Below are positions 1 to 64,000 of a stretch of DNA of 64,000 nt, in pieces. The number at the start of each line of letters is the position of its first letter. Position 1 is the stretch's first letter. Under the pieces are notes generated by a model. It ran no database searches and was not told the DNA's origin. It saw only the letters and a list, made by a program, of their open reading frames with translations. The DNA is from a virus (Duplodnaviria; Caudoviricetes). Both the position numbers and the translations under genes were made by a program. Where the stretch lies: positions 90,038-154,037 of the IMG/VR virus record IMGVR_UViG_3300020577_004280; one strand, given 5' to 3'.

Positions 1-180
1 TTAATCAGAGACCTTAATTTTAATGCTACAAATTATGGTATGGGTGGTATGTATTATAATGAAGAAAGCTGCGAAGTAATAAATTCTAAGATAGAAGATT
101 TTGACCGCAGTAAGGCATACCATCATATGTTGGGTTTATGTGAACATAAAAATACTCTTGAAAGATTAAGAACACAATGA
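1..180 (+). CDS. C-terminal fragment of an upstream ORF (partial; probably part of the glycan operon)
   Basis: Frame 1 is open from base 1 (LIRDLNFNATNYGMGG...LERLRTQ) to TGA at 178-180, overlapping the next ATG (ATGA). Confidence 0.6.
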   Translation, partial: LIRDLNFNATNYGMGGMYYNEESCEVINSKIEDFDRSKAYHHMLGLCEHKNTLERLRTQ

Positions 181-1280
181 GAGTCTTATATATAAGTCAT
201 TTATTAGAACAAAGCGGGTGGGGTCAAGCTAGTAGAGATATTCTACAAGCTATGGATTCTGTCGGTATTGACGTAGTACCACGAATAGTTTACGCTAATA
301 ATCCAGCTTATAAACCGCAAGGTAGAATGTTAGCTTTACTACAGAAAAATAGTCAAAATTGTGATGTAGTAATCCAGCATGTATTGCCGCACCTATTTCA
401 ATATAATGGAAACTTTAAAAAAAATATCGGTTTATACTACTCAGAAAGTAGTAATCTAAATTACACACCATATTTTTCTTACCTAAATATGATGGATGAG
501 TTGTGGGTACCATCTAAATTGATGGTGCGTCAAGCTAAAGAAAGTGGCGTAAAAACACCAATATATCAAATACCTCACCCGTTTAACCAGATTGATACCA
601 GCAAATACAATAAGCTACCAATAGCAGAATGTGAGATTGATGATTATGTGTTTTATTATTTAGGAGAAGCCAGTCGCAGGAAAAACTTAAGTGCTTTAAT
701 TAGAGCTTTTCATGCAGAGTTTTCATTTAATGAACCTGTGCAGTTAGTTATTAAAGCTAATAAACCGGGAATGAGTAATATAGATTGCTCTAATTTTATC
801 AACGAAATTTCTGCTGCTGCTAAAGAAAATTCAAAACTATACTATAATACAAATAAATTTAAACAAGAAATTATTATCACTAGTGATATGACCGACGATA
901 ATATTAGAGAATTGCATAAAACATGCGATTGTTTAGTTGTACCTTCTAGTGGAGAAGCTATTAACCTTCCGGCAATGGATGCCTTAAACTTTGGTAATAT
1001 AGTGGTTGGTAATGCGATGACAGGTATTAGTGAGTTTATCAGACATACAGAAAATGGTTATTTAGTTGATGCTCATGAGAAAAAATGCTACGGTATGATT
1101 GAAGGATTTCAAGATATGTACTCCGCTCGCGAATCATGCTACGAAATAGATGAAATAGATTTGATGAGGGGTATGAGATGGGCTTATAATAATAGAGATA
1201 AAAATACCACTACACTATCTCCTACTATAGAGGAAGTTGGTTTAATGATTAAGGAAAGATTAAATGAATCAAGTAAGTAG
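177..1280 (+). CDS. GT-B (GT4-like) glycosyltransferase
   Basis: N-terminal SGWGQA, RRKNLSALIRAF, C-terminal DCLVVPSSGEAINLPAMDAL (ExFxLPxxEA-like motif). Confidence 0.85.
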   Translation: MRVLYISHLLEQSGWGQASRDILQAMDSVGIDVVPRIVYANNPAYKPQGRMLALLQKNSQNCDVVIQHVLPHLFQYNGNFKKNIGLYYSESSNLNYTPYFSYLNMMDELWVPSKLMVRQAKESGVKTPIYQIPHPFNQIDTSKYNKLPIAECEIDDYVFYYLGEASRRKNLSALIRAFHAEFSFNEPVQLVIKANKPGMSNIDCSNFINEISAAAKENSKLYYNTNKFKQEIIITSDMTDDNIRELHKTCDCLVVPSSGEAINLPAMDALNFGNIVVGNAMTGISEFIRHTENGYLVDAHEKKCYGMIEGFQDMYSARESCYEIDEIDLMRGMRWAYNNRDKNTTTLSPTIEEVGLMIKERLNESSK

Positions 1281-2259
1281 TATATTAAGAGAAGCTACAA
1301 GAAATAAATTAGATAGACTTAATATTATCACCGCTCCAACCCACGAAACCTATTCCACTAATATGAGCGGAGTAAACGCAGATTTCTATATGTTTCAACA
1401 TCCATCATTTAAAAAATGGAATAATTCTTTCCGTGGTATGCCAAAAAATCACAGATTGTTAGATGAAAGATTAGAATTAAAGCAACTCCCACAATATATA
1501 GATTATGATGTAGTATTAAGTCAAAATAAGTTTGGTCAATATGATGTGTTATCACAGATTGCCAAACACTACGGACTCCCATTAATCAGTCTTGAACATA
1601 CTCTACCAATGGCTGAATGGCCACCTGCTCAAATGCAGAGAATGAAAAGTATGCAGGGTGATATCAATCTATTTATTTCAGAATACAGTAAGAATAAATG
1701 GGGATTTGATGATGTCCCAAACACATACGTTATACATCACGGCGTAGATTCTGATACCTTTTGTCCGGGAAACAAAGAACGTTTACCTAGAATTTTATCA
1801 GTTGTAAATGATTGGATTAATAGAGATTGGTGTTGTGGGTTTAGTATTTGGCAAAGAGTAACACAAGGATTACCTGTATTTCCAATTGGAGACACAAAAG
1901 GATTCTCAAGACAGTCAAATAGTACAGAAGAATTAGTTGATTTTTATCAAACATCACAAATTTTTATTAACACGTCAACTGTTAGTCCAATCCCATGTGC
2001 TTTACTCGAAGGTATGTCAACAGGTTGCGCATGTTTATCTACAGCTACTTGTATGATACCAGAAATTATACAACACGGCTATAACGGTTTTATTACCAAT
2101 GATGAAAAAGAAATGCGTAACTATCTAGAGTTACTACTTAATGACGAGAAGTTAAGAAATGAACTTGGACAAAACGCAAGAAAAACCATAGTCGAAAAAT
2201 TCTCTTTGGAAAAATTTACTGAAAACTGGGATAACTTTTTAAGAATGGTGATTAAGTGA
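1264..2259 (+). CDS. GT4 family glycosyltransferase
   Basis: VIHHGVDSDTF, FINTST..PIPCALLEGMSTGC, EIIQHGYNGF, LGQNARKTI..KFS. Confidence 0.9.
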   Translation: MNQVSSILREATRNKLDRLNIITAPTHETYSTNMSGVNADFYMFQHPSFKKWNNSFRGMPKNHRLLDERLELKQLPQYIDYDVVLSQNKFGQYDVLSQIAKHYGLPLISLEHTLPMAEWPPAQMQRMKSMQGDINLFISEYSKNKWGFDDVPNTYVIHHGVDSDTFCPGNKERLPRILSVVNDWINRDWCCGFSIWQRVTQGLPVFPIGDTKGFSRQSNSTEELVDFYQTSQIFINTSTVSPIPCALLEGMSTGCACLSTATCMIPEIIQHGYNGFITNDEKEMRNYLELLLNDEKLRNELGQNARKTIVEKFSLEKFTENWDNFLRMVIK

Positions 2260-2702
2260 AAGCATTTATAACAATATCAGAGCCAGCTATAGAAGGCTAT
2301 ACATACATCTCACCTTTATTGGGACATTATTTAAATGATATATCAAATTTGGTAGAGAATAATGAATGTACAGAAATTTTAGCCCCGTCAATTATTAATT
2401 ACTTACCATTCAACCAATTACAACAAACTATATCTAATTGGGTTAGTAAGCTTAGACACGGCGGTAAAATTATTATTGGTGGATACGATATGTATGAAAT
2501 AGCCAAAAGAATTGTACGGGGAGAGATAGAAACTGATTTAGCTAATGTCCTACTTTATGGACAACAAATCAATGTATGGGATGTGCAAAGAAGTCAAATT
2601 ACACTAACAGATTTAGTAGACTTAATGACGCATTTGGGATTAAAAGTAATTAAGAAAAAATTAGATGGAGTAGAAATGATAGTAGAGGCGGTGAGACCAT
2701 AA
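2256..2702 (+). CDS. small class I SAM-methyltransferase-like protein
   Basis: EILAPSIINYLP...NWVSKLRHGGKIII resembles MTase motifs IV-VI; GTG start overlapping the upstream stop. Confidence 0.5.
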   Translation: MKAFITISEPAIEGYTYISPLLGHYLNDISNLVENNECTEILAPSIINYLPFNQLQQTISNWVSKLRHGGKIIIGGYDMYEIAKRIVRGEIETDLANVLLYGQQINVWDVQRSQITLTDLVDLMTHLGLKVIKKKLDGVEMIVEAVRP

Positions 2703-3529
2703 TGTTTATTACACATTGTAGAGATTGTGCTTTTGCTGTATTTGCTAATAATAAACAAATCGGCTGTCAATACGATAGAATTGAAAAATTTAAAAATTTG
2801 GGAATGGAAGTAAAAGAAGTCACAGAAAATGATTTAACCTATTACTCTATTAATACCTTTTGTAATCATTGTGTAAATAAGGATGTGTGGGAAAAAACTG
2901 AAAATCGAGAAACCGCTTTATATAATTTTACAGCTATAAAAAATACATTTATTTTTATTGATGAACAAAATTCAGATTTTAGCCAAACTTACAATAAGTT
3001 ATTAAGTTCATGCCATTCAGCTATATTTGCTGATATTAGACCAAAAAATATATTATATATTCTAACTAATGCTACAAGATTTAATAGTAAAGAAAATGAG
3101 TCATTACTTGACTTAATGAGGTCTATACTAAAAGATACAGGAATTGAATTCTCTATATCATACCCACTTGAGGGCGATACGTGGAATGAATATTTATACC
3201 AAATTAAAGGAAAAATCAAAACTGATTATTTTTCAGTATTTGAATCTGGAGAGAAAATTTCGCCATACTTTAATACCCACTTAAATAATATACTTAATAT
3301 TGATGTAATTAGTTTTATTGTAGTTTCAGCGGAAAAGAGCGGGTGGACAATTAATAGAAAATTCTTAGAAATCTTTGGTTGGCACAACCCTGTGTTCTGT
3401 GGACAAGCAATACTGGATGAAGTAGAATCTAACGAATATCAAAGCGAATTAGTTAAAAAATTAGTTATAAACGGGAAAGATATAGATTTTTATGCAAAAC
3501 CCACCATTAGTGACCATCGTAATAGCTAA
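2702..3529 (+). CDS. hypothetical protein, Cys-rich N-terminus, possibly a degenerate GT-A fold
   Basis: CRDC...C...CNHC; lies within the glycan operon with coupled start/stop. Confidence 0.5.
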   Translation: MFITHCRDCAFAVFANNKQIGCQYDRIEKFKNLGMEVKEVTENDLTYYSINTFCNHCVNKDVWEKTENRETALYNFTAIKNTFIFIDEQNSDFSQTYNKLLSSCHSAIFADIRPKNILYILTNATRFNSKENESLLDLMRSILKDTGIEFSISYPLEGDTWNEYLYQIKGKIKTDYFSVFESGEKISPYFNTHLNNILNIDVISFIVVSAEKSGWTINRKFLEIFGWHNPVFCGQAILDEVESNEYQSELVKKLVINGKDIDFYAKPTISDHRNS

Positions 3530-4286
3530 TAATAATTATGGTGATTATATCAATGATGCTATTACAAGTGCGTTAGAACAGTCTTACCCAAATATTAATT
3601 TGGTAATTGTTGATGATTGTTCTACAGATGATTCTTGGCAAAAGATACACGAATTAATCTTTAAAAAGAGTCAACATAGCAAAGATACTCAAAAACTTTT
3701 TGAGAAAAAAGAATGTAATATAAGCCGCTCTAATTATAATACTAAAATCACGGCTTTTAGATTAAATCAACAACTTGGTCCTAGCGAAGCTAGAAATTTA
3801 GCTATTGAGTATTCAATTAATATTACAGATTACTATGCAATACTAGATGCTGACGATTATTATTATAAAGACAAGATTATAGAATTAATAAATGTAGCTA
3901 TACAATCAGAACAAATTGGTGTAGTTTATGGAGATTATGATATATATAATGTGGATACTAAAGTAAAAAACAGAGAATATAAAGAACCGTATTCTCTTAG
4001 AAGACTACAACAAGAATGCATAGTTCATAGCGGTGCTTTAATTAAAGCTAGTGTTTTAACAGAAGTAAAAGAAAATACTGGTTACTATGATGCTAACCTA
4101 AGATGTGCCGAAGATTACGATTTATGGCTAAGAATTAGCGAAAAATATATAATAATACATGTACCAAAATCATTATCATTGGTGCGTACTCACCAGAACA
4201 ACTCTACAAACAGCGTTAAAAAAGAAATTTGGGAACGTTGTTGGAATATGGTTGCTCAAAAATTCAAAGAACGGAACAATGTCTAA
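3492..4286 (+). CDS. GT2 family glycosyltransferase
   Basis: LVTIVIANNNY, IVDDCSTDDS, GPSEARN, LDADD, EDYDLWLR. Confidence 0.95.
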   Translation: MQNPPLVTIVIANNNYGDYINDAITSALEQSYPNINLVIVDDCSTDDSWQKIHELIFKKSQHSKDTQKLFEKKECNISRSNYNTKITAFRLNQQLGPSEARNLAIEYSINITDYYAILDADDYYYKDKIIELINVAIQSEQIGVVYGDYDIYNVDTKVKNREYKEPYSLRRLQQECIVHSGALIKASVLTEVKENTGYYDANLRCAEDYDLWLRISEKYIIIHVPKSLSLVRTHQNNSTNSVKKEIWERCWNMVAQKFKERNNV

Positions 4287-4995
4287 TAATACAAAATGTA
4301 TCCATTCAATCAAGAAAACCGGAGTCGGTAAGGATAAAGATAAAAAGCTAAGTATAGTTTTACTTAATGCTTTATGCGCTCATCGTATGAAATCTTTTGG
4401 TCCAAGATGTTTATTAAAACTGAACACCGGGGAAAACCTCATAGACAGCCAGTTAAAAATTCTCAAGGAATGTTACCCAAACTCAGAGATTATCATCACT
4501 GTTGGCTTTGATAGTGAGCGTATTATCAAGAAAAAGATACCAAATGTCAGATTTGTAGAAAATCAATTGCATGAAAATACTAATATTGGTGAAGAAATAA
4601 GATTGGGTGTGCATAACTGCGAAACTAACAATATTCTCTTGATACAAGGCGAAACAGTTTTTACTCATACTATTATTGATAATATTACTAAACAAGGGTC
4701 ATGTATAGTTTGTGTAGATAATATAAATAATGATGAAGATGATGTTGGAGCTACGATAGTAAATGATAATCTGACAATTTTAGCACATGGTTTACAACCT
4801 AAATTTGGTGGAATTGCGTTTATTACAGACCCAGAAATTACATATTTTAAACACCACGTGTGTATAAAAGAAAACTCTAATATGTATTTCTTTGAATTAA
4901 TTAATTTATTAGCAGCTAGATTTCATAAAATTAAAGCTATACAGCAACCAGAAGAAAAAATTATTAGAATTGAATCTATCAAGGATATTAGATAA
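4279..4995 (+). CDS. nucleotidyltransferase-like (LicC/NTP_transferase fold), degenerate signature
   Basis: RMKSFGPRCLLKL, EIIITVGF, VENQLHENTN; likely start is ATG 4279 rather than 4159. Confidence 0.7.
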   Translation: MSNNTKCIHSIKKTGVGKDKDKKLSIVLLNALCAHRMKSFGPRCLLKLNTGENLIDSQLKILKECYPNSEIIITVGFDSERIIKKKIPNVRFVENQLHENTNIGEEIRLGVHNCETNNILLIQGETVFTHTIIDNITKQGSCIVCVDNINNDEDDVGATIVNDNLTILAHGLQPKFGGIAFITDPEITYFKHHVCIKENSNMYFFELINLLAARFHKIKAIQQPEEKIIRIESIKDIR

Positions 4996-4998
4996 AAC

Positions 4999-6060
4999 AT
5001 GAAAATCATTATCAGTAACGAAAATAAAAATGCCCACTATTATATCAGAATGGGTTTTGCAAAAGCTCTGTCTGCTTGTGGTCATGAAGTATTATTATGG
5101 GATTTAAACGAAAAAAGCGTGTTTGATGCGTTTGATGAACATCCTGATATGAATGTCTTGGTTACTCAAACTTATAATGTGAATAAAGCTATGTATAAAT
5201 GCCTTAAAGAAAGACCCTGGATAAAAGTAACAATGAAAGGGTCTGATTGGGGTATCGCTCAAGAAAACATGGATTTAAATAGATATCCCATTTTAGTTGC
5301 CAATCCAAGAGAAATAGAAACTATTCTAAAACTACATGACGAAACAGGTAAACCTGATTTTATCGATATACATTACCATCAATCATCTGTGGAACAAACC
5401 CACTCTAAATGGATTGAAAAAGGTATAAAATGTGTTGGATTAATGAGCGGCGCCGATATTTCAGATTACCACGGCGGAAAAATAAAAGAAGAGTTAAAAT
5501 GCGATATAGGATATATCGGAGGTTATTGGCCATATAAATCTCATACGTTAAACTCATATCTTATTCCTTTATGTCAACCACAATATAATTATAGAATTAA
5601 AATTTTTGGAAATCAAAGTTGGGGAGTACCACAATATTGCGGGATGCTACCAACTGAAGAAGCTAAGAATCTATTTGTTTCAGCAAGTATATGTCCAAAT
5701 ATTAGTGAACCACACTCTCAAGTATATGGACATGATATAGTAGAACGACCGTTTAAACTACTATCTGCTGGAGCTTTTATGATTACAGATTATGTCAAAA
5801 GCATGCAAGATAATGTTTTTGGTGATAATGTTGTTTATGCAAATTCTCCAGAAGATTTTAAAGAAAAAATTGATTTTTACTTGAAAAATCCAGAAAAACG
5901 ATTAGACTATATTAGCCGTGGATACAATCATGTGATGAATAATCATACATATTTTCATCGAGCTATACAATTTTTTAATGAATTAGGCTTATCGTATGAA
6001 GCTGAAAAAGTCAAACAAGTTTATACTAAAATACAACAGGATATTAAATGCAAATCATAA
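4999..6060 (+). CDS. CgeB/YkvP-like glycosyltransferase (Glyco_trans_1_2)
   Basis: DIGYIGG, ICPNISE, ERPFKLLSAGAFMITD, NHTYFHR. Confidence 0.85.
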   Translation: MKIIISNENKNAHYYIRMGFAKALSACGHEVLLWDLNEKSVFDAFDEHPDMNVLVTQTYNVNKAMYKCLKERPWIKVTMKGSDWGIAQENMDLNRYPILVANPREIETILKLHDETGKPDFIDIHYHQSSVEQTHSKWIEKGIKCVGLMSGADISDYHGGKIKEELKCDIGYIGGYWPYKSHTLNSYLIPLCQPQYNYRIKIFGNQSWGVPQYCGMLPTEEAKNLFVSASICPNISEPHSQVYGHDIVERPFKLLSAGAFMITDYVKSMQDNVFGDNVVYANSPEDFKEKIDFYLKNPEKRLDYISRGYNHVMNNHTYFHRAIQFFNELGLSYEAEKVKQVYTKIQQDIKCKS

Positions 6061-6950
6061 ATGATAAACGTATTCTTATTACTGGTGCAACAGGGTTTCT
6101 AGGTAGACACCTATTAGACTATCTTTATAGTGATAAAGTACATTTGAACACAAATTCACAAATCAAGACTCTTAAATCTAGACTTAATGATATTAATGGG
6201 ATTAAGGCGGAAATTGACGAATTCCAACCTAATGTAGTAGTCCATTTAGCAGCTATTCCTATAATTAAACCAAATTCAGAACATCCAGATGAAATTATAC
6301 AAACAAATATCAATGGAACCTTTAATCTTATCAATCTTGTACCAGACGGATGTAGATTTGTTTTTCTGTCTACAATTACTGTTTATGGCGACAAACCGGC
6401 TTATTTAGGTCAAATATATGAAAACACTACACTTGAGCCAACATCAATATATTCCGTTACAAAAATAGCTTGCGAAAATCTAATTAATGTTTACTCACAA
6501 CAAGGTAAAATAGATGGATATTCATTAAGATTATGTGCTACTGTTGGTAAATATTCAACTCATGGTATAGTTCACGATTTTGTTCACAAATTACGTTCTG
6601 AAAACCAATATCTTGAAGTTTTGGGCGATTTTCCTGGGTCAAAAAAACCGTTCTTATATCAATCAGATGCTTGTAATGCTATAATAAAAACTATTAATTG
6701 TCTTGGTGGAAAACATAAAGAATTCAATATATGTAATTGGGATAATCTAACTGTATATGAGATAGCTAAAGCTGTAATGGAAGGTTTAAATATTCATAAA
6801 GAAATAAAATGGTTGGGTAGTGCAGCTAATTGGAAAGGTGATAATAAACTAATTAATTGCTCAAACCATACGGCAGAAGTTTTCTTGGGTTGGAGACCTG
6901 AATTTTATAGCTACAACGCTATAGTAAAAACAGTGAGAGAATATGAATAA
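6048..6950 (+). CDS. NAD-dependent epimerase/dehydratase (extended SDR, GalE-like)
   Basis: ITGATGFLG, HLAA, YSVTK (YxxxK), HGIVHDF. Confidence 0.92.
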   Translation: MQIINDKRILITGATGFLGRHLLDYLYSDKVHLNTNSQIKTLKSRLNDINGIKAEIDEFQPNVVVHLAAIPIIKPNSEHPDEIIQTNINGTFNLINLVPDGCRFVFLSTITVYGDKPAYLGQIYENTTLEPTSIYSVTKIACENLINVYSQQGKIDGYSLRLCATVGKYSTHGIVHDFVHKLRSENQYLEVLGDFPGSKKPFLYQSDACNAIIKTINCLGGKHKEFNICNWDNLTVYEIAKAVMEGLNIHKEIKWLGSAANWKGDNKLINCSNHTAEVFLGWRPEFYSYNAIVKTVREYE

Positions 6951-7614
6951 TATAATAGAAAATATCCCGGCTTTTTGTGTCCTTTTAGATAAAAGAATAG
7001 AATTTTGGCCAGAATTAGAATCACAATTCAAGAATGTTGGAATTAATCTTAAAGGATTACTAGTTGGAAAAGAAAAAATGAATTATGAATACTTCCATCA
7101 TGATGTTAATGAAAAGCCACCAATATACGATACCACTAATCAATATCCTTCTTGGGTAAATGGTACTAATGCATTTAACGCATGGATATCCCATAAAAAA
7201 ATATTACAATTTGCATATCACATAAATTGTGATAAAATAATGATAGTGGAAGACGATGTTAAAATAGAGTCAGATTTTCAAGATATTATGCAAGATGTCA
7301 ATCAATATTTTGAGCATCGCTCTTTTGATATGCTACAGTTTGGTGGATATCATCATAATAATACTATCAAAGTATCAGACCATGTAGTAAAAACTCAAGC
7401 AAGCGGTGGATGGCACGGTGTTATAATCTCAAAAAGTATAATTCCACTTCTACTAAGTTTTGAACCAATAGGACCGTTCGACTGGATATGCGAACAATTT
7501 ATCCAACCAAAGTATGACTGTTATTGTATTCATCCCGGTATCATTAATCAAAAAGATGGTTTTTCATTCGTAGAAAATTCAAATTTAACCAAACCAGATA
7601 GGTATACACTATGA
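6943..7614 (+). CDS. GT25-like glycosyltransferase
   Basis: LDKR..., SHKKIL, MIVEDDV, DMLQFGG, PFDW. Confidence 0.8.
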   Translation: MNNIIENIPAFCVLLDKRIEFWPELESQFKNVGINLKGLLVGKEKMNYEYFHHDVNEKPPIYDTTNQYPSWVNGTNAFNAWISHKKILQFAYHINCDKIMIVEDDVKIESDFQDIMQDVNQYFEHRSFDMLQFGGYHHNNTIKVSDHVVKTQASGGWHGVIISKSIIPLLLSFEPIGPFDWICEQFIQPKYDCYCIHPGIINQKDGFSFVENSNLTKPDRYTL

Positions 7615-8171
7615 TAGATGTTCCAGTTCTCATGTCTATTGAAGCTAGAGAAGATGTTTTTGACTTTGTTGCTCACCAAGCTAAAGATGGTATGAATTTT
7701 GTAGAAATTGGTTCTTTTATTGGTGGTAGTATTTGTTATTTTGGACAAAAATTAAGACAATTAGACAAACATGTTAATCTAACAGCGGTTGACACATGGA
7801 AATTCGACAATATTTCTACCGGACATTTACAACTGGTAGAAAACAATGATTATTATCAAGCTTTCCTGCAAAATGTTGCTAAATGTGGATTATCTGTACA
7901 AACTGTAGTATCAGATTCTATAGCTGCCGCCGAAAAATTTGATGATGAAAGTATAGATTTTCTTTTCATTGATGGTTGTCATGAATATCCTTATACTGAA
8001 AACGAGCTAAAAGTTTGGCTACCTAAAATGAAGAAAAATTCTGTTATCGCTGGACACGATTACGAAGACGCGGCTATTAAAAAAGCCGTAGCTAATGTGC
8101 TGGGCGAAATTAGAACAACACGATTAAATCACGAATGCTATCTTAAAGTATTGGGTGAAGGATTAGCATGA
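7611..8171 (+). CDS. class I SAM methyltransferase (Methyltransf_24-like)
   Basis: VEIGSFIGGS, VDTW, IDFLFIDGCHEY, IAGHDY. Confidence 0.9.
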   Translation: MIDVPVLMSIEAREDVFDFVAHQAKDGMNFVEIGSFIGGSICYFGQKLRQLDKHVNLTAVDTWKFDNISTGHLQLVENNDYYQAFLQNVAKCGLSVQTVVSDSIAAAEKFDDESIDFLFIDGCHEYPYTENELKVWLPKMKKNSVIAGHDYEDAAIKKAVANVLGEIRTTRLNHECYLKVLGEGLA

Positions 8172-8818
8172 GTCTTCCAACTTTAGTAGACCACTGTACA
8201 TATCAAGAAATATTCGATAAAGTTATAGAATCTGCTGATGACGGTATAGTAATTGTTGAAATAGGTGTTTTTGTCGGTGGCTCGGTTTGTTATCTTAGTC
8301 AAAAACTTAAAGAAAAAAATATAGATTATAAAATCATAGCTATTGATAATTTTAAATTTAGTAATATATCTACACAAGATAATGAAAAATATGCTCAAAA
8401 TTTACAACCATATATAGCTTATTCTAATAATATTCGTAAATTTAAAGCTAATGTTATTACAATGATTGGTGATTCAATAGAAATTAGTCAATTATTTAAA
8501 GACAATACTATAGATTTTCTATATATAGACGGTGACCATTCAGAGTATTGTATTAAAGAACTAAAACAATGGTTACCAAAAATGAAAGAAAATTCATTAA
8601 TAGCTGGTCATGATTATGACGGGTCAGCACACGTAAGGAAAGCATGTAAGAAATATTTAGGTATATTTCGAATAACTAGTAACAATGCTTCATATTATAA
8701 ACAAATAGGAGAAGGTATCTTGAACAAAAAGAAAATAATTACACCAAAAACAAAAGCAAGAATATTTTTATATTTTTATAGTTGGTATAAATGGTTTATG
8801 GGATTGGTAGGTAAATAA
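8168..8818 (+). CDS. class I SAM methyltransferase (Methyltransf_24-like), paralog of the preceding gene
   Basis: VEIGVFVGGS, IDFLYIDGDHSE, IAGHDY. Confidence 0.9.
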   Translation: MSLPTLVDHCTYQEIFDKVIESADDGIVIVEIGVFVGGSVCYLSQKLKEKNIDYKIIAIDNFKFSNISTQDNEKYAQNLQPYIAYSNNIRKFKANVITMIGDSIEISQLFKDNTIDFLYIDGDHSEYCIKELKQWLPKMKENSLIAGHDYDGSAHVRKACKKYLGIFRITSNNASYYKQIGEGILNKKKIITPKTKARIFLYFYSWYKWFMGLVGK

Positions 8819-9510
8819 TGGAATTATGTCCTTGTGATATTAGAACTCATAGTTTTGCTCAATTAATTAGAGAGATTGAATCTAAAGGTTATTCACCAAT
8901 TAAAAGTAAAGACGTTATTCATATCGGGGCACATGATGGGATAGAAGCAGACATTTACGACTATTTTGGCGCGAAATCTGTGTTCTGGTTTGAATGTAAT
9001 CCATACGTATTCCCTAATTTACTTAAACGTATTAACGAAAAAACCCGGCCAGCTAAACACTTAGCTTATCAGGCAGCTTTATGGAGCGAAGCCGGTAAAA
9101 CATTAGATTTTAACTTTTATAGAGATAAACGCGATGGTGCTTCAGGATTCTATCTTCCAGAGAAAATGTTTGACTACATCAAAGACTGTCCTTTATTAGA
9201 AGAAAAAATTCAAATTAAAACTAATACATTAGATAACTATATTAATGATGGTATTATTGATATATCAAATATTTCATTGTTAAATCTAGATGTACAGGGT
9301 GCTGAATTAGAGGTCTTTAAAGGCGCTAACGTTCTGTTAAATAAGTCTTCTCTTAAATTTATTTGGTGTGAAGTATCTTGGGATAAAGTATATAAAGACG
9401 CACCGGTAATGGATGATATCACCACATATCTTAACAAGTTTGGATTCCAGTTCGGTGGATTAAGAAAAGACTGGGAAATTCATGGTGATGCTTTATATTG
9501 GAGAGATTAA
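8818..9510 (+). CDS. FkbM family methyltransferase
   Basis: IHIGAHDG, FECNP, TLD, LNLDVQGAELEVFKG, EVS. Confidence 0.92.
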   Translation: MELCPCDIRTHSFAQLIREIESKGYSPIKSKDVIHIGAHDGIEADIYDYFGAKSVFWFECNPYVFPNLLKRINEKTRPAKHLAYQAALWSEAGKTLDFNFYRDKRDGASGFYLPEKMFDYIKDCPLLEEKIQIKTNTLDNYINDGIIDISNISLLNLDVQGAELEVFKGANVLLNKSSLKFIWCEVSWDKVYKDAPVMDDITTYLNKFGFQFGGLRKDWEIHGDALYWRD

Positions 9511-10409
9511 TGAGAATTATAGATACATTTTTGTTCAGTGAACCACACGAAAAAGAATTACTACTAACCAAATTTCATCTGGAAGATTTGGGTGTAGATA
9601 AATGGGTTATACTTGAAAGTCCTTATACGTTTCAAGGTGAATATAAAGGATTACATGTTAGTAAAATATTAAACGAAGATATTAGATTTCAACCGTTTGT
9701 CGATAAAATTATAGTAATTAACCCAGCTAAAGACTTTACACCATTACACGGCAATACAAATGATGAAGGAAAGAATTTTGACCGCGAAAACGCTCAACGA
9801 GCTATGGTTTTAGGTCTAATTCATGAATTAGCTGACAATGATTGGGTTATGATATCTGATACCGATGAAGCGGTAGATTTCTCTGACATAACACGAAAAA
9901 ATAACGTACTGTATTATTTAAATGGTCAAAGTTTTTGTGATATGTTCAAATTACAAAGACAAAGATACTGGTTTGATTTCGATAATAAATGTTTCTTACC
10001 AAATATTCATATACCTTTAGTTAAAGCCGGATTAATTAAGCAAAACAGTCAATGTATTATGGCTAGACACTTTGACCATATTCCTAAAGTAAATTTTGAC
10101 GATAAACCGGTCGCGTTCGAGTATTCATACTGTTTTCCTTCTTTTGAAGACGTATGGCGTAAAAAATGCACATATAGTCATACAGGATTTACACAGGAAA
10201 GTGTGAGAACAGCACTAGAATGTAATCATTGGCCACGTTCAGAACTACGTGGAGAAAAAGTAGGTCAAGAGCCTTACGATTTCTTTGAGAAAGTAGAACT
10301 AACAGAAGAGAATTCTCCAAAGTACGTTAGAGAAAACCTAGAAAAATTGAGAACAAATATAGTAAATCCAAATTATAAGGAAGCGAGAGTGGCCAGATAT
10401 GGGGTTTGA
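9510..10409 (+). CDS. GT17-like (beta-1,4-GlcNAc transferase / MGAT3-like) glycosyltransferase
   Basis: IIDTFLF..E..LL, VDKWVILES..TFQG..K, RENAQR, WVMISDTDE; start ATG 9510 overlaps the upstream stop. Confidence 0.75.
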   Translation: MRIIDTFLFSEPHEKELLLTKFHLEDLGVDKWVILESPYTFQGEYKGLHVSKILNEDIRFQPFVDKIIVINPAKDFTPLHGNTNDEGKNFDRENAQRAMVLGLIHELADNDWVMISDTDEAVDFSDITRKNNVLYYLNGQSFCDMFKLQRQRYWFDFDNKCFLPNIHIPLVKAGLIKQNSQCIMARHFDHIPKVNFDDKPVAFEYSYCFPSFEDVWRKKCTYSHTGFTQESVRTALECNHWPRSELRGEKVGQEPYDFFEKVELTEENSPKYVRENLEKLRTNIVNPNYKEARVARYGV

Positions 10410-18787: not shown

Positions 18788-20368
18788 TTACATTGTAATC
18801 ACATATCTCTTTTTACCGCAATCGTAAATTTTACCGTATTTAGTCATCAAAGTTTTATCCTTTTCCTTTCCCTTCATAGATTGTTTGGATTTACGTTCTT
18901 CAATAGGTCCACTAATCTCGACGTAAGAATAATCAGGTGATAATTCGGCGTCTAACTTAAATCCAATCTTTTCATACACGTTACCTTGTGAATAGCGGTT
19001 ATCAGACCAGCTTATCATACTCACATAATCATTTATCTTAGACCATTCTATACATTTAGATAATAGTTTACTAGCACCACCTACAATCTGTACGTCATCT
19101 TTGAAGCAAAGCCTATCCAGTACTATATGATTTTTTATATTACGATGGTGTTTATTTAAGCTTACAACCCCAACCAAATCGTCATCATAATACAGTCCAA
19201 AATAAACTAGAGATTTCCTTCTTCCTCCTTGTATATGGTATTCGTTAAAAAACCTTAGTCCGGTTTGATAATCAACTTCTTTAATTACGCATTTTCTAGC
19301 AAATATTCTTAAAGACGAGATTCCGAGTGCAGATTTTAGTAAATTCTTCCATTGTTTTTCTCTATTCACCCACTCATCCGAGAAAATAGTAAACAAACGA
19401 ACCCCTTTATCCAAACAAGCTTTATATTTATCGTAATGGTAACGAGAGTTGCGGGGCTGTGGCGACTTGTTATTATGCCAGTATAATCCGCAATATTCTA
19501 TAGCGATTTTAAGGTCCGCGTTGTATAAATCAATTTGTTTTGGAGCTATTAATTTATAGGTTGAGTTAAATTCAAAACCCAAGGATGATAACCAAGATTG
19601 GATATCTTTTTCTGGTTTAGATGCTCCTTTACAACAAACTGGAAATCTTCCATATTTTTCTATACATGTTTGAATTGACTGGTTTTTTATTTCAGGTATC
19701 TGTTGACATGATGAGACCCCATATTTTTGCAATAAAGTGTCTTTTACTTGCGATTGAATACTATCAAGCTCAAACGGTGTTCTACATCCATATTTTCTTA
19801 AATGTGTATTTTTCGCTTTTTCTATAACTGATGTGGCTAGAATAGGTGATTCCACACCATACTTAACTAAAGAGGTTTGCTTAACTTTTTCTTTACAACT
19901 ATGAGATTGTAATATGGTTTTTGCCAATTCTTTTTTCTCTATATAATAACAATTATCTGGACAAAAAGTAATATTTGTATCTTTTCTATATAAACATAAA
20001 CCATCAAGATAACCGTTATTCTCTGCCCACGCACGAAAAACCAAAAAATCTAACCAAGGCACATACATTTCAAAATTATACAACTTACATTTCTTTTTGA
20101 GTTCATTCCAGCTTTTATACAACTTAGTTTGACAAATATCATCTTCATTGTATTTTTTGTTTCTAGATATGCAAATATTAGCGGCTTTTTCTTTAGCGAT
20201 ACATCCACAACTTTTAGCGTGTCCAGTCTTTACAGACGTTAGTGACACTGTTTTTTCAGTTCCACAATCACATCTAAATAACCCGTATAGTTTATTTTGT
20301 TTTCCTGATTTCTGTGACCAAGGCTCACAGATTAATGTCAGTCTATTGGTTTTAGTGTTGACTTCCAT
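18788..20368 (-). CDS. Hef-like (homing) endonuclease: Zn-ribbon N-terminus, KYG repeats, Vsr-like nuclease, C-terminal GNAT/Mom-like domain
   Basis: CDCG..KSCGC; four KYG(V/C/R) repeats; IDLY..KIAIEYCGLYWH; ARKC..KEV..HIQG; VGGASKLL; ISWSDNRYSQGNVYEKIGF. Confidence 0.75.
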   Translation of the reverse strand: MEVNTKTNRLTLICEPWSQKSGKQNKLYGLFRCDCGTEKTVSLTSVKTGHAKSCGCIAKEKAANICISRNKKYNEDDICQTKLYKSWNELKKKCKLYNFEMYVPWLDFLVFRAWAENNGYLDGLCLYRKDTNITFCPDNCYYIEKKELAKTILQSHSCKEKVKQTSLVKYGVESPILATSVIEKAKNTHLRKYGCRTPFELDSIQSQVKDTLLQKYGVSSCQQIPEIKNQSIQTCIEKYGRFPVCCKGASKPEKDIQSWLSSLGFEFNSTYKLIAPKQIDLYNADLKIAIEYCGLYWHNNKSPQPRNSRYHYDKYKACLDKGVRLFTIFSDEWVNREKQWKNLLKSALGISSLRIFARKCVIKEVDYQTGLRFFNEYHIQGGRRKSLVYFGLYYDDDLVGVVSLNKHHRNIKNHIVLDRLCFKDDVQIVGGASKLLSKCIEWSKINDYVSMISWSDNRYSQGNVYEKIGFKLDAELSPDYSYVEISGPIEERKSKQSMKGKEKDKTLMTKYGKIYDCGKKRYVITM

Positions 20369-20384
20369 AGTTTCCTTTCAAATT

Positions 20385-20412
20385 AAAAATGCCACAGGCA
20401 ATCCTATGGCAT
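20385..20412 (-). terminator. intrinsic terminator-like hairpin upstream of the endonuclease gene
   Basis: Minus strand ATGCCATAGG-ATTG-CCTGTGGCAT-TTTT: 10-bp stem with one G-U pair, then U tract. Confidence 0.65.
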
Positions 20413-20460
20413 CTTAATATAATCAATACATGTGGTTTTATCAAGCGAGTCATGGAAATT

Positions 20461-21075
20461 TTATAAGTATTCCAACACACAGTAAAGTCCAAATTGTGTT
20501 TTTGACCCAATAGAGTTTGGAGACGCACTTATAGCTAAATACCAATCATGATTTGCGTCGGAAGTGCTTGGGCCAGAAGGACTTAAACCGCTAAGTCCTG
20601 GACTGGCGGCGAGGTCCACGATAACACTAGAACCGGTTGGCGTGAGCCAAGTTGTGTCACCCGAACCAGTTGGAACCTGTGTAGTTCCGGGATGAATAAT
20701 CTCAGCTACTTTACATGTTACACCTGAAGCTGGAGAATTAATACTACTTCTGTCGTAAATATAGACTTTAGCATTCTGTGTTCTAACAGCGGTAGAATGG
20801 CTAAAATTAATTCTTAATGGTGCTAGATAGTTTGGTATAGAAATTAATGGTACACCGGAGCTAGCACTATTAATAATACCAGACCCAATATTCATATATT
20901 TTACGTTATTACACTGTTCACCTTGCGTAGTACCAGCACCATTAGTAATAAATGTAGTATCCTGATATGAACCTACAGCTACACTATAGCCAAAGCCTCC
21001 GCCGTAAAACCCTAAGCCAGAACCACTTAGGTTAGAAATCTGGTTTGTACCAGAATAAAACGCTATTGTTGCCAT
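20461..21075 (-). CDS. putative virion structural protein
   Basis: Gly/Ser/Thr-rich, beta-rich sequence with its own late-promoter motif and GGAG RBS. Confidence 0.6.
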   Translation of the reverse strand: MATIAFYSGTNQISNLSGSGLGFYGGGFGYSVAVGSYQDTTFITNGAGTTQGEQCNNVKYMNIGSGIINSASSGVPLISIPNYLAPLRINFSHSTAVRTQNAKVYIYDRSSINSPASGVTCKVAEIIHPGTTQVPTGSGDTTWLTPTGSSVIVDLAASPGLSGLSPSGPSTSDANHDWYLAISASPNSIGSKTQFGLYCVLEYL

Positions 21076-21127
21076 CTATATACTCCTATGTTATAATCAT
21101 GTCAATCAGACATGTACGGTCTCTCTA

Positions 21128-21140
21128 ATATATTATACAC
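21128..21140 (-). promoter_or_regulatory. putative phage late promoter GTGTATAATATAT
   Basis: One of six near-identical intergenic copies upstream of late genes. Confidence 0.75.
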
Positions 21141-21180
21141 TTTTTAAAGGAAATTTTATCCTTTTATAACGATTTATGAC

Positions 21181-21525
21181 CTACCACTTATCTATAGGGC
21201 ATTTTTCACTAGCCAGCCATACTTTACTAGCGAAAAAACATCCACATTTCTTACATCTATTATTATCGTAAAACTCACATATTTGACCAGTTTTTGTTCC
21301 GTCGCATATACTAAGTCTATCTTTATATATTTCTTCAGTCACTTGTTCTCCACCAGTTATTACATTTTCAACAACGGAAGAGATAAAATTCATACCCTGT
21401 TCAATAATACTGGGATATTCGTGTATTACACAATTTCTCCGAACATCTCCAGGAATATATTTCATACTGAATCCACATACTGAGCAGGTCATTTCAGAAC
21501 CATTTTTATTAAATTTGCAATCCAT
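21181..21525 (-). CDS. Cys-rich protein (DUF6171-like)
   Basis: RLSIC..CEFY..RCKKCGCF..K.WLA.EKCP..KW. Confidence 0.7.
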   Translation of the reverse strand: MDCKFNKNGSEMTCSVCGFSMKYIPGDVRRNCVIHEYPSIIEQGMNFISSVVENVITGGEQVTEEIYKDRLSICDGTKTGQICEFYDNNRCKKCGCFFASKVWLASEKCPIDKW

Positions 21526-21532
21526 AATATTC

Positions 21533-22603
21533 CTATATATAAGTTACTGTCATAATGCTACCGTTGTTAGTTAGTGTTAAACATGGAGCCGTACCAGTTG
21601 TTAGTGAAACAAGACTCATACTTTGACCATTATTGCAATCTATTATTTGAGGACCGTAAACAGCGTGATATGTACTACACCCCTGTCCACCAAAACCACC
21701 TAAACAAGATTCTACTGAGACCGCACCAATAGCTCTATTTAAATTATCAAAAGTCAACGTTATATCAATAGTCATAGTATTAGGATAAATCCCAAAAGTA
21801 TTTCTATATCTGACAAAACATGAGTTTTGAGCAATAGGAGTCAACAATACTTGAGAATTTAAAACACTATTAATAGAATTGACATAAGAACTATTACATC
21901 TAGAAGGAGAAAGTGGGTCGTTATTAATAAAATTCGCCTGTAAACCCGCAATACTAACTTTAATTATTCCTCCAGGAATACAGCTATAAGTAGGATAAAT
22001 ACATATATTGTCAATATATCCATATACTGTAGAAGAAGAACTAGTATTAAATTGCGAATAACCAATAAACCCAACGTCAAAAGATTGATTTAAATTTAGT
22101 CCTGCACTAGTAGTATAAGAAAAACTCCCATTGACACTAAAATTTAATCGCATAAAACCGTTTGCAGATTTCTCATTTCTCCATCCATTAATAGGATTAC
22201 TAGTGGACATATTTTTAATATAAAGTAATCCGTTTTGTATAATCGCTGGAAGATAACGAACAGTGGTCCCTTCTCCAGAAAGCCTATAATCCCAACAAAA
22301 ATTTAAATCAGATAAATATCTACATGGAGAAGAAAAATCTGTATTATCTCCAACTTTAACAAAACTTGTCAATATATATGGTTGTGGTCCATTTCCATTA
22401 AATATCATTTTATAGGAAGGAGATGGTAAACCAATGTTACTATTTATAGCTATACTAGATGAATGAGTTCCTAAAACTGGGAAAAAATTTTGAGTAATAG
22501 GTAAAACCAGTCCACCATTTGCACCAATCGTACAATTCAAACTGTTACACTGGCTAGTACCCCCATCACAACAACATTTTGCAACGCTAAATTTATTTCT
22601 CAT
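21533..22603 (-). CDS. Cys-rich distal tail / receptor-binding candidate
   Basis: Directly follows the tail-tip gene; N-terminal CCC motif; beta-rich. Confidence 0.55.
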   Translation of the reverse strand: MRNKFSVAKCCCDGGTSQCNSLNCTIGANGGLVLPITQNFFPVLGTHSSSIAINSNIGLPSPSYKMIFNGNGPQPYILTSFVKVGDNTDFSSPCRYLSDLNFCWDYRLSGEGTTVRYLPAIIQNGLLYIKNMSTSNPINGWRNEKSANGFMRLNFSVNGSFSYTTSAGLNLNQSFDVGFIGYSQFNTSSSSTVYGYIDNICIYPTYSCIPGGIIKVSIAGLQANFINNDPLSPSRCNSSYVNSINSVLNSQVLLTPIAQNSCFVRYRNTFGIYPNTMTIDITLTFDNLNRAIGAVSVESCLGGFGGQGCSTYHAVYGPQIIDCNNGQSMSLVSLTTGTAPCLTLTNNGSIMTVTYI

Positions 22604-25600
22604 TTACTCACCACACGCACTTCCAGTAATTCTAAATGTTCTATCAAAAGTAAAATATTCAATAATTAATTCAGTTTCAGCATCTATATCTTCATTTCCA
22701 TGCATCCAATCTAGTTTAGCATCAACTTCATCGGAAACTCCCAAAACCGATTGTACTTCTACTTTACCGGTAGTTCCGTGTGTAATTGTACCATTAGCTA
22801 AACCACGACGAATTAAGCCTTGACTACCTACAACTTTCCATCCTAATCTAGTTCCTTGAAGGTCATATCTGATTAAAGCACTTTCTCCAGCTAATAGAAA
22901 ATTCAAATAATATTCATCATAAACTATGATTGAATCACCATTATCATTTCTAGTTGCGGCGGCGGTACTTCCGGGGAAAAGAGTTTGATTCATAGTCACG
23001 CTAACTAATGTCTCAGACTCTTGTGGAATAATTCTAAATTTTCGGTCAAATGGAAAATATTCAAGTATTTGTTCGCTGTTTTGTAGAATAGTTCTATTAT
23101 CGTCAGCGTTCATCCAATCATTACTAGCATCCATATCAACTGTAGTACCACTGGATGAAAATACCCTAACATTTTTAGTAGTGTTGGGTTGAATATCTTG
23201 TGTGGGCTTACATCTACGTCTTAAACCATTACTACCGCGTACATTCCATCTTTCATTAATTCTATCATAATAAGCAAAAACCTGTTCCATTTGTAATATA
23301 AAATTACAATTAGCGTCGTCATACAATTCAATACTCTCTCCGAGATTTTGTAAAGTAGCTTGAGCGTTTTGTCCAGGATACAATACTTCATCTAATATTA
23401 CCGGTTCATCATTAGGTTCAACTTCCCAAACCCATTTTCTTAAATGCGGCAGATAACGTACCATACCTTTTGTATCTTCAGCTACATTTTGTGACGGTAT
23501 CCAATCGTGCGTAACATTTACTCCCGCTATATTAGAAACAACTCCGAAGATTGTACACTTGCCAGCAGAATTAGTAATTTTTGTGGTACATTGTGCCTCA
23601 CGCAACAAACCATGAGAAGCATAAAGATTATATTTATCTCCATTCTTATATGCTACAGCATATTCATCTTTCATTAAACAGTTTTCATACAATACATCTT
23701 GTACAGTTACTTCAACCAAATTATCTTCATCATTTTCATATTCTGCTAACTTTTCTTGACCCGGTAGCATATCTTCCTTCATTCTGACAATATATATGAC
23801 TTTATTACCAGAGACCCAAACTTTTCTATCATTGTCCCACCTAATATCTAATGGTCCGGTTTTCCAGTTTTCAGATTGTGAAAGATATCCAGATAGAAAA
23901 TTATTTGACCCAAAACCAGCATTTGGTACAGGTTTTCCAGCAACATCATATCCCCATCCACAAATAATAATTGGGCCTTTTAAAGCCATAGGTCTATATG
24001 AAGTTTCTGATGGATAATTATCAGATATAACTAAATCGTTTGGTGGAGTATCACCGCTGAATATACATTGTATATCATGACCTTCTTTATATGGATTTAG
24101 GTCTGTGGATGTAGGTCCATCATTATTACCTTCTTCTGTTGGTTCTTCAAAATGTGGTAAATTGTCAGTAGTAATATTAGTAGAAAACGGTCTAAAAAAT
24201 GCGTCTAAAGATACCCCGCCTTTATCGGTATAATCATAAGATAATTGCATCATTGCATTATATGTAGGCTGACTTACAACGTCATATTTTTCACCATGTT
24301 TTTGACCACATAATAAATAATGCGAACTATTAGACTTATCTCTTTTAGCTTTTGTAGATTTGAAAAAGTTTTGTTTAGCAGAAACTATGGAAGCAATTTT
24401 ACTTTTATTTTGCATAATGCCACGTATAGCTCGTTTTTGCTGCTGCCAAGCTTTGTTAAGTTTAACTAACTTATCCACATTATATCTACTTAAGCGTCCA
24501 AAATTAGGAGTATATCTATTTAATCTGTATGTTGTTCTAGCTCCGTCTTCTCCTACACTACAAGAAATATCACTAATATATGGTCCACCGTTAATTAAAG
24601 TAGCACCAAGATTGTGCATTGGTACTCCGGGAAACTCTATATGTCCAGTTTCACTCCAAGGCTGATTAGATACTACACCAATAACTTTAGCTTCACCGGC
24701 AGCATTCATAGGACCGTATCCGCCAAAATTCCAAGGAACTAGACTATCATCTTTTTCATACTCAACCTTACCTAGTACACCATTACCTCCCCACCACGGA
24801 CCATAACATTCTATGTTAGAACGCATTGGAACAGAAGCCATTACAGGTTGTATAGCAGCAGCCTCACGCCCAAATGCTAAGAAATCTGCACCCATTCTAT
24901 TAATAAAACTGTTAATTTCTGCACTAGTATTACCATTATTTAGTAGAAAAGCTCGTAATACTCCAACATTATCGTATGATGAATTTTGATTACTAGCCAT
25001 TCTAACCACACCCGGTAATGTGACCACAGCTCGTGGCGAATAATTTGAAGCCGAATCATAAAATACCGGAGATTCGTCTACTTGACATTTTATAAAAACA
25101 GAATAATTTCTTAAACCCTGATTATATTGTACAAATTTTTCATCATCGCCAATTTCTGAAAAATCATAAGATTCTGCGTTATCAAATCGTACATAACAGG
25201 TGAATTTACCTTCATTAGTGGTAAAACTATTAATATCTAATGGTACTAAACCATTGTTAACTAAACTTGCCGCAGTAGATTCATCTAAATAAGCTGATTC
25301 AACTATCTGTCTACTAGGAATAAATTTATTTACCTCTTGACCATTAATAGTCATATTATAATAAATTGATGGTATAGCTACTTGAAATTTTTTACCATAA
25401 TAATCATTAGCATAACTTCTAACAATATCATATAAATTTTTTCTATTTTTATTTGCATCAATATTAGTCACATCATTAATAGCTCCTTTTTTAAGGTTTG
25501 CAAACTTTAATGTAGTAATCTGAGATAGCGGCGTGTTTCTCAAGAGACTGACAATATCACCATTAACATCAGAAATAATATTTAACTGCGCTGCTCTACC

Positions 25601-26671
25601 TGCTTGCGGATAAGATGATGTATTTCTAAACCATAAGAACGCTTCCCAAGATTCTTGACTATCTAAAGCAGCACGTAATTCTGCGACATCAGTAAGATAT
25701 GTATTGCCAACACCATAAATTGACCATGTAGTTGAATCTAGTAATATTTGATGGTCATCACCATTACCAGAACCTAATACTACATTACCATTAGGATAAA
25801 CACCCCAATATGGAAGAATAGAATTCGTAAACCATACATCTTCTCTGTTACCACCAACTAATAATTTATTACATACACTATCTATTAATTCTATACCAGC
25901 GCTATTAGAAACACATCCCTGAACATTTTCTGTAAACTGTTCAATTGCACCTGATGCAAGAAATTCATTTCTACCAATAATATAAATAACTATGAGTGGC
26001 CTGTCAAAATTAGTATTAATTTCTAAATTACAAAACCAATCGCATCCAGCAGCATCACAAATTTCTTGTATAAAATCCATTAATGACATGCTACCACCGC
26101 CGCCCACACGATAATCATATGGTAAAGATGGTAACGATGGTATATACACGCCATATACTTGGTCTCTATAAGCTACGTAACCACCATATGTAGATACTCC
26201 ACCATTTAGCAATGTGGTTAATCCAGAAATTACTTTAAGCCACGGAATTCCGCTTTCATTAAGTTCAGAATATCCTATTCCAATAGATTCCCAAAATCCA
26301 TAAATATTAAAAATATTAGTTAGTCCAACTACACTATCTATATAGTCGCTAGTAATTAATTGTACGCCATCAAGAATAAATCTTGGGTCACGCATACTCA
26401 CTTCATAGATTGGGTTTCCATCTGAACCTCTAATACGCTCCATACTTTGTACAATACCACCAAAATTAAATGAGTTTTGATGCCAAAATATAGCATGGTC
26501 ACCGGGAATATATGCTCCGGGATTTGCATTAAATGGATAGCCCAAAAATTCATCACCAACTTTATCGTCATCGACTAAACCGATTCTGATTTCACTTGGT
26601 TGTTCGTTCCAACCAACTGAAGCTGTATAATGACGTATAGAACTTCCCAAAAATCTTTCTTGATATACCAT
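22604..26671 (-). CDS. large tail-tip/hub protein with three C-terminal repeats
   Basis: Position after the tape measure and Dit-like genes; GPLDIRWD; repeated LxPG...GSxGLxR...DW...EYF.FDR units. Confidence 0.65.
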   Translation of the reverse strand: MVYQERFLGSSIRHYTASVGWNEQPSEIRIGLVDDDKVGDEFLGYPFNANPGAYIPGDHAIFWHQNSFNFGGIVQSMERIRGSDGNPIYEVSMRDPRFILDGVQLITSDYIDSVVGLTNIFNIYGFWESIGIGYSELNESGIPWLKVISGLTTLLNGGVSTYGGYVAYRDQVYGVYIPSLPSLPYDYRVGGGGSMSLMDFIQEICDAAGCDWFCNLEINTNFDRPLIVIYIIGRNEFLASGAIEQFTENVQGCVSNSAGIELIDSVCNKLLVGGNREDVWFTNSILPYWGVYPNGNVVLGSGNGDDHQILLDSTTWSIYGVGNTYLTDVAELRAALDSQESWEAFLWFRNTSSYPQAGRAAQLNIISDVNGDIVSLLRNTPLSQITTLKFANLKKGAINDVTNIDANKNRKNLYDIVRSYANDYYGKKFQVAIPSIYYNMTINGQEVNKFIPSRQIVESAYLDESTAASLVNNGLVPLDINSFTTNEGKFTCYVRFDNAESYDFSEIGDDEKFVQYNQGLRNYSVFIKCQVDESPVFYDSASNYSPRAVVTLPGVVRMASNQNSSYDNVGVLRAFLLNNGNTSAEINSFINRMGADFLAFGREAAAIQPVMASVPMRSNIECYGPWWGGNGVLGKVEYEKDDSLVPWNFGGYGPMNAAGEAKVIGVVSNQPWSETGHIEFPGVPMHNLGATLINGGPYISDISCSVGEDGARTTYRLNRYTPNFGRLSRYNVDKLVKLNKAWQQQKRAIRGIMQNKSKIASIVSAKQNFFKSTKAKRDKSNSSHYLLCGQKHGEKYDVVSQPTYNAMMQLSYDYTDKGGVSLDAFFRPFSTNITTDNLPHFEEPTEEGNNDGPTSTDLNPYKEGHDIQCIFSGDTPPNDLVISDNYPSETSYRPMALKGPIIICGWGYDVAGKPVPNAGFGSNNFLSGYLSQSENWKTGPLDIRWDNDRKVWVSGNKVIYIVRMKEDMLPGQEKLAEYENDEDNLVEVTVQDVLYENCLMKDEYAVAYKNGDKYNLYASHGLLREAQCTTKITNSAGKCTIFGVVSNIAGVNVTHDWIPSQNVAEDTKGMVRYLPHLRKWVWEVEPNDEPVILDEVLYPGQNAQATLQNLGESIELYDDANCNFILQMEQVFAYYDRINERWNVRGSNGLRRRCKPTQDIQPNTTKNVRVFSSSGTTVDMDASNDWMNADDNRTILQNSEQILEYFPFDRKFRIIPQESETLVSVTMNQTLFPGSTAAATRNDNGDSIIVYDEYYLNFLLAGESALIRYDLQGTRLGWKVVGSQGLIRRGLANGTITHGTTGKVEVQSVLGVSDEVDAKLDWMHGNEDIDAETELIIEYFTFDRTFRITGSACGE

Positions 26672-26680
26672 AGTTTTCCT

Positions 26681-28201
26681 TTACTCGTATGTCCACCCAT
26701 ATTGAAGAGAATATCTTCCCGTGCGTGGTTCCCATGTTTCATTGTTTGCGTGTACAAACTGCGTTGAATACCCATAATTACTAGGCTTATTTGCTTCTAG
26801 TATTGAATTAATATAAGGAGCATAAGCTGGGTCAACACTTGGTTTAGCGTAGGTAAAATAATTTTTCATATCACTTAAACTGGTTGATGCTAATCCTATT
26901 GGATTTGCTAAAACTATTTCGATAGAAATGTCTACGGTTTTAGCTTGTATAGTTCCCAAATTCTGTAATACCGGTCCAGCCGCTCTACCAAGAACAAATA
27001 TTTGTGCAAAAGCGTCTACATTCAAACTATGTGTTACAGAGATAACTTCGGATTTTGTCCCAGGTATAATTTTATTCGCGCTATTGTCATATTCATATGA
27101 ATAGGTAATAACACCCTCTATTGGATTTACACCTTTAGTATAAGTAATAGGAGTAGAATTTAATGTTAATCCGGTATATAAACTGGCTCTAGCGTTGAGT
27201 AAACTAGATACCTGTCCCCATTTTACATCAGCGTTATGGTGTCTAGAAAAAGTGTTTTGTAAACCCCTGATTTCACCTTCTATTCTAACTGAAGTTACTG
27301 CCGCATCAGGAGGATTGGTTGTAGTAACGGTAAAATTCTCTAAAGCAGAGCCACTGGCCAATACCCAAGTTTCAGTAGCAGAATACCCTCCTCCTTTAAT
27401 ATCATTTACCTCGTTAATAAAGTGATTATATCCGCCATAATAAGATGGTAAATTATTTACACCAGAAGATAATATATTATTATCTAAACCTAGTCTAGCG
27501 ACCACATATTTTCTAGCCCATTGCCAAGGTTCTTCTTGTAGATTGCCAGCAGAATCATAGAATCGTTTACCAACGGCGTTTAATGTGTGTGTTAGTCTGT
27601 ATGTTTGGGCGGTTTCTGCATTTTCAGGTAAATCATTATCCACTTCAAATTGCCAAGATTCTTCGGCAGAAGAAATAAAATCATCTAATTCACTATCTTC
27701 GCCATTTAATAAACCAATAGCATATAATACATCACATTCAAGATTGATAGTGTATCTAAATGTTTGATACCATACATCTTCTTGAAAAGTGATATTTAAT
27801 ATACGAGGATTACATTTCATGGCTGGGCCACCGTCAAAAGCCTGAAACTCAAGTAATCTACCATCTACTGAAAATAAGTCTCTGATAGCTTCTTGTTTAC
27901 GTAGCATAGCACTTAAACGTGTTGTGTCATCCCCTTGTACGGTAACTTCATCTGGTGGATAATCACTACCTGTCCAGAAATAATTATTTGGCCCACCCCA
28001 ACTACTACCGGACTGTGTACCTATTTTACTACGTGGAGAACCCATCCAAGCCACAACTGTACCAACTATAGTTAAACTAAAAGTGGTACCTATATTTTCA
28101 CTATCTCCTGTTTTAATATAATTCTTAGAAACCCCAACATATGGAGCTGGGATTAGCCTGGCTCCGTTTCCGTTTCCGTCTGCATATGATACATACGACA
28201 T
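26681..28201 (-). CDS. distal tail / baseplate-type protein
   Basis: Position in the tail module; beta-rich (ESWQFE, YRLTHTLNAVGK, YSYEYD). Confidence 0.55.
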   Translation of the reverse strand: MSYVSYADGNGNGARLIPAPYVGVSKNYIKTGDSENIGTTFSLTIVGTVVAWMGSPRSKIGTQSGSSWGGPNNYFWTGSDYPPDEVTVQGDDTTRLSAMLRKQEAIRDLFSVDGRLLEFQAFDGGPAMKCNPRILNITFQEDVWYQTFRYTINLECDVLYAIGLLNGEDSELDDFISSAEESWQFEVDNDLPENAETAQTYRLTHTLNAVGKRFYDSAGNLQEEPWQWARKYVVARLGLDNNILSSGVNNLPSYYGGYNHFINEVNDIKGGGYSATETWVLASGSALENFTVTTTNPPDAAVTSVRIEGEIRGLQNTFSRHHNADVKWGQVSSLLNARASLYTGLTLNSTPITYTKGVNPIEGVITYSYEYDNSANKIIPGTKSEVISVTHSLNVDAFAQIFVLGRAAGPVLQNLGTIQAKTVDISIEIVLANPIGLASTSLSDMKNYFTYAKPSVDPAYAPYINSILEANKPSNYGYSTQFVHANNETWEPRTGRYSLQYGWTYE

Positions 28202-28210
28202 AATTACACC

Positions 28211-30646
28211 TTATACATACAACCAAATAGAATTATGAACTGGTTGAATTCCTGAAATTGAAAGAGTTAATTCCGCTCTTATGTTTGGTTGACCTTCTAA
28301 CATCAAAGGAATACTATTATAACTATATTCTTGAGTCTTAATAAACAATGTAATATTATTTTGTATAGGCTCATTTCCTTGACCGATTACTAATGGTATA
28401 GTACCGCTACCGTATGATGAGCCATTCCATCCTTCTGGACCCCACATAGTGAGATTTAATGCTTTTTCTACACCGCTAGTGTAATTACCAACAGTTAAAT
28501 CTAGAGTATTACTTAAACTTGGCGTCTCTGATTTTAAGAATAGGTTCATACTTGAACTACGTGATACACCTCCGTACCCATCAATATACAAAGGTATAAT
28601 AGAACTTGGATTCACTAACGCTATAGTAGTAGTAAATAAATTTATTGTAGAAAATAACGTTGGTGATTCGGCACCATAAGTAAACAACGTTGTTTGGCTA
28701 TCAATATTTATTGGGTCTTGTGCTGATAAAAACAAAGGAATATATGACAAGATATAATCTGTACCACTTGTATAACAATTAAAACTATTGTTAACAGTAT
28801 CATGACCATAAAGATAACCGGTGAAAGATGACTCTGGTAAAAGTCCCATAAGATATAAATCTATACCACCACTAATAGGAGCGTGTCCATAAGTATATCC
28901 GTATATATCTCCGCTTACAGTTGTGCTGGAAGTCAAGAATAAATCAAGACTAGATACACTAGCATCTGATACAATATGTAATGGAATTTGTGAATATTCT
29001 ACACCGTTTCCACCAATATATAAATCTATCCCAGATGGCACAGATATACCATCTATAGCGTTAGATATTAGCGTCATATTGATAGAATCAATTTGGGTTA
29101 TATCAGAATTACCACTAGTAGAACCAGCGACTTCTAATCTTAGTATTCCACCATTCCAATCGTTCACTTTATTGTAACTAGAGTTAATAGAAGATGAATT
29201 CCTACCAATATCGTATGTATAAATACCACTTGCAGAATCTAGTCTTGGTGTACCATCACTATAATTAGAATACCAAATATAATTAGATTTATCTGATGTT
29301 AAAACTTTAGCTCTAACATAAGAGAAATCATTATAATTTTTTGCTTTTACCGTGATGAACGCGTTAGATATATTTGCTGGTGTGGCTCCAACTAAACCAA
29401 ATTCACTAGTTAAATCAGTTAACTCAAAGTCAATATAATTTTTATATAAATCGCCGTCTAAGCACATAGCTTTAATACCAGAAACTTCTGGTAAAGCAAG
29501 CAACGTCGTAGCACTGCCCCCAACATCATCGGTTCTTACAAGATTATAAGTTTTATTTATACCGCTTATGTCTTCGGCGACATAATAAAGTTTTCTACTC
29601 TTTTGGTTAAATACAATTTCTCTTGTTTGGAAATAGGTTGGACTATTTACAGAAACTATTCTGGTTCCAGAACCAGATGTCAAACTTTCTTTAATAATTC
29701 CGTAGTACGCGGGAGAAAAATAATTATCGGTGGCAGTATAATAAATATTACCACTAGCATAATCGATATCAAAAGCCCCGCCGAACATTCCATAACTAAG
29801 TAATCTTATATAATCCCAAGAACCAGTAAGATGATTAAGCTTATATACTTTGGTTAAATAATTAGTTGGTTCGGTTTTTAACGCATAAATATCATTAGTA
29901 TCTGGATTGATACGTAATCTTCTATCTTGTGTTTCTCTACCAAGTAAAGAGGCTCTGTCAATTTGATATTGTTCATTGGTTAATGATTTAAAATCACCGT
30001 CTTTATCAAGAGAAAACACAGTATTATAGTAGTTTGAAAATGCTATTCCGGCCCCTAAATCTGAACTTAATTGGGCTTCGCGTTTACCATTTTTATCAAC
30101 TCTATAAATTACACAATCATTACCGTCTTCCACACCATAATAAATAAAATCATCGATTGAATTATAAGCTATATGTGTAGATAGTTCTGGATTTATACCG
30201 TTGTAAATTTTAGTAACAGTTGTGGAAGAAAGATTATATTTAATAATACCACTTTCACATACCCAGTACAAGTTTTCTGGTTGTACATAATATCCGCTCT
30301 GATAACTTCTGATTGAACTATTATCAGATAATGAATTATAAGGGTCTTCATCTACATATGACCACATATTCAACGTATTATTATCAGAATTTAACCAGCT
30401 ACCAGAAGCTGTGGAATTTCCACTTGGATATAGTTTTTCCGAATTAGCGTTATATAACGTTAATGTAATACTATTGTTTAACGAAATATGGCCTTGAGTA
30501 TATAAGTCTGTTAATCCAGATGGAGCATCTTTCCCTCCCATAAATAAAGTAAGACCACCGTTTAAACTAGTAGTATTTACTAAATTTTGTCGTATATTTC
30601 GTTCGTCATTAAAGAAAGCTAAAATTGGTGGTAAATGATTAGACAT
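28211..30646 (-). CDS. tail-associated protein with xxLxL(F/Y)xxG repeats and an internal beta-propeller
   Basis: Many ~14-16-aa repeats (GIDLYIGG, IPLFL, MNLFL); propeller-like blades (LYW, FIYY, NIYYT, KLYYV). Confidence 0.6.
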   Translation of the reverse strand: MSNHLPPILAFFNDERNIRQNLVNTTSLNGGLTLFMGGKDAPSGLTDLYTQGHISLNNSITLTLYNANSEKLYPSGNSTASGSWLNSDNNTLNMWSYVDEDPYNSLSDNSSIRSYQSGYYVQPENLYWVCESGIIKYNLSSTTVTKIYNGINPELSTHIAYNSIDDFIYYGVEDGNDCVIYRVDKNGKREAQLSSDLGAGIAFSNYYNTVFSLDKDGDFKSLTNEQYQIDRASLLGRETQDRRLRINPDTNDIYALKTEPTNYLTKVYKLNHLTGSWDYIRLLSYGMFGGAFDIDYASGNIYYTATDNYFSPAYYGIIKESLTSGSGTRIVSVNSPTYFQTREIVFNQKSRKLYYVAEDISGINKTYNLVRTDDVGGSATTLLALPEVSGIKAMCLDGDLYKNYIDFELTDLTSEFGLVGATPANISNAFITVKAKNYNDFSYVRAKVLTSDKSNYIWYSNYSDGTPRLDSASGIYTYDIGRNSSSINSSYNKVNDWNGGILRLEVAGSTSGNSDITQIDSINMTLISNAIDGISVPSGIDLYIGGNGVEYSQIPLHIVSDASVSSLDLFLTSSTTVSGDIYGYTYGHAPISGGIDLYLMGLLPESSFTGYLYGHDTVNNSFNCYTSGTDYILSYIPLFLSAQDPINIDSQTTLFTYGAESPTLFSTINLFTTTIALVNPSSIIPLYIDGYGGVSRSSSMNLFLKSETPSLSNTLDLTVGNYTSGVEKALNLTMWGPEGWNGSSYGSGTIPLVIGQGNEPIQNNITLFIKTQEYSYNSIPLMLEGQPNIRAELTLSISGIQPVHNSIWLYV

Positions 30647-30654
30647 AGATATTC

Positions 30655-33600
30655 CTATTTCTTCTTTCCACCTTGACCAACGGTATTATCTACTGCTGGC
30701 ATGTTATTCTTACTTGTATATTGCGTTAAAGCTTCCTTAGCTTTATTTACCGCGATTTGTTCAATTTGTGGTAATAAACTTTGTAGAACTTCAGCACCAT
30801 TAAATATAACTTCAACTTTATGATTAGCTTCCAAACTAATAGTATGTGGGAAAGCGTTTAAGATTTTACCTAAATCTTGCACCGCTGTATTAAACACATT
30901 GACAGATGAGCTAAACCCTTCAATATTTGGAGGTTGTCCACCATTACCGCCCGACGGTGTAGCTTCGCGTTGTGGTCCTAAATCTCTACCGGCTGCTTTA
31001 GGTGTACGACCGAATAACTTACCTAGTTTTTCAGCGTCGGTTTGTTCACTAAGAGGCTTAACATAAGGTACACCGCTATTCTTGTGTGTATCTGGTAATG
31101 GTATAATATTTGGACTATAGCCTCTATCCAATAAATCTTTAGCATCCGGACCATATCTATTATTTGATGGATTTTCATTACCTGGATTGTATCCTCTATA
31201 TAATAAATCTTCTAGACCTTGTTTTGATGGTATTCTTTGTGTTTTAAAATTACTACCAGTAAATTTATTTCGTACAGTACTAGCAGATTGACTACTTAAT
31301 AATGTACTGTTTAATCCGCGTACACCAGTTACACCATCTACACCACTAATATTATTACTATTAGTACTAGTAGTCTTAGTAACACGAGATTGTTCTAGTT
31401 CGGCGCGTTTTTGTGCTGCAACTTTGATAATAGCTTTATTTTCAGCTAAACCAGGTCTATATCTATTACGATATTCTTCAATATATTTCTTATTCTGTTC
31501 TTTTGAAGATTTGCTCTGAGCATCGCGTTGCTTACGGTACGCTTCAACATCCAGTTTATTTTGTTTGAGACGACTACTTCTTTCTTTAGCTCTTTTTTCA
31601 ATTTCTAGTTGAACTTCTTCATCTGTTAATTGACTACCGCTTTTATTTACAGAAGATGATGGTGTCAACGTACTAATAGAACCATCAGAAGGTGTCTTAT
31701 TACTATAGTCTTCAGTTTTTGCTAATTTACTCTTAAGACTAGCATTTTGTTCTTGTCTACGTTTATCTACATCAGAGTTAAATTTTTCTCTAGCAATACG
31801 TTTTTCTTCTTCTTGAGCCGCAACGTCTTTAGCAACTGGATAACCATATCCACCATATAGTTTATCATTTGTATGTTTATCTATAGATTGTTTATAACCT
31901 TTATCAGCTAAATCTTTAGCTGTCATCCCTGGTTTAAAACCATATTTTTCACGCAGTTCTTTAGCTGCTGGACTTTCACGTTTAGCAGCTTCGTCACTAG
32001 ATTTTTGTTTAACGTTTTGTTCTGTAATATGTTGATGAAACTGTTTGTTAAGACGTTCAGCTTCAGCTTTCCTTTGCTTAAAAGCAGGGTCAGTTTCTGA
32101 ACGTATCTTAGCTTGACGCTCGGAAACCTTTTTATCAAGATGAGCGCTACGTATTTGTTCGTTGTAGTTTAAGTCTACGGTTTCTTGAGCTAATGAAGCT
32201 AGACCTTCACCGCTTTTTAATGGTGTAGTACCAGTCAAGCCAGACATAGCATTATGTAGATATCCACCTAATCCATCTAAAGCCGGATGAATTAGCTGTC
32301 TACCCATAAATTCAACCGATTTATTTTCTCCGGTAGTATTGCCGTAATCGTCTTTGCCGTCAATTAAATTGCGGTTTGAAACAGCACCTATAGCTGTACT
32401 TACCGGTCCAAACAACGGGTGGTTTAATACATTGGTCAAACCCTTAATAGGATGTTTAACACCATATTTAGCTGCACCAAAAGCGTTACTACCAAATTTA
32501 CTTAGGCCACTACCAATCCTACTTAAGAAACTTGGAGGTTTTGGACCTGTTAAAAATTTACCTTTACGTATTATATCTTTAACTCTATAATTTGGATATA
32601 TAGTTTTCTTAGCTTCTGCTGCTTGATAAACGCCTTCTGGACTTGGTAAATTACCAGCTATGTTAGGTGTACTAGTAGAAGGGCCACCGGTATATTTACC
32701 GATAGGATTTTGACCAAATACTGGCGGTGTACCGTAAATTTTGCCACGAGCAGTCGTACCAATTCTACGTTGTTTACCAAACGCTGGAGAAACTTTTTCA
32801 AACGCTGTAGTACCAATCTTTTTTACATATTGAGAGAATGGTACACGTACACCTGCTGTAGTACCAATACGTCTTGGAATCTTAAACGTAGTATCCTTAC
32901 TTAGGTTTGGTATCTGTATTTGAGATGGGTCAAATTTACCTATTCTATCAGCAATAGTAGGCTTCTTAATATATTCAGATAGCTCTGGCATAATTTCCTG
33001 TAAAGACTTTACTTTATCAGGAACGAGTGCTAGCAATCTTTCTAATCCTTTACCACCTTTTAACGCGTGTTTAGTTGCTTTAGCGAATCTTTCAGTTGGT
33101 CTAGCAAGATATTTTTGTATATCAGCATCTCTTAAGTTGTACCCTTCGACATCAGCTAACGCTTCTATCCCAGCTTTATCACCAAATAATTTAGCTATTT
33201 TAGCCATTGGTGTTCTAGTTTTTTGGCTAGAAGTAATAAAATCTTTAGCTTCGTTAGATGATTTGTAATCTAAACCATGTAAAGCTTCTTCAACAATAGT
33301 ATTGACACCAGCAGCTTGAGGATTAAGAATAATACTATTTTTAGGGAAACTACCTAATCTACCACCAGCACTATATGCGCCTCTAGCAGTATGACCTTTA
33401 GAATTCGTCAAACCCTGTTGACTAAATATATTTTCACCAACAATATCTCCAATATTAATTCCAAGAGGACCAAGTATTCTGTTAGCTTCTCCTATGAATC
33501 TTAGTAATTGTCTATTACTTTTACCACCAGAGAACGGATTAAGTTTAACTGGCCCACTACTGCCATCAGCAAATTTTTGAGCATGACCAAAGTTCATAGC

Positions 33601-36600
33601 GTCTAGTTTTGTTGCACCAATCTTAGATACAGCTTTTTTATTTAATACGTACTCACCAGGAGTAAGCAATGCTTTAACGGTATCACCGCCACCAAATCCT
33701 TTAACGCGACCACCTGTAGCAAATCTAGAACTTTGAGTACCATTTCTAGCATCATTAATTTTACCATTAAGACCTGATAAATTTGCGTCAATTTTATTTA
33801 ATTGTTCTGTATAGCCTTGAATAGAATCGGTTAATTCTTGAAAAGAATCTAGATTTTCCAATAAACCATCAGCAGAAAAAGCTTTATTTACTTCATCTAA
33901 AGATTGTAGAACCTTGCTAGCCTGTTCTGGAGTAAACTGAGAATAAATACTATTATGTATATCGCTACGACGCTTATCGATACTATCCAACTTCTCTTTT
34001 TGGATTTTTTTTAATTCTTCACGTCTTGCTTCTAAATCACTACTGGTTGTGTCAATAAATCCACCACCCGGTATCGCTTGACGAACAGTTTTACCCTTAG
34101 CTTCAGCTATACGTGTTAACTCTTGAGTACTAAAATTACTACCTAGTTCTTGTTGTAAAGCATTAAAGATATCTTCTTTTTTCGTTACATTATAATCTTT
34201 CTTAATCTTAGCTTGCTGAACACCAACATATTCTTTATTAATTGCATCCAAACTATTAATTTCATTAAGATTATTTTTTAGATACTTAATATTATTAGGT
34301 TGAGTTAAATCAATCCCTATTTTTTTACCTAAAGTAGTAATATCTGATTGTCTTTTTTCTATAGCAGCTTTACCGGTGACTATTCCGTTTTTATTTTGGT
34401 CTTCTGTTTGACGTTGTTTTTCTAGTAAGTCAATTTCTGATTGTTTGCGTATTTCAGCTATCCAGTTATAAATAGCCGCTTTTAGTTCTTGTTGAGAAGT
34501 AGTAATGGATTCAGCATATATTTTTTGAGCGTCAATACTCTTTTGTTGAGCATCTAATATACGTTGTTGTAGTTGTCCCTCTTCTTGTGTTTTCTGTACA
34601 TTAGCTCTAGCGTCAGCTTCAGACATACCCAAATTATTTTTAAGGAAATTAACTTGAGTATCTTCTGATAGTTGTCTTGCGTTAACACCGAATACTTTAG
34701 ACTCACCAAAATTATCAAGCATACTAAGAACACCAGCGCGTAATGTTTCTGGAATACTTTCTATATTGCGTGTTTGTGCTAATCTAGCAGTAGCAGCAAT
34801 AGTAGTATTTATATCCATACGTTCTGAGTTAGTACCAAAAGTATAAGCTTTAATCAAATCTCTACGAGGTTGATTTTCTTCTTTTACACGATTGTACATT
34901 TCTTCTAGTACAGTAGCGTCATGAGCGGATTCACCAAGCATTTCCAAACCTTTGGTAACTCTGCCAAGTTCTTCCGCTAGTTTTTCACGTTCTTCTGTTA
35001 ATTTAGTGAAATCATCAAATTTAGGATTCTTACGTAATTTATCATCGATACCTTTGATTTGGTTTTCTAGTTTATTTCTATCTAACCCCAATGATTGCGC
35101 AGATGCCCCAGCACGACTACCCAAAACTCTGTTTAAATTCGCTTTGTTATTAGAGAGTTGGTTTTCGTATTGTTGTCTGAAGTCACCACGATTAAATTCA
35201 ACACGTTTATTAGCTAACGCTGTTTCTGAATCAGCAATCTGATTTTGTCTATCAATAAGCTGAAAAGTAATATCTCTATATTTAGCCAATCCTTGAGTAA
35301 AAACATTAAGTATATTTTCAATTACAGGAGCGGCTTCCTTGAAAGGATTAATAAACTGTTTTAGACCTTCAGCAATTTTATCAGCTACATCATAAACATT
35401 AGCTTCAATATCATCCAAAAGTTTATCTGGTTTTGATTCTCTACCGATAAGTTTGGTGACTTGTGAGGCTAATACATCACGTAATTCTGGAGAAAGATTA
35501 CCTATTTCATCTTTAAATCTGTCTACAAATTCTCCGCTATCGCTGAACGCTGGTTGATTAGCGACTGTTTGTAAAATACGTGGAAGTGAACTTATAATAT
35601 CTGGTACAGATTTAATACTATCAGCAAGTCTATTCCCAGTATCACCAAAGAAAGAACCGATACTTTGCGTAACACTATTGAAACGACCGTCACTACCATT
35701 ACGAATATTCTCAAATATACTAGTGTTTACTTTTGCCCCAAACGCACCAGGATTACCGCTAAATATACTATCAAATTGCTCAAGAGAATCGGCAAAGTTA
35801 TCTACTTTATGGGTAAGATTACCAATACTTGTTAATAAACCCTCAATTTCACGTATACGTCTTATTTCTTGGTCTTGTGCTTTAGCTAGATTTTCTAAAG
35901 CTTTTTGTTCAATAACTTGGTCTCTAATAATTTCTTCCAAGTTCTTTTTATATTCATCTAAAGTTTGATTAGAAAATTCAGCGTATATTGAAATAGCATT
36001 ATGCAGTTCTTTATCTAAGTCTTCAAAACTCTTTCTATTAAGAGCTATAGTATTAATAAATGTGCCCAAATCAATTAAAGATGAATCAATAGACCCGCGA
36101 ATACTTTCTTTTTCGCGAGCAGAAGAAGCGTTTACAAGCTTATCTCTAAATCCAGTAAATTTTGATTCTACTCTACCAATACCAAGTTCTGGATTAACTT
36201 CTCCCGCCTTACTGCGTTGCAAATACGTTACTTCTTTATCGAATTCAGACTTAAATTGTGCCATACGTACTTCTTCAGCAGCTTTCTGATTAGCTGAAGC
36301 AAAGCCCCATATAGCACCAGTAAGAGTTGTTAGCGTTGCAACTACAGCGGCGGCAGCAGTACTAAATGGAGCAATAACCAAGGCTAAAGCACCACCAATT
36401 AGTAAAGCGTTATTACCGCCGTTTAACGTACCTTCTATTGATTTATTTCTCTGATATGAACTATAGTTTTGCAGTTTTAGCTCTGCGTCAGCCATTTCAT
36501 TAAACTGTGCGGCTAATTCTGAAGTAATAGCGGAAACTGCTGCTCCAGCAAATACAAATTTATCTATGCTTACACCTAATTGTGCAGCTTTTCTAGCTTG

Positions 36601-38730
36601 ACCATTTGGACCTATAGTCGCTTTGGTGACATTGGTTACATTTTGTCCAGCTAATAATTGCGCTCTAGTTGGACCAATATTATTAGCGTTTGCAGCATTA
36701 ACAGCTTTCAAATTACTAATCGCTTGTTGTCTTTGTACCTGCCCGCTAGCAACTAGTCTACCAACATTAATAGAAGTCAGTTTTTTATTTAAAAAAGCAA
36801 AACCTAATCCAAGTACACCTAATTGAGATACAGCGTTTCCAATAGAAGTAGAAAATTTATTAACTTCTTCTCCTGGTTTTGCTAATACACCTCCTAACAA
36901 TGCTCCTATTGGGCCGCCTAAAAACGCTGCTGATGTTAACCCTCTATTTAATCCACCAGAACCAATATTAGATAATCCAGTATACGCCAAAGCGTTTGAA
37001 ACAGGACTATTGATAGAACTAGTAAAACTTGAATTTTTAGATGCTCCTGTAATACTTGATGGATTAATTGCTTGAGGCACACCTTTCCCAAAAAATCCAG
37101 CAGTGTATTGTGTAGCTAAAAAGGAACCTCCAACCAAAGCAAAACTTTGTAAAGCTGGTAGTAGTTTAGTTAAAGCTGATGTTAATTGAATAGCTGAGTT
37201 TGCCATATTCAACATAAAGTCAGCAGAGTCTTTAAACGCATCACTACTAACCAATGTACGTATTACCGCGTCAAAACGTTCTTTAAGTTTAGTCAGTTTA
37301 TTAGCGAAAGAATCTTGTGCTTTAATAGAGTCTTCAGTAAGAGAATTACCTGAACGTAAAGCTACGTCTCTAGCGGCTAGAGCTATATTGAATTGTTTGA
37401 TTAATGGAATTGATTTACCGATTTGACGGAACCCACCTAATTCCTCAAGAATTTGAGCGAATCTTGGGTCTTTATTGCTAATACCATCTAAAGCCTTACT
37501 TAATCTTGCAATCGCTTTGAATGGTCCTACGAACAAACCTTTATCATCTTTTAAGTCAATACCAAGAGATTCCAAAAAGTTTTGTGTACGAGTACGTTGA
37601 AGTCTGGTAAAGATAGTACGTAAGCCTGTAGAAATACTTTCTGCGCTTTCACGAGTAGTTGCACGAACAGAAGTAAATAAACCTAATAGTTCTTCTAGAC
37701 TACCACCGGCTGCTTGAAAAGCACCACCAGTACGACGTAAAGCCGTGATAATATCAGAAGATTCAACAGCAAATTTAGCAGATACACTATTGATAGCAGA
37801 CATATCTTTTTCAAGGTCACGAACGTTTTTACCGAACTGTGCCATCAAAGCGATAGCACCTTCGGTTGTATTTTCAATATCCTCGAAAGTAGCAGATAGT
37901 TCGGTTTTCGCTAGTGTTTCTAGAGCGATTCTTGTATCTTCAGCATTATAACCGGCTTGTGCTAAAATTTGAGCAACGTTTAATAGTTTTTGAGAGCTAA
38001 CACCTAAACCTGTAGATAATCTAGTAACCTCACTAGACAAACCTGACAAATCCTGTACAGCTAATCCGGTAACCTGTCTAATCTTGATTAATTCTTTTTC
38101 AAACTCAATAGCACCAGAAACACTTTTTCTAAAAGCTTCAAATAATGTATAGAAACCAGAAGCTACCAAGGTTAAAGCTGCGTATCTACGAATAGCAGCC
38201 GCAGACTGCGCACCGAAACGTTCTATCTCGTTGGCGGCAGTAGCGGCGGCTTTAGCTGTACTCTGCAAAGACTTAGTAGCATTATTACTGCCTACACTAA
38301 CGGTAATAGTCTTACTCTTCAATTGCAATAGCAATCTTAAAGTAGAATTAATACCTTTGGGTAGATTAACGTTTACGTTAACTGTACCAGCCTTTTGTAT
38401 TTTAGCGTGCAATCTTTTGATTGTAGCTTCGGCTGACTTAGAGATGGTTAATTTAATTGGAACGTCAGCGGCATCACGCAAAGCGGTATTTAAACGCTTT
38501 TTGACTTTACTCATACTTGACGGGTATAACAGTTTTAATTCAATACCAGAGACAGCTTGAATATCAGATTTTAGTTTACGTTTGAAAGCCGCAAAGTTAG
38601 ATGGTAACTTAATTTTGGTTTCAATTGTATTAATTGATTTAAAAGCTGTTTTAATATCTTTAGCCACCTGCTTTAAATTAGCTGGTGGTAGTAATTTCAT
38701 TTGTGCTGTTATAAAAAATCTATTTGCCAT
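30655..38730 (-). CDS. tail tape measure protein (TP901-type core) with C-terminal accessory domains
   Basis: 2691 aa; INSVSAKFAVESSDII, TRESAESISTGLRTIFTRL; TM-like segments; FATGG..GDTVKALLTPGEYVLNK. Confidence 0.92.
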   Translation of the reverse strand: MANRFFITAQMKLLPPANLKQVAKDIKTAFKSINTIETKIKLPSNFAAFKRKLKSDIQAVSGIELKLLYPSSMSKVKKRLNTALRDAADVPIKLTISKSAEATIKRLHAKIQKAGTVNVNVNLPKGINSTLRLLLQLKSKTITVSVGSNNATKSLQSTAKAAATAANEIERFGAQSAAAIRRYAALTLVASGFYTLFEAFRKSVSGAIEFEKELIKIRQVTGLAVQDLSGLSSEVTRLSTGLGVSSQKLLNVAQILAQAGYNAEDTRIALETLAKTELSATFEDIENTTEGAIALMAQFGKNVRDLEKDMSAINSVSAKFAVESSDIITALRRTGGAFQAAGGSLEELLGLFTSVRATTRESAESISTGLRTIFTRLQRTRTQNFLESLGIDLKDDKGLFVGPFKAIARLSKALDGISNKDPRFAQILEELGGFRQIGKSIPLIKQFNIALAARDVALRSGNSLTEDSIKAQDSFANKLTKLKERFDAVIRTLVSSDAFKDSADFMLNMANSAIQLTSALTKLLPALQSFALVGGSFLATQYTAGFFGKGVPQAINPSSITGASKNSSFTSSINSPVSNALAYTGLSNIGSGGLNRGLTSAAFLGGPIGALLGGVLAKPGEEVNKFSTSIGNAVSQLGVLGLGFAFLNKKLTSINVGRLVASGQVQRQQAISNLKAVNAANANNIGPTRAQLLAGQNVTNVTKATIGPNGQARKAAQLGVSIDKFVFAGAAVSAITSELAAQFNEMADAELKLQNYSSYQRNKSIEGTLNGGNNALLIGGALALVIAPFSTAAAAVVATLTTLTGAIWGFASANQKAAEEVRMAQFKSEFDKEVTYLQRSKAGEVNPELGIGRVESKFTGFRDKLVNASSAREKESIRGSIDSSLIDLGTFINTIALNRKSFEDLDKELHNAISIYAEFSNQTLDEYKKNLEEIIRDQVIEQKALENLAKAQDQEIRRIREIEGLLTSIGNLTHKVDNFADSLEQFDSIFSGNPGAFGAKVNTSIFENIRNGSDGRFNSVTQSIGSFFGDTGNRLADSIKSVPDIISSLPRILQTVANQPAFSDSGEFVDRFKDEIGNLSPELRDVLASQVTKLIGRESKPDKLLDDIEANVYDVADKIAEGLKQFINPFKEAAPVIENILNVFTQGLAKYRDITFQLIDRQNQIADSETALANKRVEFNRGDFRQQYENQLSNNKANLNRVLGSRAGASAQSLGLDRNKLENQIKGIDDKLRKNPKFDDFTKLTEEREKLAEELGRVTKGLEMLGESAHDATVLEEMYNRVKEENQPRRDLIKAYTFGTNSERMDINTTIAATARLAQTRNIESIPETLRAGVLSMLDNFGESKVFGVNARQLSEDTQVNFLKNNLGMSEADARANVQKTQEEGQLQQRILDAQQKSIDAQKIYAESITTSQQELKAAIYNWIAEIRKQSEIDLLEKQRQTEDQNKNGIVTGKAAIEKRQSDITTLGKKIGIDLTQPNNIKYLKNNLNEINSLDAINKEYVGVQQAKIKKDYNVTKKEDIFNALQQELGSNFSTQELTRIAEAKGKTVRQAIPGGGFIDTTSSDLEARREELKKIQKEKLDSIDKRRSDIHNSIYSQFTPEQASKVLQSLDEVNKAFSADGLLENLDSFQELTDSIQGYTEQLNKIDANLSGLNGKINDARNGTQSSRFATGGRVKGFGGGDTVKALLTPGEYVLNKKAVSKIGATKLDAMNFGHAQKFADGSSGPVKLNPFSGGKSNRQLLRFIGEANRILGPLGINIGDIVGENIFSQQGLTNSKGHTARGAYSAGGRLGSFPKNSIILNPQAAGVNTIVEEALHGLDYKSSNEAKDFITSSQKTRTPMAKIAKLFGDKAGIEALADVEGYNLRDADIQKYLARPTERFAKATKHALKGGKGLERLLALVPDKVKSLQEIMPELSEYIKKPTIADRIGKFDPSQIQIPNLSKDTTFKIPRRIGTTAGVRVPFSQYVKKIGTTAFEKVSPAFGKQRRIGTTARGKIYGTPPVFGQNPIGKYTGGPSTSTPNIAGNLPSPEGVYQAAEAKKTIYPNYRVKDIIRKGKFLTGPKPPSFLSRIGSGLSKFGSNAFGAAKYGVKHPIKGLTNVLNHPLFGPVSTAIGAVSNRNLIDGKDDYGNTTGENKSVEFMGRQLIHPALDGLGGYLHNAMSGLTGTTPLKSGEGLASLAQETVDLNYNEQIRSAHLDKKVSERQAKIRSETDPAFKQRKAEAERLNKQFHQHITEQNVKQKSSDEAAKRESPAAKELREKYGFKPGMTAKDLADKGYKQSIDKHTNDKLYGGYGYPVAKDVAAQEEEKRIAREKFNSDVDKRRQEQNASLKSKLAKTEDYSNKTPSDGSISTLTPSSSVNKSGSQLTDEEVQLEIEKRAKERSSRLKQNKLDVEAYRKQRDAQSKSSKEQNKKYIEEYRNRYRPGLAENKAIIKVAAQKRAELEQSRVTKTTSTNSNNISGVDGVTGVRGLNSTLLSSQSASTVRNKFTGSNFKTQRIPSKQGLEDLLYRGYNPGNENPSNNRYGPDAKDLLDRGYSPNIIPLPDTHKNSGVPYVKPLSEQTDAEKLGKLFGRTPKAAGRDLGPQREATPSGGNGGQPPNIEGFSSSVNVFNTAVQDLGKILNAFPHTISLEANHKVEVIFNGAEVLQSLLPQIEQIAVNKAKEALTQYTSKNNMPAVDNTVGQGGKKK

Positions 38731-38761
38731 CGACGTTCTTTCTTATGTAAGAATAAACATC

Positions 38762-39595
38762 CTACTCAACAGTAGCAACCTCTTCCTTTGTTTCTGCTAC
38801 TACTGCTTTAACTTCTTCTTCGTCATCAATTAGTGGTTCAAACTCAAGAACCAATACACCGTTTTCATCAACTCTTTCACCGGCACGATTAATAAACTCT
38901 CCGGCTTCGTTGATAAATCTACCTTCTTTATTAATTAGTCTACCTTCAGAATCTACTAATTTACCTTCTTTGTTAACAAACTGCATTTCGCTATTAACGA
39001 ATCCGTGCTTAACCAAGAATTCGTTTTCTGGTAGTTTCTTTTCATAGTCAGGGTCATAATTATGCACTACTTCAGCTAGTGCTGATGCAACTTCCGAAGA
39101 AGCTGTTTCAGTAGCTCTAGTTTTGTAGTCATCTACGTCTTTGAAGTATCTGTTGCCTTCTTCATCAAAAACAGAAACACTTACTAGATAATCAAATTTT
39201 GCGTTTTCTGCTTGTGCTTCAGCGGTATAAATATCGTGTTGTTTTTGGCTATATAGAAGAACTGATTGCTGTAATCTAAGAGAACGCATACGAATACATG
39301 TTTGCTTAGCTTCAGACTTCTTAATACCGCCTTTTAGTAATTTTTTATGTAAGTCGTGTAGTTCATCATCAATCTTGGATAATTCTGTCTCCATATCGTC
39401 GTTCCACAACCCCCTCTTACGTAGGTAGTCGTTTAGTTCTGAACGTAACATAGAGCCACCGTCAACAGCTAAACGGAAAACTTTATTTGATTCCATTTGT
39501 GCTTTTTGTAAATCGGCGGCGTTTGGAGAACGTACAATAAGCTTAATTTCCTTATCGTCGTTATCTTTAGTTACTACTGTTCTTTTGGTTGTCAT
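38762..39595 (-). CDS. tail assembly chaperone-like protein
   Basis: Immediately upstream of the TMP; C-terminal heptad repeats NKEGKLV/DSEGRLI/NKEGRFI/NEAGEFI/NRAGERV. Confidence 0.6.
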   Translation of the reverse strand: MTTKRTVVTKDNDDKEIKLIVRSPNAADLQKAQMESNKVFRLAVDGGSMLRSELNDYLRKRGLWNDDMETELSKIDDELHDLHKKLLKGGIKKSEAKQTCIRMRSLRLQQSVLLYSQKQHDIYTAEAQAENAKFDYLVSVSVFDEEGNRYFKDVDDYKTRATETASSEVASALAEVVHNYDPDYEKKLPENEFLVKHGFVNSEMQFVNKEGKLVDSEGRLINKEGRFINEAGEFINRAGERVDENGVLVLEFEPLIDDEEEVKAVVAETKEEVATVE

Positions 39596-39956
39596 CTTTC
39601 CCTTCCTTTTCTAATCTAAATTCTAAATACATTTTCTTCATTTCTATCACGTAGGCATCAAAATCAGAATCCAATTGTCTGATTTGGTCATTACCCTTAT
39701 CTAAGATATTACTACGTACTTCCTTGAATAAATTATTTAAATGTTCTTGTTCTTTAGTACGATTGCCATCTTCACCAAGTATAAAACCTAGTTTTTCTTC
39801 AATAGTAGCTAACGCCCCAATCATAGTAGTTCTAATTCTACGGGCTATAGCATTCTGTAATTTATTTCTAGAAGCCGCTTGATATTTTGTTTTAGCGTTG
39901 TCTTCTTCCTTTTTCTGTTCTACTAATCGTAGAATATTGTATCCTTGTTGACTCAT
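39567..39956 (-). CDS. hypothetical protein (tail module)
   Basis: Helical 129-aa ORF coupled to its neighbours. Confidence 0.6.
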   Translation of the reverse strand: MSQQGYNILRLVEQKKEEDNAKTKYQAASRNKLQNAIARRIRTTMIGALATIEEKLGFILGEDGNRTKEQEHLNNLFKEVRSNILDKGNDQIRQLDSDFDAYVIEMKKMYLEFRLEKEGKDDNQKNSSN

Positions 39957-40993
39957 TTGTTTCCTCTCATTATTTCGTTGCCTTTGTTGACAGCATCCAT
40001 CATCATTTTTGCTTTAACATCATGGAAATCAGAATCTTTCATTTCTTTATTACGTTTTATCTGATTTAATCTAGCTTGTTTCATAGCGGCGGCTTGCGGG
40101 CTATTCAATGATTCTATATCTTGTGCATGTTTTTCATCTCTAGCTACCAAGAAGATTTCACTAGAATTTCTAATCTTGCTATTACCTATTTTCTTTTGTG
40201 TATCGTTATCTGTCTTTTCTTTTTCTTTCTTACGGCGTTGGATAGCTACCCAACCATCAATCATATCGTCATCATCTAAAATCTTATCTGGTGGACATTC
40301 TGGATGTTCACCCAAGTTATCGTAAAAAGAAGACCAAAATATTAACCTTTTTTGCTCTGATGTTAAATCTACCGATGTTCTATTAAAAATATTACCATTA
40401 CTTTTAGAAGCATACCAAATACCTTTCCAGTCAGAATATTTGGCAATACTTCTAATTTGTTCATCAGTAACGGTATTTTTTTCTTTATAAGCCATTAAAG
40501 ATAATACTGTATGAGTAGACCAGTCATAAGATTCTCGTGTTTTATATTTTTGTACAGAGTTTTCTATAATATTATAAGACTTCATAAAATTAGCTATACC
40601 GTTAGAAGTGGTATAATCATATTTATGTCGTTCATGATATAGTTCTAATAAACATTTTTTTAACTGATTTAAATTATTACGTAACTGAATTGTTTTTAAT
40701 TCGTCATATGAATTATTATATAAATCAATCTTTACATCTTCAATTAATTTTGGTATTGATACCATCATCTCATGTTCTTTGGTTTGATTCCAAAGGTTTT
40801 TTTCATACATCCAAGTTAACAATTCTTCATCATCTATAATACCATCTTTTTTGCATTCGTCAAAAACTGACATATACACCATCTGTGAATCATACAGAAT
40901 ATCGCTGTTTGGTTCTACAAGCAGCAAGTCTTGGAATCGTTGGTATCCACAGATAATTCTCTGCATAAAAAAATCCCGCTGGTATAGTTCCAT
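39953..40993 (-). CDS. hypothetical protein, possible tail assembly chaperone
   Basis: Between the tail tube and TMP genes; EHPECPPD..LDDDDMIDGW. Confidence 0.55.
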   Translation of the reverse strand: MELYQRDFFMQRIICGYQRFQDLLLVEPNSDILYDSQMVYMSVFDECKKDGIIDDEELLTWMYEKNLWNQTKEHEMMVSIPKLIEDVKIDLYNNSYDELKTIQLRNNLNQLKKCLLELYHERHKYDYTTSNGIANFMKSYNIIENSVQKYKTRESYDWSTHTVLSLMAYKEKNTVTDEQIRSIAKYSDWKGIWYASKSNGNIFNRTSVDLTSEQKRLIFWSSFYDNLGEHPECPPDKILDDDDMIDGWVAIQRRKKEKEKTDNDTQKKIGNSKIRNSSEIFLVARDEKHAQDIESLNSPQAAAMKQARLNQIKRNKEMKDSDFHDVKAKMMMDAVNKGNEIMRGNK

Positions 40994-41119
40994 TTAGTTA
41001 AACCCTAAAGGAATGAATACGAGCGGGAAAATAGTTGTTATCCATTTTTGAAGTGTCCTCTATTTCCTCGTACTACTATCGTTCCTATATATAGTAGTCT
41101 GACAAGCCAATTTTGGCTA

Positions 41120-42217
41120 TTAGCCAGGGTCTTGTGGGTGAATAACAGTAAAGTCATTCTGAGTTGTGTAACTATAAGTAATGGTTTCGATACCACCACC
41201 AGCGTTAGCACCACCAATAGAAATATTATTAAGTTTATTCTTAGTACCTAAATTGATGAATAAACCTTCTTGTAGAGCAATAGTGATAGTACGGTTGCTT
41301 AGGTTAGCACCTGTAGTACCAATACCGTTTTCATAAACGTTTTGTAGGTCACCAGATTTTGAGTTAATTTCAATATCACATGTAACTTCTACTGGGAAAC
41401 CGACTGGGCGGAAATACGCACCCTTGTGACCTAATTCATATAGAGAGTCACGGTTTAGGTTAGCACTAACATTGATGCTTTGAACAGCACAAGGATAGTT
41501 ACCATTTGGTTGCACTAAGTTAGTACCAGAAGATGAAATACCAGCAATATCTGGAGGAAGAATTGTAGCATAATTTGCTGCTGAACTAAAAGATACTTGA
41601 CCGTTAGCATCTCTACCAGCATATGTTGTGTTGAAAACAACGTTTTCACGCATCTGAATACCACCAGAATTTAGAGCATAAGCTAATGGTACGTCAGCAT
41701 TATAGTTGTAGTTGCCAGCGTTGTTAGCAATAGCACTCATGCCAGTAGTACGCCATAATCTGTTGTTGCCAACTAATGTAACGCTTTCTGTACAAATACC
41801 TTCTACTGGAATTGTATAAGAAGCACTACTTAAGAACATACCGCTAGCATACATTTCAATGATAGCGTCACCAGAAGCGGCGTCTTTTGTTTCTCTGAAA
41901 AGAGGTACATATACGTGACAACGTTGACTAGAACGACCAGCTAGAGTGTTAGATGAATAACCTCTGGTAGCAAGGTGATAGATTAATGGATAACCATCGA
42001 TACATTTTTCCATTGTAATTTCAACGTTTGGAATTTCTTCAATGTTTTCATATGGAGATAATTGACCAATCTCGAAAATCGGTGTAATTCCATAGCTAAC
42101 AGTAGTACCTAAACTTTGGGCACCGTGTACTAATGTTGGGGTATCAGAGGTAAATGGTGAAATACCAATGCCTAAGCAACCCCAAAAAATGCGGTTGTTC
42201 GCGTATAAATCGGCCAT
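41120..42217 (-). CDS. major tail (tube) protein
   Basis: Two repeated tube-like halves (FEIGQLSPY / YELGHKGAY); strong RBS and own late promoter; sits after the neck genes. Confidence 0.75.
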   Translation of the reverse strand: MADLYANNRIFWGCLGIGISPFTSDTPTLVHGAQSLGTTVSYGITPIFEIGQLSPYENIEEIPNVEITMEKCIDGYPLIYHLATRGYSSNTLAGRSSQRCHVYVPLFRETKDAASGDAIIEMYASGMFLSSASYTIPVEGICTESVTLVGNNRLWRTTGMSAIANNAGNYNYNADVPLAYALNSGGIQMRENVVFNTTYAGRDANGQVSFSSAANYATILPPDIAGISSSGTNLVQPNGNYPCAVQSINVSANLNRDSLYELGHKGAYFRPVGFPVEVTCDIEINSKSGDLQNVYENGIGTTGANLSNRTITIALQEGLFINLGTKNKLNNISIGGANAGGGIETITYSYTTQNDFTVIHPQDPG

Positions 42218-42290
42218 GTTTATTTTTCTCCTAATATTAATTTCTACGATAAAAGAGAAAATTACCTAAGTTTAAAGGTAGTATCCTCTA

Positions 42291-42303
42291 ATATATAATA
42301 CAC
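42291..42303 (-). promoter_or_regulatory. putative late promoter GTGTATTATATAT
   Basis: Copy of the repeated motif, upstream of the tail tube gene. Confidence 0.75.
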
Positions 42304-42321
42304 GAATTTCAAGCAAAAACG

Positions 42322-43305
42322 CTAGATGTTGGTCAAAATGCTTTCTGTCTGAAGTTTAACAATAGAATAATACAAATTTTGCGTAAGCCAAACGCCATTA
42401 GATGCTTCTGTATCAGCAAACCTCAAAGTGCCAGTACACTTATCATTATAGAAAAACCCGCCTTCTCCACTAGGTTTTACTAAATCTGGATAGGTTAATG
42501 CACCTGAAGCTATGGAACCACGACCATCTAAAGGGCTTCTACGCTGTGCTGCTATCTTGTTTGTATCATATAAAAGTATTGTTTTTTCTTTTTGTGAAGA
42601 CAAAATATCGGCTATTTTTCCATGATGCCTGTCGGTTTCAGAGAAAACATAGCAAATTATACTTTTTTCAACAAACGAGCCGCCACCAAGCTGTGCTGGT
42701 CTATACGTAGTACGTTCCGATGTATGCACAGCAATAAAAGGAAATTGTATTCTGGTTTCTGATACAGGATTCCATTCTCCTGAAGCAAATTGAGAAAATT
42801 GTGGACTTTCTACTCTTGTAGCGTTATATTGTACAGCCCGAACTAATTGGCTATCTCTCGCATCTATAGTTTGAATCCACTTATACGAATATTGACAAGT
42901 AATTACCGTGCCTGTTGAAATAGGATTGTTGAAAACTATACGACCGCGAGGATAATCTACATAATGTGAATATGTACCAGTGGTACTCAATGGGTAGAAA
43001 CTACCGTTGACGTATACACCAGATACTTGTATAGGTTGAGTAGAGGTTGTTAAACCACTTTGCCATACCCAATCGTTTTTAGCTGCTTGCCAAACTTGGC
43101 CATCAGAATATCTAGGGTCTTTAACTGGTCGTAATCTATGTTTGTCACCACCATATAAACCAGAAGCCGGAATCTTAACATTGATAAATCCACCAGTGTT
43201 CAGAAAACCCCATTCTATGAAAGAAATAATATTAGCTCTCAATACATCTCCGTATGAGTCTTGACCAATACTACTGATTCCTTTAAAATTAGTGTAATCT
43301 GGCAT
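42322..43305 (-). CDS. tail terminator / neck protein
   Basis: IQFPFIAV and YVFSET..H..KIADIL resemble tail-terminator folds; VDYPRGRIVF insertion; synteny. Confidence 0.55.
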   Translation of the reverse strand: MPDYTNFKGISSIGQDSYGDVLRANIISFIEWGFLNTGGFINVKIPASGLYGGDKHRLRPVKDPRYSDGQVWQAAKNDWVWQSGLTTSTQPIQVSGVYVNGSFYPLSTTGTYSHYVDYPRGRIVFNNPISTGTVITCQYSYKWIQTIDARDSQLVRAVQYNATRVESPQFSQFASGEWNPVSETRIQFPFIAVHTSERTTYRPAQLGGGSFVEKSIICYVFSETDRHHGKIADILSSQKEKTILLYDTNKIAAQRRSPLDGRGSIASGALTYPDLVKPSGEGGFFYNDKCTGTLRFADTEASNGVWLTQNLYYSIVKLQTESILTNI

Positions 43306-43958
43306 TATATATCCTTTGTAATTTCTTTTTCGACAATTTCAAATATTTTGTTTTCTATTAGTATTGATGAGAAAAATCTAGTAAACCAATTATCTCTTGG
43401 AGAGTTATCTCCCGGTACAACATAAGGCCCGCCGTCTTTTACCATCACACCAAAACCAGAACGAGAGTTTACTGGGAATACACCGTATTGTATACCATAA
43501 TCTCTTATAACTATTTGTCCGCCCCTGCCAAGGTACCATTCTAGCCACGGAATTGATTCAAACCCATACCCTTGCGGTTTAGTAGTAGCCTCTGGTAATT
43601 TTAAAATATCCTGAAAATCTTCTTGCAACATATTTATTCTTAGATGCCCAAGAATATGTCCAGATTTATATTTAAATGGATATATATCAATTTCGATACT
43701 TTTAGCTATTCTATTAATAATAGCATCTATAATATTTTTTTCATCACCAATCATAAAACCGAATTCAACTTTTAATATACCGACTGTTAAATCATGATAT
43801 TCTTTAGTGTCTTGTAAACCAACAATTACTAAATGTTGTATTTGTTCTAGTATTGTAGACTTGGAAGATTTTATAGCATTGTTTACTTCATCAGTAAAAC
43901 ATTGCATTATCATATCCTTAAGCTCTTTTTCAGATTCAAGAATATTTATTTTAAACAT
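43305..43958 (-). CDS. neck / tail-completion protein
   Basis: IPWLEW, SRSG, DNWFTR; synteny. Confidence 0.5.
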   Translation of the reverse strand: MFKINILESEKELKDMIMQCFTDEVNNAIKSSKSTILEQIQHLVIVGLQDTKEYHDLTVGILKVEFGFMIGDEKNIIDAIINRIAKSIEIDIYPFKYKSGHILGHLRINMLQEDFQDILKLPEATTKPQGYGFESIPWLEWYLGRGGQIVIRDYGIQYGVFPVNSRSGFGVMVKDGGPYVVPGDNSPRDNWFTRFFSSILIENKIFEIVEKEITKDI

Positions 43959-44461
43959 TAAGATTTACCTAAATATAAAGAAAAATATCTATTCTTTTTA
44001 AATCCATGATAAAATGGTTCTTGAATTCTCACAAAGGTATTGGTCATGATACCATCATTTTTACTTACTAATTTTATATGTGACGCTTGCATCACTTTCG
44101 GTAAATCTGAAAGAAAGCCTATAATTTGAACGGAACCATCTGGTATAGATAATGTAGTACCGGTTTTCACCCAATCTTTAGGTGACCAATATATACGTAG
44201 TTTAATGGTTTCTGTTGGTTCAGTATGGTAAAAACCCTCGCCATTACAATGTGGACAAATCATACCATTATCAAACGGTTCTGGACCACCTGTTTTATAA
44301 ATGTTAGATGATTTTTTACCAATATTATCTGGTAAACAATTAGGACACTCTGAAGATAACGATGGATATACAAGCATACAATCTTCACCGAAATTAAGAT
44401 TAATAAAATCGTCGGCAAAAGAGTTATATAAACTCCATACTTCGTTTGGTATATTTACCAT
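43958..44461 (-). CDS. head closure (stopper)-like protein with Zn ribbon
   Basis: CPNC...CPHC.GEG insertion; synteny after the adaptor. Confidence 0.55.
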   Translation of the reverse strand: MVNIPNEVWSLYNSFADDFINLNFGEDCMLVYPSLSSECPNCLPDNIGKKSSNIYKTGGPEPFDNGMICPHCNGEGFYHTEPTETIKLRIYWSPKDWVKTGTTLSIPDGSVQIIGFLSDLPKVMQASHIKLVSKNDGIMTNTFVRIQEPFYHGFKKNRYFSLYLGKS

Positions 44462-44955
44462 CTTAAGTTATCCCAAATTGTTGTATTCATTGTGTTTTCT
44501 GGATAAGTGAACGGTGTTGATACCATTTGCCCACCAACAGAATTACCAGCAACATAATTGACTCTCGCTTTATTATAAGCGTCAACCGCTGATTGATATA
44601 GTTTAGAGTAATTGCCATACATGGTAGTGGTATCAATTTGTGAAGGACCATCCACAACTTTCATAGACTTACCACCGGCTAGTCTTAACTCACCACCATA
44701 AATAATTGCTGCGGATTTTAAGCAGACAAGATTAATAAACGAATCGTCTCTGGTAACATCTGTTGGGTCTGGTGTTAAACTAGATGCGGCTACATTTATT
44801 TCATAAGCTTTGTTAAAACTAAGTTCTGTACTAACTAATTGGGCGCCAACCAACAAACTCTGTTGTAATCTAACATCAGAATAGACATAAGCTGTTGGGT
44901 CTAAGTCGCTAATAAGGAATCTTAGGATTGGTGTCATCTCTGTTTGCCAAGTCAT
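44455..44955 (-). CDS. head-tail adaptor protein
   Basis: LRFLISD...YSD..L (gp15/gp6-like N-terminus), DGPSQID. Confidence 0.6.
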   Translation of the reverse strand: MTWQTEMTPILRFLISDLDPTAYVYSDVRLQQSLLVGAQLVSTELSFNKAYEINVAASSLTPDPTDVTRDDSFINLVCLKSAAIIYGGELRLAGGKSMKVVDGPSQIDTTTMYGNYSKLYQSAVDAYNKARVNYVAGNSVGGQMVSTPFTYPENTMNTTIWDNLRW

Positions 44956-44964
44956 ATTATCTCC

Positions 44965-45660
44965 TTATAGTGAATCTATACCGATTAACTGTTCCCATCT
45001 ACGAGAACTACCGTCAATCGTACTACTAGCTATAACTAAATAAGCCTCACCAGAAGAAGTGAGATTCACACTATCATTATATCTTACTACGCCAATACTT
45101 TTATCTGCATAAGTCATTTTTTGATTTGAAAATATAGCGGTACCATTATCAGTTCTACATACTGTTAAAGCTGGATTTGTGAAATTTCCAGAAGATAATG
45201 GCCGACTGTTCTTAAACCAATTAACTGTATATTCATCTCTAGAATTAATTACATCTTTATTAAATTTAATATTCGCATAATATAGATTACTACCAAAATC
45301 ATTACCATTGATTAATTGTCCGCTCACTTTAGTAATATTAACATCTGGAGCATTTTTGACAATAAAACTTTTAACAGGTATAACATCTGATATACCAATA
45401 ACTCTACCAGAAACCCAAACTTGATAATGTGAGTCTTCATCAAACATATTGCCAGATGTATAAAAATATCCGTCATACCTTCCAACCATCATACTATTAG
45501 CTGATAGATTACCAGTTAATACTTGTGTTGGTGACAAAGCGTTCATTTTTTCTACTACGAACCAAGGTGCAGAATCAGATAATGATAAAGTTCCACCGGA
45601 TGGATGATGACAAACAACCGAAAAATTTACATAATCGTTTTGTTTATATGATTGATACAT
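44965..45660 (-). CDS. putative virion protein (two Ig-like/beta-sandwich halves)
   Basis: Beta-rich; located in the head-neck region. Confidence 0.5.
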   Translation of the reverse strand: MYQSYKQNDYVNFSVVCHHPSGGTLSLSDSAPWFVVEKMNALSPTQVLTGNLSANSMMVGRYDGYFYTSGNMFDEDSHYQVWVSGRVIGISDVIPVKSFIVKNAPDVNITKVSGQLINGNDFGSNLYYANIKFNKDVINSRDEYTVNWFKNSRPLSSGNFTNPALTVCRTDNGTAIFSNQKMTYADKSIGVVRYNDSVNLTSSGEAYLVIASSTIDGSSRRWEQLIGIDSL

Positions 45661-46273
45661 TTGTTTCTTCTTCCGTACTTAAAACTCTACTGCCAAAAAT
45701 TACTGATTTTAATATACTTGGCTGAAATACATCCCAAAATTGTGTATTATTGATAAAAATAGAAGTATAATCTATTGTCATTTCTATATAATTTATATAC
45801 GCTGAGGCGCCATTATGTGCGTCTTCTGCTTGAAAATATAAACCAAAATTAGAAGCTCTAATATAATTAACATCAAGAGAATTAATAGTAGCGGCATCTA
45901 CAGTGTATGTGTCTACTGATTCAGATGTACTCCATCTTGCGGTTTTAGCAAAATCTGTTCCAACCACAATTCCGTCACTATGAAATAATTTAACATAAAA
46001 GTCTTTAATATGATGTGAATTACCATTACCGTCAGCATATTTATATACATCAAAAGTAATACCGTTAATTATAGTTAATATATTTTCATTATTAGGCGGT
46101 ATAGAACTAAAATCAAAAATACACTTTAATAAATATGATGTTGTATTGCCGCCACCAGACCAAGTAGCAATATTTGAGTCATCTACTTTTACGTTATTAT
46201 AATCTATCCAAGCGCTTGCACCGCTTGAACTATTATTTGATACCGTGCTTGGCGCTTTTGTAATTTGAATCAT
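45644..46273 (-). CDS. putative virion protein, jelly-roll-like
   Basis: FDFSSIP..INGITFDV, NFGLYF, YINYIEMTIDY. Confidence 0.5.
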   Translation of the reverse strand: MIQITKAPSTVSNNSSSGASAWIDYNNVKVDDSNIATWSGGGNTTSYLLKCIFDFSSIPPNNENILTIINGITFDVYKYADGNGNSHHIKDFYVKLFHSDGIVVGTDFAKTARWSTSESVDTYTVDAATINSLDVNYIRASNFGLYFQAEDAHNGASAYINYIEMTIDYTSIFINNTQFWDVFQPSILKSVIFGSRVLSTEEETNVSII

Positions 46274-46461
46274 TAGTTAGTGTAATATGTTGAATCATCG
46301 AATTTACCAGTGTACTGGTCATTAATACAGTCAATGGGTGCTGTTTTATTTTTAACAGGGTTAACTTTATCAAATTCGCCTTTTACCGTAGTTGTCGCAA
46401 TTGCTGACCCATTAACAATTCCGTTACTATTAATTATTTTCTTTGCTACATTTGTATCCAT
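46273..46461 (-). CDS. small hypothetical virion protein
   Basis: 62-aa ORF with GGAG RBS, coupled to the downstream gene. Confidence 0.6.
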   Translation of the reverse strand: MDTNVAKKIINSNGIVNGSAIATTTVKGEFDKVNPVKNKTAPIDCINDQYTGKFDDSTYYTN

Positions 46462-46496
46462 ATTATTTACTCCGTATATATAATAAATTATTGATG

Positions 46497-47012
46497 TTAT
46501 AATCCAATCAAAAATGAAGTTTGAGTTGTAGAACCGCCACCAGAAGTAGAATACGTTACTTCAACTTGACATGCAGATAAGCTGGCAATACCTGTACTTC
46601 CAGTAGAATTAACTTTCAATCTAGCTCCATCCCAAGCCGCCTTTGTTGTTGCTCCTGTAATTGTGGGAGTAAACGAATATGTTGTGGGTGTTGTCGTTCC
46701 AGCGGCAGTTGTTTGTGCAATTAACGCTGTAGATTCATCACTCTGTAAAAGTTGGAAGCTAGAAATCGCTCTACCTTTTGAACTATTTTGAGTTCTTAAT
46801 TTAACAGTAACAGCAGTAATAACACTAGCATCTGATGGAAGGTCAGTAAGAAGTAAAAAAATAGACGCAACAGATGTCATGGATATAAAATCGTTATCGT
46901 CTGGTGAATCAGTACCTTCATCAACATTCACATAATATGGTGGTCCTGCTATACCTCCTACTGAACCAGAAATGGTACCGTCACCATTAGCCAACAAAGT
47001 TGTAGTAGGCAT
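46497..47012 (-). CDS. putative virion protein, Thr/Ser-rich beta-sandwich
   Basis: Shares motifs with a domain of the 28211-30646 protein (see findings). Confidence 0.55.
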   Translation of the reverse strand: MPTTTLLANGDGTISGSVGGIAGPPYYVNVDEGTDSPDDNDFISMTSVASIFLLLTDLPSDASVITAVTVKLRTQNSSKGRAISSFQLLQSDESTALIAQTTAAGTTTPTTYSFTPTITGATTKAAWDGARLKVNSTGSTGIASLSACQVEVTYSTSGGGSTTQTSFLIGL

Positions 47013-47423
47013 TTATTTTGCCTCCAAACCAAGATATGTTATAAACTCTTGAAAATCACCTAATACTAAACAAAACCTAGATTTAACTAATTCGATGTCG
47101 GGTTTATCTTCAAGATAAAAAAACGTATCAGAAACCCATAACTCACCATTGAGATTTTCTGCGGTAACTGTAGCCATTTGGCTTCTGACCGTATTATTAT
47201 ATCCCGGTCTAGCGCACATAATATGTGTTAATTCACCTTTGGAATTATAAAGTTTAGTTGGCAACATAGCTTCTACATTCCTGTCTTGTGTTTTATCTAC
47301 ATACATTAAATGGAATAATGATAGTTCTCTTGCTTTTCGCGCATATTCTATTGGAGCTATGGTATTCAATGTGTAACAAGTCATAATAGAGCCGTCATCA
47401 TCATAAGCGATACATTCATCCAT
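47013..47423 (-). CDS. hypothetical protein
   Basis: 136-aa ORF with GAGG RBS, within the operon. Confidence 0.55.
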   Translation of the reverse strand: MDECIAYDDDGSIMTCYTLNTIAPIEYARKARELSLFHLMYVDKTQDRNVEAMLPTKLYNSKGELTHIMCARPGYNNTVRSQMATVTAENLNGELWVSDTFFYLEDKPDIELVKSRFCLVLGDFQEFITYLGLEAK

Positions 47424-47438
47424 AATAAAATTTCCTCA

Positions 47439-48143
47439 CTATTGATTGCTACCAATCAAAAACCCATCGTATGTATTAGTACCGGTCACAGTAAAACCAA
47501 GATAAGTTACTTTACCTACACCACTAGCAATGGTTGGTGCCGTTCCACCAGATGTTATCCATCTAATAGTTGAAAATAAAGTAGCTGTTCTATTACCAAC
47601 AGAATCTTGAACCAACATCATACGGAAATCTTGACCAAATGTACCGCTAACTACAGTAAACGTTGTACTAGAATCCATTACTTTATATAAGAAATTACTT
47701 ACGTTAAGATTTAAAGCTGTACCAGAAGTCGGTGTATTGAATTTATCAAATTTAACTTGACCGGTAGAATGAGTAATATTAATACCAGCGCCACCAACTA
47801 CATTTTTACCTTCATATGCTGTACCACCTGAATTACCACCAAGAAGGTAATTAGCTGTTGGAAGAGAGCTTAATCCGATACCACCGCTAGCTGGAGGAAC
47901 GACATTCCAGATAGACATGTTAGTTAAACCAAGATTAGTTCGCGCGGTAGCAGCGTTTGACAAACCTATTAAATTTTCACTTTTGGCTAGATATTCACCA
48001 CTAGGCTTTTGAGCCATACTATTCAATTGTAAATTAGAGCGAGCGGCTGATTTATCAGTTAAATCAGATAAATTATTAGAAGCTAACATATCACCTGTAC
48101 CACCGCCAGCGGCTCCGGCTGGAGGAAAATAGCTAAATCCCAT
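47439..48143 (-). CDS. fibre-like protein (head or tail fibre)
   Basis: Two NLSDL..AARxNLxL repeats; C-terminal LVQDSVGNRT..W..GTAPT domain. Confidence 0.7.
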   Translation of the reverse strand: MGFSYFPPAGAAGGGTGDMLASNNLSDLTDKSAARSNLQLNSMAQKPSGEYLAKSENLIGLSNAATARTNLGLTNMSIWNVVPPASGGIGLSSLPTANYLLGGNSGGTAYEGKNVVGGAGINITHSTGQVKFDKFNTPTSGTALNLNVSNFLYKVMDSSTTFTVVSGTFGQDFRMMLVQDSVGNRTATLFSTIRWITSGGTAPTIASGVGKVTYLGFTVTGTNTYDGFLIGSNQ

Positions 48144-48144
48144 A

Positions 48145-48420
48145 TTAGCCTCCTATCCATCTAACTGAACCAGACCCAACAATATATACTTTAGAAAGAT
48201 TATCTATAGCTAATTGAATTCCGGCTCCAGCGGCTAGAGGAAAGCCGTTTGAAGTAGTAACACCAGAGTTACCAACATAAACCGTTGCTGAATTAGTAGA
48301 TAACGCTAATACTGTTACCCCAAACTTTAATTCTTGATTAGAATTTAATTGGACTGGAGTTACACTACTAGTATTTGATACCGCGTTGCTATATAATCTG
48401 CTGCCTACATTTATAGTCAT
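48145..48420 (-). CDS. small virion protein
   Basis: NSATVYVG..GVTTSNGFPLAAG motif; late promoter upstream. Confidence 0.6.
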   Translation of the reverse strand: MTINVGSRLYSNAVSNTSSVTPVQLNSNQELKFGVTVLALSTNSATVYVGNSGVTTSNGFPLAAGAGIQLAIDNLSKVYIVGSGSVRWIGG

Positions 48421-48458
48421 AAAATTCTCCTATGAAAACGCTAAACCTATTGTCCTCA

Positions 48459-48471
48459 TAATATTATACAC
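48459..48471 (-). promoter_or_regulatory. putative late promoter GTGTATAATATTA
   Basis: Motif copy directly after the capsid terminator. Confidence 0.75.
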
Positions 48472-48472
48472 C

Positions 48473-48504
48473 AAAAGAAAAAGGAGGCTGTAAACGGCCT
48501 CCTT
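48473..48504 (-). terminator. intrinsic terminator after the major capsid gene
   Basis: Minus strand AAGGAGGC-CGTTTACA-GCCTCCTT-TTTCTTTT. Confidence 0.85.
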
Positions 48505-48534
48505 AATCTTAAAAATACTATATTTAATCTACTA

Positions 48535-49536
48535 TTAGCAAGAACCAGCAATAACGGCACGGTTATCTAGGACACCAAAGCCCCATTCACCCCAACCGTA
48601 ATAACCTTCTCTTTGCTGACGATGTAGAGTTGGGTCTTCAAACAATACAACTTCTTGACGAACAGGCATTACGAAGGAATTCTTGTTCATATCTAGACCG
48701 ATTAATAGCTCTGTGTCACCAGAACCTAAGCTACCGCCTAGAATATCAGAGAAGAAATCTTGGTATTCTTGGTCTTCACCTAGTTCATCTAGTTCGTGTA
48801 GGTTAACGCTGAAGATTCTGTTTAGAGAACCGTCGCCAGCTACGTAGATTTCTCTACGAGTGATTTCGTCAACTTGGTCTACACCCCAGTTACGCATATC
48901 TTCTACGTTTTCTGGAGATAGGAACATATCGGTTAGCTTGAAGCGGTTTAGAGATGCTGTGTTACCACCACCGTTACGACGCATAATAGTTTTCATAAGA
49001 GAAACTAATCTCTTAGTAAACTGACCTGCTGTTGCGTCAGCATCATAAATTAGGATGTTACGGTCAGCGACAGCGGCTAGAATTGTATGCCATCCGTCGT
49101 CGTTGATTTTCTTGGTAAAACCGGCTTCTAGGGTTTCTAGGTAACGGCCAACAATATCATACTGAGCGTTACGAGCAATACGTAATGGCCAGTCGATGGC
49201 GTTAGCAACACCATATGTTGGAATCTTAACATAATCAGCTTCCGCTGTACGTTCTGGAATACGACCAACACCTGGGTTAGTATACGCAACGAATTCATCT
49301 TCTTCACCCGGAGCAATAGCATCCAAAGGATATTCGATTTCAGCGGTTGGACCGTATACTGTTGATGAGAACACGTTAGTTACAACATCACCAGATAGGA
49401 TACCTTCTCTTAGTACATCTTGAGCAGCCTTGCTAAACTCTACTTGAGCAGCAATAGCTTCGTCGCGATTGTTAGAACCTGTCTTAACGATAAGTTCTTT
49501 CAATTCTGGTGATAAATCATTATATTGGCTTTTCAT
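48535..49536 (-). CDS. major capsid protein (HK97 fold)
   Basis: 333 aa following the protease/scaffold and decoration genes; FEDPTLHRQQREGYYGWGEWGFGVLD; strong RBS, biased codons, terminator. Confidence 0.88.
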   Translation of the reverse strand: MKSQYNDLSPELKELIVKTGSNNRDEAIAAQVEFSKAAQDVLREGILSGDVVTNVFSSTVYGPTAEIEYPLDAIAPGEEDEFVAYTNPGVGRIPERTAEADYVKIPTYGVANAIDWPLRIARNAQYDIVGRYLETLEAGFTKKINDDGWHTILAAVADRNILIYDADATAGQFTKRLVSLMKTIMRRNGGGNTASLNRFKLTDMFLSPENVEDMRNWGVDQVDEITRREIYVAGDGSLNRIFSVNLHELDELGEDQEYQDFFSDILGGSLGSGDTELLIGLDMNKNSFVMPVRQEVVLFEDPTLHRQQREGYYGWGEWGFGVLDNRAVIAGSC

Positions 49537-49564
49537 CTATTATTCTCCTTTAAATTATTGGTTA

Positions 49565-50041
49565 TTAGCTACGCGCCATTGGTAGATTAAAGGCAACTTT
49601 AGCATAACCGTCTTCATCTTTGCTTGAACGGAAAGCACCAACAATTGGAGTTGCTGTCACGCCTGCATCAACGTTAGTTAGAAGACCGCTGACTGTTACA
49701 TACGCCTTATCACCAGCAGAAATTGTTAAACCTGGATAAATCATATTTGTTTGAACTTCGCCTTTAGTCCATAGTGTAACCTTTGTGTTAACTTGAACTT
49801 CATGCTTGTATGGATTTAGTTTTTGGCGAGTTAAGTCAATATTGACTACATCGCACATTAAGCAACCGATAGCCATGCTACCAGATGGGTTTGCTGCATA
49901 AGCTACGACTGCGTTTGATTGGTCTAGAGCATCCCCAGAACCAACTGTAGAAATTACGGCAAATCCACCGCGTTCCGCTGTTGAGTTCATGAAGAAAGAG
50001 ATATCACTATCTAAGTGAATACGGTGTGGTTTTAAAGCCAT
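49565..50041 (-). CDS. capsid decoration/cement protein
   Basis: Between the scaffold and MCP genes; AGDKAYV..SG.L...VG.F.S.KDEDGYAKV (beta-tulip-like). Confidence 0.7.
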   Translation of the reverse strand: MALKPHRIHLDSDISFFMNSTAERGGFAVISTVGSGDALDQSNAVVAYAANPSGSMAIGCLMCDVVNIDLTRQKLNPYKHEVQVNTKVTLWTKGEVQTNMIYPGLTISAGDKAYVTVSGLLTNVDAGVTATPIVGAFRSSKDEDGYAKVAFNLPMARS

Positions 50042-50060
50042 TGCTTGTTTCTCCTTATAA

Positions 50061-51503
50061 TTATTTCTTGTTACGAGTATTTTTGAAGATTTGTCTCAAA
50101 CCAGCTTTGGCTGTCTCATATAATTGAGCGTGTGCTTCTTCTGGAGTAGTACCACTAGTAGCTAAAGATTTATCTTCTGGTTCTTCAGTTACTACAATTT
50201 CGGCAGGAGTATTTACGTCGGCTTTATCAGTTTCTAATTCTTCATCTGCCGCAGATTTGTCTGAACATTTTTCGTCACCCATCTTATCCTTAGCACAGTT
50301 TTTCTTAGCTTCAGAATAAAGAGCAACTACTTCATCAAACATTTCATCGCTAGCGATTGACCATTTAGTTAGAATTTCTTCTACCTTATCTTGTTCTACA
50401 CCAGCCTGAGTTAATTTAACTGTTCTGGCTGTCTTAGCCATTTCAGCTTTAATTTGTGTTAATTCTTGTTCTTTAGATGCTAAAGCTGTATTAGCTTCAT
50501 CTTTAATTCTCTGTAGTTCAGCTACAGTTGTTTCTTTTTCAGATAGTTGTGTCTTAATATTAGCAATTTCAGCTTCTAACACAGCAATCTTATCTTCATA
50601 ACCTTGTTTAACTTCTTCATCAGCTTGTGTTTTAAGAGTCTTATTTTCTTCTACAAGACTAGCAATTTGCTTTTCTAAATCGCTGATTTTAGTATCTTTT
50701 TCATCTGACATTGTATTGCTTCCTTCTGTTTCAGTAAACATATTAACAGAAGCTTCGCTCCCATTAAAAATCATAGAATCATTAAAAATTATACTTCTTG
50801 GGTTCGCTGGTTTACTTACTAAACCTTTACCGGAAAAAGTGAAATCTCTTAACAGTCTACCAATCTTATAACCTTGGTAGTTACCAGTACCTTCGTAAAC
50901 ACGTAAATATTTGGTTAAAAAGGCGGTAGATTCTTCTCTTTTAATTATATGTTGATTTCCGTATGCGTCAATAAGAGCATAATCGAAACCAGGGAATAAA
51001 CATTCCATAGAAACGAACCATTTATCTTCTCCGATTTCTTTTATTAATTGCGCTATTTCTTCTGTTCGGTCCTCACCGGGCCAACGTTTGTAAATAACAG
51101 AACTAACAAGTAAATCGAAATCGTCCGGCAGGTCATCTAAACTTGCGTCATCACTAATAGTTTGACCTTGTTGTGAAATAGCTAAACTACCAGTAATATG
51201 ACCTATAATATCATTACCGTCATGCATAAAGTTAAACGGTTTATCTACAGGTGTAGCTCTAGCTCTCCAAGTTTCATATTTATCAAAAACATCGTCATTT
51301 TTATTCCAACCAGTTGAAGCTAATATACAATTAAGATAAAATAAATCAATTTGGTTGGGATTTTCAATTTCTAATAAACCGGCGATACTTTTATCGTCTT
51401 TTGGAGTTGGTTTAGTAATTAGTTGAGTATCAAAAGCGATAGAAGCTTTACTACTAACTAGTTCGGCTATACCGTCTTTTCTTTCTTGCTCGAAAATTAC
51501 CAT
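50061..51503 (-). CDS. prohead protease fused to a coiled-coil scaffold
   Basis: NKNDDVF, FNFMHD..IIGH, VSMEC, FSGKGLV.KPANP.S; long C-terminal coiled coil. Confidence 0.82.
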   Translation of the reverse strand: MVIFEQERKDGIAELVSSKASIAFDTQLITKPTPKDDKSIAGLLEIENPNQIDLFYLNCILASTGWNKNDDVFDKYETWRARATPVDKPFNFMHDGNDIIGHITGSLAISQQGQTISDDASLDDLPDDFDLLVSSVIYKRWPGEDRTEEIAQLIKEIGEDKWFVSMECLFPGFDYALIDAYGNQHIIKREESTAFLTKYLRVYEGTGNYQGYKIGRLLRDFTFSGKGLVSKPANPRSIIFNDSMIFNGSEASVNMFTETEGSNTMSDEKDTKISDLEKQIASLVEENKTLKTQADEEVKQGYEDKIAVLEAEIANIKTQLSEKETTVAELQRIKDEANTALASKEQELTQIKAEMAKTARTVKLTQAGVEQDKVEEILTKWSIASDEMFDEVVALYSEAKKNCAKDKMGDEKCSDKSAADEELETDKADVNTPAEIVVTEEPEDKSLATSGTTPEEAHAQLYETAKAGLRQIFKNTRNKK

Positions 51504-51514
51504 CTATTCCCTCA

Positions 51515-51527
51515 CATAATTATACAC
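51515..51527 (-). promoter_or_regulatory. putative late promoter GTGTATAATTATG
   Basis: Motif copy adjacent to the RBS of the protease/scaffold gene. Confidence 0.72.
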
Positions 51528-51583
51528 GAATTTTAAAAAAATTTATATAATCCTTATCTTTTTTTATAAGACCGATTAAGGAT

Positions 51584-53716
51584 TTAGGTCTCGTCAGTCT
51601 CGCTGTAAGTTATTATATAAGATGAAATCTCTAAAGAACGACGTTCATCAGTAGTAGGTTCTCTATCATTCTTCTTAATAAATTCAGTACATAAACCTTT
51701 GTATATCGTCGCCATACTTGAGTTTACGTTAATACCTTTCTCTAATATTGAATACACATTTTCGGCGGTAACTTCTAATAATGGGTTAAAATTAGAAAAT
51801 ACGGTAAACTTTAGTTTTTCCAAACCGCTAAATTCTGCTGTAGTCAACATACGAAGATTTTTCTTATTCAATCCTTGTAAAACAGCCTGTGATACGATTT
51901 CTGAAATAGACTTGTATTTATCGTTAGCAACCAAAGACAGACTAGCAAAGCTAAAATCAGCTTTCGCTTTAGGTAATACCTTCTTTTGCTTACGCTTAGC
52001 AGAATCTTTAGACGCTGGAGGTCTACCATTTAACGTAGAACCCTTCTGTCTAGTTTCAGCCACTTTTTGCTGCATCTCCATTTGTTGGTCGTTTTTAGAC
52101 TTTTCACCCTTTTTACGTGGTAGTAAATCTAGACCAAGTTCACTAGGACTAACACTACCACCTTGAAGTAGAATCTTTTTCAAGTCATCCTCAACATGTG
52201 GGCTATGAAATTGACTAGCTTTAGGTGGCAATCTAGTTCCTTTATCCTTAGCTTCTCTACGAATACGTGTTTCTTCAATATCGTTATTAACCTTAATTCT
52301 ATCACGTAGAGTTTCATCACTTATAAGATTTCTATCTACCATTTGTAATAATAACGTTCCTTGTGCGGCTTCATCGGAAAGAACCATTTCATCGAAAATA
52401 ACAACTCCTGGTTCTTTATGACCCATAGCTTGTTGAATCAATTTTAGTTGACTATCCCAAAAAGTTACTAGAATTTCTCTACCATATTCTAGACGTTCTA
52501 CTAATGTTTTTAAAGACATATAATTATTAGTAAAACCTTTACCGCCAGAACCAACTAATGTTTGCGGTATACCTAGACCCGTATAAATAGCTTCTAATAC
52601 TGGCTTATATTTTTCTTCACCCAAGAAATTATATGAAGTGCTAGCTGTTTCTGTCAGATTAAGTTCTGGACCCCATACCAAGTTTTGTACACCGCCTGAT
52701 GTATTATTAGATACTAAAGAGCGTAATCTATCCAACGCTGCTTTATTTGGTAAAATTGAGTTTACACCATCTAAATGACCTAGTTTCCATATTCTGATAC
52801 TAGAAATAGCCCCATCTAAAGCTGTAAGGTCTGCTAATTTTAGCTTATCTAGCATGTATAGGTCTTTGAGAATAGGAGCAATCATAGGTTTTGCCCAACC
52901 ATCCCAATCGTCTTTTTTGTAGTGATAAACGCTTACTTCATTAGGATTGAGTGGAATATATTTCTTACCACTTTTCAGAGCTTGTTGAATTTCTAGTGGT
53001 AAATCACCAACTAATTGTTCTATATCGCTTTTATTAGCAATACCAGTACGTTTAATAGTAGAAGCTACTCCAGATAATTTTAAAGCATATAATTTACTAT
53101 CACAAAATGACGCTAAATCTCCGCCTATAAGTTCTATAGCTAAAGGAGTATAGAAGATATATCTTAGTGGAATTTTACGTTTTTCTTGTTTTTGTATATC
53201 TAGACTTGGAATACCATCCTGTGCTTGTGACATTTCTCTTGTGATTTTTAGAGAAATTTTACCATCTAATCTACGTACAAACACGTTGCCACAGCGATAT
53301 AACATATTAAGAAAAGCGTTAGAACGTTCTTTACCGCTAACTTTCTTAAACCAGTTATTAAGAAATTTTTGAATTTTTTTATTAGGGTGCGCTATTCTCA
53401 CGCCCTGAGAAGCAAAGTCTCCCATTAAATCTACGATATTATGGATAATACCAAAATCATCATACGCTCTAATAGAGGCGGCTATTTTCTCCATAGTAGT
53501 ACGAGGTAACATTTCACTGGGTCTAAAATATTCGTAATCTCCGCGATTATACTCGCTGAGTGTGCTCATATTTGGACCAATATTTTGGAATGTACGTGAA
53601 CCCATATTAGCTGAAGACAAACCATAACTATCAATGTTTTCTGTCATGGCAGATAAAGCTAACTTGCGTTCTTCTATTGTACCGAAAGAAGAGTAGGCGG
53701 ATTTTGGAGATGTCAT
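51584..53716 (-). CDS. portal protein
   Basis: Between TerL and the protease; IIHNIVDLMGDF, YKKDDW..WA.PM, LGIP..L. Confidence 0.85.
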   Translation of the reverse strand: MTSPKSAYSSFGTIEERKLALSAMTENIDSYGLSSANMGSRTFQNIGPNMSTLSEYNRGDYEYFRPSEMLPRTTMEKIAASIRAYDDFGIIHNIVDLMGDFASQGVRIAHPNKKIQKFLNNWFKKVSGKERSNAFLNMLYRCGNVFVRRLDGKISLKITREMSQAQDGIPSLDIQKQEKRKIPLRYIFYTPLAIELIGGDLASFCDSKLYALKLSGVASTIKRTGIANKSDIEQLVGDLPLEIQQALKSGKKYIPLNPNEVSVYHYKKDDWDGWAKPMIAPILKDLYMLDKLKLADLTALDGAISSIRIWKLGHLDGVNSILPNKAALDRLRSLVSNNTSGGVQNLVWGPELNLTETASTSYNFLGEEKYKPVLEAIYTGLGIPQTLVGSGGKGFTNNYMSLKTLVERLEYGREILVTFWDSQLKLIQQAMGHKEPGVVIFDEMVLSDEAAQGTLLLQMVDRNLISDETLRDRIKVNNDIEETRIRREAKDKGTRLPPKASQFHSPHVEDDLKKILLQGGSVSPSELGLDLLPRKKGEKSKNDQQMEMQQKVAETRQKGSTLNGRPPASKDSAKRKQKKVLPKAKADFSFASLSLVANDKYKSISEIVSQAVLQGLNKKNLRMLTTAEFSGLEKLKFTVFSNFNPLLEVTAENVYSILEKGINVNSSMATIYKGLCTEFIKKNDREPTTDERRSLEISSYIITYSETDET

Positions 53717-53752
53717 ATTTTTACCTAATTGAATTACAGTTGTATTACTCTA

Positions 53753-53765
53753 CTATATTATACAC
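53753..53765 (-). promoter_or_regulatory. putative late promoter GTGTATAATATAG
   Basis: Motif copy between TerL and the portal gene. Confidence 0.75.
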
Positions 53766-53768
53766 TTT

Positions 53769-56700
53769 TTAATATAAACCGTTCATTTTAGCAGTAAACC
53801 ACTGTGGGCCAACATATAACGGACCTTCTGATACTTTCTGATAAGAATTAGCAAAACCACCGCCATCCGTACATTCTAGAGGTACTATATCCTTATTTGA
53901 CCTAGCTAACATATTAGCCATAAGTAAAGCTGAGTAACGGTCTTTTCTAGCTCTACCTTTTTTACCACCAGACAACTTAACATCTGGTGTATCCCATCTT
54001 TGGCGACCTGTAGCGGTTTCAGTAACTACAATAGTAGCTAATTCATCCTTTAGTTCTTCTATATCTAGCACGCAATCTTCTAGTCCATCATATAATGTAG
54101 TATCTTGTCTTAAATCTTCCTCGGCTAAAGTAATACTATCAAAATAAGGAAATAACAGAACTCTATCCTCTAAGTCTTTACGTAGACCGTGGTTAGAGTC
54201 TCTTGTATAATCAGCGCCAGAAAAATTAACTAAGTCGATAATATGTAATCCAGCTTGAGCATCTGTATCTTTTGGTTTATTCGGGTCAATCATTGGTAGT
54301 AGTGGCTGGAATTTACCATCTTTTGTATTCTGTAAAGCTTCTAAAATAGCATAACCCCCACCTTGGGTATCTACAGCTATCTTAGTGGTCGGGAACCTTT
54401 TCATTAAATCTCTAATTTTACCAGCACAATATTGGTAGTAATCATTCTCCTGTACAACACCGGCTTTGACTCTTTCTTTAAAACCTTTACGATTAATCGT
54501 CCAGCAATGTACGATACGTCGATGTGTTTTATGAATCTCTAAGATGACTATAGCAAAATTATCTACTTCGGAAGCTGGGTCGATACCAAATACATATTGA
54601 CAATCTGGGTTACCTACTGTAACAGCAGCGAACATCTCCGCTCCTTGTGGTAGCATATTAAATTCTGTATTATGGTTTACACAACAAGCCTCAATTAATG
54701 TTCGTTTAAAGAACCCATTACTATCTTTAGAGAATATAGCTAAGTATTCCATCTCGAACGTACCAGCGTCGAATGTGGCTCTAGAACGGGCTACCTGTGC
54801 TGCATCCATGAAACCGGCTGGTATTAAATCATATGGTATTCTGATAACAGCAAAATCTTTATGAGATATACTTGGGTCATATTTATCTTCTCCACCGAAA
54901 GCAACAGCTATTTTACTACTATCACCTTTACTCTCAATAATCTTATGCCATATCTTCCAGTAATGCGCGAAGTGATTAAAAGAATAATAAGCTGTACCGG
55001 ACAATACTAATTGGTTGGGCATATTAGTGAATATAGCTTGCTTAGCATCATCTTTCCATACGCCGAGTTCTTTAGCTGCTGCTTCTGCCGCTACCTGCTT
55101 CATATTATCTATTGGAGATGAGCTAACAGCACCGAAACCAACGATAACTGTTTCAAATACTTCTCTACTAATTGAATTATGCTGTCTAAAACCCTCGGCA
55201 TAAAAACTATGCGTTGCTGGAAGATAATAATCATATAAATGTTCCTGTTTGTCTAATTTAGTTACAGAAACAACTTTACGATACTTTTGCCGATTCTTCC
55301 ATTCAATTACATGTAGTTCAGCGGCTTCTTTGGTTTGAAATCTTACTCGCTTATATTTGCCGCAAGTTAACAAAGTTGTAAACCAAATATTTTTTTCGAT
55401 GTCGTATGATACATAAGCGTGTTCAACTGGAATCAAACAGTTATCTATAGCGTTTTGAAACCTTGGTACCTTTAGCATTATAGCAGCGTCTCTAGCCGCC
55501 GCACTATTCCATCGTACAAACCATTGTAGATTTTCACTTATCTTTGATTCTCTATTCTGAATATAGCCATCAAAACCAAGTTTATTCATTAATACCTGTA
55601 CATCGCGGCATAATCTTTCAGATACGGAATAATAAGCTAGTCCAATTTTATTAGGTACGTTCCTTTGCTTGTCATTGAATAAAAAGCAAGACCCGTCTCC
55701 TTCAAATAATCCGGACAAGAAGGCTTCAATTATATTTTTAGTAGATTGTAAGATTGACCAAGGAATTTTCTTATCGTGGGCGGTGACGTAATCTAAACCA
55801 AGTTCGTAAAATTTCTTTCTTAAATCCGTGTCACATTTATAAAGAGAATAAGATTCTTTGCATATCCATCCACGTTTATCAATGTATTCTTTTCTAATAA
55901 ATAGCTTAAACCCATATTCATTGATAAGTTTATCTCGTGTTACAATGTCAGTTGTAGTTACGCCAATTGTATTTTTATTTTTAATAGACCCTTCACTGAC
56001 CAACATTCCCATTAGCCAAGCAGTTTTTTCATCAACAATTTCAGTTTTGCCAAACTCAAATCCGTTATCGTTTCTTGTTTCCTCAATCCAGTCTCCGGGT
56101 TGTAGGTCTTTAGCTAATTTCCAACCATTATTAGTCATAACTTGATGTATGTTAGAGCATCTGATTACGTAGCCATTTCTTAACTTTACTTCATATACGT
56201 CGGTTAACGGGGTTTTAATAAACTTAGTAGGAGATTCTATTGGCTTGATTGGATTGCCTGTTGGTAGTGTAGTACATCTGTCAAAATCTTGTATACGGAT
56301 AAAACCATTGGTGGTTTCTACCATGCTGTTGTATCCCAAACATGAAAACTCGTCACCCAGCACGTCATTAGCACGCAAACCTCTAATCTTATCACCACCG
56401 GGACCAATAGGAATGAATGATGCTACACTATCAAATATACGAAATCTCCACATATCAATATCTTTAGATGGTCCACCATGACTACCAACTAAATCTCTCA
56501 ATACCGGTGCGTTATTCCAGATTGTTTCCATGTACTCAAACACGAATTTAGACTGACGGAAAGCAGCACCAGCTACTACTATTTTTCTTTTAGGAAGTAA
56601 TAATAATCTGAGTAGGCAATATACTGCCAATAAGAACGTTTTTGAGAGTCCCCTGGAGCCGATTAACATTGGGAACTTCTTCTCCCACAAGGTTCTTAAA

Positions 56701-56936
56701 ATACAAAACTGCATTGGCGTTAATTCAATATTAAATATATACTTTGTCATTAAAGTAAAATATTCTGGATGACTCATTAACCAAATAATATACAGATGTA
56801 TTTCGTCGTCAATACCAGAAGGCATATTGGTTAGTGGATTAAATATTAAATCCGGGTCAAAACCTTTCGGTAAATTTAACCAAGCGTCTTCTTCTAGTCT
56901 CTTTTTTAGAATTACATCTGTTGTACTAATACCCAT
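53769..56936 (-). CDS. terL: terminase large subunit containing an intein (about 666 aa after splicing)
   Basis: Q motif LTPMQ, Walker A GSRGLSKT, KIRGLRA, Walker B VLGDEF, LSGT, nuclease GIDPASEVDNF and KDRYSA. Confidence 0.93.
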   Translation of the reverse strand: MGISTTDVILKKRLEEDAWLNLPKGFDPDLIFNPLTNMPSGIDDEIHLYIIWLMSHPEYFTLMTKYIFNIELTPMQFCILRTLWEKKFPMLIGSRGLSKTFLLAVYCLLRLLLLPKRKIVVAGAAFRQSKFVFEYMETIWNNAPVLRDLVGSHGGPSKDIDMWRFRIFDSVASFIPIGPGGDKIRGLRANDVLGDEFSCLGYNSMVETTNGFIRIQDFDRCTTLPTGNPIKPIESPTKFIKTPLTDVYEVKLRNGYVIRCSNIHQVMTNNGWKLAKDLQPGDWIEETRNDNGFEFGKTEIVDEKTAWLMGMLVSEGSIKNKNTIGVTTTDIVTRDKLINEYGFKLFIRKEYIDKRGWICKESYSLYKCDTDLRKKFYELGLDYVTAHDKKIPWSILQSTKNIIEAFLSGLFEGDGSCFLFNDKQRNVPNKIGLAYYSVSERLCRDVQVLMNKLGFDGYIQNRESKISENLQWFVRWNSAAARDAAIMLKVPRFQNAIDNCLIPVEHAYVSYDIEKNIWFTTLLTCGKYKRVRFQTKEAAELHVIEWKNRQKYRKVVSVTKLDKQEHLYDYYLPATHSFYAEGFRQHNSISREVFETVIVGFGAVSSSPIDNMKQVAAEAAAKELGVWKDDAKQAIFTNMPNQLVLSGTAYYSFNHFAHYWKIWHKIIESKGDSSKIAVAFGGEDKYDPSISHKDFAVIRIPYDLIPAGFMDAAQVARSRATFDAGTFEMEYLAIFSKDSNGFFKRTLIEACCVNHNTEFNMLPQGAEMFAAVTVGNPDCQYVFGIDPASEVDNFAIVILEIHKTHRRIVHCWTINRKGFKERVKAGVVQENDYYQYCAGKIRDLMKRFPTTKIAVDTQGGGYAILEALQNTKDGKFQPLLPMIDPNKPKDTDAQAGLHIIDLVNFSGADYTRDSNHGLRKDLEDRVLLFPYFDSITLAEEDLRQDTTLYDGLEDCVLDIEELKDELATIVVTETATGRQRWDTPDVKLSGGKKGRARKDRYSALLMANMLARSNKDIVPLECTDGGGFANSYQKVSEGPLYVGPQWFTAKMNGLY
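55176..56342 (-). mobile_element. intein with LAGLIDADG homing endonuclease (389 aa) in TerL
   Basis: Begins CLGYNS after DEFS, ends RQHN followed by Ser; block B CSNIHQV; LAGLIDADG motifs LMGMLVSEGS and FLSGLFEGDGS. Confidence 0.92.
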
Positions 56937-56938
56937 TA

Positions 56939-57412
56939 TTAAAAACCTACGTTATTACTTTCATATACCTGTGTGAATATTTTAATAATCTCTTCGGCGG
57001 CGTCGTGACGATTATCACAAAAGACAAATTTGATATCATACTTTTCTTCGATTTTTTTACATAGACCATACAGGGCTTTACCATTAAACCTAAGTTTAGA
57101 CCATTTATCTTTTGGTATACCTGAATTTTTAGGAAATTCTAATAAATCGTTTACTGAGAATTCACATATAATATATTTGAATTGTATATCCTTAGCTCGC
57201 TCAAGTTCACGATAGAATCTATCTTTGTCTACACCAAGATTAATAGATAGCTCACCACTATTACGTTTACGCTCAATAAATACCTTATCTTCGTAGCCAA
57301 CCATACTGTAGTCGCCTGTATCAACTTTGCGTTTTTCCACACCTTTACATTCTTCAAAGAAGGAAAAATCTAGTGGGATTTGCTCGCGGGTATCTTGGAT
57401 TATTGTAAACAT
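56939..57412 (-). CDS. ERCC4/XPF-type nuclease
   Basis: DTREQ, GDY, IERK (ERKxxxD-like), RFYRELER. Confidence 0.85.
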   Translation of the reverse strand: MFTIIQDTREQIPLDFSFFEECKGVEKRKVDTGDYSMVGYEDKVFIERKRNSGELSINLGVDKDRFYRELERAKDIQFKYIICEFSVNDLLEFPKNSGIPKDKWSKLRFNGKALYGLCKKIEEKYDIKFVFCDNRHDAAEEIIKIFTQVYESNNVGF

Positions 57413-57804
57413 GGGAATATGTTGTTGTTTCTTTTAATGATTGAAATATCAGAACCTAATTCCACAATCACATTATCTGCTATAACACCAAAACCAGCCA
57501 TAACTGTTTCAATTAAATCGTTTGAAATATCTTTTCTGCCAACAAAAATATATTCATCTAAACGTCTACTATAAGTATATTCTTGATTAGCTGGGAAAAA
57601 CATCAATTCAGAATCTCCTATTGTAATACGATAGAAATCTGCATATTTTAATACTTGATATTTGTCTGTAATTTCTTTAGTTATAGTAGCAATCTTATCA
57701 CAAAAGCGTATCGCTAATTCAAATCTAGGAAATATTAATCCAATTTTGGTCTTTTGCTCAAGAGCTTTCATAATTACATATAAAGGTAATGTTTCGTGAT
57801 TCAT
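57400..57804 (-). CDS. ATPase-dead paralog of the TerL ATPase domain (134 aa)
   Basis: Colinear similarity to spliced TerL (ISNDLIETVMAGFG vs ISREVFETVIVGFG); start ATG 57804 with GAGAGG RBS and ATGA overlap. Confidence 0.7.
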   Translation of the reverse strand: MNHETLPLYVIMKALEQKTKIGLIFPRFELAIRFCDKIATITKEITDKYQVLKYADFYRITIGDSELMFFPANQEYTYSRRLDEYIFVGRKDISNDLIETVMAGFGVIADNVIVELGSDISIIKRNNNIFPCLQ

Positions 57805-58073
57805 TTTTGTTTTCCTCTCACTATATCTCCAAATAACTGCATATAACAATGTTCCGCGCCACTAATTAACTGATGGTGGGTTTTACATAAAGTAATACCG
57901 TTGGTGACCTCAAACCTTAACATAGGTGCGTCAGCCCAACGGATAATATGATGTGCGTTTAATTTTGTCTTACAAGTACAGCCGGGAAACTGGCAACGAA
58001 AACCATCCCTTTTAAATATCTTCACTCTCCAAGCTTTATAGATTGGGTCATTGTAATCTCTACGAGAGGACAT
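57801..58073 (-). CDS. HNH endonuclease (packaging-associated, HK97 gp74-like position)
   Basis: WR..IFKRDGFRCQ..C..LNAHHI, NGITLCKTHH; likely start MSSRR at 58073. Confidence 0.88.
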   Translation of the reverse strand: MSSRRDYNDPIYKAWRVKIFKRDGFRCQFPGCTCKTKLNAHHIIRWADAPMLRFEVTNGITLCKTHHQLISGAEHCYMQLFGDIVRGKQK

Positions 58074-58875
58074 TATCTTCCTTTGCGGTTTCGGCTGTAA
58101 ATATTGGTTGGTCAACTACACCGTCATTATACTGATGGTAATCGGTTAATCTACGCATTTCAACTTCTGTAGCCACACGCATCTTCTCGATATATTCGCC
58201 CCATTCTTTTCTTATGTTTTTATTTTCGATTAACTCAGCTAACATACCAATAAAGTTAGCTTTAGAACTTTCCAGGTTCTTAACACGCTGTTGTCGTGTG
58301 GCTTTAAGTTCTTTTAAGATAGCTAGTTTTCGATTAGAAAGCTCTTGGAATTCTTTAGACCATGCTGTTTGGGCAGAACGAGCAAGAGCAACTTGTGTAC
58401 TTAGACTATTTACCTTCATTGGGTCTGGTACATTCTGTGCTTGTTCATCAACCAATAATTTCTCAAGTAAGGCAATATTTTGTTGGTTGGTATTTTGCTG
58501 TTTAAGACCTCTACTCATCAATAATTCTATTTTTACCATATCAACAATTTGTAGTTCTTCCGTTGGTAGTACGTCATCTTTAAACTGACTAATAGTTTTT
58601 TCCCAATAGTATACAAATAATGGAAGTTCATCTTCTGTAAATTGTGCTTCTATATCTTTCCAATATGGTCTGGTTTTTATGTCGTATTCCAGTCTAAGAT
58701 TTTGAGCTGCAATAGATTTGCCAGGATTAACTATATGTTCAGTTATATATCGTTTCACACTACTAGCCTTACGACTTAAGTGTTTAGCGATAAGTTTTAC
58801 TTCTATCTTTTTATAATTTTGTTCTATATACTCAATTTCATCAAGAGTAAATCTACCTTCTTTGTATTTTGCCAT
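58060..58875 (-). CDS. probable terminase small subunit
   Basis: N-terminal HTH (FTLDEIEYI..IAKHLSRK..SVKRYI) plus long coiled coil; upstream of TerL. Confidence 0.5.
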   Translation of the reverse strand: MAKYKEGRFTLDEIEYIEQNYKKIEVKLIAKHLSRKASSVKRYITEHIVNPGKSIAAQNLRLEYDIKTRPYWKDIEAQFTEDELPLFVYYWEKTISQFKDDVLPTEELQIVDMVKIELLMSRGLKQQNTNQQNIALLEKLLVDEQAQNVPDPMKVNSLSTQVALARSAQTAWSKEFQELSNRKLAILKELKATRQQRVKNLESSKANFIGMLAELIENKNIRKEWGEYIEKMRVATEVEMRRLTDYHQYNDGVVDQPIFTAETAKEDNVLS

Positions 58876-59447
58876 TATTCATCCATACAATCATTTTGAG
58901 TCAAGATATCTTTAATACGGTCTATAATTTCTGACCGGCGATTTTTATTAACATATACATCGGAGAGCATTTTCAAATAATCTGTTCTCATAGAAATAGG
59001 CAGATTCCGATTAATCAAAGCAAATATTTCCTTATTAGACATTACATCTATATTGTCTACTTCGTAGGTAACCTCACTTTGTACTTCATCAATATTCAGA
59101 GGGTGGTCTATATTTTTCTTTGTATTGAATAAGACTCTTTGTCTTAAACAGTTATCACAATTATCAGAGTCTTCATTATTGCATATATCACATTGATATT
59201 TATAGTATTTTGAATTATCTCTTCTGAAATTATAGAGTCTGTTCCTAACCGACACATTTAAGAAATTCTCTAATGGTCGTTGACCGTCATACTTTTCAAT
59301 TACTTCTGCACAAATAATATAAGCTTCCTGATAGATATCTTCTGGTTCAAAATGGTCAAACGCAAAATTTCTGCTTACGGATTGACATACTTTATGAATA
59401 GTATTATTAGCTTCTTCGGCAGAAATGTTATTCGGTAATCTTATCAT
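58875..59447 (-). CDS. phage sigma70-family factor (region 2) with Zn-finger insertion
   Basis: EDIYQEAYI..IEKYDG.RPLENFL..VRNRL.NF.RD; CDIC..CDNC. Confidence 0.8.
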   Translation of the reverse strand: MIRLPNNISAEEANNTIHKVCQSVSRNFAFDHFEPEDIYQEAYIICAEVIEKYDGQRPLENFLNVSVRNRLYNFRRDNSKYYKYQCDICNNEDSDNCDNCLRQRVLFNTKKNIDHPLNIDEVQSEVTYEVDNIDVMSNKEIFALINRNLPISMRTDYLKMLSDVYVNKNRRSEIIDRIKDILTQNDCMDE

Positions 59448-59601
59448 TGTTTGCTTTTCCTACGAGTTGGTTTAGGATTGCTTGGGCAACCTCCGGCTTA
59501 TCTTCTTCTTTTAATTCTTTAGCTACAGTTGATTCTAACGCAGCGGTTGCCTGAACCAATACTGTACTTTGTACAGCCTGACTATGTTTATTATCATTCA
59601 T
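59428..59601 (-). CDS. 57-aa hypothetical protein, first gene of the late operon
   Basis: GAGGAG RBS, MNDNKHSQAV...NNDKITE*; below the ORF-track cutoff. Confidence 0.65.
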   Translation of the reverse strand: MNDNKHSQAVQSTVLVQATAALESTVAKELKEEDKPEVAQAILNQLVGKANNDKITE

Positions 59602-59658
59602 TTCATTCTCCTCACGACTAACTGTCGTTGTTTTAATAAGTTATGTCAATTGTCTCTA

Positions 59659-59671
59659 CTATATCATACAC
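59659..59671 (-). promoter_or_regulatory. putative late promoter GTGTATGATATAG
   Basis: Motif copy upstream of the sigma-factor operon. Confidence 0.7.
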
Positions 59672-59914
59672 GATTCGGTGACCTAGTGGCCACCTCATCG
59701 TGGTTAAATACGGGATTTTTATAAAAATATATAGCTAATCGTGGTAGTAGGAATTGGACAATTTATGGATAATTTGTGGCAAAAATTTTTTGAACCTGAC
59801 AACAATATACATAGGGCTATTGACATTTGATAACAATTATAGGTGTGATAAGTTGGGTTGTACATTTTACGGGAAAGTTGTCAGTTATGTATGAACCCCT
59901 CCTGCCGCCGACGC

Positions 59915-60125
59915 CTATACTATAATATACTATACAAACAAATAACCCCTACTATACTATAGTATGAACACGACCAACATAGCAAATATAGTATGACAAT
60001 AGTAGTTTAACTTAGTGTTAATTTATATATAGTAGTTCTATAGTATGATGATAGTAGTCTATTGTAGGTTATAGTATCCTATAGTATTCTATAGTATCTA
60101 TCGCATGTAATCTTACTATAGTTCA
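59915..60125. repeat. array of degenerate (C)TATAGTA repeats
   Basis: About ten ATAGTA/TATAGT units, including atagtatcct-atagtattct-atagtatcta at a 10-bp period. Confidence 0.75.
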
Positions 60126-60498
60126 TATATGACGGTATATTATACTAAAATGGTAAAGTATAATCATCACCTATTGAGTGATATATAAAGATGACCATAT
60201 TGGTAAAGATTAGTGCAAACGATAGAGAAATCGTGACACGAACCACATAAAATTTTATTTTAGTTTGGCACGGGAGTTATTGCAATCGGTATGTAAAAGT
60301 AAAAACCGTATCGTTCGTGCAGGCGTAGAATGGCTCTAGAACACGTTTTATCTTGACGTGTGGGATATGTCGAAAAAACAATAAGTGCAATTCCGAGACA
60401 GTTTACCATAGGGTTAAATATAATCGAGTACAGTATTCCATAGTATTGAATCAAAATGATAACACCACTAGAATCGATAAAATCAGTAAAGAATTCTG

Positions 60499-60527
60499 TT
60501 GACGTTAGCCGATAATCTTATTAGGAT
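60499..60527 (+). promoter_or_regulatory. sigma70-type early promoter
   Basis: TTGACG-17-TAGGAT, with CCGATA in the spacer. Confidence 0.65.
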
Positions 60528-60566
60528 GGCGGGAGGTCTTAAACAACGATATGAAAAGGGAAAACT

Positions 60567-60683
60567 ATGACTGAAGATGAACGCGAAAAAATCGTAGAAT
60601 TTTGGGGAAATTTGGTTGATACTGCGCTTGTTTGCGGTTTTATTTGGATTGTTGTGAGTTTGGCTTTGTTGATTACTGTCTAA
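60567..60683 (+). CDS. 38-aa single-pass membrane peptide
   Basis: MTEDEREKIVEFWGNLVDTALVCGFIWIVVSLALLITV*; AAGGG RBS; promoter immediately upstream. Confidence 0.6.
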   Translation: MTEDEREKIVEFWGNLVDTALVCGFIWIVVSLALLITV

Positions 60684-60713
60684 TCGAATTCGGGGAAATT
60701 TTGATTTTCTCGG

Positions 60714-60741
60714 TTGACACCGACCGATAGAACCTTACAAT
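60714..60741 (+). promoter_or_regulatory. sigma70-type early promoter
   Basis: TTGACA-16-TACAAT, with CCGATA in the spacer. Confidence 0.7.
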
Positions 60742-60823
60742 GAATGCAGACACGCGGGATTAACCCGCAGCGAGTTCCGGGAGACTCGATTAAAACTCTC
60801 AACGAAAGAGGAAACGTGATACT

Positions 60824-61375
60824 ATGGCGAAGAAAAATGACAACTCGACACGTGCCCAGGTATTGGCAATTCTGGCCGGACAGACCTTCAAATCTTGGCG
60901 CGAAGCTTCTGTTGCGCTCCAGAACACAAAAGACCGTTCCGGCAAGTCAATTCCGAATTGCGGCAATCATCACAACCGTTCAGTTGCCATGACGTATCTT
61001 CTGGAGCAACAGCGCAGCGGAAACCAAGCCGATTATGCTGACTGGAAGGAATCAACCGCGCGGGCGATGGACATTGAAATCGGTACACTGGAGGCGGCAA
61101 TTCGTGGAATTAAGGTTGCGTTTGAATTGTGCGGCATGACGTTCAATCTTGCGTCTGCCGGACTTCAAAACGTGTCGCGAGGCCGCACTACTTCGGAAGT
61201 CGGCATCACCGATGAAGAAATCGAGATGGGTGCGGAAGAAATGAATTTGTTCGGCGCTCCCCAGCCGATTCATTCAGTTATCAGCACGCCTCGCGCTCCT
61301 GCTGGAAGCGGGCAACCACAGCCCCAGGCACCGGAAACCGTGACTAACGGCAAACCTCAAAAGTCACGCCGTTAA
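60824..61375 (+). CDS. GC-rich hypothetical (immediate-early candidate) protein
   Basis: Promoter, GAGG RBS and terminators frame a monocistronic unit. Confidence 0.8.
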   Translation: MAKKNDNSTRAQVLAILAGQTFKSWREASVALQNTKDRSGKSIPNCGNHHNRSVAMTYLLEQQRSGNQADYADWKESTARAMDIEIGTLEAAIRGIKVAFELCGMTFNLASAGLQNVSRGRTTSEVGITDEEIEMGAEEMNLFGAPQPIHSVISTPRAPAGSGQPQPQAPETVTNGKPQKSRR

Positions 61376-61443
61376 TATGACGGGACTCATTTTTCTTACG
61401 TTCCTGATAATTATCGTTATCAGGTTAACAAAATAATTTAACT

Positions 61444-61477
61444 CCCCGTTAGGCTATATAGCCTAACGGGGTTTTTT
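61444..61477 (+). terminator. intrinsic terminator
   Basis: CCCCGTTAGGC-TATATA-GCCTAACGGGG-TTTTTT. Confidence 0.9.
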
Positions 61478-61484
61478 CGTTTCT

Positions 61485-61530
61485 ATACCCGCCCAGGATA
61501 TTCTACATATCTTCGGCGGGTATTTTCGTT
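61485..61530 (+). terminator. second, tandem terminator
   Basis: ATACCCGCC..GATAT-loop-ATATC..GGCGGGTAT followed by TTTCGTTT. Confidence 0.7.
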
Positions 61531-62317
61531 TCTATAGTTTCGCATATTCCAAGTATAAAAGTATGATATTATCAGTTGTCCTATCCGTCCTAACTATACC
61601 ATGCCGCCCATGCCGTAGTCACTCAATTCCTAATAAAATCAGCCGTTTTATGTTAGTTTTACTTGATGTTGGTCAAGTTGAGGTATATACTACTGTAGAA
61701 TTCGTCAAAAACTCTCATATACTGCATCAAACCGCGTAGATTATATGTGAAATGTACAATCTGTACTAATTCCCCCGCAAAAATCATGCCAAAGTCAGTT
61801 AAAATCAGCGATATTCTTATTAATTTGAGAAATAATTACTACGCTTAGTCAAGCGGTAAAAATAGTATAATCCGTCATATCATCACACTATTATACGGTG
61901 TAATGGTATAGGCGGATATTTTTGTTTATTGAATAATCAAAGGGAAATAATACAAGAATAAATATGCGGTTGTCCAATCACTAGCAACACGGTAGGCCGC
62001 CACCATGTTATAGTCAGTCAAATACTATTAAAATGCCGGAACAGTTATTGTTATTCTAATTGGTGGCCGAGAATATGGTTTAATACGAAAATTCACTGTA
62101 AGAGAAATTACAACCTAACGGTTGTGCTGGTGACCGGCATAATATAAAGCCAGCCCGCCTACATATTTTCATTTTGAGTATTTATGGCGTTCAGCACTGT
62201 AAGGGAATTATACAATATTCCGGAAAATAGTTTATTCCCTAACATATTACCAAGCCTACACTTAGGGCGACAACAAAATTCTCGGAGAAAATAAGTGAAA
62301 ATAGTATACGGATTTAC

Positions 62318-62346
62318 TTGACAGCTCGGACTTTTCACATTATACT
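62318..62346 (+). promoter_or_regulatory. near-consensus sigma70 promoter
   Basis: TTGACA-17-TATACT. Confidence 0.75.
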
Positions 62347-62562
62347 TACGTCGAATAGTACGTGTAGTTTATTCGAGCATCTCTAAGATGAGTGCGAGAG
62401 TAAACGAACAAGATGAGCGACAGCCAAGAGGCGCAGCGATTAAACGTAATAATAAGTAACTATTGTATCTATAGTATCATAAGTAACTATAGTATCTATT
62501 GCTAAGTTAAGATGGGTAAACTTTTGACGCAAGTTACCAATGAAAGAAAATTATAATAAATC

Positions 62563-62931
62563 ATGCCCGGCAAAAAGAGAAAACATGTAGATTACAATAA
62601 ATACCTGAATTCCCACCATTGGCGGAATAAAAAGGCTAAGTATAGAAGAAATCTCGGAGAGAATTTTAAATGTTCAAAATGCGGGACCGCCGAACATATT
62701 CATTTACACCATACTAATTACGACAGACTATACAGAGAAAAGAAGGAAGATATAGTTTTATTATGCGAATATTGTCACCGCGTGGTTCATCAATTAGTAT
62801 ATGAAAATCAAGAAAATTTATTAACCGCCCACCTGTCTAATAAAATTCCAAGAAAACATATTGAGATTTTATTTGAAGAATTTGGTGATGTGGATAGGGA
62901 ATATCGTGAGTTTATCAAAAATATGCGTTGA
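62563..62931 (+). CDS. HNH endonuclease
   Basis: YL.S.HW, CSKCG..IHLHHTNY.RLY.E..EDIVLLCEYCH..VH. Confidence 0.85.
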   Translation: MPGKKRKHVDYNKYLNSHHWRNKKAKYRRNLGENFKCSKCGTAEHIHLHHTNYDRLYREKKEDIVLLCEYCHRVVHQLVYENQENLLTAHLSNKIPRKHIEILFEEFGDVDREYREFIKNMR

Positions 62932-64000
62932 AAAATTATTAGACTGACTATCCGGCGAATTCCAAAAATTCTAATTTTCAGAAAATATTTTGTAGAGACC
63001 GGATATATTATTCTCTTCCCATTGTATTTTAATGAAATATAGCTTAAAACAAGGCAAATTTGCTATAAATTGGGTTACGTCCCAGGTTTGAGTATTTATA
63101 AATATTTTTCTTGCTTACAAAAATTTCTTCTGGGACGAACGATTTGACGTAAGTGTTTTTAGATAATTGACGTAAGTCCTTATATCTCGTCGCCAAAATG
63201 AGCGTTTTATAGTAAAATAGAGAAAAATTGACGGTTTTGCAAATGTTAAAAAATAGCCGAAATATTGAACATTTTTATTTTTAGGTATACTTTTTACCCT
63301 AGGCGGAGACAACAAATCATCCAATAATAGACCAGAAATGGTAGAAAAGTGAGTTTGGCGTGCATAATTCGTACTTACGTCGACAAAATTTGGCGGCAAT
63401 ATAAAAATAACCAAAAACTACCAAGAGAAAACATAAACACACACTGAGTGTGAATATTGAAAAATGTTAATAATTCCCGCAAAAACTGCGGGTTTTTTCG
63501 TATATTGATAAAATAACGGTCAGCTATGTAGACTACCATCCCAATTTCCCCAAAATTTCCACCATCTCTACGCATTCTTCTATTGTTCTTTCTATTATCT
63601 TTAAGGTGTATACCAATATAAGCATATAACTAAGTATAATCATATCAACACCTTACGACAAATACCAACTAGCCAAAAACCTAGCATTCATCAAGCGTCC
63701 AATCTAAACTAAGTTTTATAGCACTTCTTCTGTATTCTTGCCAAGTCTGGTATCGTTAAAAATTCTCCCTAGACTCTTCAATTTGGGCTTGCAATTTTCC
63801 CGGAAATATGCTAAAAATCTAGTTGGTCGAAATTCGGCCAGTCTGGCGGGTAATTTTCCACCCCAAACCGATATTCTTGGTAGTGTTAAAAATTCACAGA
63901 AAGTAATAAAACAATGAATAGTAACGATAACACACCACAAGTAAAAGATTGCGTCACTATTTCAATTAACCATAGTGGTGTTTCTATTGAAGCACAATGG

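What the first reader, a model, noticed from the sequence alone, without database searches (positions are those of the whole stretch)
57400..57804. Catalytically dead mini-copy of the terminase ATPase domain encoded two genes upstream of TerL (candidate decoy or motor regulator)
Seen: the 134-aa ORF aligns colinearly with the TerL ATPase domain. LPLYVIMKALEQKTKIGLIFPRF..TI matches LAVYCLLRLLLLPKRKIVVAGAAF..TI; KYADFYRITIGDSELMFFP matches KDIDMWRFRIFDSVASFIP; RRLDEYIFVGRKDISNDLIETVMAGFG matches LRANDVLGDEFS|SISREVFETVIVGFG. The last match runs without a gap across the intein insertion site, so it matches the spliced protein. The ORF begins just after Walker A, has Walker B DE replaced by VG and lacks the nuclease domain, yet keeps an RBS, ATGA coupling and an intact frame despite strong divergence, which suggests it is maintained by selection. 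Established: Avs/STAND anti-phage receptors recognise the terminase fold including ATPase active-site features. Inference: it may be a pseudo-ATPase that titrates such sensors, or a regulatory or spacer subunit of the packaging motor. I do not know of a described equivalent.
Basis: partly seen in the sequence, partly recalled or inferred. Interest (0 to 1): 0.88.

Follow-up and report, generated by a model that had tools for sequence, protein, structure and literature searches.

The report
Dead mini-copy of terminase ATPase core
This uncultured ~154-kb phage keeps, inside its DNA-packaging operon, a small intact gene that is a stripped-down, catalytically dead copy of the ATPase core of its own packaging motor; similar "truncated terminases" have been noted in other phages, and their job is still unknown.

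Summary

- **Dead as an ATPase:** it starts just after Walker A. Walker B Asp-Glu is replaced by Val-Gly, and it has no nuclease domain.
- **Conserved:** four distant same-length homologues (28-33% identity) lie in the same packaging operon of related phages. The carriers with a full TerL on record form one TerL clade. About 80 wider-clade relatives lack the gene.
- **Selection:** purifying (dN/dS about 0.25), yet it is by far the fastest-evolving gene of its operon (34% identity where every other gene in that operon is 65-91%).
- **Retained motif:** it keeps the TerL loop RGxR-[A/L]-N-[D/E], at the position of the P74-26 trans-arginine finger.

Function is not shown. My best guess is a one-sided TerL mimic that docks on TerL. 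An immune decoy is possible but less likely.

It is not without precedent. "Truncated large terminases" next to terL were reported in Rak2-like phages (PMC5259590), and this scan has met that kind before on other DNA. This one is an independent and much smaller version.

The parts
57400..57804 (-). 134-aa gene for the dead TerL-ATPase-core paralogue (P0001)
   Evidence: ORF and translation. Homologues P0003, P0004, P0005 and P0007. hhalign to TerL. AlphaFold model with pLDDT 80.6, whose top fold matches are TerLs.
57814..57819 (-). Ribosome-binding site GAGAGG, 9 nt before the ATG. The ATG (57802-57804) overlaps the HNH stop codon (57801-57803) as ATGA.
   Evidence: Read from the sequence.
57559..57570 (-). 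Codons for Y78-S-R-R81-L82, the window's version of the family motif RGxRL. This matches the TerL-invariant RGxRA just before Walker B. R81 and L82 are invariant in the family.
   Evidence: Alignments A1/A2, hhalign, TerL invariant columns, coordinates.
57538..57543 (-). Codons V88-G89, aligned to the TerL Walker B D196-E197. The position is Val in four members and Ile in P0007, so the catalytic pair is lost.
   Evidence: hhalign, family alignments.
56939..57412 (-). ERCC4/XPF-type nuclease gene (157 aa). Its start overlaps the ORF's end by 13 nt.
   Evidence: Pfam ERCC4 E 3.9e-7 and phrog_3490 E 4.8e-24.
57801..58115 (-). HNH endonuclease gene (104 aa), directly upstream and translationally coupled to the ORF.
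   Evidence: Pfam HNH_2 and PHROG HNH families. Orthologues are found across the clade.
58060..58875 (-). 271-aa conserved protein, possibly a helix-turn-helix at the N-terminus. It is a small-terminase or regulator candidate and the first gene after the sigma-like gene.
   Evidence: Weak HTH_38 and phrog_323 hits. Conserved position in 50+ loci. The TerS role is inference only.
53769..56936 (-). TerL with a LAGLIDADG intein (aa 199-587, nt 55176-56342) inserted right after Walker B. The segments homologous to the ORF are aa 103-198 (56343-56630) and aa 588-611 (55104-55175).
   Evidence: Pfam Intein_splicing and LAGLIDADG_3, PHROG TerL families. Splice junction DEFS|C...HN|SIS. Motif positions.

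Best explanation
What it is (about 0.9 confidence): a real, selected gene for a stand-alone, non-catalytic paralogue of the TerL ATPase core. It most likely arose by partial duplication of this clade's own terL in the ancestor of a small subclade, and then diverged fast.

It spans the TerL segment from the helix after the P-loop to the strand after Walker B. It therefore has no Walker A, no Walker B acid pair, no lid and no nuclease. It cannot bind or hydrolyse ATP the way TerL does.

How it most likely works (inference, about 0.35): it acts by binding as a one-sided mimic of a TerL subunit. It keeps the TerL-invariant loop RGxR-[A/L]-N-[D/E], which sits where the P74-26 trans-arginine finger sits (between helix alpha2 and the Walker B strand). 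It lacks the nucleotide-site face that would accept the next subunit.

It is made from the same coupled operon as HNH, ERCC4 and TerL. It could dock on a TerL monomer's ATP-site face. There it would either supply an arginine finger, stimulating TerL off the portal, or cap TerL self-assembly. Either way it would tune terminase activity during initiation and cutting.
For: Shown:
- Colinear similarity to spliced TerL: shuffle test 0/2000, BLASTP E 1e-4.
- Profile-profile hhalign 92.5% and 89.7% over 106-110 columns.
- The family HMM, searched against all six-frame ORFs of 85 loci, hits only TerLs, at about 1e-5.
- Five intact members of 132-135 aa in conserved synteny, sigma-like / X / ORF / HNH / ERCC4 / TerL.
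- dN/dS about 0.25 for L085 vs L086.
- The three carriers with a full TerL on record are monophyletic on the TerL tree.
- Translational coupling on both sides of the ORF.

Motif retention: RGxRL in 4 of 5 members, with R81 and L82 invariant, against the TerL-invariant R171 G172 R174 A175 N176 D177.

Placement of the P74-26 finger R139 between alpha2 and beta3 comes from PMC5727402.

The independent truncated paralogue CBB_274 also keeps an RG before its degenerate Walker B.
Against: - No binding to TerL is shown.
- The gene evolves far faster than TerL. It is 34% identical between L083 and L085, where TerL is 79% and every other gene of that operon is 65-91%. That is unexpected for a stoichiometric partner of a conserved motor.
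- About 80 wider-clade relatives have the same HNH / ERCC4 / TerL set without it. The motor therefore does not need it.
- The window's own copy has lost the first Arg and the Gly of RGxR (it reads YSRRL).
- It sits in different slots in different genomes: HNH-ORF in the window, ORF-HNH in the others. That behaviour resembles accessory cargo.
- The equivalence of the motif to a trans-arginine finger is by position only.
Confidence: 0.4

Rival explanations
1. A TerL mimic aimed at factors other than the phage's own motor. Candidates are a decoy or shield against host sensors that recognise TerL (Avs1-3-type STAND proteins), or against satellites that hijack TerL. It would be made at the same time as TerL.
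For: - It is the fastest-evolving gene of a conserved late operon (34% against 65-91%; 57% against 84-92%).
- It is restricted to one lineage and dispensable for the clade. That pattern is typical of host-interaction genes.
- It has a TerL fold and keeps a surface loop that TerL itself cannot change.
- It is co-expressed with TerL.
- Avs sensors bind TerL monomers directly (PMC13581612).
Against: - It lacks the P-loop, the Walker B acids, the first ~100 residues, the lid and the nuclease domain. It is therefore a poor copy of the shape that Avs sensors envelop (PMC13581612).
- Recognition of ATPase active-site features by Avs3 is from my own recollection of Gao et al. 2022, not checked here.
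- The only described small phage protein with a TerL-ATPase-like fold, Ksap2, binds and activates KpAvs2 (PMC11564622). Such a protein may be a liability rather than a decoy.
- The two anti-Avs proteins discussed in detail in the EVADES preprint (a DNA ligase and a DprA/Smf-like protein) are not TerL mimics (10.1101/2025.06.06.658234).
- The host and its defence systems are unknown.
Confidence: 0.2
2. An accessory of the two packaging nucleases rather than of TerL. It would be a dead RecA-like module that partners the ERCC4 or HNH nuclease, or binds DNA ends. The inactive helicase-like domain attached to the ERCC4 nuclease in eukaryotic XPF would be the analogy.
For: - It is always flanked by, and translationally coupled to, HNH and ERCC4.
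Against: - HNH and ERCC4 occur across the whole clade without it.
- The XPF match is no better than the generic RecA-fold matches and lies below the terminase matches.
- Sequence homology is to TerL specifically.
Confidence: 0.12
3. A slowly decaying leftover of a partial terL duplication or recombination event, with no function of its own. The packaging module is a hot spot for homing endonucleases and an intein, which could have produced such an event.
For: - It diverges very fast.
- The module carries an intein. A relative carries homing-endonuclease-like genes in the same slots.
- The gene is absent from most of the clade.
Against: - Five lineages keep an open frame of nearly the same length (132-135 aa) although synonymous sites are saturated (dS 1.0-2.4).
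- dN/dS is about 0.25 in the closest pair.
- Core and motif residues are conserved.
- The fold is predicted with confidence.
- Translational coupling is preserved.
Confidence: 0.08

Closest known systems
'Truncated large terminase' next to terL in Rak2-like jumbo phages (CBB_274 of Pectobacterium phage vB_PcaM_CBB; also reported for phiM12 and phiN3). Buttimer et al. 2017, PMC5259590.
   Same: - A stand-alone ORF derived from the TerL ATPase domain, lacking the nuclease domain.
- Encoded in the same operon, close upstream of the real terL.
- Catalytic motifs degenerate. In CBB_274 the Walker A Lys is Leu and the Walker B Glu is Ser.
- An RG is kept just before Walker B.
- Function unknown.
   Different: - CBB_274 is 235 aa and covers the whole ATPase domain, including a degenerate P-loop (it aligns to TerL 38-288). 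The protein here is 134 aa and begins after the P-loop.
- There is no detectable sequence relation between the two (hhalign probability 0.7%). Each resembles its own phage's TerL, so the origins are independent.
- The phage clade is different (about 154-kb uncultured phages, TerL not of the T4 type).
- Here the gene is separated from terL by a nuclease gene.
The TerL ATPase domain itself (this phage's TerL; solved examples D6E 5OE8, P74-26 4ZNI, T4 gp17 2O0H, Sf6 4IDH, PhiV-1 8DGC)
   Same: - Same fold and element order, from the helix after the P-loop through the Walker B strand and the following helix and strand.
- Clade-specific motifs are shared: LxLY, RGxR, ETVxxGF.
   Different: No strand-1/P-loop, no Walker B Asp-Glu, no FRQSK motif, no lid subdomain and no nuclease domain. 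The extra C-terminal strand (residues 120-124) falls outside most structural alignments.
Ksap2 (Bas60_220), a small phage protein that activates KpAvs2. Bechon et al. 2024, PMC11564622.
   Different: - No sequence relation to this family (hhalign probability 1.7%).
- It is encoded between the nrdA and nrdB genes, not in the packaging module.
- Its TerL likeness is weak and was not confirmed against other TerLs. Here the homology to TerL is supported by sequence profiles as well as by fold.
- Its known property is triggering a defence system, not blocking one.

Membership tests
Large terminase ATPase domain (ASCE/RecA-like; Pfam Terminase_6N / TerL_ATPase) | TerL-type ASCE fold | tested here: met
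Large terminase ATPase domain (ASCE/RecA-like; Pfam Terminase_6N / TerL_ATPase) | Detectable sequence homology to TerL | tested here: met
   hhalign 92.5% / E 4.9e-7 and 89.7% / E 1.9e-6. The family HMM hits only TerLs among the six-frame ORFs of 85 loci. Shuffle test 0/2000. No Pfam or PHROG terminase model is matched directly.
Large terminase ATPase domain (ASCE/RecA-like; Pfam Terminase_6N / TerL_ATPase) | Walker A P-loop (G/A-x4-GK-T/S) | tested here: not met
   The protein starts at the position of TerL residue ~98-103, after GSRGLSKT (93-100). No P-loop motif is present in any of the 5 members.
Large terminase ATPase domain (ASCE/RecA-like; Pfam Terminase_6N / TerL_ATPase) | Walker B hhhhDE with the catalytic Glu | tested here: not met
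   TerL D196-E197 aligns to V88-G89. The first position is Val in four members and Ile in P0007. The second is G, E, N, R or R.
Large terminase ATPase domain (ASCE/RecA-like; Pfam Terminase_6N / TerL_ATPase) | C-terminal RNase-H-like nuclease domain | tested here: not met
   The protein ends at residue 134. No longer or fused forms were found (exhaustive search; 'longer' search).
'Truncated large terminase' paralogues next to terL (CBB_274 type, PMC5259590) | Stand-alone TerL-ATPase-derived ORF without a nuclease domain, encoded close upstream of terL | tested here: met
   It is the second gene upstream of terL in the window (ERCC4 between them), with HNH and ERCC4 between them in the relatives.
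'Truncated large terminase' paralogues next to terL (CBB_274 type, PMC5259590) | Sequence relationship to CBB_274 and its homologues (common descent) | tested here: not met
   hhalign of CBB_274 against family alignment A2 gives probability 0.7%. CBB_274 is instead related to its own TerL, CBB_275 (E 6e-9).
'Truncated large terminase' paralogues next to terL (CBB_274 type, PMC5259590) | Covers the whole ATPase domain with a degenerate Walker A | tested here: not met
   CBB_274 aligns to TerL 38-288 and keeps a degenerate P-loop. The protein here begins after the P-loop.
Ksap2-type Avs2 activators (PMC11564622) | Sequence relationship to Bas60_220 | tested here: not met
   hhalign probability 1.7%.
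Ksap2-type Avs2 activators (PMC11564622) | Binds and activates an Avs2 sensor | not testable with these tools
   This needs co-expression and pull-down assays. The host and its defence systems are unknown.

The most novel reading that the evidence does not exclude
Phages of unrelated lineages have repeatedly made dead copies of their own TerL ATPase core. This 134-aa version is the minimal form. It would act as a molecular mimic that protects the real TerL from host immune sensors or from satellites that capture TerL, for instance by occupying or shielding the surface around the invariant RGxR loop. Its very fast evolution would then reflect an arms race.
Probability: 0.15. Interest if true: 0.85.

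Novelty: new variant of a known kind. Interest (0 to 1): 0.55.

Why it matters
Dead copies of the packaging ATPase next to terL have now been seen in several unrelated phage groups: Rak2-like jumbo phages, phiM12/phiN3, and this clade. Earlier notes of this scan add P1-like phage-plasmids. No function is known for any of them.

This case shows that such a copy can arise independently. It can also be pared down to about 130 residues that keep one TerL-invariant loop while losing every ATP-binding element. That narrows what the shared function can be: binding, probably through the arginine-finger loop. It also gives a small, tractable protein for testing whether these paralogues regulate the terminase or face the host's terminase-sensing immunity.

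Tried and rejected
- **Direct family searches found nothing.** Searched: Pfam, PHROGs, NCBIfam and PADLOC, PDB sequences with the family profile, cultured phage genomes by tblastn and blastn, IMG/VR pattern scans, and the word-indexed protein search with the single sequence.
- **Single-sequence AlphaFold model was unusable.** It had pLDDT 71 and its five models disagreed. It gave no meaningful fold match. I replaced it with the model built from the 5-sequence alignment.
- **Complex prediction gave no answer.** Complex prediction of P0004 with the ATPase domain (1-345) of its own TerL from L083 scored 0.00. This is neither support for nor evidence against binding.
- **P0006 is a chance hit.** It is an 1885-aa protein, E 1.7e-4. 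It is a Bacteroidota-type HYR/Ig repeat surface protein with a type IX secretion signal, and the hit builds up by summing weak repeat matches.
- **No fused or longer forms.** None were found (weak evidence).
- **No orthologue in the wider clade.** The corresponding slots there hold an epimerase plus an 82-aa ORF, a ClpP-like gene, or HNH-type homing-endonuclease-like genes.
- **Ksap2 and CBB_274 are not relatives of this family**.
- **TerS identity rejected.** The fold is RecA-like alpha/beta, and the upstream 271-aa protein (conserved position, possible N-terminal helix-turn-helix) is the better TerS candidate.
- The metagenome-contig scan with the alignment failed because no stretch was conserved enough.
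- **Promoter and terminator scan was uninformative.** It found no minus-strand terminator inside the operon.

Full report
**The gene.** On the minus strand, 57400-57804 encodes a 134-aa protein, P0001. A GAGAGG ribosome-binding site lies 9 nt before the ATG. The ATG overlaps the stop codon of the upstream HNH gene (ATGA). The ORF's last 13 nt overlap the start of the downstream ERCC4 nuclease gene.

The leftward operon reads as follows:

| Gene | Coordinates |
|---|---|
| sigma-like protein | 58875-59447 |
| 271-aa protein, possibly helix-turn-helix at the N-terminus | 58060-58875 |
| HNH endonuclease | 57801-58115 |
| the ORF | 57400-57804 |
| ERCC4 nuclease | 56939-57412 |
| TerL | 53769-56936 |

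TerL carries a LAGLIDADG intein (aa 199-587), inserted right after Walker B at ...GDEFS|C...HN|SIS....

**Is the TerL likeness real?**
- BLASTP against the unspliced TerL gives only a 27-aa match (E 0.003).
- Against the spliced TerL the match grows to 60 aa at 32% identity (E 1e-4).
- Smith-Waterman gives a single colinear alignment of ORF 5-113 with TerL 102-220. The score is 65, against 32.4 +/- 4.6 for 2000 shuffles, none of which reaches it.
- In the whole 64-kb window the ORF is the only non-self six-frame hit of TerL.

An exhaustive HMMER search of 1.84 billion representatives found three same-length homologues at 28-33% identity. A profile search added a fifth member.

A profile of these five, compared with profiles of 36-57 TerLs of the clade, gives hhalign probabilities of 92.5% and 89.7% (E 4.9e-7 and 1.9e-6) over 106-110 columns. 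The family HMM, searched against every six-frame ORF of 85 loci, hits the family and then only TerLs, at about 1e-5.

There is also support from predicted structure. An AlphaFold model built from the 5-sequence alignment has pLDDT 80.6 and pTM 0.78. Its best matches are large terminases in three searches:
- Foldseek against PDB: ranks 1-10 shown are D6E TerL chains, with 12 matches at E <= 0.001 and a best E of 8e-5.
- ESM Atlas: nine of the ten nearest clusters carry terminase Pfam families.

**What is kept and what is lost.**
- TerL Walker A (GSRGLSKT) is residues 93-100, and the ORF aligns from TerL 103. The P-loop and everything before it are absent.
- Walker B D196-E197 aligns to V88-G89. 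The first position is Val in four members and Ile in P0007. The second varies.
- The TerL-invariant FRQSK motif, the lid and the nuclease domain are absent.
- Kept are the core strands, the LxLY helix, the ETVxxGF helix and the loop just before Walker B. That loop is RGxRAND in TerL, invariant in 36 TerLs. It is RGxRLN[E/D] in 4 of 5 family members, with the second Arg and the Leu invariant. The window's copy reads YSRRL.

This loop lies between helix alpha2 and strand beta3. The trans-acting arginine finger R139 of P74-26 TerL has been placed there (PMC5727402). The equivalence is by position only.

**Distribution and evolution.** All four homologues lie in the same module: sigma-like / 215-aa protein / ORF / HNH / ERCC4 / TerL / portal. 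In the window the order of HNH and the ORF is swapped.

On a TerL tree the window groups with L083 and L085, with L002 as sister. The carriers with a full TerL on record therefore form one clade. Eighty wider-clade loci (TerL 48-58% identical) have the same sigma / X / HNH / ERCC4 / TerL backbone but no copy of the ORF. Their slots hold an epimerase, an 82-aa ORF, a ClpP-like gene or HNH-type homing-endonuclease-like genes.

No Pfam, PHROG or PDB terminase is matched by sequence. The shared motifs, such as ETVxxGF, are those of this clade's TerL. The PhiV-1 TerL, for example, reads differently there. This points to a partial duplication of the clade's own terL.

The frame is intact in all five lineages although synonymous sites are saturated. 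dN/dS is about 0.25 for the closest pair, L085/L086, so the gene is under purifying selection.

It is nevertheless the fastest-evolving gene of its operon:

| Pair | ORF identity | Other genes |
|---|---|---|
| L083 vs L085 | 34% | every other gene from the sigma-like gene to the capsid genes is 65-91% |
| L085 vs L086 | 57% | HNH 84%, ERCC4 92% |

**Mechanism.** The protein cannot be an ATPase, so it must act by binding. Three readings remain.

1. *One-sided TerL subunit (about 0.35).* It keeps the "donor" loop (RGxR) but lacks the "acceptor" nucleotide site. It could dock on a TerL ATP-site face and either supply an arginine or cap self-assembly. Evidence for: origin, operon coupling and motif retention, which the independent paralogue CBB_274 also shows. 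Evidence against: fast evolution, dispensability in most of the clade, and the degenerate motif in the window's own copy.

2. *A mimic aimed at host sensors or satellites (about 0.2).* The evolutionary rate and patchy distribution fit. However, the protein lacks the active site and half the domain, whereas Avs sensors envelop the target core and bind monomers (PMC13581612). The one described small TerL-like protein, Ksap2, activates Avs2 rather than blocking it (PMC11564622). The two anti-Avs proteins discussed in detail in the EVADES preprint are not TerL mimics.

3. *A partner of the HNH or ERCC4 nucleases (about 0.12), or a decaying leftover (about 0.08).*

A complex prediction with TerL gave no answer and counts neither way.

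**Comparison with what is known.** Buttimer et al. [quoted passage not shown]

I checked this. CBB_274 (235 aa) aligns to its TerL, CBB_275, over residues 38-288 at 21% identity (E 6e-9). Its Walker A Lys is Leu, its Walker B Glu is Ser, and it retains an RG. It has no sequence relation to the family here. The two are therefore independent inventions of the same kind.

Ksap2 of phage Bas60 is unrelated and lies between the nrdA and nrdB genes.

Earlier notes of this scan describe the same kind in jumbo phages and P1-like elements. Those notes led me to the Buttimer paper. Beyond that paper and the CBB comparison, I did not test their claims.

**Verdict.** A well-supported, independently evolved, minimal variant of a known but unexplained kind. 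It is a new family with five members, all from uncultured phages. Its function is open.

Noticed in passing
window 55176-56342 (minus strand), inside TerL: A LAGLIDADG intein of 389 aa is inserted directly after the TerL Walker B motif (DEFS|C...HN|SIS). Of the 81 TerL-bearing relative loci examined, only L009 and L059 have TerL frames long enough (about 1060 aa) to hold a similar insertion.
   Followed up: partly
window 57400-58115 compared with L083:10001-10730, L085:7123-7840, L086:161-884: The order of the HNH gene and the small ORF is swapped. It is HNH then ORF in the window, and ORF then HNH in the four relatives. The genes are otherwise orthologous (HNH 43-44% identical). The ORF therefore occupies different intergenic slots in the two branches.
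   Followed up: partly
L014:3027-4351 and 5107-5718; L002:5943-6497 and 6957-7583: The junctions of the packaging module are variable cargo slots in relatives. They hold a GDP-mannose-dehydratase-like epimerase plus an 82-aa ORF, a ClpP-like protein between ERCC4 and TerL, and, in L002, two paralogous HNH-type homing-endonuclease-like genes flanking ERCC4.
   Followed up: partly
window 57486-57515 compared with TerL 55130-55159: A 30-nt stretch of the ORF (codons for IETVMAGFG) is 87% identical in DNA to the start of the TerL C-extein (blastn E 7e-6), although the rest shows no DNA similarity. This may reflect shared codon bias on identical residues, or a small gene-conversion tract.
   Followed up: no
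BFVD matches of model m5716aec4632b: Several uncharacterised 105-155-aa proteins of actinobacteriophages have a very similar small alpha/beta fold (TM 0.6-0.79, rmsd about 2.1-2.7). Examples are Gordonia phages Hedwig and NancyRae, and Arthrobacter phages MargaretKali, Yavru and Kuleana. Whether they are also cut-down ATPase cores is not known.
   Followed up: no
window 56939-57412 and 57801-58115; 50+ related loci: An HNH endonuclease and an ERCC4/XPF-type nuclease are conserved side by side upstream of TerL across the whole clade. That is an unusual two-nuclease packaging cassette.
   Followed up: partly
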